DNA of 64,000 nt from Escherichia phage vB_EcoM_ESCO10, in the sequence record OM386655.1. One strand, given 5' to 3'. The number at the start of each line of letters is the position of its first letter. Position 1 is the first letter of the stretch. Made by a program: the position numbers and the translations under genes. Below the pieces are notes generated by a model, which made no database searches, had not been told where the DNA came from, and saw only the letters and a list, made by a program, of their open reading frames with translations. This document shows positions 1 through 64,000 of the stretch, one piece after another.

Positions 1-148
1 TAAAAAACCATATGAAACCCACGGTGGGGTAACCCAACCTAGAACATCAAAGGTGTATGTTACAGGCAAAAAGGCTGTCCAGATGGCAGACCCGATTTCA
101 TGTGGTGATACAGTCGCCCAAGCCTCAGCAAAAGTGTTTATAAAATAG
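1..148 (+). CDS. 5.4: PAAR-type baseplate spike tip protein, C-terminal fragment (partial at window edge)
   Basis: Frame starting at nt 2 reads [48 protein letters not shown] then TAG at 146-148; lies directly upstream of gene 6 as in T4. Confidence 0.55.
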
Positions 149-156
149 GAAAACTA

Positions 157-2115
157 ATGGCTACTCCTACGAATTACCAATTAACAAGAACCGTTAACGC
201 TATCCCAAAAGTATTTGTGGGAGCTACGTTTGAAGAAATTAAAAAGAACATCATTGACTGGCTTTCTAGCCAGGAAGAATTTAAGGATTATGATTTCGTT
301 GGTTCTCGAATGAATATTCTTATCGATATGCTTGCTTATAATACGTTGTATATGCAGCAGTTTGCTAACACAGCTTTATACGAATCTTTTATAGGAACGG
401 CAAACCTTCGTTCTTCGGTTGTCCAGGCTGCACAAGATAACGGATATCTCCCTAGTTCTAAATCAGCGGCAAAAACTACGGTAATGCTTACTTGTACCCA
501 GGCCCTTAATGAAAAGAATATCCGTATCCCTAGAGGTACTAAATTCCTGGCTTATGCCCGTGATACATCAGCGGACCCGTATTCTTTTGTGACCACTGAT
601 AACGTTATTGCCGTACGCGATGTTAATAACCAATATTGGCCTATTGTTTCTTTGGCCCAGGGACGTATTATTCGTACTGAACTTAAATATGACCCTAAAA
701 CTCCTATTCTTATTCGTGACCCGGATATTGATAGACAAGAAGTTAAACTTTATGTTGATGGGGCCGAATGGATTAACTGGACTAATAAATCAATGGTCCA
801 TGCAGGCAGTACTTCAACAATTTATTATATGCGTGAAACCGTAGATGGTAATACAGAATTCTTCTTTGGTGAAGGTGAAGCCGAGAAATCCGTTGCCGGT
901 GGAGTATTAGAAGCTAATTATATCGGTGGTCTGAAACCTGTTAAAGATTCTACTATTGTTATCGAATATCTTCGTACAGACGGTGAAGTTGCTAACGGTG
1001 CAGTGGATTTCAGTTATGCAGACTCATTGGCTTATATAACCGTAGAAAAAATTACAGAAAACTATAATGACGACCCGGATTATGTGGGTGCTGACGGTGG
1101 CGGCGACCCTGAAGATATTGAACGCATTCGAGAGCTGGCTGTAGTTAAGCGTGAAGCCCAGATGCGTGCTGTTACAGGAACCGACTATGATACATTCGTG
1201 TCTGAACGTTTTGGTTCTATTGTACAGGCAGTACAAACCTTTACAGACTCAAATAAACCAGGTTATGCTTTTGTTACCATTAAACCTAAATCAGGGCTGT
1301 ATTTGACCGCTGTTCAACGTGAAGATATCCAAGATTATCTAAAAGAATTTAACTTAGCACCTATTACCCCTTCTGTTATTTCTCCCGACTATTTGTTCTT
1401 AAAGCATAAAATTAAAGTTTCTTATGCTCTGAATAAATTACAGGAATCTGAACAGTGGTTATCGGCTCAAATTCTTTCTCAGATAGATCGTTATTATATT
1501 AACGAAGTAGAAATTTTTAACCACGGTTTCGCTAAGTCTAAAATGTTGACTTATATTGATAATGCAGACCACAGTATTTTAGGTTCTTCGGCTACAGTAA
1601 CAATGGTTCGTGAGGTATTGAACTTTTTCAAAACTCCTGAGTCAGGTATTAAATACTATAATCAATACACTAACCGTTCTGTGGTTTCTAGTGAATTTGA
1701 GTTTGTCCCTACTAACGTTTCTGAAGACCTCCCATCATATAATGTCAGAATTGCTGCTACAGATAAAGATGAGCGTGGTGATGGTAAAATAATTATTGGT
1801 CCTTTCCGTCCAGGAGATGTGATTGAAAACCAATATATTAAACCTTATACAGGAAATGACTTTGATAAAATGCCGGCTCCTGCGGACCAATCTGTTTATT
1901 ACGTTATAGGTGAAATCGATTATTATTCGGATTTCATTTTCTGGGACATTGCGGCTATCGGTTTAACGTCTGATCGTTTTGAAGTTCAATCTATAGAACT
2001 TTATGCAGGACCTGACCAAGATAACATCTTTACAAAAGACGGTTCGTTAATTGTATTTGAAGATGACCTCCGCCCTCAATACACGACCATTGAATTAGAA
2101 CCTATTACAATATAA
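157..2115 (+). CDS. 6: baseplate wedge subunit gp6
   Basis: 652 aa; N-terminus MATPTNYQLTRT...FVGSRMNILIDMLAYNTLYMQQF closely matches T4 gp6 as recalled; synteny 5.4-6-7. Confidence 0.95.
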   Translation: MATPTNYQLTRTVNAIPKVFVGATFEEIKKNIIDWLSSQEEFKDYDFVGSRMNILIDMLAYNTLYMQQFANTALYESFIGTANLRSSVVQAAQDNGYLPSSKSAAKTTVMLTCTQALNEKNIRIPRGTKFLAYARDTSADPYSFVTTDNVIAVRDVNNQYWPIVSLAQGRIIRTELKYDPKTPILIRDPDIDRQEVKLYVDGAEWINWTNKSMVHAGSTSTIYYMRETVDGNTEFFFGEGEAEKSVAGGVLEANYIGGLKPVKDSTIVIEYLRTDGEVANGAVDFSYADSLAYITVEKITENYNDDPDYVGADGGGDPEDIERIRELAVVKREAQMRAVTGTDYDTFVSERFGSIVQAVQTFTDSNKPGYAFVTIKPKSGLYLTAVQREDIQDYLKEFNLAPITPSVISPDYLFLKHKIKVSYALNKLQESEQWLSAQILSQIDRYYINEVEIFNHGFAKSKMLTYIDNADHSILGSSATVTMVREVLNFFKTPESGIKYYNQYTNRSVVSSEFEFVPTNVSEDLPSYNVRIAATDKDERGDGKIIIGPFRPGDVIENQYIKPYTGNDFDKMPAPADQSVYYVIGEIDYYSDFIFWDIAAIGLTSDRFEVQSIELYAGPDQDNIFTKDGSLIVFEDDLRPQYTTIELEPITI

Positions 2116-2143
2116 GCCTCTTAGGAGGCTTTGAGGAGATTTA

Positions 2144-5100
2144 ATGTCTGTACAAGCGCCTTCCGTTACTAGTTTGAGAATCGATAAACTCTCGGCTAAC
2201 CATGTAAGTATTCTTTGGGATGACGTAGGCGCCAATTTCTATTATTTCGTAGAACTGGCCCAAACCAAGGATGCGGGTGAATCTATACCCGATGATAAGT
2301 TATTTTGGAGAAATTTAGGTTATACCCCGAACAACAATTGGTTCGAAGAAAGATTTATTTCTCCTAATTCGTTTTATAAAATGCGTGTCGCTGTAGCAGC
2401 TCAAGGATTTGAACAATCTGACTGGGTTTATACAGAAGAATTCGAGACATTTTCTACCAACGCATATACCTTCGAGCATATGCGAGAATTCACTTTATCT
2501 AATAAATTCATTGAAGAAAAATTTACCAAAAATAACCAGAGTTACGTGGATTTTAATAGTGACGCCATTATGGCTTCTATGATGGCCGAAGATTTTACTT
2601 GGACTCCGGCATATTCGCACCTTTCTTCAATTTCTAATTATGTATTAAAGGCCGACCGCTTCCATGAGATTCAAGGAAGTATCCAAGCTGTTTGTAAAGA
2701 CCCTAATCGTTCCATTTTAATGGAGCTTGGTGGAGTACTTTATCTTTTAGAAAGATTTCAGAACACTGCTAAGGTATCTAATGACAAAGCTCAAAACTGG
2801 CACTATATTCGCCTGTTTAACGACCGAGTTGGTAATCCGGTTTCACGTACGGCCCATTACCAAACAGACACCACAACTTATGTTTTAGGTTATGATCGTA
2901 TATTTTACGGACGTAAATCGAGCGATATCAGATGGTCTGCTGATGATGTACGTTTTAGCTCGCAAGATGTGACTTTTGCTAAAATTGGTAGTGATATTGA
3001 CCTTGATTTTGAAATTGAAATTTTTGGTTCTTATGCTCGTTTACCGTTAGCTATTTCTACTATAGCAGAGGCAATATGTGCTTCGGATGATTTTATTTAC
3101 GTAGCTGCTAGAGACAGAGTTTATAAAGCAAAAACCACTGATGCCCCTATTGACACCGATCCAGGTTCACCTACTTACGGTGAAAAAATATTTGAAAGTG
3201 GATATTCTTCTATAACAGGTAATCCTAAAGCGGTTTGTTATAAACTGGATTCTATTCAGGGAAATACCTTTGCCTTAATTACAGGCGAAGTTAAAGAAGA
3301 AAGAATGGACCCTACTAAAGAAGAAAACGTGGTTGATTCTGAATCTAAAGGTGTTTATTGGCTTGATGTCGAAACCGATACATGGACCCGAGTATTTGGT
3401 AATACTGAAGAAGAGAGACGCCGTATTGAGCATGGTTATACCAGCATGTCTACAGATGGTGAAGAAATATTCTTTAGTTCTAGCAACTTCAAATATGAGG
3501 TAGAAGTTGACAATGAATTGCCTTTAGAATACCCTATCGTGGCTTCTGCAGTAAAATACGTTAAGGATGAGCAGTGGATTCACGATAAACACTATCTTAT
3601 GATGAGCTTTAGGGCTAACAGTAAATCAGATTTTAAAGAATTCAAACCTGGTAGAATGGCTTATTATGCTGAACCGTTCTTTAGTTGGTCTAGACGTGAT
3701 GGGACCCGCTCTTGGATTACCACAAGTAATCATGTAATGGTGGTTTATAATGATGCTTTATATCAGAAAATTATTGATTTAAACAGTGGTTCTTCTCCTG
3801 AACGTATTATCCGTGAAATTTGGAATAAAGGCTTTTGTACTGTAACATGCCCTAACATCGAATTCAATGGGTTTAAAAAATATTCTTCAGGTATCATGAT
3901 TCATAAATCATCAGGTGAATTGGTAGGATATTTTGAGTTCGATTATCGAGTTCGAGACGAGGTTAGAATAATTTGGAAGCCTAAAGAAATAATGTTTACG
4001 GCTGAGCTCCAAAACCAAGAGCATGAGATTCCATGGACTCCTAAAGAAGAAACCGGTGAACAGGACCCTGATTTGCGTCCTTTATTGGTTAAAATGGTTC
4101 CTGATAGTTATTTGCTTCAAGATTCTAACTTTGAAAAATTCTGCGAATATTATCTTCAATTTATTAGTGATGGCTCCGGCACCCATTATAATAATCTATT
4201 AAATCTTATTCGCAACCAATATCCTAGAGAAGAAGATGCATGGGAATACTTATGGTCCGAAATCTATAAACGTAATATCTATTTGTCTAAAGAAAAGCGT
4301 GATGAAGTAGTTCGTTTCTTCCAGGCTCGACAATCTGATTTCTGGTCTACAAAAGGTACCGAAGCTTCTTATAAGTTCTTGTTTAAATTGCTTTATAACG
4401 AAGATGTTGAAATTGATATCGAGTCTAAAAACTCTATTGAATACGATATCATCGTAGAATCTGATAATATCAGTGAAGATATAGTCGGCCAAACAATTTA
4501 TACTCCTACAGGAAGAAGTAATGTTACTTATATAGAACGAAATTATAAAGATGGTAAATTGCAATGGCGTTTAACCATTCATAATCTTTTAGGTCGTTTT
4601 ATAGTGGGTCAAGAGATTAAATCTGAACGCACATCATTTAAAGGTATGATAGTGCAGGGTGTACGCGGTAAAGAATTGTTAAGTAACAATATCGATTATA
4701 TTAACCGCAACCGTTCTTATTATGTTATGACTATTAAATCAAACCTCCCAACTTCTCGCTATCGTAATGACGTGTTGAGATTTGTCCATCCGGTAGGATT
4801 TGGTTTTATAGGGATTACATTGCTTTCTATGTTTGTTAATGTCGGTTTGACATTAAAGCACACGGAAACCATTATTAATATACTTAAGAACTATAAGTGG
4901 GACTCGGGACTTCCGTCAGAATGGTATGATAGAGTTGCTGTAATCGGATTTGATGGTAATATAGAACGAGACCCTAGAACAGGGCTCCCGGTTTATAATG
5001 TCGGTCCGAAAGCAGGTGAACCATTCCCTATTCCGGCAGATTATGATACAGAAAATGATTTCTCTGTATTCCAAGGCCAATTACCTCATGAACGTATTAA

Positions 5101-5236
5101 AAAGCACAGTCCTTTATTTGACCAAAGCGCGGTAACATTTTCAAAATGGCGAGCTTTAGTTGACGACAGACTTAAAGCTGATATCGGAAACCCTAGAGAC
5201 CCACAAGACCCAACTCAGGTAAAAATTGATGATTAA
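2144..5236 (+). CDS. 7: baseplate wedge initiator gp7
   Basis: 1030 aa ORF, size and position as T4 gp7; SD GAGGAG upstream. Confidence 0.93.
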   Translation: MSVQAPSVTSLRIDKLSANHVSILWDDVGANFYYFVELAQTKDAGESIPDDKLFWRNLGYTPNNNWFEERFISPNSFYKMRVAVAAQGFEQSDWVYTEEFETFSTNAYTFEHMREFTLSNKFIEEKFTKNNQSYVDFNSDAIMASMMAEDFTWTPAYSHLSSISNYVLKADRFHEIQGSIQAVCKDPNRSILMELGGVLYLLERFQNTAKVSNDKAQNWHYIRLFNDRVGNPVSRTAHYQTDTTTYVLGYDRIFYGRKSSDIRWSADDVRFSSQDVTFAKIGSDIDLDFEIEIFGSYARLPLAISTIAEAICASDDFIYVAARDRVYKAKTTDAPIDTDPGSPTYGEKIFESGYSSITGNPKAVCYKLDSIQGNTFALITGEVKEERMDPTKEENVVDSESKGVYWLDVETDTWTRVFGNTEEERRRIEHGYTSMSTDGEEIFFSSSNFKYEVEVDNELPLEYPIVASAVKYVKDEQWIHDKHYLMMSFRANSKSDFKEFKPGRMAYYAEPFFSWSRRDGTRSWITTSNHVMVVYNDALYQKIIDLNSGSSPERIIREIWNKGFCTVTCPNIEFNGFKKYSSGIMIHKSSGELVGYFEFDYRVRDEVRIIWKPKEIMFTAELQNQEHEIPWTPKEETGEQDPDLRPLLVKMVPDSYLLQDSNFEKFCEYYLQFISDGSGTHYNNLLNLIRNQYPREEDAWEYLWSEIYKRNIYLSKEKRDEVVRFFQARQSDFWSTKGTEASYKFLFKLLYNEDVEIDIESKNSIEYDIIVESDNISEDIVGQTIYTPTGRSNVTYIERNYKDGKLQWRLTIHNLLGRFIVGQEIKSERTSFKGMIVQGVRGKELLSNNIDYINRNRSYYVMTIKSNLPTSRYRNDVLRFVHPVGFGFIGITLLSMFVNVGLTLKHTETIINILKNYKWDSGLPSEWYDRVAVIGFDGNIERDPRTGLPVYNVGPKAGEPFPIPADYDTENDFSVFQGQLPHERIKKHSPLFDQSAVTFSKWRALVDDRLKADIGNPRDPQDPTQVKIDD

Positions 5237-6233
5237 CTCAACAGTAATATACCGTTCTATTGTTACTTCTAAATTTAGAACGGAAAAAATGTACAACTTT
5301 TACAGAACAATCGGTGATGGCGAAGACCAGAACACGATGTATGTATCTTTCGGAAGAGCCCAACCATGGGCTCCTAACGAAAACGACCCAGGCTTTGCTC
5401 CGCCGTATCCTGTGGATGATTCTGAGGGCGTAGAGGATGTCTGGACAAACATGATGGGTTGTGTTAAGGTTTATAAGAGTATGCTGGATTGTGTTGTTCC
5501 TCGCAAAGACTGGGGCGATACCTCTTATCCTAATCCTTTCACATTCCAGATTGGTGAAATTGTAGTGGCGAATAGCCAGCCACAAAACCGTACTGATGTC
5601 GGTGCAGGTTGGATGGTTTATCGTTGTGTAGACGTTCCTGAATCTGGAGCATGCTCTATTTTATCTCTTGATAACAAAACAGAGTGTATTAAACTTGGTG
5701 GTAAATGGACCGCTAATGTCCCTTCAGTTAAAGCCCCAGCTGGACAAGGTGACACTGAAGGTATGGTTGATACAGGCGACGGTTATCTTTGGGAATATCT
5801 TTATGAGATTCCACCTGATGTGAGCATTAACCGTTGTACCAATGAATACATTGTGGTTCCATGGCCGGAAGAAATTGCTGAAGACCCCGAACGTTGGGGA
5901 TATGAAAATAACCTCACTTGGCAACAAGATGATTATGGGTTGATTTATCGTATTAAAGGCAATACTATTCGTTTTAAAGCATTCCTAGATTCGGTTTATT
6001 TCCCTGAATTTAGTTTGCCAGGGAATAAAGGATTTAGACAACTTTCAATAATTTCTAACCCATTGGAAGCTAAAGCCCACCCATCCGATCCGATCATTAA
6101 AGCCGAAAAAGAGTACTATGATGTTATAGACCTCTCCCGCCACTCAGGTGAAATGATTTATATGGAAAACCGTCCTCCGGTTATTCGTTCCATGGACCAA
6201 ACCGAAGAAATTAACATTATCTTCGAATTCTAG
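5229..6233 (+). CDS. 8: baseplate wedge subunit gp8
   Basis: ORF track starts at TTG 5226; in-frame ATG at 5229 gives MINSTVIYRSIVTSKFRTEK matching T4 gp8 N-terminus; overlaps gene 7 stop. Confidence 0.92.
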   Translation: MINSTVIYRSIVTSKFRTEKMYNFYRTIGDGEDQNTMYVSFGRAQPWAPNENDPGFAPPYPVDDSEGVEDVWTNMMGCVKVYKSMLDCVVPRKDWGDTSYPNPFTFQIGEIVVANSQPQNRTDVGAGWMVYRCVDVPESGACSILSLDNKTECIKLGGKWTANVPSVKAPAGQGDTEGMVDTGDGYLWEYLYEIPPDVSINRCTNEYIVVPWPEEIAEDPERWGYENNLTWQQDDYGLIYRIKGNTIRFKAFLDSVYFPEFSLPGNKGFRQLSIISNPLEAKAHPSDPIIKAEKEYYDVIDLSRHSGEMIYMENRPPVIRSMDQTEEINIIFEF

Positions 6234-6294
6234 AAAGGGGCCGCAAGGCCCTTTCGGGGGTATAAATACGTTATATCAATAATGAGGCATACCT

Positions 6295-7155
6295 ATGATT
6301 AAGCAAACTGGTAAATTACTAATTGACGTTGGTGAAATTGGTAATGCTAGCACCGGCGACATCTTATATGACGGTGGTGTTAAACTAAACACCGACTTAA
6401 ACAACATCTATAATACCTTTGGTGACCAACGTAAGGCATCTCTTACAGGCGAAACTACCGGCCAGAAATTACACGCCACCGGATATTACCAAAAATTCGG
6501 CGATTCAGACCAAGCAGGTTCTGTTGACCTTGGCTCCTTGGTTGATATTGATGCTTCCACAGGCTCTATAGTTTTAACTACGGTAAAAGGGGCTGTGGGT
6601 GAAGGTATTGAAATAATTAACTCTAATGGAAGTATTTCAGCTACTAATTATCTTGAAATCCGTATATTGGACTCGTTTTTAAACCACCCTACATCAACTC
6701 TAAGAATAGTAACCCCTTATACTCGAGTTCTGTTATGGTGCGTAAGTGATATAAACGGGATAGCTGTATGGGATTATTCTATTGAGAGTATGTTTGGTGA
6801 TAAACGAGTACCGTTAAATAGAACATATAACATTTCTGACGTATCTAGAGATATCCCGGTGGTTTTTTCAGGACAATATTCTTTGGTCAAGCTTTTAGTT
6901 ACAGCAGTAAATGCTAATGAAACCATTTATAAAGCTTCTGAATATCTTTTGTTTATGGATAACCAAGCTAAAAAAATATATTCTACAGAATATGCCGTTA
7001 TCCGTCGTGGACAGGCCACTGATGAAGACGAAATTTACAAACTCGATTTTAAATTTGATACCTCTAACTATATAGTGGCTACGGCATCATCTGAAACCCC
7101 TATGAGATTAGCAATTAAAGTCGTAGATACCCAAACTATTGGAGTTCCAGTATAA
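6295..7155 (+). CDS. 9: baseplate wedge tail fiber connector gp9
   Basis: 286 aa; GEIGNASTGDILYDGG and WDYSIESMFG motifs as in T4 gp9; late promoter TATAAATA 27 nt upstream. Confidence 0.93.
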   Translation: MIKQTGKLLIDVGEIGNASTGDILYDGGVKLNTDLNNIYNTFGDQRKASLTGETTGQKLHATGYYQKFGDSDQAGSVDLGSLVDIDASTGSIVLTTVKGAVGEGIEIINSNGSISATNYLEIRILDSFLNHPTSTLRIVTPYTRVLLWCVSDINGIAVWDYSIESMFGDKRVPLNRTYNISDVSRDIPVVFSGQYSLVKLLVTAVNANETIYKASEYLLFMDNQAKKIYSTEYAVIRRGQATDEDEIYKLDFKFDTSNYIVATASSETPMRLAIKVVDTQTIGVPV

Positions 7156-8966
7156 TGAAACAAGAATTAAAAATAGGCCAGGCCGTTGACGATGGCTCCG
7201 GAGATTACCTGCGTGCAGGTGGTCTAAAAATCAATAATAACTTTAATGAGTTATACTATCAATTAGGTGATGGAGATAATCCTCACGCGGCTGGTGCCTG
7301 GAAACAATATTCTACTGCAGATGGTCCTTTACTTAATGCTGTTATGGGTCATAGCTATACGTTGAATACCCAAGGTGGAAGGATTAACGTTCAGCTTCCT
7401 AAAGGCACCCCTTCAGAGTATAACTTTGTAATTCGTTTGCGTGATGTTTATTCTTCTTGGCAAGCGAACCCTGTAACAATTATACCTGCTCCAGGCGATA
7501 CGATTAAAGGCTCTGCTGTTCAAGTTGAAATAGCACGTAATTTCGCTGACCTTGAACTTGTTTATTGTGCTCCAGGGCGTTGGGAATATGTTGAGAATAA
7601 GCAAGTTAACCGTATCCCAAATAACGACCTCGCTACTGTAGCAACCAAACAGTTTATTGCTACTGAAGGTCAAACTGATTTCTTGGATATTTTCCCAGGA
7701 TTGACCTATAATATTTCTAGTCTTAGTGTAATTCAACGCGGTAACACCCTGTTTTATGGTGTAGATGATATATTTGATGAAGCCACTTCAGAGTTTGGTA
7801 GCCCAGGCACTAACCCGGGTGAATTGGTTGAATTGAATGGTAAAGATATCCGTTTGAAATATCCATGTGAAGCCGGTGATACAGTAATCATTAAATCATA
7901 TAATGATGGGTTGGCTCAATGGCGTAGTTCTTACAATCGTCGTGATATTACAATTTTAGATAAAGCTTTGACTCACGAAACATCAGTCAATGGTTCTAAA
8001 ATAGTATTAGACCTTTCTACTATACAAACCATTACAGCAGTAGAATTAAATGTTTCTCCTACAAGCCCTATTAACCCTAATGCTTGCCAGGTAATGCTTA
8101 ACAGTACATTAATGCATCAAGCAGGCACCGCAGGTTATCCAGCATTTTATTGTGAAGGTGTTGATACGGATGATGCAGGCCTTTGTGCTGATTCAGGCGG
8201 CGTGTGGACCCAATCTAAATCTGATTATATTTTGAATATTGCAGATGACGATAAAATTGAATCATTCGAATTTGGACGTAAATTAGAACATGGTGATATC
8301 CTTACCGTAATTTGGTACAATAATGATATTGGTACTACCATGACTATTGACGAGATTTTAGATACTACAAATGATATCTACATTTCTCAAGGACCTTCGG
8401 TGTCTTTAACAGGACAAGTTCGTATTACTGACGTAGATAATCCGTTTTCTCCTAACTTTGAACCGGTGGCAGAATCCGAAGTTTCTATTAATACAGCTGC
8501 AGTTATGTTTGATTTGTTCCACCCAATAGGGACGATTTATGAAAACACCGTGAACCCTAATAACCCTGCAACTTATATGGGTATGGGCAGTTGGAAACGT
8601 TTATCAGATAGTTTCCTTGTAGGTTGGTCACCAGATGCAGATTCGTTGTTCAATGCGAACAATAATGATTTGGATTCTGCAGGTGTTCCGCAGTCTACTG
8701 CAGGTGGTACAGGTGGCTCTCATAATATTTCTATTAAGTATGAAAACGTTCCTGAACTTACTACCGATGAAAAGGTTCTTGTTGCTGATGATAATGGTAC
8801 TGTGGTTGTTGGTGGCTGTTTGGTTGACCCGGATGCACAAGGCCCTGCTTATACTAAATATCGTGAAGATAATGCCACGATTAATAAACAACAATCTACC
8901 ACGCCTATTCCAATTGGTACTTTGCCTCCATATACAACCGTTTATCGCTGGGTGAGGATTGCGTAA
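7155..8966 (+). CDS. 10: baseplate wedge subunit and tail pin gp10
   Basis: 603 aa; N-terminus MKQELKIGQAVDDGSGDYLRAGGLKINNNFNELYYQLGDGD resembles T4 gp10; ATGA overlap with gene 9. Confidence 0.93.
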   Translation: MKQELKIGQAVDDGSGDYLRAGGLKINNNFNELYYQLGDGDNPHAAGAWKQYSTADGPLLNAVMGHSYTLNTQGGRINVQLPKGTPSEYNFVIRLRDVYSSWQANPVTIIPAPGDTIKGSAVQVEIARNFADLELVYCAPGRWEYVENKQVNRIPNNDLATVATKQFIATEGQTDFLDIFPGLTYNISSLSVIQRGNTLFYGVDDIFDEATSEFGSPGTNPGELVELNGKDIRLKYPCEAGDTVIIKSYNDGLAQWRSSYNRRDITILDKALTHETSVNGSKIVLDLSTIQTITAVELNVSPTSPINPNACQVMLNSTLMHQAGTAGYPAFYCEGVDTDDAGLCADSGGVWTQSKSDYILNIADDDKIESFEFGRKLEHGDILTVIWYNNDIGTTMTIDEILDTTNDIYISQGPSVSLTGQVRITDVDNPFSPNFEPVAESEVSINTAAVMFDLFHPIGTIYENTVNPNNPATYMGMGSWKRLSDSFLVGWSPDADSLFNANNNDLDSAGVPQSTAGGTGGSHNISIKYENVPELTTDEKVLVADDNGTVVVGGCLVDPDAQGPAYTKYREDNATINKQQSTTPIPIGTLPPYTTVYRWVRIA

Positions 8967-9631
8967 TGACTTTAACAGAAATGAAAAGCGGGTTAAAATC
9001 CCGCCTTGCCGACTTTTTAGAATTTTCTTTTACAACTAATCAACCTGCCGCTGTGGCAGGTCAACGCCCTATTGGTGGACCGTCAGCAAACCAAACCCGA
9101 AAAGGTGTTTATTATCCTACGGTCCAAAGCGCTATTGATGATATTGCTTTCCGCGCAGAACTTCCTGTTAATGCAGTGATAACTACTACTGAAAACAGAG
9201 CACCGGGTTTTATCCAACAATCAGATAAATTAACTTTCTCTGGTTCCATTTCTTCCGGTGGCGAATTAGGCGATACGGTTATAATTAAGGTATTTGGCCT
9301 ACCGGTAGAAGTTATTGTGGGTGATTCTTCTGTTCTGGTTGCTTCTAAAGTTAACGATGTTTTTATAAGCGCTATTGCTAATAGTTATATTTTGGCAGAA
9401 ACCTCTATCGACCCTCTGGACCAATCTACTTTAAACATTAAATATAACGACTACCAAAACCATATTTTTGAGCCATTTAAACAAGCAGGATGTACCATTT
9501 CCCAAACCATAGTCCAAGAGCCTCGTGCAGGTTATGGGTACTGGGAATATTTAGGTTCTACTACAGAATCTATGACTGGTGGAACTATAAATGGAACAAC
9601 AACTTTATATCACTATAAGCGAGTAAGTTAA
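8966..9631 (+). CDS. 11: baseplate wedge subunit and tail pin gp11
   Basis: 221 aa, size and position as T4 gp11 (219 aa); coupled to gene 10. Confidence 0.9.
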   Translation: MTLTEMKSGLKSRLADFLEFSFTTNQPAAVAGQRPIGGPSANQTRKGVYYPTVQSAIDDIAFRAELPVNAVITTTENRAPGFIQQSDKLTFSGSISSGGELGDTVIIKVFGLPVEVIVGDSSVLVASKVNDVFISAIANSYILAETSIDPLDQSTLNIKYNDYQNHIFEPFKQAGCTISQTIVQEPRAGYGYWEYLGSTTESMTGGTINGTTTLYHYKRVS

Positions 9632-11163
9632 TGTCTACAAATACACTAAAACATATAAGTGATAAATCAGAATTTAAAACATTCGACCCTACTGGGTCGA
9701 ATTTTGACCCCAGTATTACCAACGTCCAAGACGCATTATCATCCATTTCCGCTATAGGTGTTACAGGTGATATTCCAGCTGCATCTGAAACAGAACAAGG
9801 TATTATTAGATTAGCCACCCAACAAGAAGTTATTGATGGTACTGATACTTTCACTGCGGTGACCCCTGCTACTTTAAAAGGACGCTTGGATATCCCTACT
9901 CAAGCAACAGAAACTTATGTAGGTATTACTCGTTATGCTACTAATGGCGAGGCCATCGCCGGGACAGAGACCCAGGCTGCAATCGTAGCATCATCTTTGA
10001 AGGCTACTATAGATTATACATTCACTAATCGTTTAGCCACAGAGAACACTACAGGCGTACTCAAGATTTCAACCCTGCCAGCGGCTTTAGCGGGTACAGA
10101 TGATACTACGGCTATGACACCTCTGAAAACCGCACAGGCAATTGGAGCTGCTACATCGGCTTTACCTACTTATGCAAGTGCCACGCAAACCACTGAAGGT
10201 ATTGTTAGAATCGCAACAAATGCTGAAGTGGCAAACGGTACATTGACCAATGGTGTGGCAATTTCTCCTTCAGGGTTAAAATCCCTAACTTCTACCCAAG
10301 GACGTGCAGGTATTATTAGATTGGCCACTCCACAAGAAGCTTCTGCCGGTAGTAATTCTAATATAGCTTTATCTCCTTCAACTCTTCTTTCTCGTACTGG
10401 TACTACCGGAAGGGTTGGTGTTGTTAAATTGACTACCACGGTAGGTTCTGGTGACGGAAGTACAGCATTGGCATATAATGCTAACGTTATTTCTACCACC
10501 GGCGGTACTATTAATGGTACTTTAAACGTTAATGGTACTTTACGTCGTAATGGGCGTGATGTTGTTACTGTCGACCAATTAAAAGATTCTGTTCCTATTG
10601 GTACTATCGTTATGTGGGGAGGCCAAATTAATAATATCCCTGCAGGTTGGGCCGTTTGTGATGGCGGTAACTCTGGTGAGCAAGGATTCCGGAACGTAGT
10701 TGGTAGTAAATGGGGTTCAACCGGTGCTCGTCCTGACTTCCGTGGATTATATCCTAGAGGTGCAAACCAAACTAATGACGGTGGATTAAAAGAATGGGAC
10801 GCTAACGTTAGAATCAGAGACGCCAAAGGTAACGACGCTAAAGGCAAACCTAAATTGGGTGTTGGTGTAGGCTCTTATGGTCATGGTACTGTACAAGCTC
10901 AACAACTTCGTTTCCATAAACATGCCGGTGGTTTTGGTGAGCATGATAACTCAGGTGCTTTTGGTAACACGGTTCGTTCTAACTTTGCAGGTACTCGTAA
11001 AGGATTGGACTGGGATAACCGTTCTTACTTTACAAACGAAGGATACGAAATTGACGGTTCAGGTTCACGAGATTCAAGAACCACCCTAAATAGTGAAGGG
11101 TTAATTGGTAACGAAAACCGTCCTTGGACTATGTCCATTCTATTCATTATTAAAGTTGCTTAA
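9631..11163 (+). CDS. 12: short tail fiber protein gp12
   Basis: 510 aa; Thr/Gly-rich repeats (GIIRLATQQE, GIVRIATNAE, GIIRLATPQE) typical of T4 gp12; synteny. Confidence 0.92.
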   Translation: MSTNTLKHISDKSEFKTFDPTGSNFDPSITNVQDALSSISAIGVTGDIPAASETEQGIIRLATQQEVIDGTDTFTAVTPATLKGRLDIPTQATETYVGITRYATNGEAIAGTETQAAIVASSLKATIDYTFTNRLATENTTGVLKISTLPAALAGTDDTTAMTPLKTAQAIGAATSALPTYASATQTTEGIVRIATNAEVANGTLTNGVAISPSGLKSLTSTQGRAGIIRLATPQEASAGSNSNIALSPSTLLSRTGTTGRVGVVKLTTTVGSGDGSTALAYNANVISTTGGTINGTLNVNGTLRRNGRDVVTVDQLKDSVPIGTIVMWGGQINNIPAGWAVCDGGNSGEQGFRNVVGSKWGSTGARPDFRGLYPRGANQTNDGGLKEWDANVRIRDAKGNDAKGKPKLGVGVGSYGHGTVQAQQLRFHKHAGGFGEHDNSGAFGNTVRSNFAGTRKGLDWDNRSYFTNEGYEIDGSGSRDSRTTLNSEGLIGNENRPWTMSILFIIKVA

Positions 11164-11172
11164 GGAAATAAA

Positions 11173-13335
11173 ATGATTGACAAACTGAGTATTAAAGAAC
11201 TTCCGTTTGTCGATGGTGTACCTGATGCATCCCAAGAGCGTATCCGTTGGATACGCAATGGTGAATGTATTGAAGGAGCCACGACTAAATACGGCCACGA
11301 CGGTAATTTGAATGCTCCTGCTTTAGGAGTACAAACTAACGTAGTTAGATTAGAAGAAAACGGCATAGCTTCTAAAGACAAAATTAATGAGCTTGTAGAT
11401 AACGTTAATTTAATTAATGAAGCCCTGGATATTTCTACTGATACAGCTGTTATTCAGCAAATTGAAAAGAACCGTGTCGATATATTGGCCGTAGATGAAA
11501 AGGCTTCCGAGACTAAAAAGGAATTAAGTGACTTAACAGTTAATTTTAATTTTTTAGAAGAAGACGTCGGTTATTATGACCCGACTTTAGATGGTCCATA
11601 TCTCACTGTTAGAGAAAATATAAATCTTCTTAAATCAGAAATTGGTCATTATGCAAACCAAGATATAAACAGTCAGCCGCTTCCTCCGGGTGAAACTTCT
11701 GAAGCCACCGGTATGAAACGCCGTATTATGGATAATACCAGTGCTATTGTCGACCATTCACAACGTATAGATACCCTTGAAAAGAATTATGAAGATTCTG
11801 ATGTAGGTCAACTCGGGCTTAAACTTAACGAAATTCGTGAAGAACTCGGTCCACACATTGATACGGTAGGTAAACAACCCGCTTATACTAGAATTTCCAC
11901 TCTCGAGACGGCGGCCGTAAGCTTTAACGAATCTATAGATTCTATCAAATCCAGCATAGGCTTTGATACGGGTCCTATTGATACCAGAGTAACTACATTA
12001 GAAACTAAAACATCCGTCCTAGAAAACACCGTTAATAACAGTTTGGTCCCTAGGGTTACTGCAGTAGAAACTGCCATCGGTGCTGCCGATACCCCTACTT
12101 CTATTAATGGCAGATTAGGTGGCTTGCGTACTGATGTTAACGAGTTAAAAACTATAGTTGGTGCTAGTTCATCTGAAGGGCTTCGTTTTCAGGTTTCTGA
12201 TATAGATCGTAAAATCGGCGCTGACGTAAGCCCAGCGGCCGGAACTATCAATAAACGTTTGAACGACCTTACAACTCAAGGTAATACTTCAGCCTCTACT
12301 ATTCAGGATTTGCAGGCAGAAATTGGTAATAACCAGACAGGTATCAAAGGTTCTATTCTTAAAATCACCAACCAAGTTGAAGGAACAAACCCCAACGGTA
12401 GTACTGTAGAAGAACGAGGGTTAATAAACTCTGTTAAAGGCCTTGAAGCTCAGATGACTACAAAATTGGGCGAAGCACCGACTGATGGTAAAATGTACGG
12501 ACGTAAGGATGCAGCATGGACTGAAATTCTTGACAGCACTACAGAGGTCGATGCGGTAAAAGCTTCTTTATTGGTTACTGACGGTAAGGTATCAGCTTTA
12601 ACGGCTAGAGTCGATACTAATGACGCTTCCATTTCTTCTCTTGATACCAGAACAGGTGCTTTAAACACCTCAGTAGGAGAAATTAAAGCCGATATTGTTT
12701 TGTTAAAATCTAAAGATACGGAGCAAGATAATCGTATTACTGCTTTGGAAGAAAGTGACGTAACAATTAATGGCAAAATAACGGCATTAGAAACCAAGAC
12801 CGATACCACTGATTCTGACGTTACTGCTTTGGCTTTAGATGTGAGTTCTATAGAATCACAATTAACTCCTATTAAAGCCGATATAAGCAAGAATAAAGGT
12901 GATATCGTTACTTTAACAGGACGAGTAGCGGCTAATGAAGGTGAAATTACTGATATTAAATTAGATACCGCTAAAATAACTCCTTTAACAACTCGTGTAA
13001 CCACAGCTGAAGGTAAAATAACTACCCTTGAAACGGGTTTAGCCGCAGTTAAAGTTGAATCGGATAAAGTAGCAGGAATTGATACCCGTTTAGGTACGGT
13101 CGAAGGTAAAGTTGGTACTCTTGAAACAGGTTTGGCTGCAGTTAAGGTCGAATCTGATAAAGTTGCTGATTTAGGGACCCGTTTAACTGCTGCTGAAGCA
13201 AAAATTACTGCTTTAGAAACAGAATTGACCAAACGTCCACCTGCTGCCCCTGTTGCAGACGGACTCCCGTATGTTCTGGTTGATAACGCATGGGTATTAT
13301 TGTCCGATTTTGTGACTTTAAACCCGGCACCATAA
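11173..13335 (+). CDS. wac: fibritin (whisker/neck fibre), expanded coiled-coil form
   Basis: 720 aa; long heptad coiled-coil body and C-terminal foldon-like LPYVLVDNAWVLLSDF; located between genes 12 and 13. Confidence 0.88.
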   Translation: MIDKLSIKELPFVDGVPDASQERIRWIRNGECIEGATTKYGHDGNLNAPALGVQTNVVRLEENGIASKDKINELVDNVNLINEALDISTDTAVIQQIEKNRVDILAVDEKASETKKELSDLTVNFNFLEEDVGYYDPTLDGPYLTVRENINLLKSEIGHYANQDINSQPLPPGETSEATGMKRRIMDNTSAIVDHSQRIDTLEKNYEDSDVGQLGLKLNEIREELGPHIDTVGKQPAYTRISTLETAAVSFNESIDSIKSSIGFDTGPIDTRVTTLETKTSVLENTVNNSLVPRVTAVETAIGAADTPTSINGRLGGLRTDVNELKTIVGASSSEGLRFQVSDIDRKIGADVSPAAGTINKRLNDLTTQGNTSASTIQDLQAEIGNNQTGIKGSILKITNQVEGTNPNGSTVEERGLINSVKGLEAQMTTKLGEAPTDGKMYGRKDAAWTEILDSTTEVDAVKASLLVTDGKVSALTARVDTNDASISSLDTRTGALNTSVGEIKADIVLLKSKDTEQDNRITALEESDVTINGKITALETKTDTTDSDVTALALDVSSIESQLTPIKADISKNKGDIVTLTGRVAANEGEITDIKLDTAKITPLTTRVTTAEGKITTLETGLAAVKVESDKVAGIDTRLGTVEGKVGTLETGLAAVKVESDKVADLGTRLTAAEAKITALETELTKRPPAAPVADGLPYVLVDNAWVLLSDFVTLNPAP
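13021..13212 (+). repeat. tandem ~96-bp (32-aa) coiled-coil repeat inside wac
   Basis: Two consecutive diverged units encoding TLETGLAAVKVESDKVA(G/D)..TRL...E.K. Confidence 0.7.
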
Positions 13336-13340
13336 TAAAA

Positions 13341-13352
13341 GGGCTTCGGCCC
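13341..13352 (+). terminator. intrinsic terminator hairpin (GGGC-UUCG-GCCC) followed by T6
   Basis: Seen directly after wac stop; UUCG tetraloop; T-run 13353-13358. Confidence 0.7.
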
Positions 13353-13360
13353 TTTTTTGC

Positions 13361-13368
13361 TATAAATA
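13361..13368 (+). promoter_or_regulatory. T4-type late promoter TATAAATA
   Basis: Exact TATAAATA 22 nt upstream of gene 13 ATG. Confidence 0.75.
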
Positions 13369-13389
13369 CGGTTATTAGAGGAATAAAAC

Positions 13390-14322
13390 ATGGCAAGCGA
13401 ATCATTTAACCCTAAGCAACTCAAGGACGCTATCCTGCGCCGCCTGGGTGCGCCGATTACAAATATTGAAGTAACTACAGACCAAGTATACGATTGCATC
13501 CAGCGAGCCCTAGAGCTCTACGGTGAGTATCATTATAACGGGTATAACAAAGGCTATCAGGCTTTTTATATCGGTCATGACGATGAAGAAAAATTCCGTA
13601 ATGGGGTATTTGACCTTAAAGGCCGTAATATATTTGCAGTGACACAAATTTTGAGAACCAATGTAGGTTCTTTAACATCTATGGATGGGCAAGCAACTTA
13701 TCCATGGTTTACTGATTTTGTATTAGGCTTAGCAGGTATTAATGGCGGGTTAGGGTCTTCGTGTAACAGTTTTGGACCTAATGCCTTCGGTGCTGACCTT
13801 GGTTATTTTACCCAACTAATGCAATATCGTTCTATGATGCAGGACCTTTTGGTTCCACTACCTGATTATTGGTATAACGACGCCACCGAACAGTTGAAGG
13901 TAATGGGTAACTTTGTTAAAGGTGATTTTATTGTAATTGAAGTTTATACTCGCTCTTTTAATGGAGTGGATTCTATGGTAGGAAATACCGTAGGATATGG
14001 TTATGCTTCATCTTGTGGTGAAGATGCATGGAGTCCAGGTGCTGTTTGGGATAATCCGGCTCGTCGTATTTCTGGTATGCGTGTAGGTGAGGACCTTGGT
14101 CTTCAAGATGGTGCATATAATAACCGTTGGGTTAAAGATTATGCTACTGCATTGGTTAAAGAAGTCAATGGTAATATTTTAGCCAAACACCAAGGCATGC
14201 AACTTGCAGGTGGAACCACCGTAGATGGTATTCGATTGATTGAAGAAGCTCGTTTAGAAAAAGAACGTCTTCGCGAAGAATTGGATTTACTCGACCCACC
14301 AACACCTATTTTAATTGGATAA
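13390..14322 (+). CDS. 13: neck protein gp13
   Basis: 310 aa; [38 protein letters not shown] matches T4 gp13 N-terminal region. Confidence 0.93.
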
Positions 14323-14324
14323 TT

Positions 14325-14969
14325 ATGAACTATAATAAGATTTACAAATCTTTAATAAATAAGGGCCTCGAAAGAGGTCTAAATAAAAAGAAGGTAGGGT
14401 TTTATACAGAGAAGCATCATATTGTCCCTAAATCCATGGGTGGTAGTGAAGACAAATCTAATTTTGTTCTTTTAACCGCTAGAGAACATTTTGTAGCTCA
14501 TCAATTATTGTATAAAATACACAAAAACCGTTCTATGGCCCATGCTATGATTAATATGTGTGCTGATAGCACAGGTAATAGGGTTAATTCTAAGTTATTA
14601 GATTGGCACCGTAAAGCTAAGGCTAAGGCCCAAAGTGAGATGGTTTCAGGTGAAAACCATCCTATGTATAACAAGAAACATAAAAAAGAAACATTAGAAA
14701 AAATGAGATTGGCCAAATTAGGCGTCCCATGGACTGAAGAAGTTAAGGAATCTAGAAGAGAAGAATTACTTAAAACCTCTGAACACGCTAGGACTTTCAT
14801 CGACTATAAATCTGGCGGAGAAAATCCAGCCGCAAAGAAAATATGTATAGAAGGTATAGTATTTGATTATATGGAAGAAGCGGTTCCTTGGTGTAATATA
14901 ACAAGAAGAACTCTTTTAAATAGAATCAAATCTTCAGACCCTAAATGGAGGGATTGGAATTATGTCTAA
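14325..14969 (+). CDS. free-standing HNH homing endonuclease (HNH + NUMOD-like motifs)
   Basis: 214 aa; [31 protein letters not shown] is an HNH motif; [11 protein letters not shown] and ENPAAKK motifs; wedged between genes 13 and 14 with 8-nt overlap of gene 14. Confidence 0.8.
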
Positions 14970-15738
14970 CACTTTTGATTCAAGCTTATTTGCTAGGCTT
15001 GAGGATGGTTCAGGTTACGTTAATACAAATAAAAGCGAAATTCTCAATCCGTTCGTCAACTTTTATCGCCATGAGAATACTCAAACATTGGCCGATGCTT
15101 TAGTTGCAGAATCTATCCAAATGAGGGGAATTCCTTTATATTATATCCCTAGACAGTATGTTAAGCCTGACCAATTGTTCGGCGAAGACCTCCAAAACAA
15201 GTTTACAGTGGCCTGGAAGTTTGCGGGTTATTTGGATTCCTTTGAAGGATATTCTGGTGACAATACTTATTTCAGTAAGTTTGGTATGATGGTTAATGAT
15301 GAAGTAACAATCACAATTAACCCTAACCTTTTTAAACATCAATGCAACGGTACTGAACCAGCTTCAGGTGATTTGATTTATTTCCCTATGGACAACAGCC
15401 TATTTGAAATTAACTGGGTTCAACCTTACGACCCGTTCTATCAAGTTGGTACAAACGTCCAGCGTCGTATTACTGCTACCAAGTTCATTTATAATGGTGA
15501 AGAACTTCGTCCTGAATTACAGAGAAATGAAGGTATTAATATTCCTGAATTCAGTGAGCTTGATTTAATGCCTGTTAAGAATATTGATGGGTTGGCTGAT
15601 ATCTCAGATATCCAATACGAAGAGGTTAATGAGATTAATGCTGAAGCGGCGGAATTCGTACACCCTTATGTGGTGATTAATGGTAGAGGAGAAGATGCTC
15701 CTCCTACAGCATTTGATGATGCTTTTTTAGATGATTAA
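14962..15738 (+). CDS. 14: neck protein gp14
   Basis: 258 aa, size and position as T4 gp14. Confidence 0.92.
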
Positions 15739-15745
15739 ATAATAC

Positions 15746-15764
15746 ATGGCGCATAGTGCGCCAT
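15746..15764 (+). terminator. hairpin ATGGCGCA-TAG-TGCGCCAT after gene 14
   Basis: 8-bp stem, 3-nt loop, seen directly; sits between gene 14 stop and gene 15 SD. Confidence 0.4.
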
Positions 15765-15776
15765 TTAGGAGGTTTG

Positions 15777-16639
15777 ATGTTTGGACATTGGTATAATAGT
15801 TCGCTACGTCGCTATATTGTTTTGATGGGTGATTTATTTTCCCATGTTCAAGTAGCGCGTCAAAGAGAAGACACAGGGCTTAAATTTATTAAAGTTCCTA
15901 TTACATATGCTTCTAAAGAAAGATTTATGGCTAATTTAGGTAAGTGGACGGCAGTTCAAAATATCCCAAATCCTAATATGTCTCCTAAAGAAAGGGCTGA
16001 ACAAAAAGCTAAAGTGGAAACTGTTCTTCCACGTATGAACCTTCAAATGGTTGACATGCTTTATAACTCACAATACAAAACAGCCCTTCAAAATAGAACA
16101 CAAATACAATTTGAGAACGGAGACCCGCGAAAACGAGTCAGCCAATATTCTCCTACTCCAGTAAAAATGATTTTTGAACTAGGAATTTACACTAGAACTC
16201 AAGATGATATGTTCCAAATTGTGGAACAAATTATGCCATATTTCCAACCTCACTTTAATACAACAATTACCGAACTCTATACAAACGAAATTAAATTTGA
16301 CCGCGACATTCGTATTGTATTTCAATCTATAGCAATGGACGAACAATTAGAAGGTGATACCAGTTCACGTCGTCGCTTGGAATGGTCTATGATGTTTGAG
16401 GTTAACGGATGGCTGTATCCTCCTGTTAAAGAAATGGAAGGCGAAATCAAAACCATTTATCTTGATTTCTTTGCCAACTCTAAAGAACTCGCTCCTGAAG
16501 GTAATTTTGAATCTGTTGATAGCGAAGTGGTTCCTAGAGGTGTAGAAGAAAAAGAATGGGATGGTAGATCCATTCAAACATATTCACAAGATATTCCGGT
16601 GCCTGTTGAACCAGAACCTCCAGCACCAAGGAGAAACTC

Positions 16640-16643
<4 letters not shown>
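15777..16643 (+). CDS. 15: tail sheath stabiliser / tail completion protein gp15
   Basis: ORF track starts at GTG 15756; ATG 15777 preceded by AGGAGG gives MFGHWYNSS matching T4 gp15 N-terminus. Confidence 0.9.
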
Positions 16644-18953
<2,310 letters not shown>

Positions 18954-18982
18954 ACAATAAAGCATAACCAAGAGGATTCAAA

Positions 18983-20965
18983 ATGGCTTTATTATCACCG
19001 GGCATTGAGCTCAAAGAAACGTCCGTACAGAGTACTGTCGTTCGTAACGCAACGGGTCGTGCAGCGCTGGTTGGTAAATTCCAGTGGGGCCCTGCTTTCC
19101 AGGTAACTCAGATTACTAATGAAGTTGAACTGGTCGACTTATTTGGTGGCCCTAATAACGAAGTAGCAGATTACTTTATGTCTGGTATGAACTTCCTCCA
19201 GTATGGTAATGACCTTCGTACAGTACGTGTTGTTAGTCGCGACCACGCTAAAAACGCATCTCCAGTTGCAGGTAACATTGAGACCACTATTACTACGGCA
19301 GGTTCTAACTATGCAGTAGGCGATAAAATCAATATCAAATATAACCAGACTGTTGTCGAATCTGAAGGTCGTGTGACTTCCGTAGATACAGATGGTAAAA
19401 TTCTTTCTGTGTTTATTCCATCAGCAAAAATTATTGCTTATGCCCGTTCTTTAAACCAGTATCCTACCCTAGGCCCGGCTTGGACCGCTGAAGTTACTTC
19501 TGCATCTTCTGGTGTGTCTGGTACTATTACTGTTGGTAAAATCGTAACCGATTCCGGTATTCTTTTGACCGAAGCCGAGAATAGTGAAGAAGCTATTACT
19601 TCTCTTGAATTCCAAGCGGCCCTTAAGAAATTTGCTATGCCAGGTGTCGTGGCTCTTTATCCGGGTGAAATTGGTTCTACTCTGGAAGTTGAAATTGTTT
19701 CTAAAGCAGCTTATGATGCTGGTTCTTCTAAAATGTTGGATATTTATCCAAATGGCGGCACTCGTGCTTCTATTGCCAAGGCGGTATTTAATTACGGTCC
19801 ACAAACAGATGACCAATATGCCATTATTGTTAGACGTGATGGTGCTATCGTAGAATCTGTCGTACTTTCTACCAAAGAAGGTGAAAAAGACGTTTACGGT
19901 AATAACATTTATCTTGATGATTATTTCGCTAAAGGTACTTCTAACTATATTTTTGCTACCTCTTTGAATTGGCCTAAAGGCTTTAGTGGTATCATCAATC
20001 TTATGGGTGGTGTATCTGCGAACGATCAAGTTACTGCCGGTGATTTGATGCAGGGTTGGGATTTGTTTGCTGATCGCGAAGCACTCCATATTAACCTGCT
20101 TATTGCTGGTGCTGTTGCAGGTGAAGGTGATGAAGTAGCTTCTACTGTTCAGAAACATGTTGTGAGTATTGCTGATGAACGCCAGGATTGCTTAGCATTT
20201 ATTTCTCCTCCTAAAGGACTGTTGGTTAACGTTCCACTGACTCGTGCAGTAGATAACCTTATTGACTGGCGTACTGGCGCGGCACTGTTCGATACTAACA
20301 ACATGAACATCAGTACTACTTATGCTGCTATTGACGGTAACTATAAATATCAGTATGACAAATATAACGATGTTAACCGTTGGGTTCCGTTAGCTGCTGA
20401 TATGGCTGGCTTGTGTGCACGTACGGATGATGTGTCTCAGCCTTGGATGTCTCCGGCTGGTTATAACCGTGGTCAGATTCTTAACGTTCTGAAATTGGCA
20501 ATTGAACCGCGTCAAGCACAACGTGACCGCATGTACCAGGAAGCTATTAACCCGGTTGTTGGTTTTGCTGGTGGTGATGGTTTCGTATTGTTTGGTGATA
20601 AGACTGCAACTAAAGTTCCATCTCCGATGGACCATATTAACGTTCGCCGTCTGTTCAACATGCTTAAGAAAAATATTGGTGATGCCTCTAAATATAAACT
20701 GTTTGAGTTGAATGATAACTTCACTCGTTCAAGCTTCCGTATGGAAGTTTCTCAGTACTTAGATGGTATTAAGGCACTTGGTGGGATTTATGAAGGACGT
20801 GTGGTTTGTGATACTACAGTGAACACCCCTGCGGTTATTGACCGTAACGAGTTTATTGCTAATATCTATGTTAAGCCTGCTCGTTCTATTAACTACATCA
20901 CGTTGAACTTCGTTGCAACGAGCACTGGTGCTGATTTTGATGAATTGATTGGACCTCTAGTATAA
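18983..20965 (+). CDS. 18: tail sheath protein gp18
   Basis: 660 aa; N-terminus MALLSPGIELKETSVQS and overall size match T4 gp18. Confidence 0.97.
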   Translation: MALLSPGIELKETSVQSTVVRNATGRAALVGKFQWGPAFQVTQITNEVELVDLFGGPNNEVADYFMSGMNFLQYGNDLRTVRVVSRDHAKNASPVAGNIETTITTAGSNYAVGDKINIKYNQTVVESEGRVTSVDTDGKILSVFIPSAKIIAYARSLNQYPTLGPAWTAEVTSASSGVSGTITVGKIVTDSGILLTEAENSEEAITSLEFQAALKKFAMPGVVALYPGEIGSTLEVEIVSKAAYDAGSSKMLDIYPNGGTRASIAKAVFNYGPQTDDQYAIIVRRDGAIVESVVLSTKEGEKDVYGNNIYLDDYFAKGTSNYIFATSLNWPKGFSGIINLMGGVSANDQVTAGDLMQGWDLFADREALHINLLIAGAVAGEGDEVASTVQKHVVSIADERQDCLAFISPPKGLLVNVPLTRAVDNLIDWRTGAALFDTNNMNISTTYAAIDGNYKYQYDKYNDVNRWVPLAADMAGLCARTDDVSQPWMSPAGYNRGQILNVLKLAIEPRQAQRDRMYQEAINPVVGFAGGDGFVLFGDKTATKVPSPMDHINVRRLFNMLKKNIGDASKYKLFELNDNFTRSSFRMEVSQYLDGIKALGGIYEGRVVCDTTVNTPAVIDRNEFIANIYVKPARSINYITLNFVATSTGADFDELIGPLV

Positions 20966-21091
20966 TCTATTATCCCAGGCTGTAATATAAAGAACCTAAA
21001 ACCATTATACCATGTGTTTGGTTACAGCGTATATCACGCAGGAATTGCGCCTGGGGTTGGTTAACTATCAGGAATATGATTTATCAACTGT

Positions 21092-21099
21092 TATAAATA
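21092..21099 (+). promoter_or_regulatory. T4-type late promoter TATAAATA
   Basis: Exact TATAAATA in the 18/19 intergenic region. Confidence 0.7.
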
Positions 21100-21112
21100 A
21101 ATTAATCAGAAC

Positions 21113-21133
21113 GTTCCTGGTGTGGCCAGGAAC
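21113..21133 (+). promoter_or_regulatory. 5'-leader hairpin GTTCCTGG-TGTGG-CCAGGAAC upstream of gene 19
   Basis: 8-bp perfect stem seen between late promoter and SD of gene 19. Confidence 0.45.
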
Positions 21134-21151
21134 TGACTTATGAGGCATCCC

Positions 21152-21643
21152 ATGGAGTTGACAGATATCACTCGTGCGTTTGAGTCAGGTGACTTTGCAC
21201 GCCCTAACCTTTTCGAAGTGGAAATTCCATTTCTTGGTAAAAACTTTAGCTTTAAATGTAAAGCAGCACCTATGCCGGCTGGCATTGTAGAAAAAGTACC
21301 AGTTGGCTACATGAACCGTAAAATTAACGTAGCTGGTGACCGTACATTTGATGATTGGACCATTACCATTTATAACGATGATGCTCATGACACCCGTCAG
21401 GCAATTGTTGATTGGCAGAACCTCTGTCATGGTATGACTAATGAAATTACCGGTGCTGCACCTGCAGAATATAAGAAACAAGCAATTGTTCGTCAGTTCC
21501 ACCGTGACGGCAAGACTGTGACTAAAGAAGTTACAATTTACGGCTTATGGCCTACTAACGTTGGTGAAGTCCAGATGGATTGGGATTCAAACAACGAGGT
21601 AGAAACTTTCGAATCTACGTTCGCTATCGATTGGTGGGAATGA
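21152..21643 (+). CDS. 19: tail tube protein gp19
   Basis: ORF track starts at ATG 21140; second ATG 21152 gives 163 aa MELTDITRAFESGDFARPNLF aligning with T4 gp19 start; GAGG SD 6 nt upstream. Confidence 0.93.
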   Translation: MELTDITRAFESGDFARPNLFEVEIPFLGKNFSFKCKAAPMPAGIVEKVPVGYMNRKINVAGDRTFDDWTITIYNDDAHDTRQAIVDWQNLCHGMTNEITGAAPAEYKKQAIVRQFHRDGKTVTKEVTIYGLWPTNVGEVQMDWDSNNEVETFESTFAIDWWE

Positions 21644-21644
21644 G

Positions 21645-21652
21645 TATAAATA
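21645..21652 (+). promoter_or_regulatory. T4-type late promoter TATAAATA
   Basis: Exact TATAAATA 49 nt upstream of gene 20. Confidence 0.75.
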
Positions 21653-21660
21653 GAACTATA

Positions 21661-21678
21661 AAGGAGCTTCGGCTCCTT
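21661..21678 (+). promoter_or_regulatory. 5'-leader hairpin AAGGAGC-UUCG-GCUCCUU upstream of gene 20
   Basis: 7-bp stem with UUCG tetraloop, 9 nt after late promoter. Confidence 0.5.
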
Positions 21679-21700
21679 ATCCCATTCATCGGAGACTCTA

Positions 21701-23275
21701 ATGGCAAACTTTAATACAATATTAAGTTTTCTTAAGCCATGGGCTAATGAAGACGAAAAAGAATATAAACAACAATTAAATAACAATTTAGAGTCTGTCA
21801 CTGCACCTAAGCTTGATGATGGCGCTCGCGAAATTGAAACCCAAGAGCAAAATATCCCTTATAATGCTCTTATGCAACAAATGTTTGGTAGTAATGAGCC
21901 TGAAGTAAAAAACACCAGGGAACTCATTGATACCTACCGTAATTTGATGAATAACTATGAAGTCGATAATGCAGTTCAAGAAATTGTGTCCGATGCTATT
22001 GTCTACGAGGATGATAAAGAAGTAGTTGCATTAAATTTAGACGGGACAGATTTCAGTCAATCAATTAAAGATAAAATTTTGGCTGAATTTAGTGAAGTTT
22101 TGAATCTTTTAAATTTCCAACGTAAAGGCACCGACCATTTCCAGCGTTGGTATGTAGACTCGAGAATATTCTTTCATAAAATTATAAACCCTAAAAAAAT
22201 GAAAGATGGTATACAAGAGCTCCGTCGTTTAGACCCTCGCCAACTCCAATATATCCGTGAAATTGTTACACGTATGGAAGACGGCGTTAAAATCGTTGAT
22301 GGGTATCGCGAGTTTTTCGTTTACGATACGGGTCATGAAAGTTATTGTGCTGATGGACGTGTTTATTCAGCTGGTACTAAAGTTAAAATTCCTCGTGCTG
22401 CAGTGGTTTATGCACATTCCGGATTATTAGATTGTTGTGGTAAAAACATCATAGGTTATTTGCAACGGGCTATCAAACCTGCAAACCAGCTTAAATTGAT
22501 GGAAGACGCAATGGTCATCTATCGTATTACCCGTGCTCCAGACCGTCGTGTATTTTATATCGATACAGGAAATATGCCTTCTCGTAAGGCCGCAGCACAA
22601 ATGCAACATATCATGAACACGATGAAAAACCGTGTAGTATATGATGCTTCGACAGGTAAAATTAAAAACCAACAACACAATATGTCAATGACTGAAGACT
22701 ATTGGTTGCAACGTCGAGACGGTAAAGCAGTTACAGAAGTTGATACTATGCCTGGTGCCACAGGTATGAGTGATATGGATGACGTTCTTTATTTCCGCAC
22801 AGCACTTTATCGTGCGCTGCGTATCCCAGAGTCACGTATCCCTAGTGAATCTAATTCCGGCGTTATGTTTGATGCTGGCACAGCTATAACTCGTGATGAG
22901 TTGAAATTTGCTAAATGGATTCGTCAACTCCAAAATAAATTCGAAGAAATTTTCTTAGACCCATTAAAAACAAACCTCATTCTTAAAAAGATTATTACAG
23001 AAGATGAGTGGGAAAGAGAAATAAATAATATTAAAGTTACGTTCAATCGTGATAGCTATTTCAGTGAAATGAAAGATGCTGAAATCATGGAACGCAGAAT
23101 CAATATGCTAACGATGGCTGAACCATTTATTGGTAAGTATATTTCACATCAAACGGCTATGAAAGATTTCCTTCAGATGACTGACGAAGAAATTAATCAA
23201 GAAGCTAAGCAAATTGAAGAAGAGTCTAAAGAGGCTCGTTTCCAAAACCCAGATGAAGAAGAAGAGGATTTCTAA
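21701..23275 (+). CDS. 20: portal vertex protein gp20
   Basis: 524 aa, same length as T4 gp20; synteny. Confidence 0.96.
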
Positions 23276-23541
23276 TGGAAGATTTAATCGAAGCTATTAA
23301 ATCAAACGACCTCGTAGCAGTTCGTAAAGCAGCAGGCCCGCTTATCGAATCTCGAGTAGCCGCTTTGATTGAAGCCCGTAAAGCAGAAATTGCTCGCTCC
23401 GTTATGATTGAAGGCGAAGAAGCCGAAGATGACGAAGACGAAGATAAAGACGAAAAATCCGATAAAGCAGATAAGAAAGACAAAAAAGAATCTGATGATG
23501 CGGATGAAGGTGATGACGACGATGACGAGGACGACGAATAA
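23275..23541 (+). CDS. 67: prohead core protein gp67
   Basis: 88 aa with highly acidic C-terminal tail ([13 protein letters not shown]...DDDDDEDDE); position after gene 20. Confidence 0.85.
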
Positions 23542-23969
23542 TGTTCCTTATCCCTGATGATTACGAATTAACTCTAGAAAGTGTAGAGGCCAAAATTCCA
23601 GAAGCACAGGGACGTTTTGCTGCTCTTTCTGAAGCCCTCGAGAAAAGCGATATAAATAATCTTGTAGAGAACATGATTGCTGATGGTGATATTGATACAG
23701 CTATTGCCATCGCCTCTTTGAATGAAAATATGGCTCTTAACGAATTTATCGTTAAGCACGTCTCCTCTAAAGGTGAGCTTACTCGTACTAAAGATATTAA
23801 AACCCGTCAACGCAACGCCTATCAAACGACTGGGTTATCTAAAGCAAAACGCCGTCAGATTGCTCGCAAAGCATCTAAAACCAAGCGTGCTAATCCATCT
23901 ACTCAAGTACGTGCTGAACGTAAGCGTAAAAAAGCTCGTTCTAAACGTAAAGCCTTTGGACTTAACTAA
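23541..23969 (+). CDS. 68: prohead core protein gp68
   Basis: 142 aa; basic C-terminus; position between 67 and 21. Confidence 0.82.
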
Positions 23970-24604
23970 TGAAACCTGAATTGCTCATCGAACATTGGGG
24001 ACAACCAGGTGAAATTATCGATGGGGTTCCTATGTTGGAATCTCATGATGGAAAAAATTCTGGACTTGCCCCAGGCCTTTATATAGAAGGCGTATTCATG
24101 CAAGCCGAAGTAGTTAACCGTAATAAACGTCTTTATCCAAAACCTATTTTGGAAAAAGCCGTTGCCGATTATATGGCAGAACAAGTTGCTACTAAACAAG
24201 CTTTAGGAGAATTAAATCATCCGCCTCGTGCTAACGTCGACCCTATGCAAGCCGCTATTATTATTGAAGATATGTGGTGGAAAGGTAATGACGTTTATGG
24301 ACGTGCTCGTATTATTGAAGGCGACCATGGTCCTGGTGATAAACTAGCTGCTAATATTAGAGCCGGTTGGGTGCCTGGTGTTAGTTCTCGTGGTCTAGGT
24401 TCTTTAACCGAAACCAATAAAGGATATAAGCGTGTAAACGAAGGTTATAAATTAACCGTCGGTGTTGATGCAGTATGGGGACCATCTGCTCCTGATGCTT
24501 ATGTAACCCCGAAGCAAATTACAGAATCACAAACGGTAGAAACCGATACCAGTGCCGATGACGCCTTTATGGCTCTCGCAGAGGCCATGAAAAAAGCGTT
24601 ATAA
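23969..24604 (+). CDS. 21: prohead core protease gp21
   Basis: 211 aa; size and position as T4 gp21 (212 aa). Confidence 0.93.
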   Translation: MKPELLIEHWGQPGEIIDGVPMLESHDGKNSGLAPGLYIEGVFMQAEVVNRNKRLYPKPILEKAVADYMAEQVATKQALGELNHPPRANVDPMQAAIIIEDMWWKGNDVYGRARIIEGDHGPGDKLAANIRAGWVPGVSSRGLGSLTETNKGYKRVNEGYKLTVGVDAVWGPSAPDAYVTPKQITESQTVETDTSADDAFMALAEAMKKAL

Positions 24605-24607
24605 ATA
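24600..24607 (+). promoter_or_regulatory. T4-type late promoter TATAAATA
   Basis: Exact TATAAATA overlapping gene 21 stop, 28 nt upstream of gene 22. Confidence 0.65.
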
Positions 24608-24634
24608 TTATTATCTAAACAACAGGACTACAAA

Positions 24635-25450
24635 ATGCTTAAAGAACAACTGATCGCCGAAGCACAGAATATTGATGCTTCCGTTGCTCTTGATAGTATT
24701 TTCGAATCAGTTAATATTTCTCCGGAAGCAAAAGAAACTTTCGGCACTGTATTCGAAGCTACCGTCAAGCAACACGCCGTTAAACTGGCTGAATCTCATA
24801 TCGCTAAAATCGCTGAAAAAGCGGAAGAAGAAGTTGAGAAAAATAAAGAAGAAGCTGAAGAGAAAGCTGATAAGAAAATCCAAGAAGCTGCCGGTCGTTT
24901 CCTTGACCACGTCGCTAAAGAATGGATGGCTGAAAACCAGCTGGCTGTTGATAAAGGTATTAAAGCCGAACTGTTCGAATCCATGTTGATGGGTATGAAA
25001 GAACTGTTTGTTGAACACAATGTGGTTGTTCCAGAAGAAGCAGTAGACGTTGTCTCTGAGATGGAAGAAGAATTGGCCGAACAGAAAGCCGAAACAGCCC
25101 GTTTGTTCGAAGAAGTTGGCAAGCGTGAAGCATATATTAATTACGTGCAGCGTGAAGTGGCTGTAACTGAAGCAACTAAAGATTTGACCGAATCTCAGAA
25201 AGAAAAAGTTAGTTCTCTGGTAGAAGGCATGGATTATTCCGATGCATTTGGTAAAAAAATTGGCGCTATCGTTGAAATGGTTAAAGGTCAGACCGACGTT
25301 GAAAAACCAATCACTGAAGCCGCTATAAATAAAACTGAAGACGATGCTGCAGCACTGAATTATATTTCGGAAGCAGTTGAAGAAAAAGGCGCTAAGCCTA
25401 CCCTGTCCTTCGCGGACCTGTCTGCAATCGCAGCATCTCGAATTTCTTAA
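24635..25450 (+). CDS. 22: prohead core scaffold protein gp22
   Basis: 271 aa, Glu/Lys-rich helical; position before gene 23. Confidence 0.92.
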   Translation: MLKEQLIAEAQNIDASVALDSIFESVNISPEAKETFGTVFEATVKQHAVKLAESHIAKIAEKAEEEVEKNKEEAEEKADKKIQEAAGRFLDHVAKEWMAENQLAVDKGIKAELFESMLMGMKELFVEHNVVVPEEAVDVVSEMEEELAEQKAETARLFEEVGKREAYINYVQREVAVTEATKDLTESQKEKVSSLVEGMDYSDAFGKKIGAIVEMVKGQTDVEKPITEAAINKTEDDAAALNYISEAVEEKGAKPTLSFADLSAIAASRIS

Positions 25451-25471
25451 TTTAATAAGGTTATACAACAC

Positions 25472-27031
25472 ATGAAAAAGAATGCATTAGTACAAAAATG
25501 GTCCGCTCTGCTGGAAAACGAAGCTCTTCCTGAAATCGTTGGTGCTTCTAAACAAGCCATCATCGCTAAAATCTTTGAAAACCAGGAACAAGATATTCTG
25601 ACCGCTCCTGAATATCGTGACGAAAAAATCTCTGAAGCATTTGGTTCTTTCCTGACTGAAGCCGAAATCGGTGGTGACCACGGTTATGATGCTACCAATA
25701 TCGCAGCTGGCCAGACCTCTGGTGCAGTAACTCAGATTGGGCCGGCAGTAATGGGTATGGTTCGTCGTGCTATTCCTCATCTGATTGCTTTTGATATTTG
25801 TGGTGTTCAGCCTCTGAATAACCCTACTGGTCAGGTATTTGCACTGCGTGCAGTATATGGTAAAGACCCTGTAGCTGCTGGTGCTAAAGAAGCTTTCCAC
25901 CCGATGTATGCTCCGAACGCTATGTTCTCTGGTCAGGGTGCTGCTGAAGCTTTCGAAGCTCTGGCTGCAAGCAAAGTTCTTACCGTTGGTAAAATTTATT
26001 CTCACTTCTTCGAAGCAACCGGTTCTGCACACTTCCAGGCTGTTGAAGCTGTAACCGTTGATGCCGCCGCTACTGATGCTGCTAAACTTGACGTTGAAGT
26101 TACCAAACTGCTCGAAGCTGGTAAGCTGGCAGAAATCGCTGAAGGTATGGCTACTTCTATCGCCGAACTTCAGGAAGGCTTTAACGGTTCCCAGGATAAC
26201 CCGTGGAACGAAATGGGCTTCCGCATCGATAAACAAGTTATCGAAGCTAAATCCCGTCAGCTGAAAGCAAGCTACTCCATCGAACTGGCACAGGACCTTC
26301 GTGCAGTACACGGTATGGATGCAGATGCTGAACTGAGTGGTATTCTTGCTACTGAAATTATGTTGGAAATCAACCGTGAAGTTATCGATTGGATTAACTA
26401 TTCTGCACAGGTTGGTAAATCTGGTATGACCAACACCGTTGGCGCTAAAGCTGGTGTGTTTGACTTCCAGGACCCGATTGATATCCGTGGTGCTCGTTGG
26501 GCCGGTGAAAGCTTTAAAGCTCTCCTGTTCCAGATTGATAAAGAAGCCGCCGAAATCGCTCGTCAGACCGGTCGTGGTGCTGGTAACTTCATCATCGCTT
26601 CCCGTAACGTAGTTAACGTACTGGCTGCAGTTGATACTTCTGTAAGTTATGCCGCTCAGGGTCTTGGTCAAGGTTTCAACGTTGACACTACCAAAGCAGT
26701 ATTTGCCGGTGTTCTTGGTGGTAAATATCGCGTTTACATCGACCAGTATGCTCGTGCTGATTACTTCACCATCGGTTATAAAGGTTCTAACGAAATGGAC
26801 GCAGGTATTTACTATGCTCCTTACGTTGCACTGACCCCACTGCGTGGTTCCGATCCGAAGAACTTCCAGCCGGTAATGGGCTTCAAAACTCGTTACGGTA
26901 TCGGTATTAACCCGTTCGCTGACCCAGCTGCTCAGGCACCTACCAAACGTATTCAGAATGGTATGCCGGACATCGTTAACAGCCTCGGTCTGAATGGTTA
27001 CTTCCGTCGCGTTTACGTTAAAGGTATCTAA
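25472..27031 (+). CDS. 23: major capsid protein gp23
   Basis: 519 aa; size and position as T4 gp23 (521 aa); tandem to gp24, with which it shares family. Confidence 0.97.
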   Translation: MKKNALVQKWSALLENEALPEIVGASKQAIIAKIFENQEQDILTAPEYRDEKISEAFGSFLTEAEIGGDHGYDATNIAAGQTSGAVTQIGPAVMGMVRRAIPHLIAFDICGVQPLNNPTGQVFALRAVYGKDPVAAGAKEAFHPMYAPNAMFSGQGAAEAFEALAASKVLTVGKIYSHFFEATGSAHFQAVEAVTVDAAATDAAKLDVEVTKLLEAGKLAEIAEGMATSIAELQEGFNGSQDNPWNEMGFRIDKQVIEAKSRQLKASYSIELAQDLRAVHGMDADAELSGILATEIMLEINREVIDWINYSAQVGKSGMTNTVGAKAGVFDFQDPIDIRGARWAGESFKALLFQIDKEAAEIARQTGRGAGNFIIASRNVVNVLAAVDTSVSYAAQGLGQGFNVDTTKAVFAGVLGGKYRVYIDQYARADYFTIGYKGSNEMDAGIYYAPYVALTPLRGSDPKNFQPVMGFKTRYGIGINPFADPAAQAPTKRIQNGMPDIVNSLGLNGYFRRVYVKGI

Positions 27032-27047
27032 GATATAACCTTATTAT

Positions 27048-27065
27048 GGGAGACTTCGGTCTCCC
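27048..27065 (+). terminator. terminator hairpin GGGAGAC-UUCG-GUCUCCC
   Basis: 7-bp GC-rich stem, UUCG tetraloop, T-rich tail, 17 nt after gene 23 stop. Confidence 0.7.
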
Positions 27066-27080
27066 ATTCTTGTTTCTGTA

Positions 27081-27347
27081 CTATACAATCTTGACTCTGC
27101 GATTGATAATATCGCGGAAGTCAATACGATTTTCTTGGATTTTCAACCAGTTGCCGGATTTGTCTTTGGTGTGGGTAGAATATTCACCGTTCCACCAGAA
27201 GTCAGTAGCATAAGTCATGGTTTCGTATTTCTTAACTAACGCATTAACTGCATTACCGTTAGGATTGCGGCCAAATTTTTCTACCAAGGCTTTGATGTCT
27301 TTATCAAGAGCGGAAAGTGTAGTACGAATAAAGTTTAACTTGTTCAT
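27081..27347 (-). CDS. hypothetical small protein (88 aa), antisense to the late capsid operon
   Basis: ORF track 27081..27362; ATG 27347 has GAGGAG SD 7 nt upstream; early-type promoter upstream; product MNKLNFIRTTLSALDKDIKALVEKFGRNPNG... has no family I recognise. Confidence 0.5.
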   Translation of the reverse strand: MNKLNFIRTTLSALDKDIKALVEKFGRNPNGNAVNALVKKYETMTYATDFWWNGEYSTHTKDKSGNWLKIQENRIDFRDIINRRVKIV

Positions 27348-27376
27348 TTTTAATCTCCTCATGTTTTGATAGGTCT

Positions 27377-27406
27377 ATAGTAACACGTGATAACCTTGGT
27401 GTAAAC
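27377..27406 (-). promoter_or_regulatory. sigma70/T4 early-type promoter (-35 GTTTACA, 17-nt spacer, -10 TACTAT)
   Basis: Minus-strand read: TTGTTTACAccaaggttatcacgtgtTACTATagacc, positioned 30-60 nt upstream of the antisense ORF. Confidence 0.5.
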
Positions 27407-27412
27407 AACTTT

Positions 27413-27420
27413 TATAAATA
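27413..27420 (+). promoter_or_regulatory. T4-type late promoter TATAAATA
   Basis: Exact TATAAATA 29 nt upstream of gene 24. Confidence 0.75.
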
Positions 27421-27448
27421 AACATATACCCTCAATAAGGAAAGCGCA

Positions 27449-28729
27449 ATGGCAAAGATTAACGAATTACTGCGCGAGTCAACAACTACTACCAGCAACT
27501 CATTGGGTCGCCCTAATCTTGTTGCTTTGACCCGTGCTACCACTAAACTAATTTATCGCGATATCATCGCTGAACAGCGTACAAACCAGCCTATCGCTGC
27601 GTTATACGGTGTCAAATACCTTACCCCTGATAATGAATTTAGCTTCCAGACTGGTGCTACTTACGGTGGTGAAGTTGGTTCTAAAGACCGTGAAACTATC
27701 CCGGAATTAACAGATAAGTCCCAGGCTATTGCCAAGGGTGGCTACTTTAAGTATCAGAATGTGGTTTATAAGGCTCTCGAATCAAGCCCTCTCGCATCTA
27801 CTAGCGCTACAGAATTGTCTGAAGCCCTCCAAGAAGGTTTAGTATCATTAACGTGTCGTTTGGTTCCAGATGCAGCCCACACAGAGAAATTCGAAGCAAA
27901 CGATGTCGAAATTAGCAATGCTGTATTCCAGGTTAATAAATGGAACGCTCCTGTTAAGTCTCGTAAACTTAAAACTTCTTTGACTGTGGAATTAGCCCAA
28001 GATATGGAATCTAATGGCTTCGACGCGCCGGCGTTCTTAGAAGACCTTTTAGCTACTGTAATGGCAGATGAAATCAATAAAGACGTATTACAATCCTTGA
28101 TTACAGTATCTAAACGTTACAGAGTAACAGGTGTATCTGATAACGGAATTATTGATTTATCTTATAATTCTGCTCCAGAAGGCGCACGTAAATTGTACGA
28201 AATGGTTTGTGAGATGAATTCCGAAATTCAGAAAACTACTTCTTATTCCGGTACGTTTGTTGTTGCCTCTAGTCGTGTGGCTGCGATGCTCGCAGGTTCC
28301 GGTTGGTTGAAACATAAACCTGAAGATGAGGCTTGGCTCCCAGAAACAGCTTATGGTTATTTGATTAATGGCTTACCTGTGTTCTGTGATGTGAATAGTC
28401 CATTGGATTATGTTACCGTAGGTGTTAAAGAAGACTACGGCGGTAATGAAGTTGTTGGTTCTATTTTCTACGCCCCGTACACCGAAGGTTTGGATTTAGA
28501 CGATCAAGAACACGTGGGTGCTTATAAGGTTATTGTAGACCCGGATAGTTTACAACCTTCAATTTCTCTAATGGTCCGTTATGCACTTTCGGCTAACCCT
28601 TATACTGTAGCTAAAGACGATAAAGAAGCTCGTATTATCGACGCAACTAATATGGATTTAATGGCAGGCCAGAGTAATATGTCATATCTGCTTGGTGTTA
28701 AACTTCCTCCAATTATTTACGAGGCATAA
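27449..28729 (+). CDS. 24: capsid vertex protein gp24
   Basis: 426 aa; MAKINELLRESTTTTSNSLGRPNLVALTRATTKLIY near-identical to T4 gp24 N-terminus. Confidence 0.95.
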   Translation: MAKINELLRESTTTTSNSLGRPNLVALTRATTKLIYRDIIAEQRTNQPIAALYGVKYLTPDNEFSFQTGATYGGEVGSKDRETIPELTDKSQAIAKGGYFKYQNVVYKALESSPLASTSATELSEALQEGLVSLTCRLVPDAAHTEKFEANDVEISNAVFQVNKWNAPVKSRKLKTSLTVELAQDMESNGFDAPAFLEDLLATVMADEINKDVLQSLITVSKRYRVTGVSDNGIIDLSYNSAPEGARKLYEMVCEMNSEIQKTTSYSGTFVVASSRVAAMLAGSGWLKHKPEDEAWLPETAYGYLINGLPVFCDVNSPLDYVTVGVKEDYGGNEVVGSIFYAPYTEGLDLDDQEHVGAYKVIVDPDSLQPSISLMVRYALSANPYTVAKDDKEARIIDATNMDLMAGQSNMSYLLGVKLPPIIYEA

Positions 28730-30013
28730 ATGAAAAAGATTAATGCATTAATACAAGAATCAACTTTGACGGCGGCGAACCAGGTCGCCCGTCCTAATCT
28801 TCTTTCATATACCCGAGCAACCAATAAAAGAATTTTTAAAGCCCTTGTTGCTGAACAAAAAACTACTCAGCCTGTAGCAGCATTATATGGCGTCCGTGTT
28901 TTAAACCCAGATGATAAAATGACTTATCTTGGTGGAGCTACCTTCGCAGGTGAAATTGGTATGTTTGAACGTAAAAACATTCCTGAGTTCACTAATAAAG
29001 ACGAAGCCTATGCTGCTGGTGATATGTTCCAATTTGAAAGCATAGTTTTCAAGGTATTAGAAGCTTCTCCATTTGCCGGAACCACTGAAACCGATTTAGG
29101 TGAAGTTATTTCAGAAGCTATTGCAGCGGGTCATATTCGTATGATGTCTGATGCAGCCTTTACCAATAAATTTGAAAAAGGGCATCCTGAGATTGCTGAA
29201 GCCGGGTTCCGTATTGATAAGTGGCAGACTGAAGTTAAATCACGTAAACTTAAAACTTCTTTGACTGTAGAACTGGCTCAGGATTTAGAATCTAACGGGT
29301 TTAATGCTCCGGACTTTATCGACAATATTTTGGCTATCCAAATGGCTGAAGAAATCAATAAAGACGTTCTACAATCTTTAATTACCGTGAGTTCACGTTT
29401 TAAAGTCCAGGGTGTTTCCGAAAAAGGTGTACTTAATCTTACTGATGCCGCTTATGATAATGCTCAGGACCGCGCGCGTACTTTATATTACTATATGTGT
29501 GAAATGAATTCTGCGGTTCAACGCCAGACTTCTTTTGCAGGTACTTATGCAGTAGCTAGTTCGCGTTGTGCCGCTATTTTAGCTGCGTCCGGTTGGGTTG
29601 AGAAAAAAGAAGACCAGGACGAATTGGCTTATGGTATATTAAAGAATGGACTACCTCTTTATGCTGATATGAATAGTCCGTGTGATTATGTTATTGTTGG
29701 TGTAAATGCTGATATGGGTGAAGGACAGACGGTCGCATCTTTGTATTATGCGCCATATGTAGAAGGCCTGGAAAACGTAGATGATGAGGGTGATACTTCT
29801 GTAGGTGAATTTAAGGTTATTGTAGACCCGGAAAGTTTGCAACCTACCGTAGCCCTGTTGGCTCGATATGCACTGACAGCAAACCCGTATACCGTTGCCA
29901 AAGATGATAAAGAAGCTCGTATTATTGATGGGTCCGATATGGATAAGATGGCTAACCAAAGTCAATTGAGTTCTTATCTTGGTGTTAAACTTCCTCCATT
30001 GGATAAAAACTAA
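28730..30013 (+). CDS. capsid vertex protein gp24 paralog (tandem duplicate)
   Basis: 427 aa; collinear with upstream gp24 (KSRKLKTSLTVELAQD, EINKDVLQSLITVS, ANPYTVAKDDKEARIID shared) but diverged elsewhere; ATG 1 nt after gp24 stop. Confidence 0.85.
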   Translation: MKKINALIQESTLTAANQVARPNLLSYTRATNKRIFKALVAEQKTTQPVAALYGVRVLNPDDKMTYLGGATFAGEIGMFERKNIPEFTNKDEAYAAGDMFQFESIVFKVLEASPFAGTTETDLGEVISEAIAAGHIRMMSDAAFTNKFEKGHPEIAEAGFRIDKWQTEVKSRKLKTSLTVELAQDLESNGFNAPDFIDNILAIQMAEEINKDVLQSLITVSSRFKVQGVSEKGVLNLTDAAYDNAQDRARTLYYYMCEMNSAVQRQTSFAGTYAVASSRCAAILAASGWVEKKEDQDELAYGILKNGLPLYADMNSPCDYVIVGVNADMGEGQTVASLYYAPYVEGLENVDDEGDTSVGEFKVIVDPESLQPTVALLARYALTANPYTVAKDDKEARIIDGSDMDKMANQSQLSSYLGVKLPPLDKN

Positions 30014-30016
30014 AAA

Positions 30017-30030
30017 GGGCCTTGCGGCCC
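30017..30030. terminator. bidirectional terminator hairpin GGGCC-UUGC-GGCCC
   Basis: Flanked by A5 upstream and T3 downstream; between convergent gp24-paralog and rnlB. Confidence 0.65.
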
Positions 30031-30038
30031 TTTATCGT

Positions 30039-31046
30039 TTATTTGGATACTAATTCAATCCACACAGCTCGTAGCGTATCTTTAACACACTCAATGAGCT
30101 GCTTTTTAACTTCAACAGGATTTTCTGCATCGGTTAATTCTAATTCTTCACGGGACGCCTCTTCCAAAATATCTTGGACTGTTAGTCCCATTACCTTTCC
30201 GAAATCCTTAGGCGTTACTTCACCAATCTTACTGATAACATTGTTAATACGGTTAACAGTCACATAATCAGTGAATTGCCACATCAAGTCCATGTCATCT
30301 TGGGACAACACAACAGCAGCCTTGATAGGCTTATCAGACTTTTTCTTTTCACTGAATTTAGAGTTCTTACATTTAATCGCTACACGATTTCCATTTGGAA
30401 GCCAGGTAGGAACATCAGGTTTCAGTACAAAGCCTTCAGCCGTAAATACTTTGCCTTCAACCTTTGGAATAAAATCAGTCGAGTTTGCGATAGTCAGGCC
30501 TGCATTATCCACTGCAAAATTGTAATCAGGAACCACAGAATCAAAATCATTAGGGAGCTTAATAAGGTCTTCAAAGCTACCAGTAGCCAGACATGGAGCA
30601 ACTTTAAACTTATGGATAATGCAGAATGCTTCCATCAATGTATCAGTCAGAACAGATTCTGTGCCGTCGTCTTTAGTAACGCGGATATCGAACACATAAA
30701 AATCTTTATCACCATAATCAACATTCTTCTGAATACCTGAACCGGCGAACTCACCATAAATCTGGTACGACTGATAATCAATCGATTCAATTAGATGCTG
30801 AACAGATTTAATAGAATCAGCATAATTCTTTAAAACAATTTCATAGCCATAGAAATCTTCGGCTGGGAGAATTGGGCCAGTGCGCTTGGCGCATGTGACT
30901 GCGTCACGTTCTATGATTAGACTAAAGTTCGTACCATGAATCTTTTCACGAGCTACCCATTCACCATCGGTCATACCATGGGTACGGAGTTTTTCAATGA
31001 ACTTATTGTTGTAGTGGTTTTCCAGACTGCTATATTTCTTGAACAT
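30039..31046 (-). CDS. rnlB: RNA ligase 2
   Basis: 335 aa; [13 protein letters not shown]...[19 protein letters not shown]...[21 protein letters not shown] matches T4 Rnl2 (KxHGxN nucleotidyltransferase motif). Confidence 0.93.
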
Positions 31047-31133
31047 AAATCACCATAATAAATATAATTAAATAGAAGAGCTAGTAATCTTCTGTCACCA
31101 AGCCAAATGGTTTAACGGAAGGACCTAGACCCA

Positions 31134-31373
31134 TTATAACACACCTAAATTTAAAGCATAATACTTTAGACCAAAAACGCGCTTAGCGCCGACCTTTTTA
31201 TTAATCAAACGTTTACGATACACTACTTTTTCTCGTGCTTTAAATTTCTCTTTGGCATTTTCAACTTCAACCCAGGCCTTACCCATTTCTTTAGCTGTCC
31301 CGCCTAAGAGCTTGGCTATTTCAATAAATGTCATACCAGATTCATGTAAAAAATGTACTTTAATCTTATCCAT
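31134..31373 (-). CDS. hypothetical protein (79 aa), possible helix-turn-helix
   Basis: ORF with segment MTFIEIAKLLGGTAKEMGKAW; occupies the T4 24.2/24.3 position downstream of rnlB. Confidence 0.45.
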   Translation of the reverse strand: MDKIKVHFLHESGMTFIEIAKLLGGTAKEMGKAWVEVENAKEKFKAREKVVYRKRLINKKVGAKRVFGLKYYALNLGVL

Positions 31374-31522
31374 AATGATTCCCGTGTTGAGTTAGTGAAG
31401 CCATCTTAACATGGGATTTTTAACTTGTAAACAGGAGTTTTATACCAGATATTCTTGAACGAAAGATTTACTTTACAACCGCTAGTACCTTTAATAAATA
31501 TTAAATTAATAACGGGGGATTT

Positions 31523-32887
<1,365 letters not shown>

Positions 32888-32896
32888 GGACTACAA

Positions 32897-33715
32897 ATGG
32901 CTATTACATTAAGTCCATCTTCAATAGACGTAGAATACGGTGACTCTTATACAGTCACTGCTAATATTCCAGATATTAGCCCTGGTTCATCTATTGTGTA
33001 TAACTGGACTAAGAATAAAAAATTTATTAGTTCCGGAACTAATGTATTCACTGAAATAGCATCATCGGTAGAAACATTAAGTATTGCGTGCCGAATTGAA
33101 ATTATATCACCGGATAAAAACACTGAATATATTTTATCGGATTCTTGCTTGGTTAATGTTAGTAAAAACACAAAAGCGGACGGTATAAATTCTCAGCTAG
33201 TTTATTCACCAGATGTTCATAAAATAGGTGACCAAGTTATTCTTTCTGTAGAATCCCGCCATGTAGACCCTGGCTATATTAAAGGAGTTATTTGGAAAGA
33301 TCCATCGGGTAATGTCGTGTCAATTGGTAAAGAATATACGCATAAGATTAAGACGACAGAAGATGTTGTAGATGTAAAAATAGATTTGGCTTCTGAAAAT
33401 TATGCATATTACAATAAAACACTTCAAATTGTTCTTAAAGCTATTGAAGAAGATAATTCGGAGTGTAGTGTAAGATATATTCATCCTTTAGACCACAGGG
33501 ATTCAGGATACATCTGGATGGGTTGGTGGGTTATGGACGAAATTGAAAGGGCAACGGTAGAAGGATTAAATTGGAAAGCGCCGGACGGTACTGACCTGAA
33601 GTATAAGTGCGACTTGAAAACTCTTTCTATAATGCTTGACTTATATAATAATGTTGAAGTACAAGAATCAAGGAATGGTTATATTCTAAACAGGGCAGAT
33701 TTACTTCCAAAATAA
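32897..33715 (+). CDS. Hoc-like protein (second copy, shorter) with Hoc C-terminal capsid-binding domain
   Basis: 272 aa; C-terminus YIHPLDHRDSGYIWMGWWVMDEIERAT...VEVQESRNGYILNRADL parallels Hoc C-terminus; 9 nt downstream of collagen-like gene. Confidence 0.75.
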   Translation: MAITLSPSSIDVEYGDSYTVTANIPDISPGSSIVYNWTKNKKFISSGTNVFTEIASSVETLSIACRIEIISPDKNTEYILSDSCLVNVSKNTKADGINSQLVYSPDVHKIGDQVILSVESRHVDPGYIKGVIWKDPSGNVVSIGKEYTHKIKTTEDVVDVKIDLASENYAYYNKTLQIVLKAIEEDNSECSVRYIHPLDHRDSGYIWMGWWVMDEIERATVEGLNWKAPDGTDLKYKCDLKTLSIMLDLYNNVEVQESRNGYILNRADLLPK

Positions 33716-33720
33716 AAAAA

Positions 33721-33734
33721 GGGCCGCAAGGCCC
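33721..33734. terminator. bidirectional terminator hairpin GGGCC-GCAA-GGCCC
   Basis: A7 upstream, T3 downstream; between convergent Hoc-like (+) and hoc (-). Confidence 0.65.
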
Positions 33735-33741
33735 TTTATCA

Positions 33742-34845
33742 TTAATAGACGTAATCGTATATAATACCAGCTTCCAATGCCGAACGGTGGACGATACGAC
33801 CGTTACGAGATTCCTGTACATCAACTTCCGGGTAATCACTAAGCATTTTGGCTAATACAGCCAGATGACAATAATACGGTGTATCCTCTTTAGTGGCTTT
33901 TTTCCAATCTGTACTTTCAGATGTTAATTTCTGAATAGCGTCCATAACCCACCAACCACACCAAATATACGCAGTATTACGGACAGGAAGTGGATGTACA
34001 TAAATTAAAGGACATTCTTCTGGAACAACAGGCTCTGCTTCTGCCACCGTAACAGACTTATTACCTGATTTAACTGAATTTGTAAAGCCTGATTGTGATG
34101 CAGTAACTTCACAAGTATATGACTTCAAGCCTTCAGTGGATTCCGTTATTGCTCTTGTTGCTTCTGTTGAGTTGTCGTCCCATTTATATGCAAGAGTAGC
34201 ACCAGGGATAGCAGGGGACACGGAAGCTGTCAAATTGAATGGAACATCAACCGTTGCAGTAGACGGGCCTGAAATCTCAACAGTGAACTCAGGAAATGTA
34301 TTGTTTTCGACCGTAACAACTACTGCATCAGGATTAATAACTTGGTTGTCATAATCTGCAGCAGAAATGGTAATTTGACAAGTTAAAGAAACCGGTCCTG
34401 CAACAGTAGCGGTGCGAGTAATATCTTTGGTAGTTTCACCGGTAGACCACAAATATGCTATTGAAGCTCCACCAGGTTCACCTGTTACATTAGCCGAAGC
34501 TTTATATTCCTGTCCAACTTTAACGGTAGGAGTGGAAGTTGTTAATGTTGCGGTTGCAGACATAGTCTTATTATTAACTGTGATGGTTGTTTGAGCCTCT
34601 GCCGTTTCAGGCTCTCCTTCTTCCGGCGTTGTGGTGGCAACAACTTTAATTACTTTTGAACCTGCTGGCCCAGCTGCAATATAATCCATAGTAGCAATAA
34701 CAGAATCTTGTGGAACCTCATCAACGGTCCATACAAAAGATTCGGTACCAGCGACAGCGGCTCCAGCTCCAGTGGCAGTAAAATTAGTTGTTGCACCTAT
34801 AACCGCTGTAGGTGTTAAAGGGGCAATTGATACAGTATAAGCCAT
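33742..34845 (-). CDS. hoc: highly immunogenic outer capsid protein Hoc
   Basis: ORF track starts at TTG 34857; ATG 34845 with GGAG SD; Ig-like repeats plus C-terminal YVHPLPVRNTAYIWCGWWVMDAIQK...EVDVQESRNGRIVHRSALE as in T4 Hoc. Confidence 0.85.
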   Translation of the reverse strand: MAYTVSIAPLTPTAVIGATTNFTATGAGAAVAGTESFVWTVDEVPQDSVIATMDYIAAGPAGSKVIKVVATTTPEEGEPETAEAQTTITVNNKTMSATATLTTSTPTVKVGQEYKASANVTGEPGGASIAYLWSTGETTKDITRTATVAGPVSLTCQITISAADYDNQVINPDAVVVTVENNTFPEFTVEISGPSTATVDVPFNLTASVSPAIPGATLAYKWDDNSTEATRAITESTEGLKSYTCEVTASQSGFTNSVKSGNKSVTVAEAEPVVPEECPLIYVHPLPVRNTAYIWCGWWVMDAIQKLTSESTDWKKATKEDTPYYCHLAVLAKMLSDYPEVDVQESRNGRIVHRSALEAGIIYDYVY

Positions 34846-34872
34846 AAAAATCTCCAAAAGGCCACTAGGGCC

Positions 34873-35556
34873 TTAGTTTAAACGAATAAAAGATGAGTTA
34901 CGTGTTTCACGAATAAGAATGGAACCGTCACGATTGATATAGTAAATCAAACTAAACAATGTTTGGTGTGCGCTTGCATGAGCAAAAGAAGTGGGGCGTT
35001 CTTTCCAGTCCGGGGTCTCTTTAATCCACTGGTAAATCCACCAAGGGAGGGTACAATACCCAGGAGCTTTGCCCAGCATAAGCAGATTAGGACTAAAATT
35101 TTCAGGTAATTTAAATTTAGGTTTTTCAGATTCAACAATCTTAGATACGGCTTCTTCGAACTTCTCTTCAACAAAAGGAGTTTCAACAACAGCTATTTCA
35201 ACTGTTCCTGGGGTATCTTTTATTTCAATAACTTCAACAGGTTCGGCAGGAGCCGTCGGAGCGTCAAACAATAATTTAGCTTCAATTTTAGATTCTTCAA
35301 CATTTGCCAGGTGAGCATTAGTGCCCTGAAGCTCATCGTCGGCATCGATTAAATCAGTAATAGATAAACCTTCAGTTTCAGGTATAGGTTCATCTGCTAT
35401 AGCCTTAAGGGCTTCAGCGATGTCTATTACCAAGTTGTCAAAACTTTTAGTTTTCTTAAGTTTTAAACCGAACTGTTCGCCGTATTCGATTAACTTAGCT
35501 TTAGCTTCTTTTTTATCTTCGAGTGAACGAAGCTCTTCAATATATTGAGTATCCAT
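34873..35556 (-). CDS. inh: probable inhibitor of prohead protease
   Basis: 227 aa; position between hoc and uvsW and size match T4 Inh; identity by synteny only. Confidence 0.6.
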   Translation of the reverse strand: MDTQYIEELRSLEDKKEAKAKLIEYGEQFGLKLKKTKSFDNLVIDIAEALKAIADEPIPETEGLSITDLIDADDELQGTNAHLANVEESKIEAKLLFDAPTAPAEPVEVIEIKDTPGTVEIAVVETPFVEEKFEEAVSKIVESEKPKFKLPENFSPNLLMLGKAPGYCTLPWWIYQWIKETPDWKERPTSFAHASAHQTLFSLIYYINRDGSILIRETRNSSFIRLN

Positions 35557-35612
35557 AATTAGTCTCTTGTTGGTGTATAAATATAACTATATTTATTACT
35601 GGGATTATTCCA

Positions 35613-37109
35613 ATGAAGATTAATGTACATTTTGAAGATTTTAGTCATGTCCGAATTGAGTGTGACGATTCCACTTTCTTCGAACTCAGAGACTATTTTA
35701 GTTTTGAAGCCGATGGCTATAAGTTTAACCCAAAGTATCGTTATGGCCAATGGGATGGGAGAATTCGTCTTCTAGACTATAATCGTAAACTCCCTTATGG
35801 TCTGGTTTCACAGATGAGAAAATTCGCAGACCAATTCGAATACCAACTGTGGATTGACCCCCGTATCACCGAAACTGAAGAAATTTCTGAAACCGAATTA
35901 AAAGAATGGATTGCTTCTAAAGAAATCTATTCAGGTAATACTAAGATTGAGCCTCATTGGTATCAAGCTGATGCCGTATTCAATGGTCTTAAACATCGTA
36001 GACGCATTCTTAATTTACCTACATCCGCAGGTAAATCATTAATCCAGGCACTCCTGGCGCGTTATTACGTAGAACATTATGAAGGTAAAATTCTTATCCT
36101 TGTTCCTACTACTGCTCTCGTCGACCAGATGATTAATGACTTCGCTGATTATCGTTTATTCGGTAAACAACATATGCTTGGTATTCGAGCTGGTACCAAA
36201 CGTGATTCAGACGCAATGATTTATGTTTCAACTTATCAAACGGCTGTTAAACAACCTAAAGAATGGTTTGCTCAGTTTGGTATGTTTATGAACGACGAAT
36301 GTCACTTGGCTACAGGTAAGAGTATTTCTACTATTATTGAAGGTCTTACTAATTGCATGTTTAAATTTGGTTTGTCTGGTTCTTTAAAAGACGGTAAAGC
36401 TAACCTGATGCAATACATGGGTTTGTTTGGTGATATTTTTAAACCTGTTTCCACCTCCCAATTAATGGAAGAAGGACAGGTCACCGATTTAAAAATAAAC
36501 AGTATTTTCCTTAGATATCCAGACGAATTCACTGTTAAGATGAAAGGTAAAGATTACCAATCAGAAATTAAAGTCATTACTAAGGCTACTCGTCGTAATA
36601 AATGGGTTGCTAATTTAGCTGTTAAGCTCGCTAAGAAAGAAGAGAACGTATTCTTGATGTTTAAAAACATCGAGCACGGTAAAACTCTTTTTGAAATGGT
36701 TAAAGAGCAACATAAAGAAGTTTATTACGTATCAGGCGAAGTTAATACAGAAACTCGTAATGCTCTTAAGTTAATGGCGGAAAACGGTAAGGGTATTATT
36801 GTTGTGGCAAGTTACGGTGTATTTTCTACAGGTATTTCTGTTAAGAATCTCCATCACGTAATATTTGCCCATCCTGTAAAATCTAAAATTATTGTACTGC
36901 AAACCATCGGTCGTGTACTTCGTAAACATGACAGTAAACAAGTCGCGCAAGTTTTTGATATCATCGACGACATGGGCGTGAAACCTAAATCCAAAGATTC
37001 TAAAAAGAAATACGTTCACCTAAATTATGCATTAAAACATGGATTGGATCGTATTCAACGATATGCAGACGAGAAATTTAATTATGTCATGAAAGAGGTC
37101 CAAATTTGA
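35613..37109 (+). CDS. uvsW: UvsW RNA-DNA/DNA-DNA helicase
   Basis: 498 aa; motifs NLPTSAGKSLI (Walker A), DECH, VLQTIGRVLR; strong match to T4 UvsW. Confidence 0.95.
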   Translation: MKINVHFEDFSHVRIECDDSTFFELRDYFSFEADGYKFNPKYRYGQWDGRIRLLDYNRKLPYGLVSQMRKFADQFEYQLWIDPRITETEEISETELKEWIASKEIYSGNTKIEPHWYQADAVFNGLKHRRRILNLPTSAGKSLIQALLARYYVEHYEGKILILVPTTALVDQMINDFADYRLFGKQHMLGIRAGTKRDSDAMIYVSTYQTAVKQPKEWFAQFGMFMNDECHLATGKSISTIIEGLTNCMFKFGLSGSLKDGKANLMQYMGLFGDIFKPVSTSQLMEEGQVTDLKINSIFLRYPDEFTVKMKGKDYQSEIKVITKATRRNKWVANLAVKLAKKEENVFLMFKNIEHGKTLFEMVKEQHKEVYYVSGEVNTETRNALKLMAENGKGIIVVASYGVFSTGISVKNLHHVIFAHPVKSKIIVLQTIGRVLRKHDSKQVAQVFDIIDDMGVKPKSKDSKKKYVHLNYALKHGLDRIQRYADEKFNYVMKEVQI

Positions 37110-37801
37110 ATTATCAAAAAATTTATGACAATTTAATTAGAAGCCGAAAGGCTTCTAAACCTGAGGGTTATACAGAATCTCATCATATTATCCCGTCATG
37201 TATTGGCGGGCCTGATACTCAGGAAAATAGAGTACGCCTTACCCCAGAAGAACATTTTATAGCTCATAAATTACTAGCTAAAATTTATCCAAATAACTAC
37301 GGACTCATAAAAGCTGTTATTTCTATGGGTATGAGTTCCAGGACTCATAAAAGACAATTTAGTAAATCATACGGCTGGGAACGTAGACAATTGGCAATTC
37401 TTCAGACTGGCGAAGGAAATCCATTTTACGGTAAGCACCACACTGAAGCTCATAAAGAATACATGAGCAATTTATTTAAAGGTAGACCTATTTTATGGGG
37501 CGATAAAATATCCGCAACTAAAAAAGCGAATCCTTATAAATACACACAAGAACAATGTCAAGCTATATCTGAAAGAAATTCTGGGGTCGGCAACGGCATG
37601 TATGGTAAAAATCATACACCAGAAGCTTCTAAGAAAATTTCAGATAAAGCTAAAGAAAGATATAAAGACCCATCTAAAAACCCGGCAGCTAAAAAGGTTA
37701 CTATACATGGTGTTGAATATGGCTCGATGAAACAAGCTTCCGAAGCCACGGGTCTTTCTCGTCACAAAATCAGAAATTTAATGAAACAGGTGGATTTATG
37801 A
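37106..37801 (+). CDS. free-standing HNH homing endonuclease (paralog of 14325..14969)
   Basis: 231 aa; begins at TTG 37106 (AGAGG SD 7 nt upstream) overlapping uvsW stop; ESHHIIPSCIGGPDTQENRVRLTPEEHFIAH HNH motif; GEGNPFYGKHH and KNPAAKK shared with first copy. Confidence 0.78.
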   Translation: MNYQKIYDNLIRSRKASKPEGYTESHHIIPSCIGGPDTQENRVRLTPEEHFIAHKLLAKIYPNNYGLIKAVISMGMSSRTHKRQFSKSYGWERRQLAILQTGEGNPFYGKHHTEAHKEYMSNLFKGRPILWGDKISATKKANPYKYTQEQCQAISERNSGVGNGMYGKNHTPEASKKISDKAKERYKDPSKNPAAKKVTIHGVEYGSMKQASEATGLSRHKIRNLMKQVDL

Positions 37802-38025
37802 AGTCCTTTAAAGAAGTTATCTATGAAGCCTCTATCGAGAGCTTCATGTCTAAAATTAGTTCTTGCCAAACCATGGACGGTTTGGAGGAATTGGAGAAGT
37901 ATTACAAAACCCGAAGTAAAGAAGCCGAACTTCGTGATTCGGATGATATCAGTGTCCGTGATGCCCTAGCAGGTAAACGATCTGAATTAGAATCTATGGA
38001 TGATGACGAAGAAGAAGAGTTCTAA
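37798..38025 (+). CDS. uvsW.1: UvsW.1 small acidic protein
   Basis: 75 aa ending DDDEEEEF; AGGTGG SD; ATGA overlap with upstream endonuclease gene; position as in T4. Confidence 0.75.
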   Translation: MKSFKEVIYEASIESFMSKISSCQTMDGLEELEKYYKTRSKEAELRDSDDISVRDALAGKRSELESMDDDEEEEF

Positions 38026-38035
38026 AACAAAAAAA

Positions 38036-38057
38036 GGCCCAACCTTTCGGAAGGGCC
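38036..38057. terminator. bidirectional hairpin (GGCCC...GGGCC with inner CCTT-TCGG-AAGG)
   Basis: Seen between convergent uvsW.1 (+) and a small minus-strand ORF. Confidence 0.5.
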
Positions 38058-38088
38058 AATAACCATAAAAATGGCTATACACACTAGA

Positions 38089-38256
38089 CTAAAGCAATAA
38101 TTGTGTTTCGTTCAGCTGTTCTTCAGTGTTTTCCGTAACAGGCAGGCTTTGAACGTAATTATAACATGGACCCGGATGAACCGGACCTTTTTCTGTTTCA
38201 ACAACCAATGCAGCATCGATTGGAGTTTTACAGACAACGCAAATCTTATCTGACAT
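38089..38256 (-). CDS. small Cys-containing ORF (55 aa), uvsY.-2-like position
   Basis: Hand-translated: MSDKICVVCKTPIDAALVVETEKGPVHPGPCYNYVQSLPVTENTEEQLNETQLLL; below ORF-track cutoff. Confidence 0.3.
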   Translation of the reverse strand: MSDKICVVCKTPIDAALVVETEKGPVHPGPCYNYVQSLPVTENTEEQLNETQLLL

Positions 38257-38382
38257 GATTGTCTCCTTAGTTTATCTTACATATCTATTTATTACTTGCT
38301 AAAGCAGCGTTAATGAATTCTTGAATAAGCTTCATTTTATCAGCATCTACTTTAATAGGTTTGGTATTTTTAGTACGTCTCA

Positions 38383-38817
38383 TTATTTACCTGCCTCAAA
38401 CTGCCTCATCTCGTGCATTGTCTTAAGGTTAAAACCCCTGGCCTTAATAGCATCCAATGCCGAACTACAAAAGTCTTGTAATAAGGCCCAATACTGGATT
38501 GAAGTATCGATTTTAATTACGCTTGAATCTGCAGCCATTACGGTCTTTAATTCCGACCTCTCGTACTGGTCCATACAAACCTCATCACCAGGCTCTCCAC
38601 GTCCCGTGTAGAAATCTAATCTCTTCTTAAGAGAGGTCTTTTTCTGGATTTCTAATCGCATTATCTCTTTCTTACAATTCGTATATAGTCTTAGCCATTT
38701 GCTGTGCAGCAAAACGTTGTTCTGTACTTCATACTGTAAACGAGTCCCATCAATCTTTAAATCTTCATCTAATGCATCTTGGAACGATTCTAATTTATAT
38801 TCAATCTCTTTACTCAT
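38383..38817 (-). CDS. uvsY: recombination mediator UvsY
   Basis: ORF track extends to 38883; ATG 38817 gives 144 aa with LQYEVQNNVLLHSKWL...DTSIQYWALLQDFCSSALDAIKARGF...EMRQFEAGK aligning with T4 UvsY. Confidence 0.9.
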   Translation of the reverse strand: MSKEIEYKLESFQDALDEDLKIDGTRLQYEVQNNVLLHSKWLRLYTNCKKEIMRLEIQKKTSLKKRLDFYTGRGEPGDEVCMDQYERSELKTVMAADSSVIKIDTSIQYWALLQDFCSSALDAIKARGFNLKTMHEMRQFEAGK

Positions 38818-38875
38818 GGCATGTTTCCTGTTGAATGACCGTAGGACCATTATACACCATTTGTTTGTACAGCAA

Positions 38876-39265
38876 TTAACCACTCTGTGAGAGCTGGATT
38901 CTAATTTGCTCTAATGTGTCCGGGTCGTCAACAATACTAAACTGGACTGTTACTATAATAGAGTTGTCATCATAAACAGGGGTTACACCTACAGCAAGAG
39001 CAGAAATTCTAGGTTCGAAGTTCCGCACAGCGGAAACTATATTACGCTTAATGGTATCTGTTATTAACGGGGTGATATTCTCAAACAACTGATTGCTAAT
39101 ATCACATCCAAATTCAGGCATAAAAGGGCGAGAACCTTTACGGGTAGTAATAATGCCTAACAAACTATTTTTTACTGCACGGGACCCTGTAGCTTTAGCG
39201 ACGTCTCTATTCCAAGACGTCCTCATTTCAGGGTCCAAATCTGAATACATTTTATTGATATTCAT
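38876..39265 (-). CDS. 25: baseplate wedge subunit gp25
   Basis: 129 aa; NINKMYSDLDPEM...LLGIITTRKGSRPFMPEFGCD matches T4 gp25. Confidence 0.93.
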   Translation of the reverse strand: MNINKMYSDLDPEMRTSWNRDVAKATGSRAVKNSLLGIITTRKGSRPFMPEFGCDISNQLFENITPLITDTIKRNIVSAVRNFEPRISALAVGVTPVYDDNSIIVTVQFSIVDDPDTLEQIRIQLSQSG

Positions 39266-39888
39266 TACATCACCTTAAAGAACTCTTTAAGTCCCTCAAT
39301 AACGTGGACGGTGTGCTCACCACATTCACAAGAAATAGGTATAGCCAAAATAGGCTTAGGGGCGACTAGAGCGTCATAAACTTCTTTTATATCTTTTTCT
39401 GTTATCACAGAATAAAGGTCATCTAGTTCCGCATCACTTAAATCAGAAAGAAGAAGCTTTTCGCCTGCAGAAGTTAAAATATAATCGATACACCCTGCGA
39501 CCATCATAGCTCTATTTTTGTCTTCAAAGAGTTTAGGATATCTGAACACAATTTTAAAGTTACCAAAGTCCTTAATAACATCAGGCTCTTTACCTAATGT
39601 AGCGCGAGTTAATGTCATAGGGACAACCTGTGAGCGACCACAACTACAAACCCACTCACGTTCTATATTCACTTCAGCTAATGAATGGGCCCACAGGTTT
39701 ATCACCAGGAGCTCAGATTCTTGCTTGTTTAAATCACGAGCATCTGTGCAATTCAAAATGAGTTCATTGATAAAGGACTCTATTCTGTCTTCTAATTTAG
39801 CTTGGAGCAAGTCCTTATACTCTCTGAGGGTAAATGCTCTGCATTTTATAGTCTTGTTTTTAATTTTTACATCAAAAGTATAATTCAT
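39265..39888 (-). CDS. 26: baseplate hub subunit gp26
   Basis: 207 aa; size and position as T4 gp26; ATGA coupling to gene 25. Confidence 0.88.
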   Translation of the reverse strand: MNYTFDVKIKNKTIKCRAFTLREYKDLLQAKLEDRIESFINELILNCTDARDLNKQESELLVINLWAHSLAEVNIEREWVCSCGRSQVVPMTLTRATLGKEPDVIKDFGNFKIVFRYPKLFEDKNRAMMVAGCIDYILTSAGEKLLLSDLSDAELDDLYSVITEKDIKEVYDALVAPKPILAIPISCECGEHTVHVIEGLKEFFKVM

Positions 39889-39906
39889 TGTCTTCTCCTT
39901 TAAGCT

Positions 39907-39918
39907 TATTTATAAATA
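39907..39918. promoter_or_regulatory. overlapping divergent late promoters (TATTTATAAATA core; TATAAATA on both strands)
   Basis: Plus TATAAATA at 39911-39918 (gene 51); minus TATAAATA at 39907-39914 (genes 26/25). Confidence 0.6.
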
Positions 39919-39938
39919 CATCAATAAGAGGATACCTT

Positions 39939-40691
39939 ATGGCTAATATAGTACGTTGCGAAATGCCTGATGGAGTCCACCGATTTAAACCTTTTACCGT
40001 AGCTGATTATCGTGATTTTATTTTGATTCGAAATGATATGAATAACAAATCACCTGAAGAGCAAAAACAAATTTTAGATGAGTTACTGGAAGAATACTTC
40101 GGTGAGTACCCTATGTCATGGCGACCATACATGTTTATTGAACTGTATACGTCATCTCTCGGCAAGACCAAAATTCCTATCCGTTACACTTGCAGTAAGT
40201 GTGAAAAAGATAGACAAGTTTTATTTAATTTGAAGCAGACTAAGTTAGATAACCCTACAATTGAAGTGGCTGGCTTGAAACTGACCTTCAAATTCCCTGA
40301 AATAGAATATCATGATAAATCTGAATTGATTTTGAATACCCTCCAAACTGTAGAAGATGAAAACGGGGCCTATAATTGGGTAGACCTTTCTGAAGAGGAC
40401 CAGTTAGCTGTAATAGATGCTATAGACTTATCTACTTTAGAGGATATAGTCAAACAAACCAGCCCTATTCATTTCGAACTCAAGTATGGATGCTGTAATC
40501 GTAGAACAATTACGTATACCGATATTTTAGAAGTGTTTAAGCTTATAGTCAATCCGGATGAGATATTTTTATTTTACCAAATAAACCATTTACTGGTAAA
40601 GAACAATTATTCGTTAGAAAGCATTATGCAGATGATTCCAATCGAACGCGGTATTGCTTTGTCTTTGGTTGAAAAGGACCTTAAGAAATGA
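39939..40691 (+). CDS. 51: baseplate hub assembly catalyst gp51
   Basis: ORF track starts at TTG 39888; ATG 39939 with AAGAGGA SD lies downstream of the late promoter; 250 aa as T4 gp51 (249 aa). Confidence 0.85.
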
Positions 40692-41857
40692 GTTCAAAAA
40701 CTATGCAGCGTGAAGGCTTTCCTAATATTAGTATACGCCTTTACGAAGATTATGACGCCTGGTTAGAGCATCGTTTTGTTGAACTAGGCGCGACATTTAC
40801 TACCCTAACAATGCGAGACGGGCTTTATGGTAGTAATGAAGGATTGCTCCAGTTTTATGATGCAAAAAACCTTCATACCAAAATGGATGGTGAACAGATT
40901 ATCCAAGTTTCCGTTAAGAACGCCAACTCAGAACGTACCCAATCAAGAATTTATGGAACCAAGCATTTTGCCGTAGGAGTGGATTCTAAGGGCGATAATA
41001 TCATAACAATACAACTCGCCCCTATCCACTTTTTAGAAAATCTTAAATTCGGACGTATGTTTTTCCCTAGTGTTCAAGAAACATTAACTGAAATGATTGG
41101 GGTTATTTACCAGGACCGACCACTTCTTGCCCCACCGCTGAACGGGATAAACGTTTATGTTCCTAATGTCCCGTGGTGCGATTCTATGGATAGATATATG
41201 GAGTTTGTACGAGAAGTCGGTATGGCTGTTGAATCTGATAAATTTGTATTTGTTTGGGAAGATATAGATGGTATTTCTATTATGGACTACGAATTTATGG
41301 TTAATCAAGAGCCGATCAATTTTGTAGTAGGTGAGCCTCGTTTAATAGGGCAGTATGTCCAAGATATGGACACTCCTATTGCATTTGATTTTGAGTGGCT
41401 AACTAAAGCTAACCAACATATCCGAAAACCATACGAAAATGCTACAGTATACGCTCATTCGTTCTTAGATAAAAACGCTACACGAATTACTTTTGGAGAC
41501 GGGCAAAACAGTATACTAGTTTCTCGTTCCGGCGGATATTCTGATTATACATATCGAAACGGATTTGAAGAAGCCGATAGATTAGTTACTATGGCCCAGT
41601 ATGATGGGTATGCTCATTGCAAGGTATACGGGAACTTTGAATTAACCCCAGGTGATAAGATTAATTTCTATGACCCTAAAAACCAATTCCAGTACGATTT
41701 TTATGTAGACGAAGTTATTCATGAAGTGAGTAACAATACATCAATTACAAACCTTTATATGTTTACCAATGGTAAGCCTATTAAGATTGAAGAACCACCG
41801 AAGGTTAAAAATGAACTTAAAACTGATACTCCCGATCAAGAAAATAACGCTGGGTGA
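40688..41857 (+). CDS. 27: baseplate hub subunit gp27
   Basis: 389 aa; size and position as T4 gp27 (391 aa); ATGA overlap with gene 51. Confidence 0.92.
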
Positions 41858-42332
41858 TAAAGAGATTTCTATTCCTAAATTAGGTCTTAAACACCAGAAA
41901 TTAGTTAAAGATGAAAAGGACCCTTATAAAGCTCTTCATATATTAATGGATTCCATTTATAAGGGTTTAACTGCAGCAGAAACTGATTTTGCCGCACTCC
42001 ATCTTTTAGAATTCAACGGACGTCTAAAAGAAAAAGTAACCAAAGATGGATTTACATATAATCTAAATGACCTTTATATCTGCCAACGTCTTGAATTCCA
42101 ATTCCAAGGTAAAACGTTTAAATTTAAATCACACGAACCATTCCAAACATTTGGTCCTGTTGATAGTGTACTACAATCTCTTTATCTTGGTGATGATGTA
42201 CCAGATTTTCTGGATATGCCTGCCTTTGTTGCGACATGGGCCGACGATATAACTTCTACTGTAGCTATCCCTGGTCCTAATGGTCCTATTAAAGGATTGC
42301 TTAAAATCATGGATATCTTAAATGAAGAATGA
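41811..42332 (+). CDS. 28: baseplate hub distal subunit gp28
   Basis: ORF track starts at ATG 41769; internal ATG 41811 gives 173 aa (T4 gp28 177 aa); start uncertain. Confidence 0.75.
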
Positions 42333-44058
42333 ATCTAATCAGAATAGTTTTCGTCGTAATAAACTGATTGAACAAATGGCTCCTCAGCGTCGTGCTGAGG
42401 CGCTAGCCCAAACTCAGAACGACGAATTAGGAAATATAACAGAAGCTTTATCAGAAACCCAGGCATCGTCTGAATTGCTCTCTGAAGTTGTTGAAACAAA
42501 GTCTAATCAGATTATTAGTTCTGTAGACCGAGTAGATAAAAGTGTCCAAGATGTTGTCGCTGGAACAGAATTAACAGCTGAAGCTATATCAGAACAGACC
42601 CAACAATCTAAAGCTCTTTCAGACGCATTAAACGAAAAGATTAATAAGCTTTCTAATATGTTGGAGGCTAAATTTTCTGGTATTTCTATACCACCAGAAG
42701 GGAGCTCGCTAAAGGTTATTGAGGACTCTATTCCAGAAGAACCTAAGGCTGAAACTCCTAAAGTCCCGGCAGTTATTGAAGATATTCTCCCGCCGGAAGA
42801 TAATAAACCTGATGCTGAATTTGTACCAGAGCCTCCTAAAAATTCGGATGAAGGTGAAGAAGGTGGTAAGAGTTCTCTTTCTGATAAAATTGAAGCCCTT
42901 ACAAAAATAACCGAAAAAGGATTTAAAGCTTCTGTAAGCGTAGCCGATAGAATTTCAGGTATGCTTTTTAAGTATACCATTACTGCTGCCGCTGAAGCAG
43001 CTAAACTGGCCGCTGGTCTGGTTCTTTTAATATTTGGTATAGATGCCATTAGAGTTTACTTCCAATATTTTATGAAGCAATTTGAAGCCGGTTGGAAAGA
43101 ATTTAACGAAAAGTTTAAAGAGTGGGGACCTGTACTTGAAGGATTAATGACTTGGGCCAAGAATGCTGAAGCCATGTTTAGTGAAGGAAATTGGCTAGGC
43201 CTAGCTGAAGCTATTATTCGTGGTATGGTTAATCTTACTAAAAATATGGCACAACTTTTAATGCTTGGTATTTCTAAGTTGATTTCATCTATTTTAAGTA
43301 AAATACCTGGTATGGGTGATTTAGCTGAAAATGTAGAGGCGTCCGCTTTAATGTCGTATCAACAAAATACAGGAGCCACTTTAGATGACGAAGACCAAAC
43401 TAAAGTAGCCAAGTACCATGATAGACGTTCAGCAGAGGCTTTAGAAACAGCCGAGAAAATGAATAAGAAGTATAAAGATAAACCTGAGCTTATAAACCAG
43501 GCAGAGAAATACGGTAATCTTACCAAAGAACAAGCTGACCAGTTACGTGCAGGTGGAATTGACACAAGCTTCCGCGACCTCCCTGAAGAAGAACGTTTGG
43601 ACTATTTCAAGAAACGTGATAAAGCCCAGGCTGATATTATTCGTTTAACCCAAACCGCTGATAATATAATGAAGCCTGATTCTAAAGATATCGAAAACGC
43701 TAAGGCATTTAAAGCGGATATCGAGAAACAATTAGCCGACCCTATTATGGCTAAAGGTGGAGCACCCAAAGACCTTAATATTCAGCAATTACTTGATAAG
43801 ATGGATAAATCTTTAGAGAAATTTAATGATGCTGAAAAGCCTAAACCAGCTTCTGTAGCTGAAGCCCCTGAAACAGCTCAAGCTAAAAAGGTTGACGAGC
43901 AAATGAGAGCAAAGGAAAATGCTAAATATAGTCAGCAAGCTCCAACTCAAATAAATCAGCAAACGAATATCAAGAAAACGAGTAAGACTAGTTATAATTT
44001 ACCACCACAGTCTTCTACTCCTGCCCCTGGTATGCGTCAAGCTACTAAAGTTAATTAG
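42322..44058 (+). CDS. 29: baseplate hub subunit / tail length determinator gp29
   Basis: 578 aa; tape-measure-like helical protein; position as T4 gp29. Confidence 0.9.
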   Translation: MKNESNQNSFRRNKLIEQMAPQRRAEALAQTQNDELGNITEALSETQASSELLSEVVETKSNQIISSVDRVDKSVQDVVAGTELTAEAISEQTQQSKALSDALNEKINKLSNMLEAKFSGISIPPEGSSLKVIEDSIPEEPKAETPKVPAVIEDILPPEDNKPDAEFVPEPPKNSDEGEEGGKSSLSDKIEALTKITEKGFKASVSVADRISGMLFKYTITAAAEAAKLAAGLVLLIFGIDAIRVYFQYFMKQFEAGWKEFNEKFKEWGPVLEGLMTWAKNAEAMFSEGNWLGLAEAIIRGMVNLTKNMAQLLMLGISKLISSILSKIPGMGDLAENVEASALMSYQQNTGATLDDEDQTKVAKYHDRRSAEALETAEKMNKKYKDKPELINQAEKYGNLTKEQADQLRAGGIDTSFRDLPEEERLDYFKKRDKAQADIIRLTQTADNIMKPDSKDIENAKAFKADIEKQLADPIMAKGGAPKDLNIQQLLDKMDKSLEKFNDAEKPKPASVAEAPETAQAKKVDEQMRAKENAKYSQQAPTQINQQTNIKKTSKTSYNLPPQSSTPAPGMRQATKVN

Positions 44059-44060
44059 GA

Positions 44061-45155
44061 TTGATAATGAAAGTAAAAGAACTCGACTTTGATGTAGCCT
44101 CCTTATTTAAAGGAGGTTCAAAAACCTCCGCAGGTCAATCTAAAGCTAAACCGGCCCAAACTACGGTAACAGCCCAGTATCCAGCAGAGAGGGCTTCCGG
44201 TAATGATACTTCTACAGATATGGTACTAAACGATTTATATAAAAATGGTTTACTTTTTACAGCATATAATTTTAGCTCTCGTGTATCGCCCGATTTGCGT
44301 AATGACCGTTCGAGCCAAATGACTAAAAAGTTTTCAAAAGCCGCTAATAAACTTACCGGTAATACTGGTGGGTTCAGTGCAGTTAAAAACCTGTTTAGTA
44401 GCAACTCTAAAGGAGTAAAATTTGATAGCCAGGCTTTAGCCAACATTTTACTCCCACGTTCCAAGTCTGATGTTGATTCAGTCACCCATAAATTTAATGA
44501 TGTAGGCGAATCATTAATTACTAAAGGCGGTGGTACTGCTACAGGTATTTTGAGTAACGTTGCTAGTACTGCGGTATTTGGTGCATTGGAATCTGTAACT
44601 AATGGGGTAATGGCTGATTCAGGAGAACAGATATATACCACCGCTCGTAGTATGTACGCAGGACCTGATAACCGTACTAAAGTATTTACTTGGGAAATGA
44701 CCCCTAGAAATGCTCAGGACCTTATCCAGATTATCAAAATATACGAAATCTTTAATTATTATTCTTATGGCGAAACAGGCAACTCTGCCTTCGCGGGTGA
44801 ATTAAAAGAGAAGATTGACACATGGTACAGGTCTACATTTAAAAAAGAAGCTATTGATAACTTTGATGGTAAGCTATTAGGAGAAGGTATTACAAGTTTC
44901 CTTTCCAATGTTATTGTAGTAAGTAACCCGACCATTTGGTATATTCGAAACTTTGGCGATACAAGTTCATATGACGGGCGCGAAGATATTTTTGGACCGT
45001 GTCAAATCCAGAGTATACGATTTGACAAAACTCCTGATGGGCATTTTAATGGTTTGGCTATTGCTCCTAACTTACCATCTACATTTAGTTTAGAAGTTAC
45101 TTTCCGTGAAATCATTACTTTGAACCGTGGCTCACTTTATACGGAAGGATTCTAA
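44061..45155 (+). CDS. 48: baseplate tail tube cap gp48
   Basis: 364 aa, same length as T4 gp48; synteny. Confidence 0.9.
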   Translation: MIMKVKELDFDVASLFKGGSKTSAGQSKAKPAQTTVTAQYPAERASGNDTSTDMVLNDLYKNGLLFTAYNFSSRVSPDLRNDRSSQMTKKFSKAANKLTGNTGGFSAVKNLFSSNSKGVKFDSQALANILLPRSKSDVDSVTHKFNDVGESLITKGGGTATGILSNVASTAVFGALESVTNGVMADSGEQIYTTARSMYAGPDNRTKVFTWEMTPRNAQDLIQIIKIYEIFNYYSYGETGNSAFAGELKEKIDTWYRSTFKKEAIDNFDGKLLGEGITSFLSNVIVVSNPTIWYIRNFGDTSSYDGREDIFGPCQIQSIRFDKTPDGHFNGLAIAPNLPSTFSLEVTFREIITLNRGSLYTEGF

Positions 45156-46108
45156 TGTATACTTTACAAGAATTTCAGAATCAGGCAATTAATATTGACC
45201 TACAAAGGAATAACCTGTTTAGCGTAGTATTTGCTACAGTTCCTTCTTCTAAATCCCAAGCGCTCCTCGACCAGTTCGGTGGAGCTTTATTTAACAACAT
45301 CCCTTTAAATACAGATTTGCTGGGTATTACACAAGGAGAGTTGACTCAAGGTGTTACGACATTAGTGACAGCGGGCACTCAGAAGTTGATTCGTAAGTCA
45401 GGCATAAGTAAATATCTGATTGGTGCTATGTCATCCAGGGTTGTGCAGAGTTTACTAGGTGAGTTTGAAGTCGGGACTTATCTTATGGATTTTTTCAATA
45501 TGGCTTATCCCACTGCGGGACTTTTAGTCCATGCAGTTAAAATCCCGGATAACACGTTGAATTATGAAATGGACCTTAACCATAACTCTCCTAATATAAA
45601 AATCACTGGAAGAGAATATTCCCCATTAGTATTAAGCTTCCGTATGGATTCTGAAGCTGCTAACTACCGTGCTTTTAATGATTGGGTCAATAGTGTCCAA
45701 GACCCTATTACGCAGCTAAGAGCATTACCTGAAGATGTTGAAGCTGACATCCAAGTCAACCTTCATTCTCGTAACGGATTGCCACATACGGTAGTAATGC
45801 TTAACGGTTGCGTTCCCGTTAGTGTTTCATCACCGGAATTATCCTACGACGGTGATAACCAAATTGCTTCGTTTGATGTTACATTTGCTTATAGAAGTAT
45901 ACAGACAGGTGCAGTTGGTAAACAAGCTGCTTACGAATGGTTGGAAGATAAAGTCCTTAAAGGTGTAGCGGGTCTAAGTGAGAGTAACTCATTAAGTTCT
46001 TCTGTAGCTAAATTGAGTAGACTTTCAGGAGCAGCAAGTGGATTGACTGGATTGGTTAATACGTTTGGTGGACGTGCTATTAATAATGGAATATCAAGGT
46101 TGTTATAA
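45155..46108 (+). CDS. 54: baseplate tail tube initiator gp54
   Basis: 317 aa; size and position as T4 gp54. Confidence 0.9.
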   Translation: MYTLQEFQNQAINIDLQRNNLFSVVFATVPSSKSQALLDQFGGALFNNIPLNTDLLGITQGELTQGVTTLVTAGTQKLIRKSGISKYLIGAMSSRVVQSLLGEFEVGTYLMDFFNMAYPTAGLLVHAVKIPDNTLNYEMDLNHNSPNIKITGREYSPLVLSFRMDSEAANYRAFNDWVNSVQDPITQLRALPEDVEADIQVNLHSRNGLPHTVVMLNGCVPVSVSSPELSYDGDNQIASFDVTFAYRSIQTGAVGKQAAYEWLEDKVLKGVAGLSESNSLSSSVAKLSRLSGAASGLTGLVNTFGGRAINNGISRLL

Positions 46109-46114
46109 TAAAAA

Positions 46115-46134
46115 AGGAGAGCCTTGGCTCTCCT
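46115..46134. terminator. bidirectional terminator hairpin (GGAGAGCC...GGCTCTCC)
   Basis: 8-bp GC-rich stem flanked by A-run and T-run; between convergent gene 54 and minus-strand ORF. Confidence 0.65.
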
Positions 46135-46141
46135 TTAGGGG

Positions 46142-46432
46142 TTACTTACGGAACGAGATAAAACCTGCTGCAGTCATTAAGGGTTGCTTTTTAACAAATA
46201 CAGTAACTGAAATAGGAGCTTCAGATTCAAGCTGACCTGTCACTACACCATTAAAGATGTTTTCGGTTTGCTCAGGTTGTGAAAAATTTTCAACCGGGCG
46301 TAAGTCGAACTGCTTGTCTTCACCGAAAACGCGACGTAATTCATTACCTACTGCACTGTCGAACTCTTCAGAAGCTGGGATAACGTTTTCAACTACCAGT
46401 TCTTGACCATTAAAACGGAATGTAGATTTCAT
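46142..46432 (-). CDS. hypothetical protein (96 aa), downstream of alt genes
   Basis: ORF with ATG; occupies T4 alt.-x position; no family recognised. Confidence 0.45.
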   Translation of the reverse strand: MKSTFRFNGQELVVENVIPASEEFDSAVGNELRRVFGEDKQFDLRPVENFSQPEQTENIFNGVVTGQLESEAPISVTVFVKKQPLMTAAGFISFRK

Positions 46433-46489
46433 ATTGTTCTCCTCATGTTTGTGTAAGGTAATAGTACCACATCCTTGTGGTGTTGTAAA

Positions 46490-48613
46490 CTACATTTTGA
46501 ATTTAGTTGGTAAAGCGGAGATGTTCAAAGATGCTGCAAGGATTTCCATAGCTTCGTTGCTTTCAGAAATAGATTCACTAATCAAGAATTGGCTGAATCC
46601 ATCCATCAGGCGAACTTCGCCGGTTTCCATCAAATGGTCACCATCGTAAACAGATTCGCTGAGCTCTGAAGGAGGTGTTACGGTAGCTTCCATAAGGTAT
46701 TTGTGAGACACTCTATCATTCATGGCAAAAGCCGCTACTTTATCAACCTTCAACAATAATCCGCGCGGAAGGATAATTTCTGCTTCTTCGGCATATTCTG
46801 TAAGGTCGCCGGGAGCGATAACTTTAACTGCTTCAGCACCTCGAATAACCATACCAATTTCAGCAATTCTATCCGCAGGGCCTTCAGGTGCAATTGGATT
46901 ACCAAACTCGTCTTCTTCCCATTCTACCTCTTCGTCATCGACTTCACCCACATCAGATGAACTACCACTAGCCAATTTAAACAACTCATCAGCGGAGGAT
47001 AAAGAACCTTCACCACCAACAAAAACGGCTTGGTTGTCGAGGGCCATATAATTTTTACCGAATTCACCAAAGATGTTAGGCTTTAATGAGGCTGACACAA
47101 AGTTCTTAAAGTAAAATGTTTTGTTATCGATATTATGGCGCAGAATTTTGTATGGCAAATCCTGACCACGATACAAAATAGTACCCTTAGGAAGTTTAAT
47201 ACCCTTAGTAAATGCTGAGTCTAAATCCTTAATCAATTTAATAGCCGTTGTATTGTTTTCGGATTCAGGTTTACCTAAAAGGAATAAGTTCATAGGAGCA
47301 TATTCAGCTGCGCAATATTCAATAATAGCGTTGCTTTCGTCTTTGGTTAGGTCCTTAGGTTTAATGAGCTCACCTGAATAAGCATATGCATCACTAATAG
47401 AATCGTTAATTAGTTTATAAACGGCTTCCATAGCGAAAGCAATTCGAGAGGCCTTTTCTGAAGGGGAGCCTTTAAAACGAGCGCTCAAGTTATTAACAAT
47501 TTTCTTAATAATATCCAGACTATTGGTGGTATTGATTTGCGAAAGGCCGCTTAAAAGTCTATCGACTTCTGTATTAAAAAATGCCATATTTTTAGAGTAA
47601 ATTTCAAACCCTTGTTTATCTCTATTAGCATAATTTAGTTTAAATTTACTATCAGTCATTAAAGCGTGCGTGAGAGCAATGGTGTATCTAAAGTTGGCAA
47701 GGTCCTCGCTCTTAGATTTAAACTGAGAAGCCTGGCGCATTTTGGTAATAGCACCTTTTTTAAAGTTCTGGCTAATCTGTTCAATACCTTCATTCTCAGG
47801 GCCTTCGGCAGTGTGAACCGGTACAGAAGCTTCAAATTCGTTATATACCTGCAATTCTTTAGGGGACAAAGTTTCAGGCTCAGCAGTAGAATACTGTGCG
47901 GCTGCTGCCATACGACGGGAAATCTTAGTACGGGTAATGACAGCCTTATCAGTACGTTTCTCTTCAACCTTAGCGATACTTGCCGCCATAGCTTCGACCT
48001 TACTTACGGCTTGACCTGTTTTCTTAGAAACATAAACTTCACCAACTTTAGACTCGACCTTAGTATAAAGATCGGCATCAATTTCAGGCATACCTTTGAT
48101 ATCTTCGATATTAGAACCACGACGTACTAAAAGAACGTAGGTATGTTTTCCACTGAATTGGAACATATCATCAACAACTTTAAACTTACCACCAGTACGA
48201 GCCATTACTAAACGAGCCAATACACGTTGTACAGTAGGGCCCTTACCTTTCATTTTCTTAGTAGGGAAACGGAACAGAACTGCGTCCATTTTAAGTTTGT
48301 TTACTTGTTCATATACTGTATCGAAAATAGTATTCAATGCACCAAGTGGGTCAGAACCAAGTCCACCTTTGAGTTCAGCCGGGGCTCCTTTGCTTGACAA
48401 ACTCATTAGAATAACATGAACATATTTGTCACCCGGCTTAACCATTTTAACTGCGTCTCCTTGAGACGCATAAGATACCATACGAGCAACAAGGTTATCA
48501 TTACCTGGAGCTTGAATAGAGAAAATCTGTGGGATACCGGAACCTGGTTTAAGATTTGTTACTGGATAGTTTTTAGCGGAATCACTATCAAAAACTTCGT
48601 TTAAATTTTCCAT
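46490..48613 (-). CDS. Alt-like ADP-ribosyltransferase, paralog 2
   Basis: 707 aa; collinear with Alt (GSPAELKGGLG, MKGKGPTVQRVLARLV, TKISRR...); retains YRGQDL Arg, FKNFVSASL and EEAEIILPRGLL (ExE) motifs. Confidence 0.85.
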   Translation of the reverse strand: MENLNEVFDSDSAKNYPVTNLKPGSGIPQIFSIQAPGNDNLVARMVSYASQGDAVKMVKPGDKYVHVILMSLSSKGAPAELKGGLGSDPLGALNTIFDTVYEQVNKLKMDAVLFRFPTKKMKGKGPTVQRVLARLVMARTGGKFKVVDDMFQFSGKHTYVLLVRRGSNIEDIKGMPEIDADLYTKVESKVGEVYVSKKTGQAVSKVEAMAASIAKVEEKRTDKAVITRTKISRRMAAAAQYSTAEPETLSPKELQVYNEFEASVPVHTAEGPENEGIEQISQNFKKGAITKMRQASQFKSKSEDLANFRYTIALTHALMTDSKFKLNYANRDKQGFEIYSKNMAFFNTEVDRLLSGLSQINTTNSLDIIKKIVNNLSARFKGSPSEKASRIAFAMEAVYKLINDSISDAYAYSGELIKPKDLTKDESNAIIEYCAAEYAPMNLFLLGKPESENNTTAIKLIKDLDSAFTKGIKLPKGTILYRGQDLPYKILRHNIDNKTFYFKNFVSASLKPNIFGEFGKNYMALDNQAVFVGGEGSLSSADELFKLASGSSSDVGEVDDEEVEWEEDEFGNPIAPEGPADRIAEIGMVIRGAEAVKVIAPGDLTEYAEEAEIILPRGLLLKVDKVAAFAMNDRVSHKYLMEATVTPPSELSESVYDGDHLMETGEVRLMDGFSQFLISESISESNEAMEILAASLNISALPTKFKM

Positions 48614-48616
48614 TAT

Positions 48617-50701
48617 TTACCCTTGGATGAATTTTTCTGGGATGTCGTCAAAATCAATACATGAAGCCAAAAGAGGCAACACATCAAAACGTGTGGATTT
48701 TACAAATGAGTCAAAGGACACAGGACTTTCGGAAGTATCAAAATCATCTTGGTATACAGCCAATTCACCGGTTTCCATTAATACGTCACCATCATACACT
48801 ACAGATTCTTGAAGCTCATCTGTTGTCATAACTTCAGCTTGAATGAGCTTTGTATTACTAGATGTTGTCCCGTCATTATTAGAAGCATCAGTTATTTTAT
48901 TAACTTTGACCATCAATCCGCGCGGTAGAATAACTTCAGCTTCTGTTGCTATACCTAATTGGCCTGGATAAACAACATTAACTTTATGAGCACCGTCAAT
49001 AGCCCATCCTATTTGAACTTTAACGTATTCAGGATTTTCTCTATATGCTCTTATTTCGCTTGGGTTAATAGTTATTCCTTCTTCATTTTTATCAACTGTT
49101 AGTTCATTGCGAGCTTCTGGTTCTAAAAGACCCACGCCAGCGTGAGTAACACCAAAACGACCAAAAATAATAGGAGTCAGTGAAGTAGATACAAAATTTC
49201 TAAAATAGAACACTTTATTTTTAACTAGTGCTTCGTATATAGGAGCAGTCATACTTTGGGCACGATAAACTGTAATGCCTTCTGGTATACGGTCTCCATT
49301 TTCAAAAGCTGAATCCAGATTATTAACGGCAGATTCGATATCTTTTTCGCCCATAACCTCATAGTTCTGAGGATTATAACGTCCTAAAAGAAGGTTATTG
49401 ATATCACCATATCCGGAACCACAATATTCACGAATACCACGTTTTTGAGAAGGGGTATATTTATCTGCACTATGACCCAAAGTAATATCAACCATAATAC
49501 CGCCGCCCACACCAGCAAAACTATACACACGTTTTTTAATGAACTTGGTCTTGGCTGCTTTCCACTTGGACTCAGTCAATTCATTCCAGAGGTCATCAGG
49601 TTGCCCTTTACGGGTTTTGTTGTGCGTGGCCACCCACTCGCCTTTATATTCTTCGAAGACACTGTTAATAACCGAAGCATATTTTTCCAGAGCTTTAACA
49701 GATGTTAAAGGTTCATTTTTGATAGCCGTAAGGATTCTCTCTTTAATTTTCTCTTGGATTTCACCAATAGCATGAAGTGGGAACATTTTATATTCGTAAT
49801 GCAACTCTTCAGCAGTACCTTCAGCCACTATATTAACAACCTTATTTTTAGCCGCTGGAGAATTATTATTCGTAACCATTTCCTGCGCGTCAGGGATTAA
49901 TGGAGCTGTAGCCGGTTTATTAAAATCTGCTGAAGTAGCTTCATACTTCTTAAACAGTTCGCTTTCATTACGATAAGATTCTAACGATTGGCTTGCTGCA
50001 ATCGCTCGCCGCGAAATCTTAGTTTTGGTTATAACCATTTTATCAGTGCGACGTTCTTCAACTTTAGCAATACTGCCGGCAATAGCAGTTTCTTTAGTAA
50101 CCTGCACGCCTTCTTTTTTAGAAATATAAACTTCACCAACATCAGAATCTACCTTAGTATACAGTTCAGCATTAATTCCTGGCATACCTTTGATATCTTC
50201 GATATCAGCTTGTTTACGAACTACTAGGATATACGTGTGTTTACCTGTAAATTGGTACATGGCCGGAACTACTTTGAAGCGTCCGCCTGTTTTTTGAGTT
50301 ACTAAACGTTGGATAATTCTCTGGACAACAGGACCTTGACCTTTCATTTTCTTGGTAGGAAAACGGAACATAACAGCATCCATACGAAGCTTTTTAACTT
50401 GTTCGAATACTACGTCGAAAATGGTATTAATAGCATCAATAGGAGTAGGGCCTAAGCCGCCTTTAAGTTCAGCTGGTGAACCTTTAGCTGAAAGGCTCAT
50501 AAGGATGATGTGGGCGTATTTATCACCTAATTTAACCTGTTTAATAGCATCGCCTTCAGAGGCATAAGATACCATACGAGCAACCAATTGGGATTCGGCA
50601 TTACCGATCTTCCAAATCTGGGGCACTTTAAGTTTTGGGTTTAAGTTTACAGTAGGCAGGGTGCCTTCAGACTCAAACACTTCATTTAATTGTTCGGTCA
50701 T
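48617..50701 (-). CDS. alt: Alt ADP-ribosyltransferase (packaged, injected)
   Basis: 694 aa; C-terminal EAEVILPRGLMVKVNKITDASNNDGT...KLIQAEVMTTDELQESVVYDGDVLMETGEL near-identical to T4 Alt; FRNFVSTSL STS motif. Confidence 0.9.
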   Translation of the reverse strand: MTEQLNEVFESEGTLPTVNLNPKLKVPQIWKIGNAESQLVARMVSYASEGDAIKQVKLGDKYAHIILMSLSAKGSPAELKGGLGPTPIDAINTIFDVVFEQVKKLRMDAVMFRFPTKKMKGQGPVVQRIIQRLVTQKTGGRFKVVPAMYQFTGKHTYILVVRKQADIEDIKGMPGINAELYTKVDSDVGEVYISKKEGVQVTKETAIAGSIAKVEERRTDKMVITKTKISRRAIAASQSLESYRNESELFKKYEATSADFNKPATAPLIPDAQEMVTNNNSPAAKNKVVNIVAEGTAEELHYEYKMFPLHAIGEIQEKIKERILTAIKNEPLTSVKALEKYASVINSVFEEYKGEWVATHNKTRKGQPDDLWNELTESKWKAAKTKFIKKRVYSFAGVGGGIMVDITLGHSADKYTPSQKRGIREYCGSGYGDINNLLLGRYNPQNYEVMGEKDIESAVNNLDSAFENGDRIPEGITVYRAQSMTAPIYEALVKNKVFYFRNFVSTSLTPIIFGRFGVTHAGVGLLEPEARNELTVDKNEEGITINPSEIRAYRENPEYVKVQIGWAIDGAHKVNVVYPGQLGIATEAEVILPRGLMVKVNKITDASNNDGTTSSNTKLIQAEVMTTDELQESVVYDGDVLMETGELAVYQDDFDTSESPVSFDSFVKSTRFDVLPLLASCIDFDDIPEKFIQG

Positions 50702-50723
50702 AATAATTCCTCTTTAATAACCG

Positions 50724-50731
50724 TATTTATG
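50724..50731 (-). promoter_or_regulatory. late-promoter-like CATAAATA upstream of alt
   Basis: Minus-strand read CATAAATAcggttattaaagaggaattattATG; one mismatch to TATAAATA. Confidence 0.35.
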
Positions 50732-50737
50732 CCATTA

Positions 50738-50754
50738 AAGGCCCGAAGGCCTTT
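50738..50754 (-). terminator. hairpin AAAGGCC-CGAA-GGCCUUU between small ORF and alt
   Basis: 7-bp stem, GNRA-type loop, immediately 3' of the 60-aa ORF. Confidence 0.55.
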
Positions 50755-50755
50755 A

Positions 50756-50938
50756 TTAAAGTACTAATAGCGTACGGTATACTTCAAACTTAGGGCCCTT
50801 TTCATACCGGTCAAAAGTATCTTTGAAATCAGCAAAAGTGATTTCATTATCAAATTCAAGGATAATTTGTGAACATGAAGTAGAAACATCTCCACCTTCT
50901 TTATATCCAATAACCACGGTTTCTAAATAAGCTTTCAT
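50756..50938 (-). CDS. hypothetical small protein (60 aa)
   Basis: ORF track 50756..51004; ATG 50938 starts 1 nt after ligase stop (MKAYLETVVIGYKEGG...). Confidence 0.4.
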   Translation of the reverse strand: MKAYLETVVIGYKEGGDVSTSCSQIILEFDNEITFADFKDTFDRYEKGPKFEVYRTLLVL

Positions 50939-50939
50939 A

Positions 50940-52463
50940 TTATAACCCTGTCTGAGACCAATCACCAAATACGTCTTCAAACGTATCAGCTTCTGTTTTA
51001 TCAAATCGCCAACCTTTAATAATTGGGAGGAAAATACCTACAGTATCAGTACGTCCTTTAGAATGAACCCAACCATTGCATTCACAATCAGCAATACGTC
51101 CAATCAACTTACCTTCACGTGCTTGTTTCATAAGAAGTTCACGGTCTAAATCAGGACGATCTTCCAATGGAATCGACACCTTTTTACCTGATTTATCTTT
51201 CTTATGGGTGGTATCTTTAAAGCCAGAACCGCAGTCACTTGTAATTCGACGACAACGTGATACTAACTCGACACCACCAAGTTTGTTAGGGTCTTTAGAG
51301 TGTTCATAATAACCTACTACTTCTAAAGCGATATCGATTACTTCTTTGAACTTGATAAGATTCTTAGAACGGCGGTTTTCCCAGTAGGAGTCCATGTTCT
51401 TAAGGATAATACCTTCCAGACCTTGGTCGACGTATTTTTTATAAACGACTTTAGCTTCAGCCAAATTGTTAACCCATTGGTTTTCAATAGCTTCAACACG
51501 TGTTGTACCATGCAATACGACATTATGAGCAACCATAAGTTCTAAGGCAGTAAAGCGTAAATCATACTTATCGCCTTTAATTTTACCTTCGGAATACACT
51601 ACATCTAACGGAACGTAATCCCACGCCTGTAATACCATGCCAGCAGCTTCAGTAGCAGAAATAGTTCCTTGAAGAGCTTTGTTAGCCAAGCCGTTTGATG
51701 TAGAACGATCGGCGACGGTTTGGAATTCCTTTGCCTTACTTAATTCAGGGACTTCTTCATCAAACATGCTAAACAGGTCATTGGATGTTTTGGGTTCAAC
51801 CTTAGGGGTATGGTAAACTAATTCACCGTCAATCATAACACCATTAGGATGACGTTTACGAGCTTCTTCAGTCATCACCATTAATTCGGCTGCCAAAAGA
51901 TTAAGTCCTTGGTATTCATTACCACCACGGGTAAGGAATGTAACACCCGAATCACGTACTTCAGCAAAGCAACGAGCCCCATCAGCTTTTAATTGAGCAA
52001 ATGCAGGCCATTTAATATTTTTCTTAATCAGAGCTTCATCATAAGAACTAGCCAACATCTGAGGTTGTTCAGGGATTAAACCTTTCCAAACCTTGTTGGC
52101 AATAGAAATAGATGCACCACATTCAAGGTCACGCATCATTACACGACGTAATACCTCAACATCTTGTCCTTTGGCATCGGCAATAATTTGGGCAAGTTCT
52201 TCAATGGCCGCATTACCTGTAATCTTACGGGTGGCTAATGTGAACTCAGCGAAATCAAGAAGGTCTTCAAGTGTAATCATACCAAAGGATTGAGACGTAA
52301 ATCCAGGTTCTGGCCACTTTTTAATACCGTAGTTTAATCGGCGCGTATAAGCCATACGATAAACACGTTTAAGAAGCTCGTTGTCCTTTTCACGAGCAAT
52401 AATAGCTTCTTTAGCTTTGGTAGAATCGATAGCAGCAATTTCGTTCAAGATATCTAAAATCAT
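50940..52463 (-). CDS. 30: ATP-dependent DNA ligase gp30
   Basis: ORF track extends to 52502; ATG 52463 with GAGGT SD gives MILDILNEIAAIDSTKAK... matching T4 ligase start; contains FAQLKADGARCFAEV with active-site Lys motif KADG. Confidence 0.95.
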   Translation of the reverse strand: MILDILNEIAAIDSTKAKEAIIAREKDNELLKRVYRMAYTRRLNYGIKKWPEPGFTSQSFGMITLEDLLDFAEFTLATRKITGNAAIEELAQIIADAKGQDVEVLRRVMMRDLECGASISIANKVWKGLIPEQPQMLASSYDEALIKKNIKWPAFAQLKADGARCFAEVRDSGVTFLTRGGNEYQGLNLLAAELMVMTEEARKRHPNGVMIDGELVYHTPKVEPKTSNDLFSMFDEEVPELSKAKEFQTVADRSTSNGLANKALQGTISATEAAGMVLQAWDYVPLDVVYSEGKIKGDKYDLRFTALELMVAHNVVLHGTTRVEAIENQWVNNLAEAKVVYKKYVDQGLEGIILKNMDSYWENRRSKNLIKFKEVIDIALEVVGYYEHSKDPNKLGGVELVSRCRRITSDCGSGFKDTTHKKDKSGKKVSIPLEDRPDLDRELLMKQAREGKLIGRIADCECNGWVHSKGRTDTVGIFLPIIKGWRFDKTEADTFEDVFGDWSQTGL

Positions 52464-52473
52464 AATCACCTCA

Positions 52474-52752
52474 TTAGTCATGGATTCTATTATAAGCCAC
52501 ATCAGCCAAAAGCAAGTCTAATCTCTTATGATAAGAGAACACAAATCTCATTTGACCGTTGGATTTCATTTTAGACATAAAGTGGACATAGATAAATCCT
52601 TGCTCAACGCATTCACGCCAGACCGGATGGTCTTTAGCAGGGTTTACATCAAAAGAATAATCATGATTCACATGTCGAATAAACTGGTTTACATGACCGT
52701 AATCCATTGTAGTGGTAGGGCCACGGTCTGAAATTGTATGAACTACAAACAT
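52474..52752 (-). CDS. hypothetical protein (30.1 position)
   Basis: ORF track starts at TTG 52776; ATG 52752 with GAGGT SD; 92 aa. Confidence 0.45.
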   Translation of the reverse strand: MFVVHTISDRGPTTTMDYGHVNQFIRHVNHDYSFDVNPAKDHPVWRECVEQGFIYVHFMSKMKSNGQMRFVFSYHKRLDLLLADVAYNRIHD

Positions 52753-52753
52753 A

Positions 52754-53392
52754 TTAACCTCGAGCAACCCATTCAACGGCTGTATTATTACGAAGAGATT
52801 CGATAGCTGCTATATCGTCCCACGAATTAACCTTTACTGCTAAATTAGGTTTAAAGTCACGTTCACCACGGGCCAACCAATAAACTTGGATATCCATGAG
52901 AACATTAGATGCAGCATCACAGTGGTGAGCCAAATCATCAACATAAAACTTAATACGCTTACCATAAGTATTTTTAGCTCTTACGAACAGGTCTTCTTTT
53001 GATTCTGAATGGCCACACATCAGAATCTCCTTGAATGCGCCAGGGAACAAAGCATTCAAATTGAATTGTCTATTCAGCAGGGCATCAATTGAGTCGCCTA
53101 GCGCAGTCACGGCTACAAAATCGAAGTCTTTTTTGAGCTTGTTGATATGTTTTAGTGCGTCCATATAAGGAGACAGATAACGAATGAAATCTGACTGATT
53201 GTATTTCTCGATTAAACGAGCGCCTAATTCGTTGTCACAATTAAACAACTCACCTGGAGATAAGAAACGTTCGTCCTGAATCATATTCAAAATATGTTCT
53301 AAAGGCAGATTATATTTCTGTGCAAAATAAGGCAAGCCAGACTGCCAACTTAAACATACTCCATCGATATCTGTTAAGATAACTGGTTTCAT
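52754..53392 (-). CDS. HAD-like hydrolase/phosphatase family protein (30.2 position)
   Basis: 212 aa; N-terminal ILTDIDGV resembles HAD motif I (DxDGx); C-terminal YVDDLAHHCD resembles motif IV. Confidence 0.55.
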   Translation of the reverse strand: MKPVILTDIDGVCLSWQSGLPYFAQKYNLPLEHILNMIQDERFLSPGELFNCDNELGARLIEKYNQSDFIRYLSPYMDALKHINKLKKDFDFVAVTALGDSIDALLNRQFNLNALFPGAFKEILMCGHSESKEDLFVRAKNTYGKRIKFYVDDLAHHCDAASNVLMDIQVYWLARGERDFKPNLAVKVNSWDDIAAIESLRNNTAVEWVARG

Positions 53393-53847
53393 AATAAATC
53401 TCTCAATTTGTTTAGGATGTCGATAAACTCTTTTTCAGTTAGTATTGTATCACATTCTGTAAGGTGGCTTGCCATCGAATGCTTTAAAACTTTGCCTTTT
53501 GTAGCTTGTAATGCGTCGCGGAATCCTTTGTTTTGGAGCGCCGCTTCAAAATACGCATTTTCATACAACTCTTTCCATGCTGCAGAGTATCTTGAAAACG
53601 GAACTCCAAGCCAGAACAACGTGCCACGGTCCGCAGCTCTTGCATAAGCTCTTCCAGTTTGTTGGGCTGCAAGCCCGGACATCCTAAATATACGTCTTTG
53701 TTGTTCAACATTTTTCACCTTACACCCTTGGAGGAATCCTTCGAGTCCACCAAATTGGATACCGTCCATAACAAAAGGCCACTTAGCAAAGTTACTTAAT
53801 GCACATGATGGCCATGGGAAATTACTTCTAATTTCTAACTCAGACAT
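53389..53847 (-). CDS. NADAR/YbiA-like (DUF1768) domain protein (30.3 position)
   Basis: ORF track starts at GTG 53856; ATG 53847; SNFAKWPFVMDGIQF...EGFLQGCK resembles the YbiA N-terminal signature SNF..WP...DG. Confidence 0.5.
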   Translation of the reverse strand: MSELEIRSNFPWPSCALSNFAKWPFVMDGIQFGGLEGFLQGCKVKNVEQQRRIFRMSGLAAQQTGRAYARAADRGTLFWLGVPFSRYSAAWKELYENAYFEAALQNKGFRDALQATKGKVLKHSMASHLTECDTILTEKEFIDILNKLRDLL

Positions 53848-54052
53848 CTTTAACACTTATAATATCGATATCACACCAATGGCCATAACCCGGTAGACGG
53901 TCTTCAACAGATAAACCGCTGACATATTTGAGCATCGTTGTTTTCATTATAACAGGTTCAATATCTTGACCGCCTGGGCGAACGTCTGTTACGCGATAAG
54001 TCACTTCGACCATTTCAGTACCTAACAATTTCTGAATCAGTTTCTTAAACAT
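53840..54052 (-). CDS. hypothetical protein (70 aa)
   Basis: ORF with ATG; tightly packed in 30.x early cluster. Confidence 0.4.
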   Translation of the reverse strand: MFKKLIQKLLGTEMVEVTYRVTDVRPGGQDIEPVIMKTTMLKYVSGLSVEDRLPGYGHWCDIDIISVKDV

Positions 54053-54053
54053 A

Positions 54054-54248
54054 TTATCCTCGCTTTAAACATTTGATTACAGACAATTCTTGTCCCATGC
54101 GTACGTCTTCAGTTCCGTCAACCCACAGGACTGAATAGGCTTCTTTAATTACTTTACCGTTAATTTTAAAAGCAGGTAAAACCTTTGAAATCATTCCAGG
54201 AATACCTATGCCTTTTAACTGGACTGTTTGTGATAAAAATAGTTGCAT
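54054..54248 (-). CDS. hypothetical protein (64 aa)
   Basis: ORF with ATG; 1-nt spacing to neighbours. Confidence 0.4.
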   Translation of the reverse strand: MQLFLSQTVQLKGIGIPGMISKVLPAFKINGKVIKEAYSVLWVDGTEDVRMGQELSVIKCLKRG

Positions 54249-54535
54249 TAGAACCTCATCTGAAATCCGTGTGATTTAACATTACCACCATAGACATCAG
54301 AGGTATTGACTTCACGTGCAGCGCTAGGGTCAATGTTAATATCATGGTTGAGCTTAGTGATTGCTAGGGTATCACGACCATTGACGGTACGGAATTCTAC
54401 AGGGCATACCACATCAGCATAGGCCTTAATAGATTCACGAGTAGGCTGTTTGTCAGCAGGAACACCTTTACCGGCTTTAGAGAAAACAACTTCACAGAAA
54501 TTTTTACGAGTATCGAAATAAGTGGTCATAAACAT
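54248..54535 (-). CDS. hypothetical protein (95 aa)
   Basis: ORF with ATG; followed 3' by hairpin. Confidence 0.45.
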   Translation of the reverse strand: MFMTTYFDTRKNFCEVVFSKAGKGVPADKQPTRESIKAYADVVCPVEFRTVNGRDTLAITKLNHDINIDPSAAREVNTSDVYGGNVKSHGFQMRF

Positions 54536-54549
54536 AATATTTTCCTCAA

Positions 54550-54565
54550 GGAGGCCGAAGCCTCC
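54550..54565 (-). terminator. hairpin GGAGGC-CGAA-GCCUCC
   Basis: 6-bp GC stem with GNRA-type loop between two minus-strand ORFs. Confidence 0.45.
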
Positions 54566-54573
54566 ATTTAAGA

Positions 54574-54939
54574 TTAGATATCAAACTCGTTAAGAACTAC
54601 ATCAAAGATTGCTTCAAGATGTTCAGGTTTAGCTCGGTTACTCAGAATATGACGAATCCAAGTTTTAACTAAGAGTTTACGATTATCACCGTTCCAACAA
54701 GGATGAGTGCCTAAATCGCGTTCACGGAAATCATCATCTAGAGCGATTTTAAAGTTGGAACCTTCCTTAGTTATTGAAAGAGTGATACCGTTTTCAAATC
54801 GCATATAAACGTAGTTAGGAGTCATGCACTGCTCGATTTCACATACTGAACCGTTTTCATGTTTCCACAGGCAAATAACTTCAGAAGAACCAGCGATACC
54901 GTTAGAAACATATTTACGTTCGAAGTTGATGTAGTTCAT
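54574..54939 (-). CDS. hypothetical protein (121 aa)
   Basis: ORF with ATG; preceded by early-type promoter-like element. Confidence 0.5.
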   Translation of the reverse strand: MNYINFERKYVSNGIAGSSEVICLWKHENGSVCEIEQCMTPNYVYMRFENGITLSITKEGSNFKIALDDDFRERDLGTHPCWNGDNRKLLVKTWIRHILSNRAKPEHLEAIFDVVLNEFDI

Positions 54940-54945
54940 TTTATT

Positions 54946-55000
54946 ATCCTTTGGTTTGATTTCGTATTATTTGGTACAGGTCTATAATAACACAACCTGT
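54946..55000 (-). promoter_or_regulatory. early-type promoter-like element (-35 TTTTAC, -10 TATTAT) overlapping an 11-bp inverted repeat
   Basis: Minus read: GTTTTACtttggtacaggttgtgtTATTATagacctgtaccaaa; palindrome TTTGGTACAGG/CCTGTACCAAA. Confidence 0.45.
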
Positions 55001-55015
55001 ACCAAAGTAAAACAT

Positions 55016-55348
55016 TTATTTCACAACATTCCAATTTTTCATATCAAGTTTACCAACTTTTTTCATCTGAGCAATCAGACGTTCGGCACGCTCACGAGCA
55101 GTAACATAATAGAATTCACCGATTTTGTTTTCTTCAATACGACCTGTAATTACAGTTTTCAGTTCATAAATCCAACCTGTAAAGAAGTTGTGAAGCTCGA
55201 TAGTAAAGGTGAAATCAGTACCCATACCTTCAGTGGTTTCAACTTCAATAATATCACCTTCAACCGCTGTCAGGACCCACATGGTTTCTTGATATTCACC
55301 GTTGAAACATTTAGCTTTAACAGATGCATTCAGGTTTACAGTTTTCAT
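55016..55348 (-). CDS. hypothetical protein (110 aa)
   Basis: ORF with ATG; preceded by early-type promoter-like element. Confidence 0.5.
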   Translation of the reverse strand: MKTVNLNASVKAKCFNGEYQETMWVLTAVEGDIIEVETTEGMGTDFTFTIELHNFFTGWIYELKTVITGRIEENKIGEFYYVTARERAERLIAQMKKVGKLDMKNWNVVK

Positions 55349-55370
55349 TTTATTCTCCAGTTTGTTTTCG

Positions 55371-55420
55371 TATTTGTTGGTACAAGTCTATAGTATCATG
55401 CCTACTGGAGAAGTAAACAC
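55371..55420 (-). promoter_or_regulatory. early-type promoter-like element (-35 GTTTAC, 17-nt spacer, -10 TACTAT)
   Basis: Minus read: GTGTTTACttctccagtaggcatgaTACTATagacttgtacc; shares tatagacYtgtacc motif with element at 54946-55000. Confidence 0.45.
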
Positions 55421-55446
55421 TTTTTTAAAGATACAGAAACAAAAAT

Positions 55447-55464
55447 GGGACTCCGAAGAGTCCC
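55447..55464 (-). terminator. hairpin GGGACUC-CGAA-GAGUCCC
   Basis: 7-bp stem with GNRA-type loop immediately 3' of small basic ORF. Confidence 0.5.
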
Positions 55465-55469
55465 ATAAC

Positions 55470-55631
55470 TTATGCCCGAGGCTTACCAAAACGAGAAGCA
55501 TCGTCGCGGATAACAGCACGAGCCCGACGCATAATCTTCTCAACTGTCTGATTGATACGTGAGTTAGACGCACGCTTGTAACCAGCGCGTTTAGAGGTTC
55601 CGTCAACTACTTTAACTTCTTTCTTAGCCAT
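55470..55631 (-). CDS. small basic ORF (53 aa)
   Basis: Hand-translated MAKKEVKVVDGTSKRAGYKRASNSRINQTVEKIMRRARAVIRDDASRFGKPRA; weak SD; below ORF-track cutoff. Confidence 0.3.
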   Translation of the reverse strand: MAKKEVKVVDGTSKRAGYKRASNSRINQTVEKIMRRARAVIRDDASRFGKPRA

Positions 55632-55926
55632 TATAAAATCTCTTTAAATGAAAATGCAGGACTTATTGGCATTGCCTGCGCAAGCCCTCGAAGGGAACAT
55701 AGGTTTTGGATATTTAACGACAGGATAACCATAAACCTCGTCATCATACCAACCACGACTTAGACAGATAACCTTTTTCTGACGCGTGATAGTACAAAAT
55801 ACATTCAAGAGGTACACCGTAAAACTGTCGGGGTCTTAAAACTATAATGATTCGCAAATCATTAATAAGACAGTTCGACGGCTCCTCGATTTTCTAGCCG
55901 CACTAAGGTAGCGAATCACCTAAAAC

Positions 55927-56175
55927 TTATTTAAGGGTAATAACAAAATGACGTACTGCTTTACGAGCTGCCGAAGCCAAAGGCTTAGCATATTTCAGTT
56001 CATCTTTTGCTTCCAGTTCAGAAGCCAAAGCTGCCTGGACCGGGTTCAGATGTTTGAAATAACGCAGGATTTCCAGTGCTTCGGCTTCAACATCAATAGA
56101 TGCGCCATAGTTTTCGTGACCGTTGTTCCAAGCGTTGCGTTGCAGTTCAAGAGCGTGATTCAGATGTTTGTTCAT
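55927..56175 (-). CDS. rIII: rIII lysis inhibition accessory protein
   Basis: 82 aa (same as T4 rIII); MNKHLNHALELQRNAWNNGHENY...; position between 30.x cluster and gene 31. Confidence 0.75.
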   Translation of the reverse strand: MNKHLNHALELQRNAWNNGHENYGASIDVEAEALEILRYFKHLNPVQAALASELEAKDELKYAKPLASAARKAVRHFVITLK

Positions 56176-56326
56176 TTTAGTTTCTCAATTCGAGATAAAG
56201 ATTGGTGGACACGTTCTTCTGAATTTCACTTCCTTTCAGCAAGTCTCTCAGTTGTAGTCCACTGCTTAGAAGGTTGGTCATGTCCCTTTGGAGGTAGTTC
56301 TCCAACTCTTCATATTATTATTTATA

Positions 56327-56650
56327 TCACTTATAAAGACACGGAATAGCTTTATAATGACAAGTAACGAATTTCTGTTTAATTTCTTTAGGCTGTTTAA
56401 TACCTAATGCAACTAACGGATGAGGCACGTTAGCAATCTTACCGACAGGAAGTGGGGTCAAATCACCTACTTCACAAAAATCTTCAGGGACATCAGGTCC
56501 TACAGAATAAACTTCACAGAGTTCAGGGATTTCACCTTGATGAAGTTTGCCAATAACGATACCTGATGCAGTAGTTTCTTCATCACCAGCTTGTTTTGGT
56601 TCGGAAACGAGAATAATATATTCTCCGACCGCTTTAATAGGAAGTTCCAT
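56327..56650 (-). CDS. 31: co-chaperonin gp31 (GroES-like)
   Basis: 107 aa; [19 protein letters not shown]...[11 protein letters not shown] near-identical to T4 gp31. Confidence 0.93.
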
Positions 56651-56708
56651 ATTTAATCCATGTTGTTTTGTTGATAAGATAATAGTACCACATTATTCTT
56701 AAAGCATA

Positions 56709-57008
56709 TTACATGACAAGCAGAGTTTCAGTCTGGAGCCCATTAACAGAAACCAGTTTATCGAAACGGAACGAGCGCCATTCGTTGAGCTTGGTATCAA
56801 ATACCCTGATATAGCTAACAGGTTCTTTACTAGCTTCTGGCCTAGGGGCCTGGATTTCTTTATAAGGGAGCAGGTCCAGGTCGCGAGTACAAGTCATATG
56901 ACGGACACTGCCATCTGTTTTTTCAAACAGAACTTCATGAAAGCCGACAGACAAGATAGTCTTGACTTTTTCACGAAGACGGATAGTTTCTTGTTCAGTT
57001 AAAATCAT
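56709..57008 (-). CDS. hypothetical protein (31.1 position)
   Basis: 99 aa ORF with ATG. Confidence 0.45.
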   Translation of the reverse strand: MILTEQETIRLREKVKTILSVGFHEVLFEKTDGSVRHMTCTRDLDLLPYKEIQAPRPEASKEPVSYIRVFDTKLNEWRSFRFDKLVSVNGLQTETLLVM

Positions 57009-57010
57009 AA

Positions 57011-57244
57011 TTATTCCAAGACAGTTTTAATAGTGGTTGCATTACGCTCTTTTAGAGCACTTAATAGGTTATTACAATTCTCAAGAATAGGCGCCGTTTT
57101 GTATTTAGAATAAACATCAACCCAATCTGATTTGTAATATGACTTCCATCGAGAGAAAAAGTACTTTTTGTATTCTACTGAAAAGGCTACTAAGCTTTCA
57201 CCTTTTGAGTTCAGACCTGATATTTTAACAAGACGAAATTTCAT
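57011..57244 (-). CDS. hypothetical protein (31.2 position)
   Basis: 77 aa ORF; TAATG overlap with cd stop. Confidence 0.45.
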   Translation of the reverse strand: MKFRLVKISGLNSKGESLVAFSVEYKKYFFSRWKSYYKSDWVDVYSKYKTAPILENCNNLLSALKERNATTIKTVLE

Positions 57245-57789
57245 TATTCACCACAATAGTTTTGAATTGATTCCCAGTTCAGAGAACGGAGGCCTGTACG
57301 GTTATACTGGATAACTTCAATCCCTGATTCACGGAGGATATCGTCCCATCCTTCAGGATTTCGGTCATAGAGTTCAGCATAAACCAATGTTTTAATTCCG
57401 GACTGCGCAATAGACTTAGCACAATCTGCACACGGAGATAATGTCACGTACATAGTAGCTCCGTCAATAGAACTTCCGGTACGAGCCGCAAACAAAATGG
57501 CGTTCAGTTCGGCGTGGATTTCATTTTTAGATGACCATGCGGCATGAGCCATACGATGTTCTTTAAGAAGAATTGATTTATGCGACATTCGTGCAGTGTC
57601 ATACACAACCCGAGTCCAGTCTTGTTCAACTGCATGGTCACAACAGTTCACACCACCGGAAGGCGAACCATTATATCCTGTAGAAATAATGCGGCCATTC
57701 TTTTCGATAACTGCACCCACTTTCCATGAACAACATTTTGATTCTTGAGAAATCAGATATGCAATCTGAAGGTATGTGCTTGCTCTCAT
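57244..57789 (-). CDS. cd: dCMP deaminase
   Basis: 181 aa; zinc-binding deaminase motifs HAELNAI and SPCADCAK (H-x-E ... PC-x-x-C). Confidence 0.92.
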   Translation of the reverse strand: MRASTYLQIAYLISQESKCCSWKVGAVIEKNGRIISTGYNGSPSGGVNCCDHAVEQDWTRVVYDTARMSHKSILLKEHRMAHAAWSSKNEIHAELNAILFAARTGSSIDGATMYVTLSPCADCAKSIAQSGIKTLVYAELYDRNPEGWDDILRESGIEVIQYNRTGLRSLNWESIQNYCGE

Positions 57790-58127
57790 TACATCACCAC
57801 TAGATAAGCTGTGTTATTGGTTTCGACACGATATAAATCGGTACGAAGTTTAGTGATAGATTTCACACGTGAGGTTAATATACCATAACCGTCTGGGAAG
57901 CGTTTTTGTTTATCGAAAAATACTGCCGCTGGTATTCTATCACCAATTTCAACAGGAAGAACGGTAGCCAGAACAGCATCGTAAGTCGAAATATGAATAC
58001 TTTGGAAATCTTCACTCAGCTTAAAAAGGTCTTTGATATACTGAGCAGCATTTTCAGAGAGACCTCGATGGTCTCCGTCTTCATCAGATTGTAAGGCGGC
58101 ATTAACCGCTGATTTCAAATTAAACAT
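57789..58127 (-). CDS. hypothetical protein (cd.1 position)
   Basis: ORF track to 58157; internal ATG 58127 avoids overlap with upstream ORF; start uncertain. Confidence 0.4.
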   Translation of the reverse strand: MFNLKSAVNAALQSDEDGDHRGLSENAAQYIKDLFKLSEDFQSIHISTYDAVLATVLPVEIGDRIPAAVFFDKQKRFPDGYGILTSRVKSITKLRTDLYRVETNNTAYLVVM

Positions 58128-58353
58128 TATAAACTCGCTGCGCTTCGACCAAACCATCAGAACCGAGTTTCAACTGGGTAATTTGGTCGCCATCTTTAGG
58201 ATTAACGATAACTAATACCGTACGTGGAGATTCCTGGATTACACGCAGAGTGGCATCAGGAAAACGTACGGAAACCTTATTAATCAGGGCCTGAGCAAAT
58301 TCTTTAACTTTAACATGGAACTGCTCTACAGTAATAGGTTGTTCGCTCAGCAT
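58120..58353 (-). CDS. hypothetical protein (77 aa)
   Basis: ORF with ATG; ATGA coupling to upstream ORF. Confidence 0.4.
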   Translation of the reverse strand: MLSEQPITVEQFHVKVKEFAQALINKVSVRFPDATLRVIQESPRTVLVIVNPKDGDQITQLKLGSDGLVEAQRVYNV

Positions 58354-58907
58354 CAGATAGTCTCCAACTTAAGTTGTCTTGTAGTGGTAGCTTGGGTAAC
58401 GTCGCCTTTAACGATATAACACACTTGTTGGAATGAATTAATCAAAAGCTCCTCGGCTTGTCGATCAGCTTGTTCCTTTGTGTTATGGCGAGAATGGACT
58501 TCAATCTTACCATTTTTAACTACAAGCACTTTCCAGTCGGCAGTAGTTTTTACAGGTTTAGGCTCATCGTTTTCAGGAATACTTACTGATGCCAATGGAC
58601 GTACCACTTCAATAAAGCATTCGAATTCATGGCCAAAAAAGCCTTCTGAATTAAAAAGAACACTATTTGAATCATCAGGATTACCTGTGATTTTACTCAG
58701 GTCAACAAACATCATCTCGTCATATACACGAATTCGGCTTACACGTTCGCGCCCATTATGATAATCAATTTCAACTTCAAACGGATTCATACCTACATAC
58801 TTGGCAAAAGCAGTATTAAGCCTGTAAGCACCGTTATTAGTGAATTTATTTTTATAATGCTCGCTTATAAATTTGTAAAACTTACGCTCTTCAAAGAACT
58901 TACCCAT
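58353..58907 (-). CDS. hypothetical protein (184 aa)
   Basis: ORF with ATG in cd.x cluster. Confidence 0.5.
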   Translation of the reverse strand: MGKFFEERKFYKFISEHYKNKFTNNGAYRLNTAFAKYVGMNPFEVEIDYHNGRERVSRIRVYDEMMFVDLSKITGNPDDSNSVLFNSEGFFGHEFECFIEVVRPLASVSIPENDEPKPVKTTADWKVLVVKNGKIEVHSRHNTKEQADRQAEELLINSFQQVCYIVKGDVTQATTTRQLKLETI

Positions 58908-58967
58908 TTCGATTTCCTCATGTGTTGGTAGGACTACTATACCACAGTCCTACCATGGTGTAAACAC

Positions 58968-59246
58968 TTAAATTGCTTCGACAACTACCGTTTGTTTCTG
59001 GAAGTCCATTTTGCATGAAATAGCCAAAATATGGTCATCAATTTTAAATGGAACAATTGCAAATGCTGCGCCTGGCGTGAGTTGAACAGTGATTGCATCA
59101 ACTGCATCCGGGAACATGATTTCCAGAATAGCAGACAAACGACCATGCACTTTTAGTTCAGTCGACACGTCGACGCTTTCGTATAGATAATCGGATACGA
59201 TCTGACTAAAAACTACTTTAACAATTTCAGAATAGGTAGGAAACAT
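58968..59246 (-). CDS. hypothetical protein (92 aa)
   Basis: ORF with ATG. Confidence 0.4.
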   Translation of the reverse strand: MFPTYSEIVKVVFSQIVSDYLYESVDVSTELKVHGRLSAILEIMFPDAVDAITVQLTPGAAFAIVPFKIDDHILAISCKMDFQKQTVVVEAI

Positions 59247-59318
59247 TTCTTTTCTCGCTCAGTTATTGGGGTTATTCAAAGGACCTAGACCCATTATAAC
59301 ATAAAATTTTTTAAAGCA

Positions 59319-59534
59319 TTAATGAACGGTATGCACCTTGACATTAACGATAAATCGGTCGACGACTTCAGTCAGCGGAACGAACTCAACGTAGTACTCG
59401 CCTTTGTAACGTTCGTTCAAATCGTTACGCAGTGCGGCCAGGTTATTGATAAGAGCAGGAGACATATTCTGCCCTACCAGTTTCTGAAGCTCTTTATAAG
59501 CTTCTTCTTCGATTTCATGGTGTTTGTTATACAT
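59319..59534 (-). CDS. hypothetical protein (71 aa)
   Basis: ORF track to 59609; internal ATG 59534 removes overlap with upstream ORF. Confidence 0.35.
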   Translation of the reverse strand: MYNKHHEIEEEAYKELQKLVGQNMSPALINNLAALRNDLNERYKGEYYVEFVPLTEVVDRFIVNVKVHTVH

Positions 59535-59723
59535 AATGTTCTTCCAAGAAGGCAAGGAGTTCCGGTGCGGATTTAAAAATACCACCATCCACCTTGTCTT
59601 CATTATCATAGTCCATTACATCCAGGCCAATACGTCCATCAGTTAAAGGCCATACGCCGAAGTAAAAGCATTTACGTTTTTCAATCTCTTCGATTGTACG
59701 AAAAATCTTTTCGATGTTATTCA

Positions 59724-59724
<1 letters not shown>
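59527..59724 (-). CDS. hypothetical protein (65 aa)
   Basis: ORF track to 59754; ATG 59724 forms TAATG overlap with pseT stop. Confidence 0.35.
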
Positions 59725-60924
<1,200 letters not shown>

Positions 60925-60928
<4 letters not shown>

Positions 60929-61407
60929 ACACCAAGCTCCTTATAAAGTTCTTCGCGACAGGTTTTAAGGATTTTACCAGTTTCATAAGCTGTGCTTTCA
61001 GAAACATCACCAAGTGCAGCGGCAGCTTGCATTTGACCATGGCGTTTAGCAGCATATTCAAAACTTTTTACTAGCTCACGAATACGTTCTTTTTCATTGT
61101 ATTCTCCAATAAATTCTGGATATTCCCAAACCGGGCGCATCATACGATACCACTGTTGGATGGTAATATAATTACTTCCATTCAAATTAATAATCTGTGA
61201 AGGCTCAATAGACCCTGGAGCATAAAAAGTTACCTGTCTTACTACATCAATACCGTCTACAATAGCCCAAGCAAAATCGAAAGTTGCCTTCTTTTCAATC
61301 GGCGTGCTTGCACAGGACCCTAGTTTAAGGAGCTTTTGTAATACAGGAGATTTAATACTTGAAATGTATTCAGGCTTAGCCACAAAACTGTTATCACGTA
61401 ATGTCAT
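60925..61407 (-). CDS. hypothetical protein (160 aa)
   Basis: ORF with ATG; ATGA coupling. Confidence 0.45.
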
Positions 61408-61572
61408 AATAATTTCCTCAATTTATAATCCGTAGGAGCATTATACTCTGCTCCCAAGAGTTTGTAAACTACTTTCCAAAAAGACCATGCATACACATGC
61501 TGAACACAATCCCAAAACAAAAGAATGCAGCGCCAAATCTAACAGCATCCCAACCACAAACACATGTCTCGA

Positions 61573-61863
61573 TCATTTACACTTCTCCTCTTTTAACCCA
61601 GAACGATAATAACATAACATAGATTTCTGGTCTTGTACATATCTTTTTACATCGTTTAACCAAATACGATGTTCTTGGGAGTCTTCGAACGGCATTCCAA
61701 CCCAAGCCTTACCATCGATTACCTTGACCTGCCACTTAACATTATGTTCGGCAATAGGTTGTGGCCATGAAGGGTGCAGTTGTTGCTTAGGCGCCACAGG
61801 AACATCCTGAGCACACCCGACTAACAAGCCAATAGATAACATTACCACAGCTGATTTAATCAT
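61573..61863 (-). CDS. o-spanin-like outer-membrane lipoprotein (PseT.2-like)
   Basis: 96 aa; signal peptide with lipobox MIKSAVVMLSIGLLVGC; Cys near C-terminus; ATGA overlap with upstream i-spanin-like gene. Confidence 0.65.
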   Translation of the reverse strand: MIKSAVVMLSIGLLVGCAQDVPVAPKQQLHPSWPQPIAEHNVKWQVKVIDGKAWVGMPFEDSQEHRIWLNDVKRYVQDQKSMLCYYRSGLKEEKCK

Positions 61864-62213
61864 TCTGTGGTGCTCCTGAAGTCTTTGGCAAAGGAATCGA
61901 AGGAGTTGTTGATTTGTTTTTCGACCAGTCCTGGCTTACTTGCCACCACGTGCGCCTTCTTCGAATCTTTACGGAGCTTTTCATTTTCTACCTTAATTTT
62001 ATCCATTCGGGCGTTCATTTCAGTAGTACGGAATTCAATATCAGCGTATTGGCCGTGAAGGTCTTCTAAAGCTTCAGCGTTCTGTTTAGCTGTTTGCTGG
62101 ATTGTTTTCAGTTCTTCAGTTAGCGTATCAATACGGCTTGATTGATACGAAATAAGACTGTAAGCACCTACTACAATGGCTCCAGCTAAAAGGTAAATAC
62201 TTAATTTAGACAT
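61860..62213 (-). CDS. i-spanin-like inner-membrane protein (PseT.3-like)
   Basis: 117 aa; N-terminal TM helix LSIYLLAGAIVVGAYSLI followed by coiled-coil region. Confidence 0.65.
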   Translation of the reverse strand: MSKLSIYLLAGAIVVGAYSLISYQSSRIDTLTEELKTIQQTAKQNAEALEDLHGQYADIEFRTTEMNARMDKIKVENEKLRKDSKKAHVVASKPGLVEKQINNSFDSFAKDFRSTTE

Positions 62214-62701
62214 TTGTTAATAATCTCAATGATGTCATCACGTGACAGGGAGTTAATAAGAACAGTTTTAGGATTTTCACACTGGATTTTGTATGTTTCA
62301 AACATCACACACAATTCTTCAGAGGTATGGTAAGGACTTGAAATACCGAGGCGATTAGTTTTATCACCTAGTGGGTCGCAAATCAAATAGAAAGTGATGC
62401 CAGCGATTTTAACATTAGGTTGACTGATATTAATGAACACGTGGGCATCATATTTGGAAAGGTTATTCTGAAGGAATTCGACCATTGCATTAACAGCTTC
62501 AGGCATGGCCTCACGTTTCTCTTCAGTATAACGAGTAGAATATTCTTTTTGTTTAATTTTCTTTTTAGCATTACGAGCCATCGTAACACGAAGGTCGGTG
62601 AGGTAACCAACTGCACGAGAACCTTTGAAAACTTGGATACCGTCAGTTGAGTCACCATAAGCCTTAACAATCATTTCGTTAGTGATAAGTTGCATGTTCA
62701 T
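62201..62701 (-). CDS. alc: probable Alc (transcription termination on cytosine DNA)
   Basis: 166 aa (T4 Alc 167 aa) between spanin pair and rnlA; identity by size and synteny. Confidence 0.55.
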   Translation of the reverse strand: MNMQLITNEMIVKAYGDSTDGIQVFKGSRAVGYLTDLRVTMARNAKKKIKQKEYSTRYTEEKREAMPEAVNAMVEFLQNNLSKYDAHVFINISQPNVKIAGITFYLICDPLGDKTNRLGISSPYHTSEELCVMFETYKIQCENPKTVLINSLSRDDIIEIINKCLN

Positions 62702-62759
62702 TTTGTTTTCTCCTCATTAGTTGATAGGCTTATACTAACACATCATGAGGAGATGTAAA

Positions 62760-63908
62760 CTACTCTATCACAATTTCTTTCAAATATTTTTCAGGGATTT
62801 GGGCCTTATGATTTTTCAAGAACACAGAGTTAATCTGGTCTACGACAGTGTCATAATTAATACCGCCTGCGTACGCCTGCATAAGAATAGAGAACAAGCC
62901 AGGGAAGTCTTTGAGGATTAACTGTCCGGTAACGGCATAGTCCTTACGGTCACGCCCCTTGAGCTGAGAATATGCCGCTTCTAACAAGGCTAAAGATTGT
63001 TCTAAGTAGTCTAAATGGATACGTTCAAACGCATTGATTTTCTCGATGGCAAATGAATCCGTACTGAACAAACCTCGGAGGTCATCAGTTCCACCAGCCA
63101 CTACAACTTCAAACAACCGTTCGTTATTGTTAATGGAATCCTTAGTATGATGCAGTGCGCTATACCAAGCAGTTTTGAGTTTAAAGAACGTGCCATCTTT
63201 AAGTACAAAGATAAAGCCTTCAATACCCTCTTGTTTACGGATATCGCCAACAAAATCGCCTTCAGAGAGTTCGTAGCTTTTAACCAAATGCTTACGCAGA
63301 GCGCCATCTTTAAACAGTTCAGCGTAAGGGATATACTCGCCTGTTTCGTTATTACGAACGTTCAGTAAGATAAGGTTTGTTTCTTGGTAAGCCAACACAA
63401 TACGGTTAGTAGGGGCGACGTACTCAAGGTTGCATGTATATCCTGCTTTAGTAATTTCTTCTAAACGGGCAGCGAAGGCCTCGTTTTCAGGGAGACGAAG
63501 GAAACGTAAAGAATCATGCACCATTGATGAATGGATAGAGCCTTTAGATTTAACAGAAAGATACTGCCGGTCCATGAAGGTAGAAATCAAGGAACCATCT
63601 TCCTTAGCCATAACCAAGTCAATATTTTCCGGCGATAAATCCAGACCAATGGTCATAGGGTTTTCATCTAGATTAAAGAACTTTTGCATAGGACGAGCCG
63701 CAATACGTACGGGACCACTCTCGTCCATTTCAAACATAATGCCTCGGCACTCTAGTGCGCCGTCTTCCAACCAATCACTGTACGATGCATAGTTATAACT
63801 AAAGATGCGATAGTTGACTCCTAGCGCACTCTGGAAGTCTTTAAAGAAGAACTTAGATTTAGTCGAGTTTTTAACCAGGGCCATTAAGTTATCATATAAT
63901 TCAATCAT
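62760..63908 (-). CDS. rnlA: RNA ligase 1
   Basis: 382 aa; YRIFSYNYASYSDWL...ALECRGIMFEM, KEDGSL (ligase Lys motif), NRIVLAYQE match T4 Rnl1. Confidence 0.93.
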   Translation of the reverse strand: MIELYDNLMALVKNSTKSKFFFKDFQSALGVNYRIFSYNYASYSDWLEDGALECRGIMFEMDESGPVRIAARPMQKFFNLDENPMTIGLDLSPENIDLVMAKEDGSLISTFMDRQYLSVKSKGSIHSSMVHDSLRFLRLPENEAFAARLEEITKAGYTCNLEYVAPTNRIVLAYQETNLILLNVRNNETGEYIPYAELFKDGALRKHLVKSYELSEGDFVGDIRKQEGIEGFIFVLKDGTFFKLKTAWYSALHHTKDSINNNERLFEVVVAGGTDDLRGLFSTDSFAIEKINAFERIHLDYLEQSLALLEAAYSQLKGRDRKDYAVTGQLILKDFPGLFSILMQAYAGGINYDTVVDQINSVFLKNHKAQIPEKYLKEIVIE

Positions 63909-64000
63909 TGCTTTATCCTATGTTGGGTATTCCAAGGTGGATTAAATTTCTTTATGAACATTGGCTCTTCAAGAGACATGGTCTCAACTGACATAGTTCC
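63905..64000 (-). CDS. 3' end of upstream ORF (partial; possibly denA by synteny)
   Basis: Frame reads ...GTMSVETMSLEEPMFIKKFNPPWNTQHRIKQ then TGA overlapping rnlA ATG. Confidence 0.3.
   Translation of the reverse strand, partial: GTMSVETMSLEEPMFIKKFNPPWNTQHRIKQ

Follow-up and report, generated by a model that had tools for sequence, protein, structure and literature searches.

T4-type spanins and early gene cassettes

The T4 genes for the i-spanin, pseT.3, and for the o-spanin, pseT.2, can on their own complement lambda Rz/Rz1 (Kongari et al., 2018, PMC6139136). An o-spanin of the T4 type relies on two cysteines and a disulfide rearrangement, and in T4 both of these periplasmic cysteines are essential (PMC6139136). 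Under the same classification spanin gene pairs with 4-nt overlaps are counted as 'separated' in architecture, not 'overlapped', and the pairs of the Dhaka/Gapriver phages JS98, JS10, Bp7, VR7 and SP18, and of others, have already been placed in the T4 spanin family as 'separated' (PMC6139136). Small variable genes of T4-type phages have been described in another setting: PeSL (promoter-early stem-loop) elements bound ORFan cassettes in the hyperplastic regions of these genomes (Arbiol 2010, PMC2839356; PMC4122927), and the T4/PST PeSL promoter consensus is TTTACW-N17-TAYWAT (Comeau 2014, PMC4122927).

The locus and its spanin pair

The locus considered here lies in a 64-kb window (the whole stretch of 64,000 nucleotides of Escherichia phage vB_EcoM_ESCO10, OM386655.1, that was analysed) and shows, on the minus strand, the gene order rnlA, alc, i-spanin, o-spanin, a 35-codon gene (hereinafter ORF35), a 160-aa ORF, a 99-aa ORF and pseT:

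62760-63908, minus strand: rnlA, the gene before alc
62201-62701, minus strand: alc, the upstream neighbour of the i-spanin gene
61860-62213, minus strand: i-spanin gene (pseT.3 orthologue), 117 aa, from the ORF list, the phrog_739 match and the T4 PseT.3 match
61573-61863, minus strand: o-spanin gene (pseT.2 orthologue), 96 aa, from the phrog_812 match, the T4 PseT.2 match and the lipobox
61469-61576, minus strand: ORF35, 35 aa, MIETCVCGWDAVRFGAAFFCFGIVFSMCMHGLFGK, phrog_23289, from the ORF list, the profile match and conservation
60925-61407, minus strand: 160-aa ORF, the next gene after ORF35, downstream of an early promoter
60629-60928, minus strand: 99-aa ORF, after the 160-aa ORF
59724-60632, minus strand: pseT, after the 99-aa ORF

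A 1-kb query over the spanin/ORF35 region matched 103 phage records, with the top match, 96.3% identical, in Escherichia phage VR5, a Dhakavirus of the Straboviridae; judged by such matches, the phage is a T4-like (Dhakavirus) coliphage.

The i-spanin matches phrog_739 ('Rz-like spanin', E 6.7e-35) and is 46% identical to PseT.3 of the T4 locus itself (E 8e-27). It shows an N-terminal transmembrane segment at residues 4-22 (Kyte-Doolittle maximum 1.93) and a heptad-repeat helix at residues 25-88, with hydrophobic residues at 14 of the 18 a/d positions; it has no cysteine, and family-library searches recovered weak matches to coiled-coil families and LysB. Its stop shares the tetranucleotide ATGA with the start of the o-spanin gene (61863..61860, a 4-nt overlap). 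The o-spanin in turn matches phrog_812 ('Rz-like spanin', E 2.4e-43) and is 66% identical to PseT.2 of the T4 locus (E 4e-48). It carries the lipobox LVGC at residues 14-17 (Cys17), in the same LLVGC context as in T4, and its two periplasmic cysteines, Cys84 and Cys95, correspond in the alignment to Cys87 and Cys98 of T4.

The likeness to the T4 pair thus includes the order alc, i-spanin, o-spanin, the lengths (117 aa for the i-spanin; 96 aa here versus 99 in T4 for the o-spanin), a Cys-less i-spanin and an o-spanin with two periplasmic cysteines at aligned positions, whereas the differences are an o-spanin linker shorter by 3 residues and a different subsequent gene, with otherwise nothing substantial. 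By these sequence features, the two are clearly plain orthologues of T4 PseT.3/PseT.2 and, since this is the T4 system, there is nothing new in the pair. The inner-membrane-anchored coiled-coil i-spanin and the outer-membrane lipoprotein o-spanin would form a complex across the periplasm, which would breach the outer membrane as lysis reaches its final step; this is predicted here, the complementation having been shown for the T4 pair. A preliminary description of this DNA had recognized the i-spanin by its N-terminal transmembrane segment and coiled coil, and the o-spanin by its lipobox LLVGC: the former call is borne out by phrog_739, the homology to PseT.3, hydropathy and the heptads, and the latter by phrog_812, the homology to PseT.2 and the retention of the lipobox and both cysteines. 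Its term 'overlapping', taken as a spanin class, is technically the wrong name, since 4-nt overlaps are classed as 'separated' (PMC6139136).

Comparative evidence for a coding gene after the o-spanin

The ATG of ORF35 overlaps the TGA of the o-spanin gene, again by ATGA (61576..61573). The preliminary description had reported both this coupling and the ATGA overlap of the two spanin genes, correctly as to coordinates and sequences. ORF35 has its own candidate ribosome-binding site, 8 nt upstream of the ATG:

61585-61590, minus strand: Shine-Dalgarno GAGGAG for ORF35, from reading of the sequence, in the last o-spanin codons (KEEKCK)

Every full-length T4-like locus keeps its AAAGAGG core, although four depart from the hexamer (L007 has GAGGGG, L022 has GAGGAA, and L017 and L021 have GAGGAGCG). 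All T4-like loci examined (29/29) have the stop of the o-spanin gene overlapping with the start of ORF35, through ATGA in 27 and by 8 nt in the remaining two, VR7 and VR25.

Residues 1-35 of ORF35 match positions 1-35 of the 35 positions of phrog_23289 (E 1.5e-15), a full-length match without any difference to the family to which ORF35 belongs. This family is already catalogued and was never characterised; our survey of the literature found no study of ORF35. tblastn searches recovered ORF35 at full length in 86 phage records with 57-100% amino acid identity, where no match takes in less than 80% of the peptide and 60/60 among the matches listed span residues 1-35. The exact peptide is already present in NCBI nr as a hypothetical protein, e.g. 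WEY10244.1 of phage LHE83, and on 25 contigs of public assemblies, which also hold further mosaic 35-aa alleles. It had earlier been described as unannotated, which is true of the relatives VR5, JS10 and VR7 and does not apply to MN04, UP19, CLB_P2, MX01 (RefSeq YP_009324118.1), NC-G, P479 and others, where it is annotated as a hypothetical protein.

We collected 31 distinct loci, and at the nucleotide level these contain 28 different versions of ORF35. None of the 28 interrupts the ORF35 frame, the sole frame that is always open: stops close the other two sense frames in every version, and an antisense frame is open in 0-75% of the versions. Of the 35 sites at each codon position, 15 vary at position 1, 16 at position 2 and 31 at position 3, and indels are single-codon (3-nt) and in-frame only. 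The pooled Nei-Gojobori dN/dS of ORF35, 0.21-0.24, is like that of the o-spanin (0.25) and lower than that of the i-spanin (0.45). These comparative data show that ORF35 is a real gene under purifying selection.

A variable cassette beside an early promoter

Directly after the ORF35 stop starts a predicted promoter, which is overlapped by a short hairpin:

61440-61468, minus strand: early-type sigma-70 promoter TTTACA-17-TATAAT, an 11/12 consensus match
61435-61455, minus strand: short hairpin GGGAGCA-(8 nt)-TGCTCC around the -10 box, from the minimum-energy and centroid folds

This promoter is predicted to drive the gene at 60925-61407 and, as a putative early element, shows where the alc-spanin-ORF35 unit ends on its 3' side. 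A promoter-like site is also present upstream of alc, and the late promoter TATAAATA was not found on the minus strand in the region. The combination argues that an early alc-spanin unit most likely has ORF35 as its final cistron, the expression timing being read from these sites.

Nucleotide diversity is 0.22-0.29 in ORF35, 0.08 in the o-spanin 3' end and about 0.05 in the promoter block, a profile that shows ORF35 as an apparent variable cassette between a conserved o-spanin 3' end and a nearly invariant promoter block. This resembles the PeSL elements in that a variable small ORF lies beside an invariant early promoter that fits the consensus and comes with a stem-loop, and in that the alleles are shuffled between phages. 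The differences are threefold: the motif is present as a single copy in the 64-kb window; the hairpin here spans the -10 box, and the 96 nt that contain it fold no better than shuffles do (z -0.88); and the upstream recombination flank is coding (the o-spanin 3' end), with no second PeSL. We accordingly note the resemblance alone and do not claim PeSL membership for a block that is unrepeated within the window and whose hairpin fold is not significant.

Transfer of ORF35 into Kuravirus podophages

Four of the 86 records with ORF35 belong to Kuravirus. Two of its podophages, 172-1 and NJ01, with genomes of about 77 kb, encode an unannotated 34-aa homologue, MNEVCTGWDLIRFAAACFCFGIVFSMCMHGIFGK, with about 80% nucleotide identity to ORF35 over the aligned 76 nt, where the differences are mostly synonymous. 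Alignment with Kuraviruses that lack the gene shows that it is a precise 117-nt insertion, comprising codon 2 through the stop codon of the ORF and a second copy of the local RBS, TTGAGGTTAA(T/CT)ATG; due to this duplication, the inserted ORF and the downstream Kuravirus gene both keep an RBS. Among the 89 Kuravirus records that match the flanks, only 172-1 and NJ01 have the gene. The insertion site is close to the end of the genome, where many small genes follow one another on the same strand in a long array, and none of the seven nearest Kuravirus neighbours of ORF35 matches a lysis family (0/7). The spanins of NJ01 are of a different family, the JH2/phiEco32 group (PMC6139136).

The transfer bears on whether ORF35 is translated at all. 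Under one alternative, what is conserved would be the nucleic acid itself, for example as a spacer, as an element at the 3' end of the mRNA or as a part of the promoter region, with the open frame being incidental. The extreme shortness of ORF35, its being passed over by the gene callers of several genomes and its abutting a highly conserved promoter block would all suit such an explanation. Yet ORF35 varies more than its flanks, mainly at third codon positions, its indels leave the frame intact and none of the 28 versions has a stop; the region gave no match in Rfam and no significant RNA structure; and the movement into Kuravirus extended from start to stop, with the RBS duplicated and with mostly synonymous differences. 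We therefore consider an untranslated ORF35 highly improbable. The suggestion that ORF35 could be spurious is refuted by the conjunction of its conservation as an intact frame in 86 records, the codon-position pattern, the dN/dS and the cross-family transfer. The transfer of so bare a cassette makes little sense if selection does not act on the peptide itself, and it shows that the peptide would not need T4-type spanins to work.

The ORF35 product: a predicted single-helix membrane peptide

The Kyte-Doolittle maximum of ORF35 is 1.84, over residues 11-29, and AlphaFold2 (single sequence) predicts one helix spanning residues 3-33 with a mean pLDDT of 83.8. The helix is preceded in hydropathy by an acidic N-terminal stub of 10-12 residues with the conserved Cys5, and the C-terminal tail is a single Lys. 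Across 11 ORF35 alleles the invariant residues are M1, E3, C5, G8, D10, F19, C20, F21, G22, I23, C28, G31, F33, G34 and K35; these include the contiguous motif FCFGI in the C-terminal half-helix, where small residues are spaced as G22..S26 and G31..G34. The earlier suggestion of a small membrane peptide is upheld by the hydropathy and the predicted single helix, and ORF35 is very probably a real membrane peptide. The acidic short N-tail and the terminal Lys weakly favour an N-out topology, with the stub in the periplasm and the C-terminal Lys in the cytoplasm, a weak call since the charges flanking the helix are nearly balanced.

Profile and sequence searches placed ORF35 apart from characterised proteins. 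There was no match in Pfam, NCBIfam, PDB (profile search) or PADLOC, and an Rfam search of the ORF35 region likewise returned no match. An exhaustive search of 1.84 billion representatives recovered, besides a spurious repeat protein, a single true relative, which is a 34-aa allele, and so reached no distant family; a GSGSG-padded query against a large protein database gave no candidate. At the DNA level, a degenerate-motif scan of IMG/VR found ORF35 only in genomes of the same phage groups, that of metagenomes found two T4-like contigs with the same context and one chance match, and that of 185,579 bacterial and archaeal genomes found no ORF35. As the DNA-motif scans gave none, there is no cellular or prophage homologue to lend it a function. 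Mixed 90% protein clusters, in which ORF35 is grouped with neighbours of 99-172 aa, were considered as a sign of hidden homology and traced to one read-through fusion (TAG to CAG).

Several known types of small phage or bacterial membrane proteins were also considered and set aside. A lipoprotein, i.e. a second o-spanin or a Cor/Llp-like protein, is ruled out by the absence from ORF35 of a lipobox (motif check with [LVI][ASTVI][GAS]C). A holin or antiholin, which would have a charged hydrophilic domain at the C-terminus (or in the periplasm) and genes for endolysin and holin nearby, was rejected given the one helix, the single-Lys tail and the neighbours, namely alc, the spanins and pseT-region genes. 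Membership of a family of small hydrophobic type I toxins (Hok, Ldr, TisB, Ibs and the like) was rejected with no Pfam or NCBIfam match (E up to 0.1-1) and no Rfam antitoxin RNA.

Evolutionary independence from the spanins

The location of ORF35 had led to the proposal that it is linked to lysis. That proposal was founded on adjacency and is contradicted by the occurrence of the gene, the equivalent slot in T4, the independence of its alleles and the Kuravirus transfer. In terms of occurrence, the o-spanin of this type is found in 1231 phage records as against 86 for ORF35, with about 93% of the former being without ORF35. In T4 the same slot after the o-spanin is occupied by PseT.1 (75 aa), likewise ATGA-coupled to pseT.2, which has no sequence similarity to ORF35: from a reading of its sequence PseT.1 is without a hydrophobic stretch and soluble, whereas ORF35 is a 35-aa membrane helix. 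Further, pseT is directly next after PseT.1 in T4, whereas here the early promoter and two extra genes follow ORF35. Thus, the slot after the o-spanin is variable, because T4 and its relatives carry the unrelated pseT.1 there.

The alleles tell the same story. Pairwise protein distances of the i-spanin correlate strongly with those of the o-spanin (Spearman rho 0.83), whereas those of ORF35 give a rho of 0.13 versus the o-spanin and 0.05 versus the i-spanin; pairwise distances are non-independent and the p-values inflated, yet the contrast is still large. An ORF35 allele found next to Dhaka-type spanins can recur unchanged next to those of Gapriver type, e.g. in SP18 and MX01, and the spanins of these two types are mutually only 38% and 66% identical. 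In vB_EcoM_005, a 99-nt deletion removes the o-spanin C-terminus including both essential cysteines, and despite it ORF35 is intact and the ATGA coupling retained.

A role as a lysis accessory has to be weighed against these observations. ORF35 would then sit in the inner membrane as a small peptide and modulate either the holin pathway or the spanin complex, for instance by binding the transmembrane segment of the i-spanin or by way of a periplasmic Cys5 that affects disulfide isomerisation of the o-spanin, and co-translation with the o-spanin would keep their amounts matched. Overlap with the o-spanin stop throughout the T4-like loci is what an accessory would show; the predicted membrane helix would fit, as would the conserved Cys5 near the N-terminus, given that the T4-type o-spanin needs two cysteines and a disulfide rearrangement (PMC6139136). 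An interaction through conserved parts of the spanins would, moreover, be compatible with the independence of the alleles. The retention of ORF35 with its coupling in vB_EcoM_005 may be read in favour of an accessory, and it equally fits a spanin-independent role, the o-spanin of that phage having lost both essential cysteines. Against an accessory are the large majority of genomes with this o-spanin that do without ORF35, the sufficiency of T4 pseT.3 and pseT.2 in lambda complementation (PMC6139136), the failure of ORF35 alleles to co-vary with either spanin while the spanins co-vary together, and its presence by itself in Kuravirus, beside another spanin family and with no lysis-family neighbour. 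On this evidence we regard the accessory role, including each of its suggested forms, as unlikely, and conclude that ORF35 is quite probably not a spanin component.

A proposed role for ORF35 in the inner membrane

Taken together, the comparisons show ORF35 to be a predicted hydrophobic helix that is mobile and independent of the spanin alleles. Precedents for so small a product acting on its own are the single-pass microproteins that bind membrane proteins: the 37-aa lysis protein of the ssRNA phage M blocks MurJ, and E. coli has further examples in AcrZ, MgrB and SgrT. ORF35 is like these in being of about 30-50 aa with one helix, almost no soluble domain and small-residue helix motifs; there is no sequence relationship, and the likeness is one of working principle only.

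Our favoured reading, which we hold to be somewhat probable as a whole, is that ORF35 is an autonomous inner-membrane microprotein acting by helix-helix packing on a host or phage inner-membrane protein. We arrive at it because of the single helix with its invariant motif, the predicted early expression, the independent shuffling of alleles and the capture by an unrelated coliphage. According to this proposal, ORF35 would be translated by coupling, through the ATGA and its own GAGGAG Shine-Dalgarno sequence, to give a product consisting of little more than a single helix across the inner membrane. Its cassette would recombine between the conserved o-spanin 3' end and the invariant early promoter, and would have been captured singly by the unrelated podophage. 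The Gly/Ser/Cys-lined C-terminal half-helix (FCFGI..S.C..G.FGK) is envisaged to pack against the membrane domain of a partner, and this packing might alter the activity of the partner early in infection; the target and the effect we infer purely, because ORF35 has no homology to a characterised protein in Pfam, NCBIfam, PDB or PADLOC.

The same features of size and hydrophobicity are typical of peptides that damage the membrane, which offers a different explanation: ORF35 might self-associate into a leak or pore, like the small type I toxins, and could thereby aid host shut-off or block superinfecting phages at the inner membrane in the manner of T4 Imm. The small-xxx-small motifs G22..S26 and G31..G34 could drive such self-association, the gene is in a putative early unit, and the shuffling of its several distinct alleles and its being common to unrelated coliphages with the same host would fit a function in competition. 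This is opposed by the lack of similarity to known toxin or exclusion families in Pfam, NCBIfam and PADLOC, by the invariant FCFGI and the three invariant cysteines, which suggest a specific contact and not generic insertion, and by the overall purifying selection (dN/dS about 0.22) with no clear sign of an arms race. We consider a membrane-damaging or excluding peptide quite unlikely.

To return to an autonomous microprotein that contacts a specific partner, a broader form of the proposal can be offered as speculation. ORF35 may conceivably found a mobile family of phage membrane microprotein effectors, expressed early, that bind and disable a specific E. coli inner-membrane protein or exclude competing phages. 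Candidate targets in this tentative extension might include a transporter, a defence effector or an entry factor. Its mobility might then be reflected in the alleles shuffled in Dhakavirus and Gaprivervirus and in the bare ORF-plus-RBS cassette taken up by Kuravirus.

Implications

The T4-type spanins were already known, the ORF35 family was catalogued, and the overall finding is largely ordinary. What is new is the evidence that ORF35 is under purifying selection, independently mobile and evolutionarily uncoupled from the spanins. It provides a worked example of how a gene of 35 codons, of a kind often skipped by pipelines, can be shown from comparative data to be coding and mobile, and the Kuravirus insertion with its duplicated RBS illustrates how minimal coding cassettes get grafted into polycistronic phage operons. 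Phage single-helix modulators of bacterial membrane proteins are potential antibacterial leads of which few are characterised, and if a target of ORF35 were found, it would add one more to their number.

Gene neighbourhood and promoter context of ORF35

ORF35, the 35-aa gene for a predicted membrane-helix peptide whose start overlaps the o-spanin stop, is separated from pseT by two genes of unassigned function, each with a PHROGs match:

60925-61407, minus strand: 160-aa gene, phrog_4482
60629-60928, minus strand: 99-aa gene, phrog_2364

T4 has pseT.1 alone in the corresponding region. Among relatives these genes differ both in number, one or two, and in length, 111-172 aa. On the other side, upstream of the spanins, the Gapriverviruses VR7, SP18 and P479 encode an additional short alc-like ORF (alcb or VR7ORF243c) before alc, a pairing that suggests partial duplication of this host-transcription inhibitor gene.

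Immediately following ORF35 is a 40-nt block with almost no variation across Dhakavirus and Gaprivervirus, in which the following features were discerned:

61430-61469, minus strand: conserved block, containing a strong early promoter, TTTACA-17-TATAAT, apparent from the sequence
within this block, minus strand: hairpin GGGAGCA/TGCTCC, from the predicted fold, surrounding the -10 box of that promoter

With its promoter and hairpin, the block is similar to the promoter/stem-loop (PeSL) elements known from hyperplastic regions of T4-type genomes, but it is present as one copy within the 64-kb window. The T4 late-promoter core, TATAAATA, occurs 16 times in the whole window against 7.2 expected, with 14 of these sites on the plus strand between 6 and 40 kb, and the same scan recovered zero sites on the minus strand from 56.3 to 64 kb. 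This distribution is consistent with a block of late genes in the window's first part, its end being an early region.

Annotation and variant forms of the locus

In the records of Yersinia phage vB_YenM_P8 (locus L022, 1301-1408) and vB_EcoM_ESCO10 (UPW37943.1) ORF35 is named 'thioredoxin', a label that is unsupported given that the product is a predicted 35-aa hydrophobic helix without a Pfam match. A separate case is P0015, a 156-aa protein from a single 1168-nt public assembly contig, where a TAG-to-CAG change joins ORF35 in frame to the downstream gene by reading across the promoter region. This one fusion sequence, which could be either a sequencing error or a genuine read-through variant, accounts for the 90% clusters in which ORF35 is grouped with neighbouring proteins of 99-172 aa.

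In Escherichia phage vB_EcoM_005 (MK295203; locus L015, about 1640-1700), a 99-nt deletion has removed o-spanin residues 64-96, including both Cys residues essential in T4; ORF35 is undamaged and retains its ATGA overlap with the new o-spanin stop. Judged by its sequence, this isolate may be spanin-defective.

Beyond these phages, an unannotated 34-aa homologue of ORF35 is found in the Kuraviruses 172-1 (KP308307; locus L019, 957-1073) and NJ01. Relative to other Kuraviruses it constitutes an exact 117-nt insertion, with the ribosome-binding site TTGAGGTTAA(T/CT)ATG, present twice, marking its edges. What the polycistronic array has received is a minimal cassette of ORF plus RBS.
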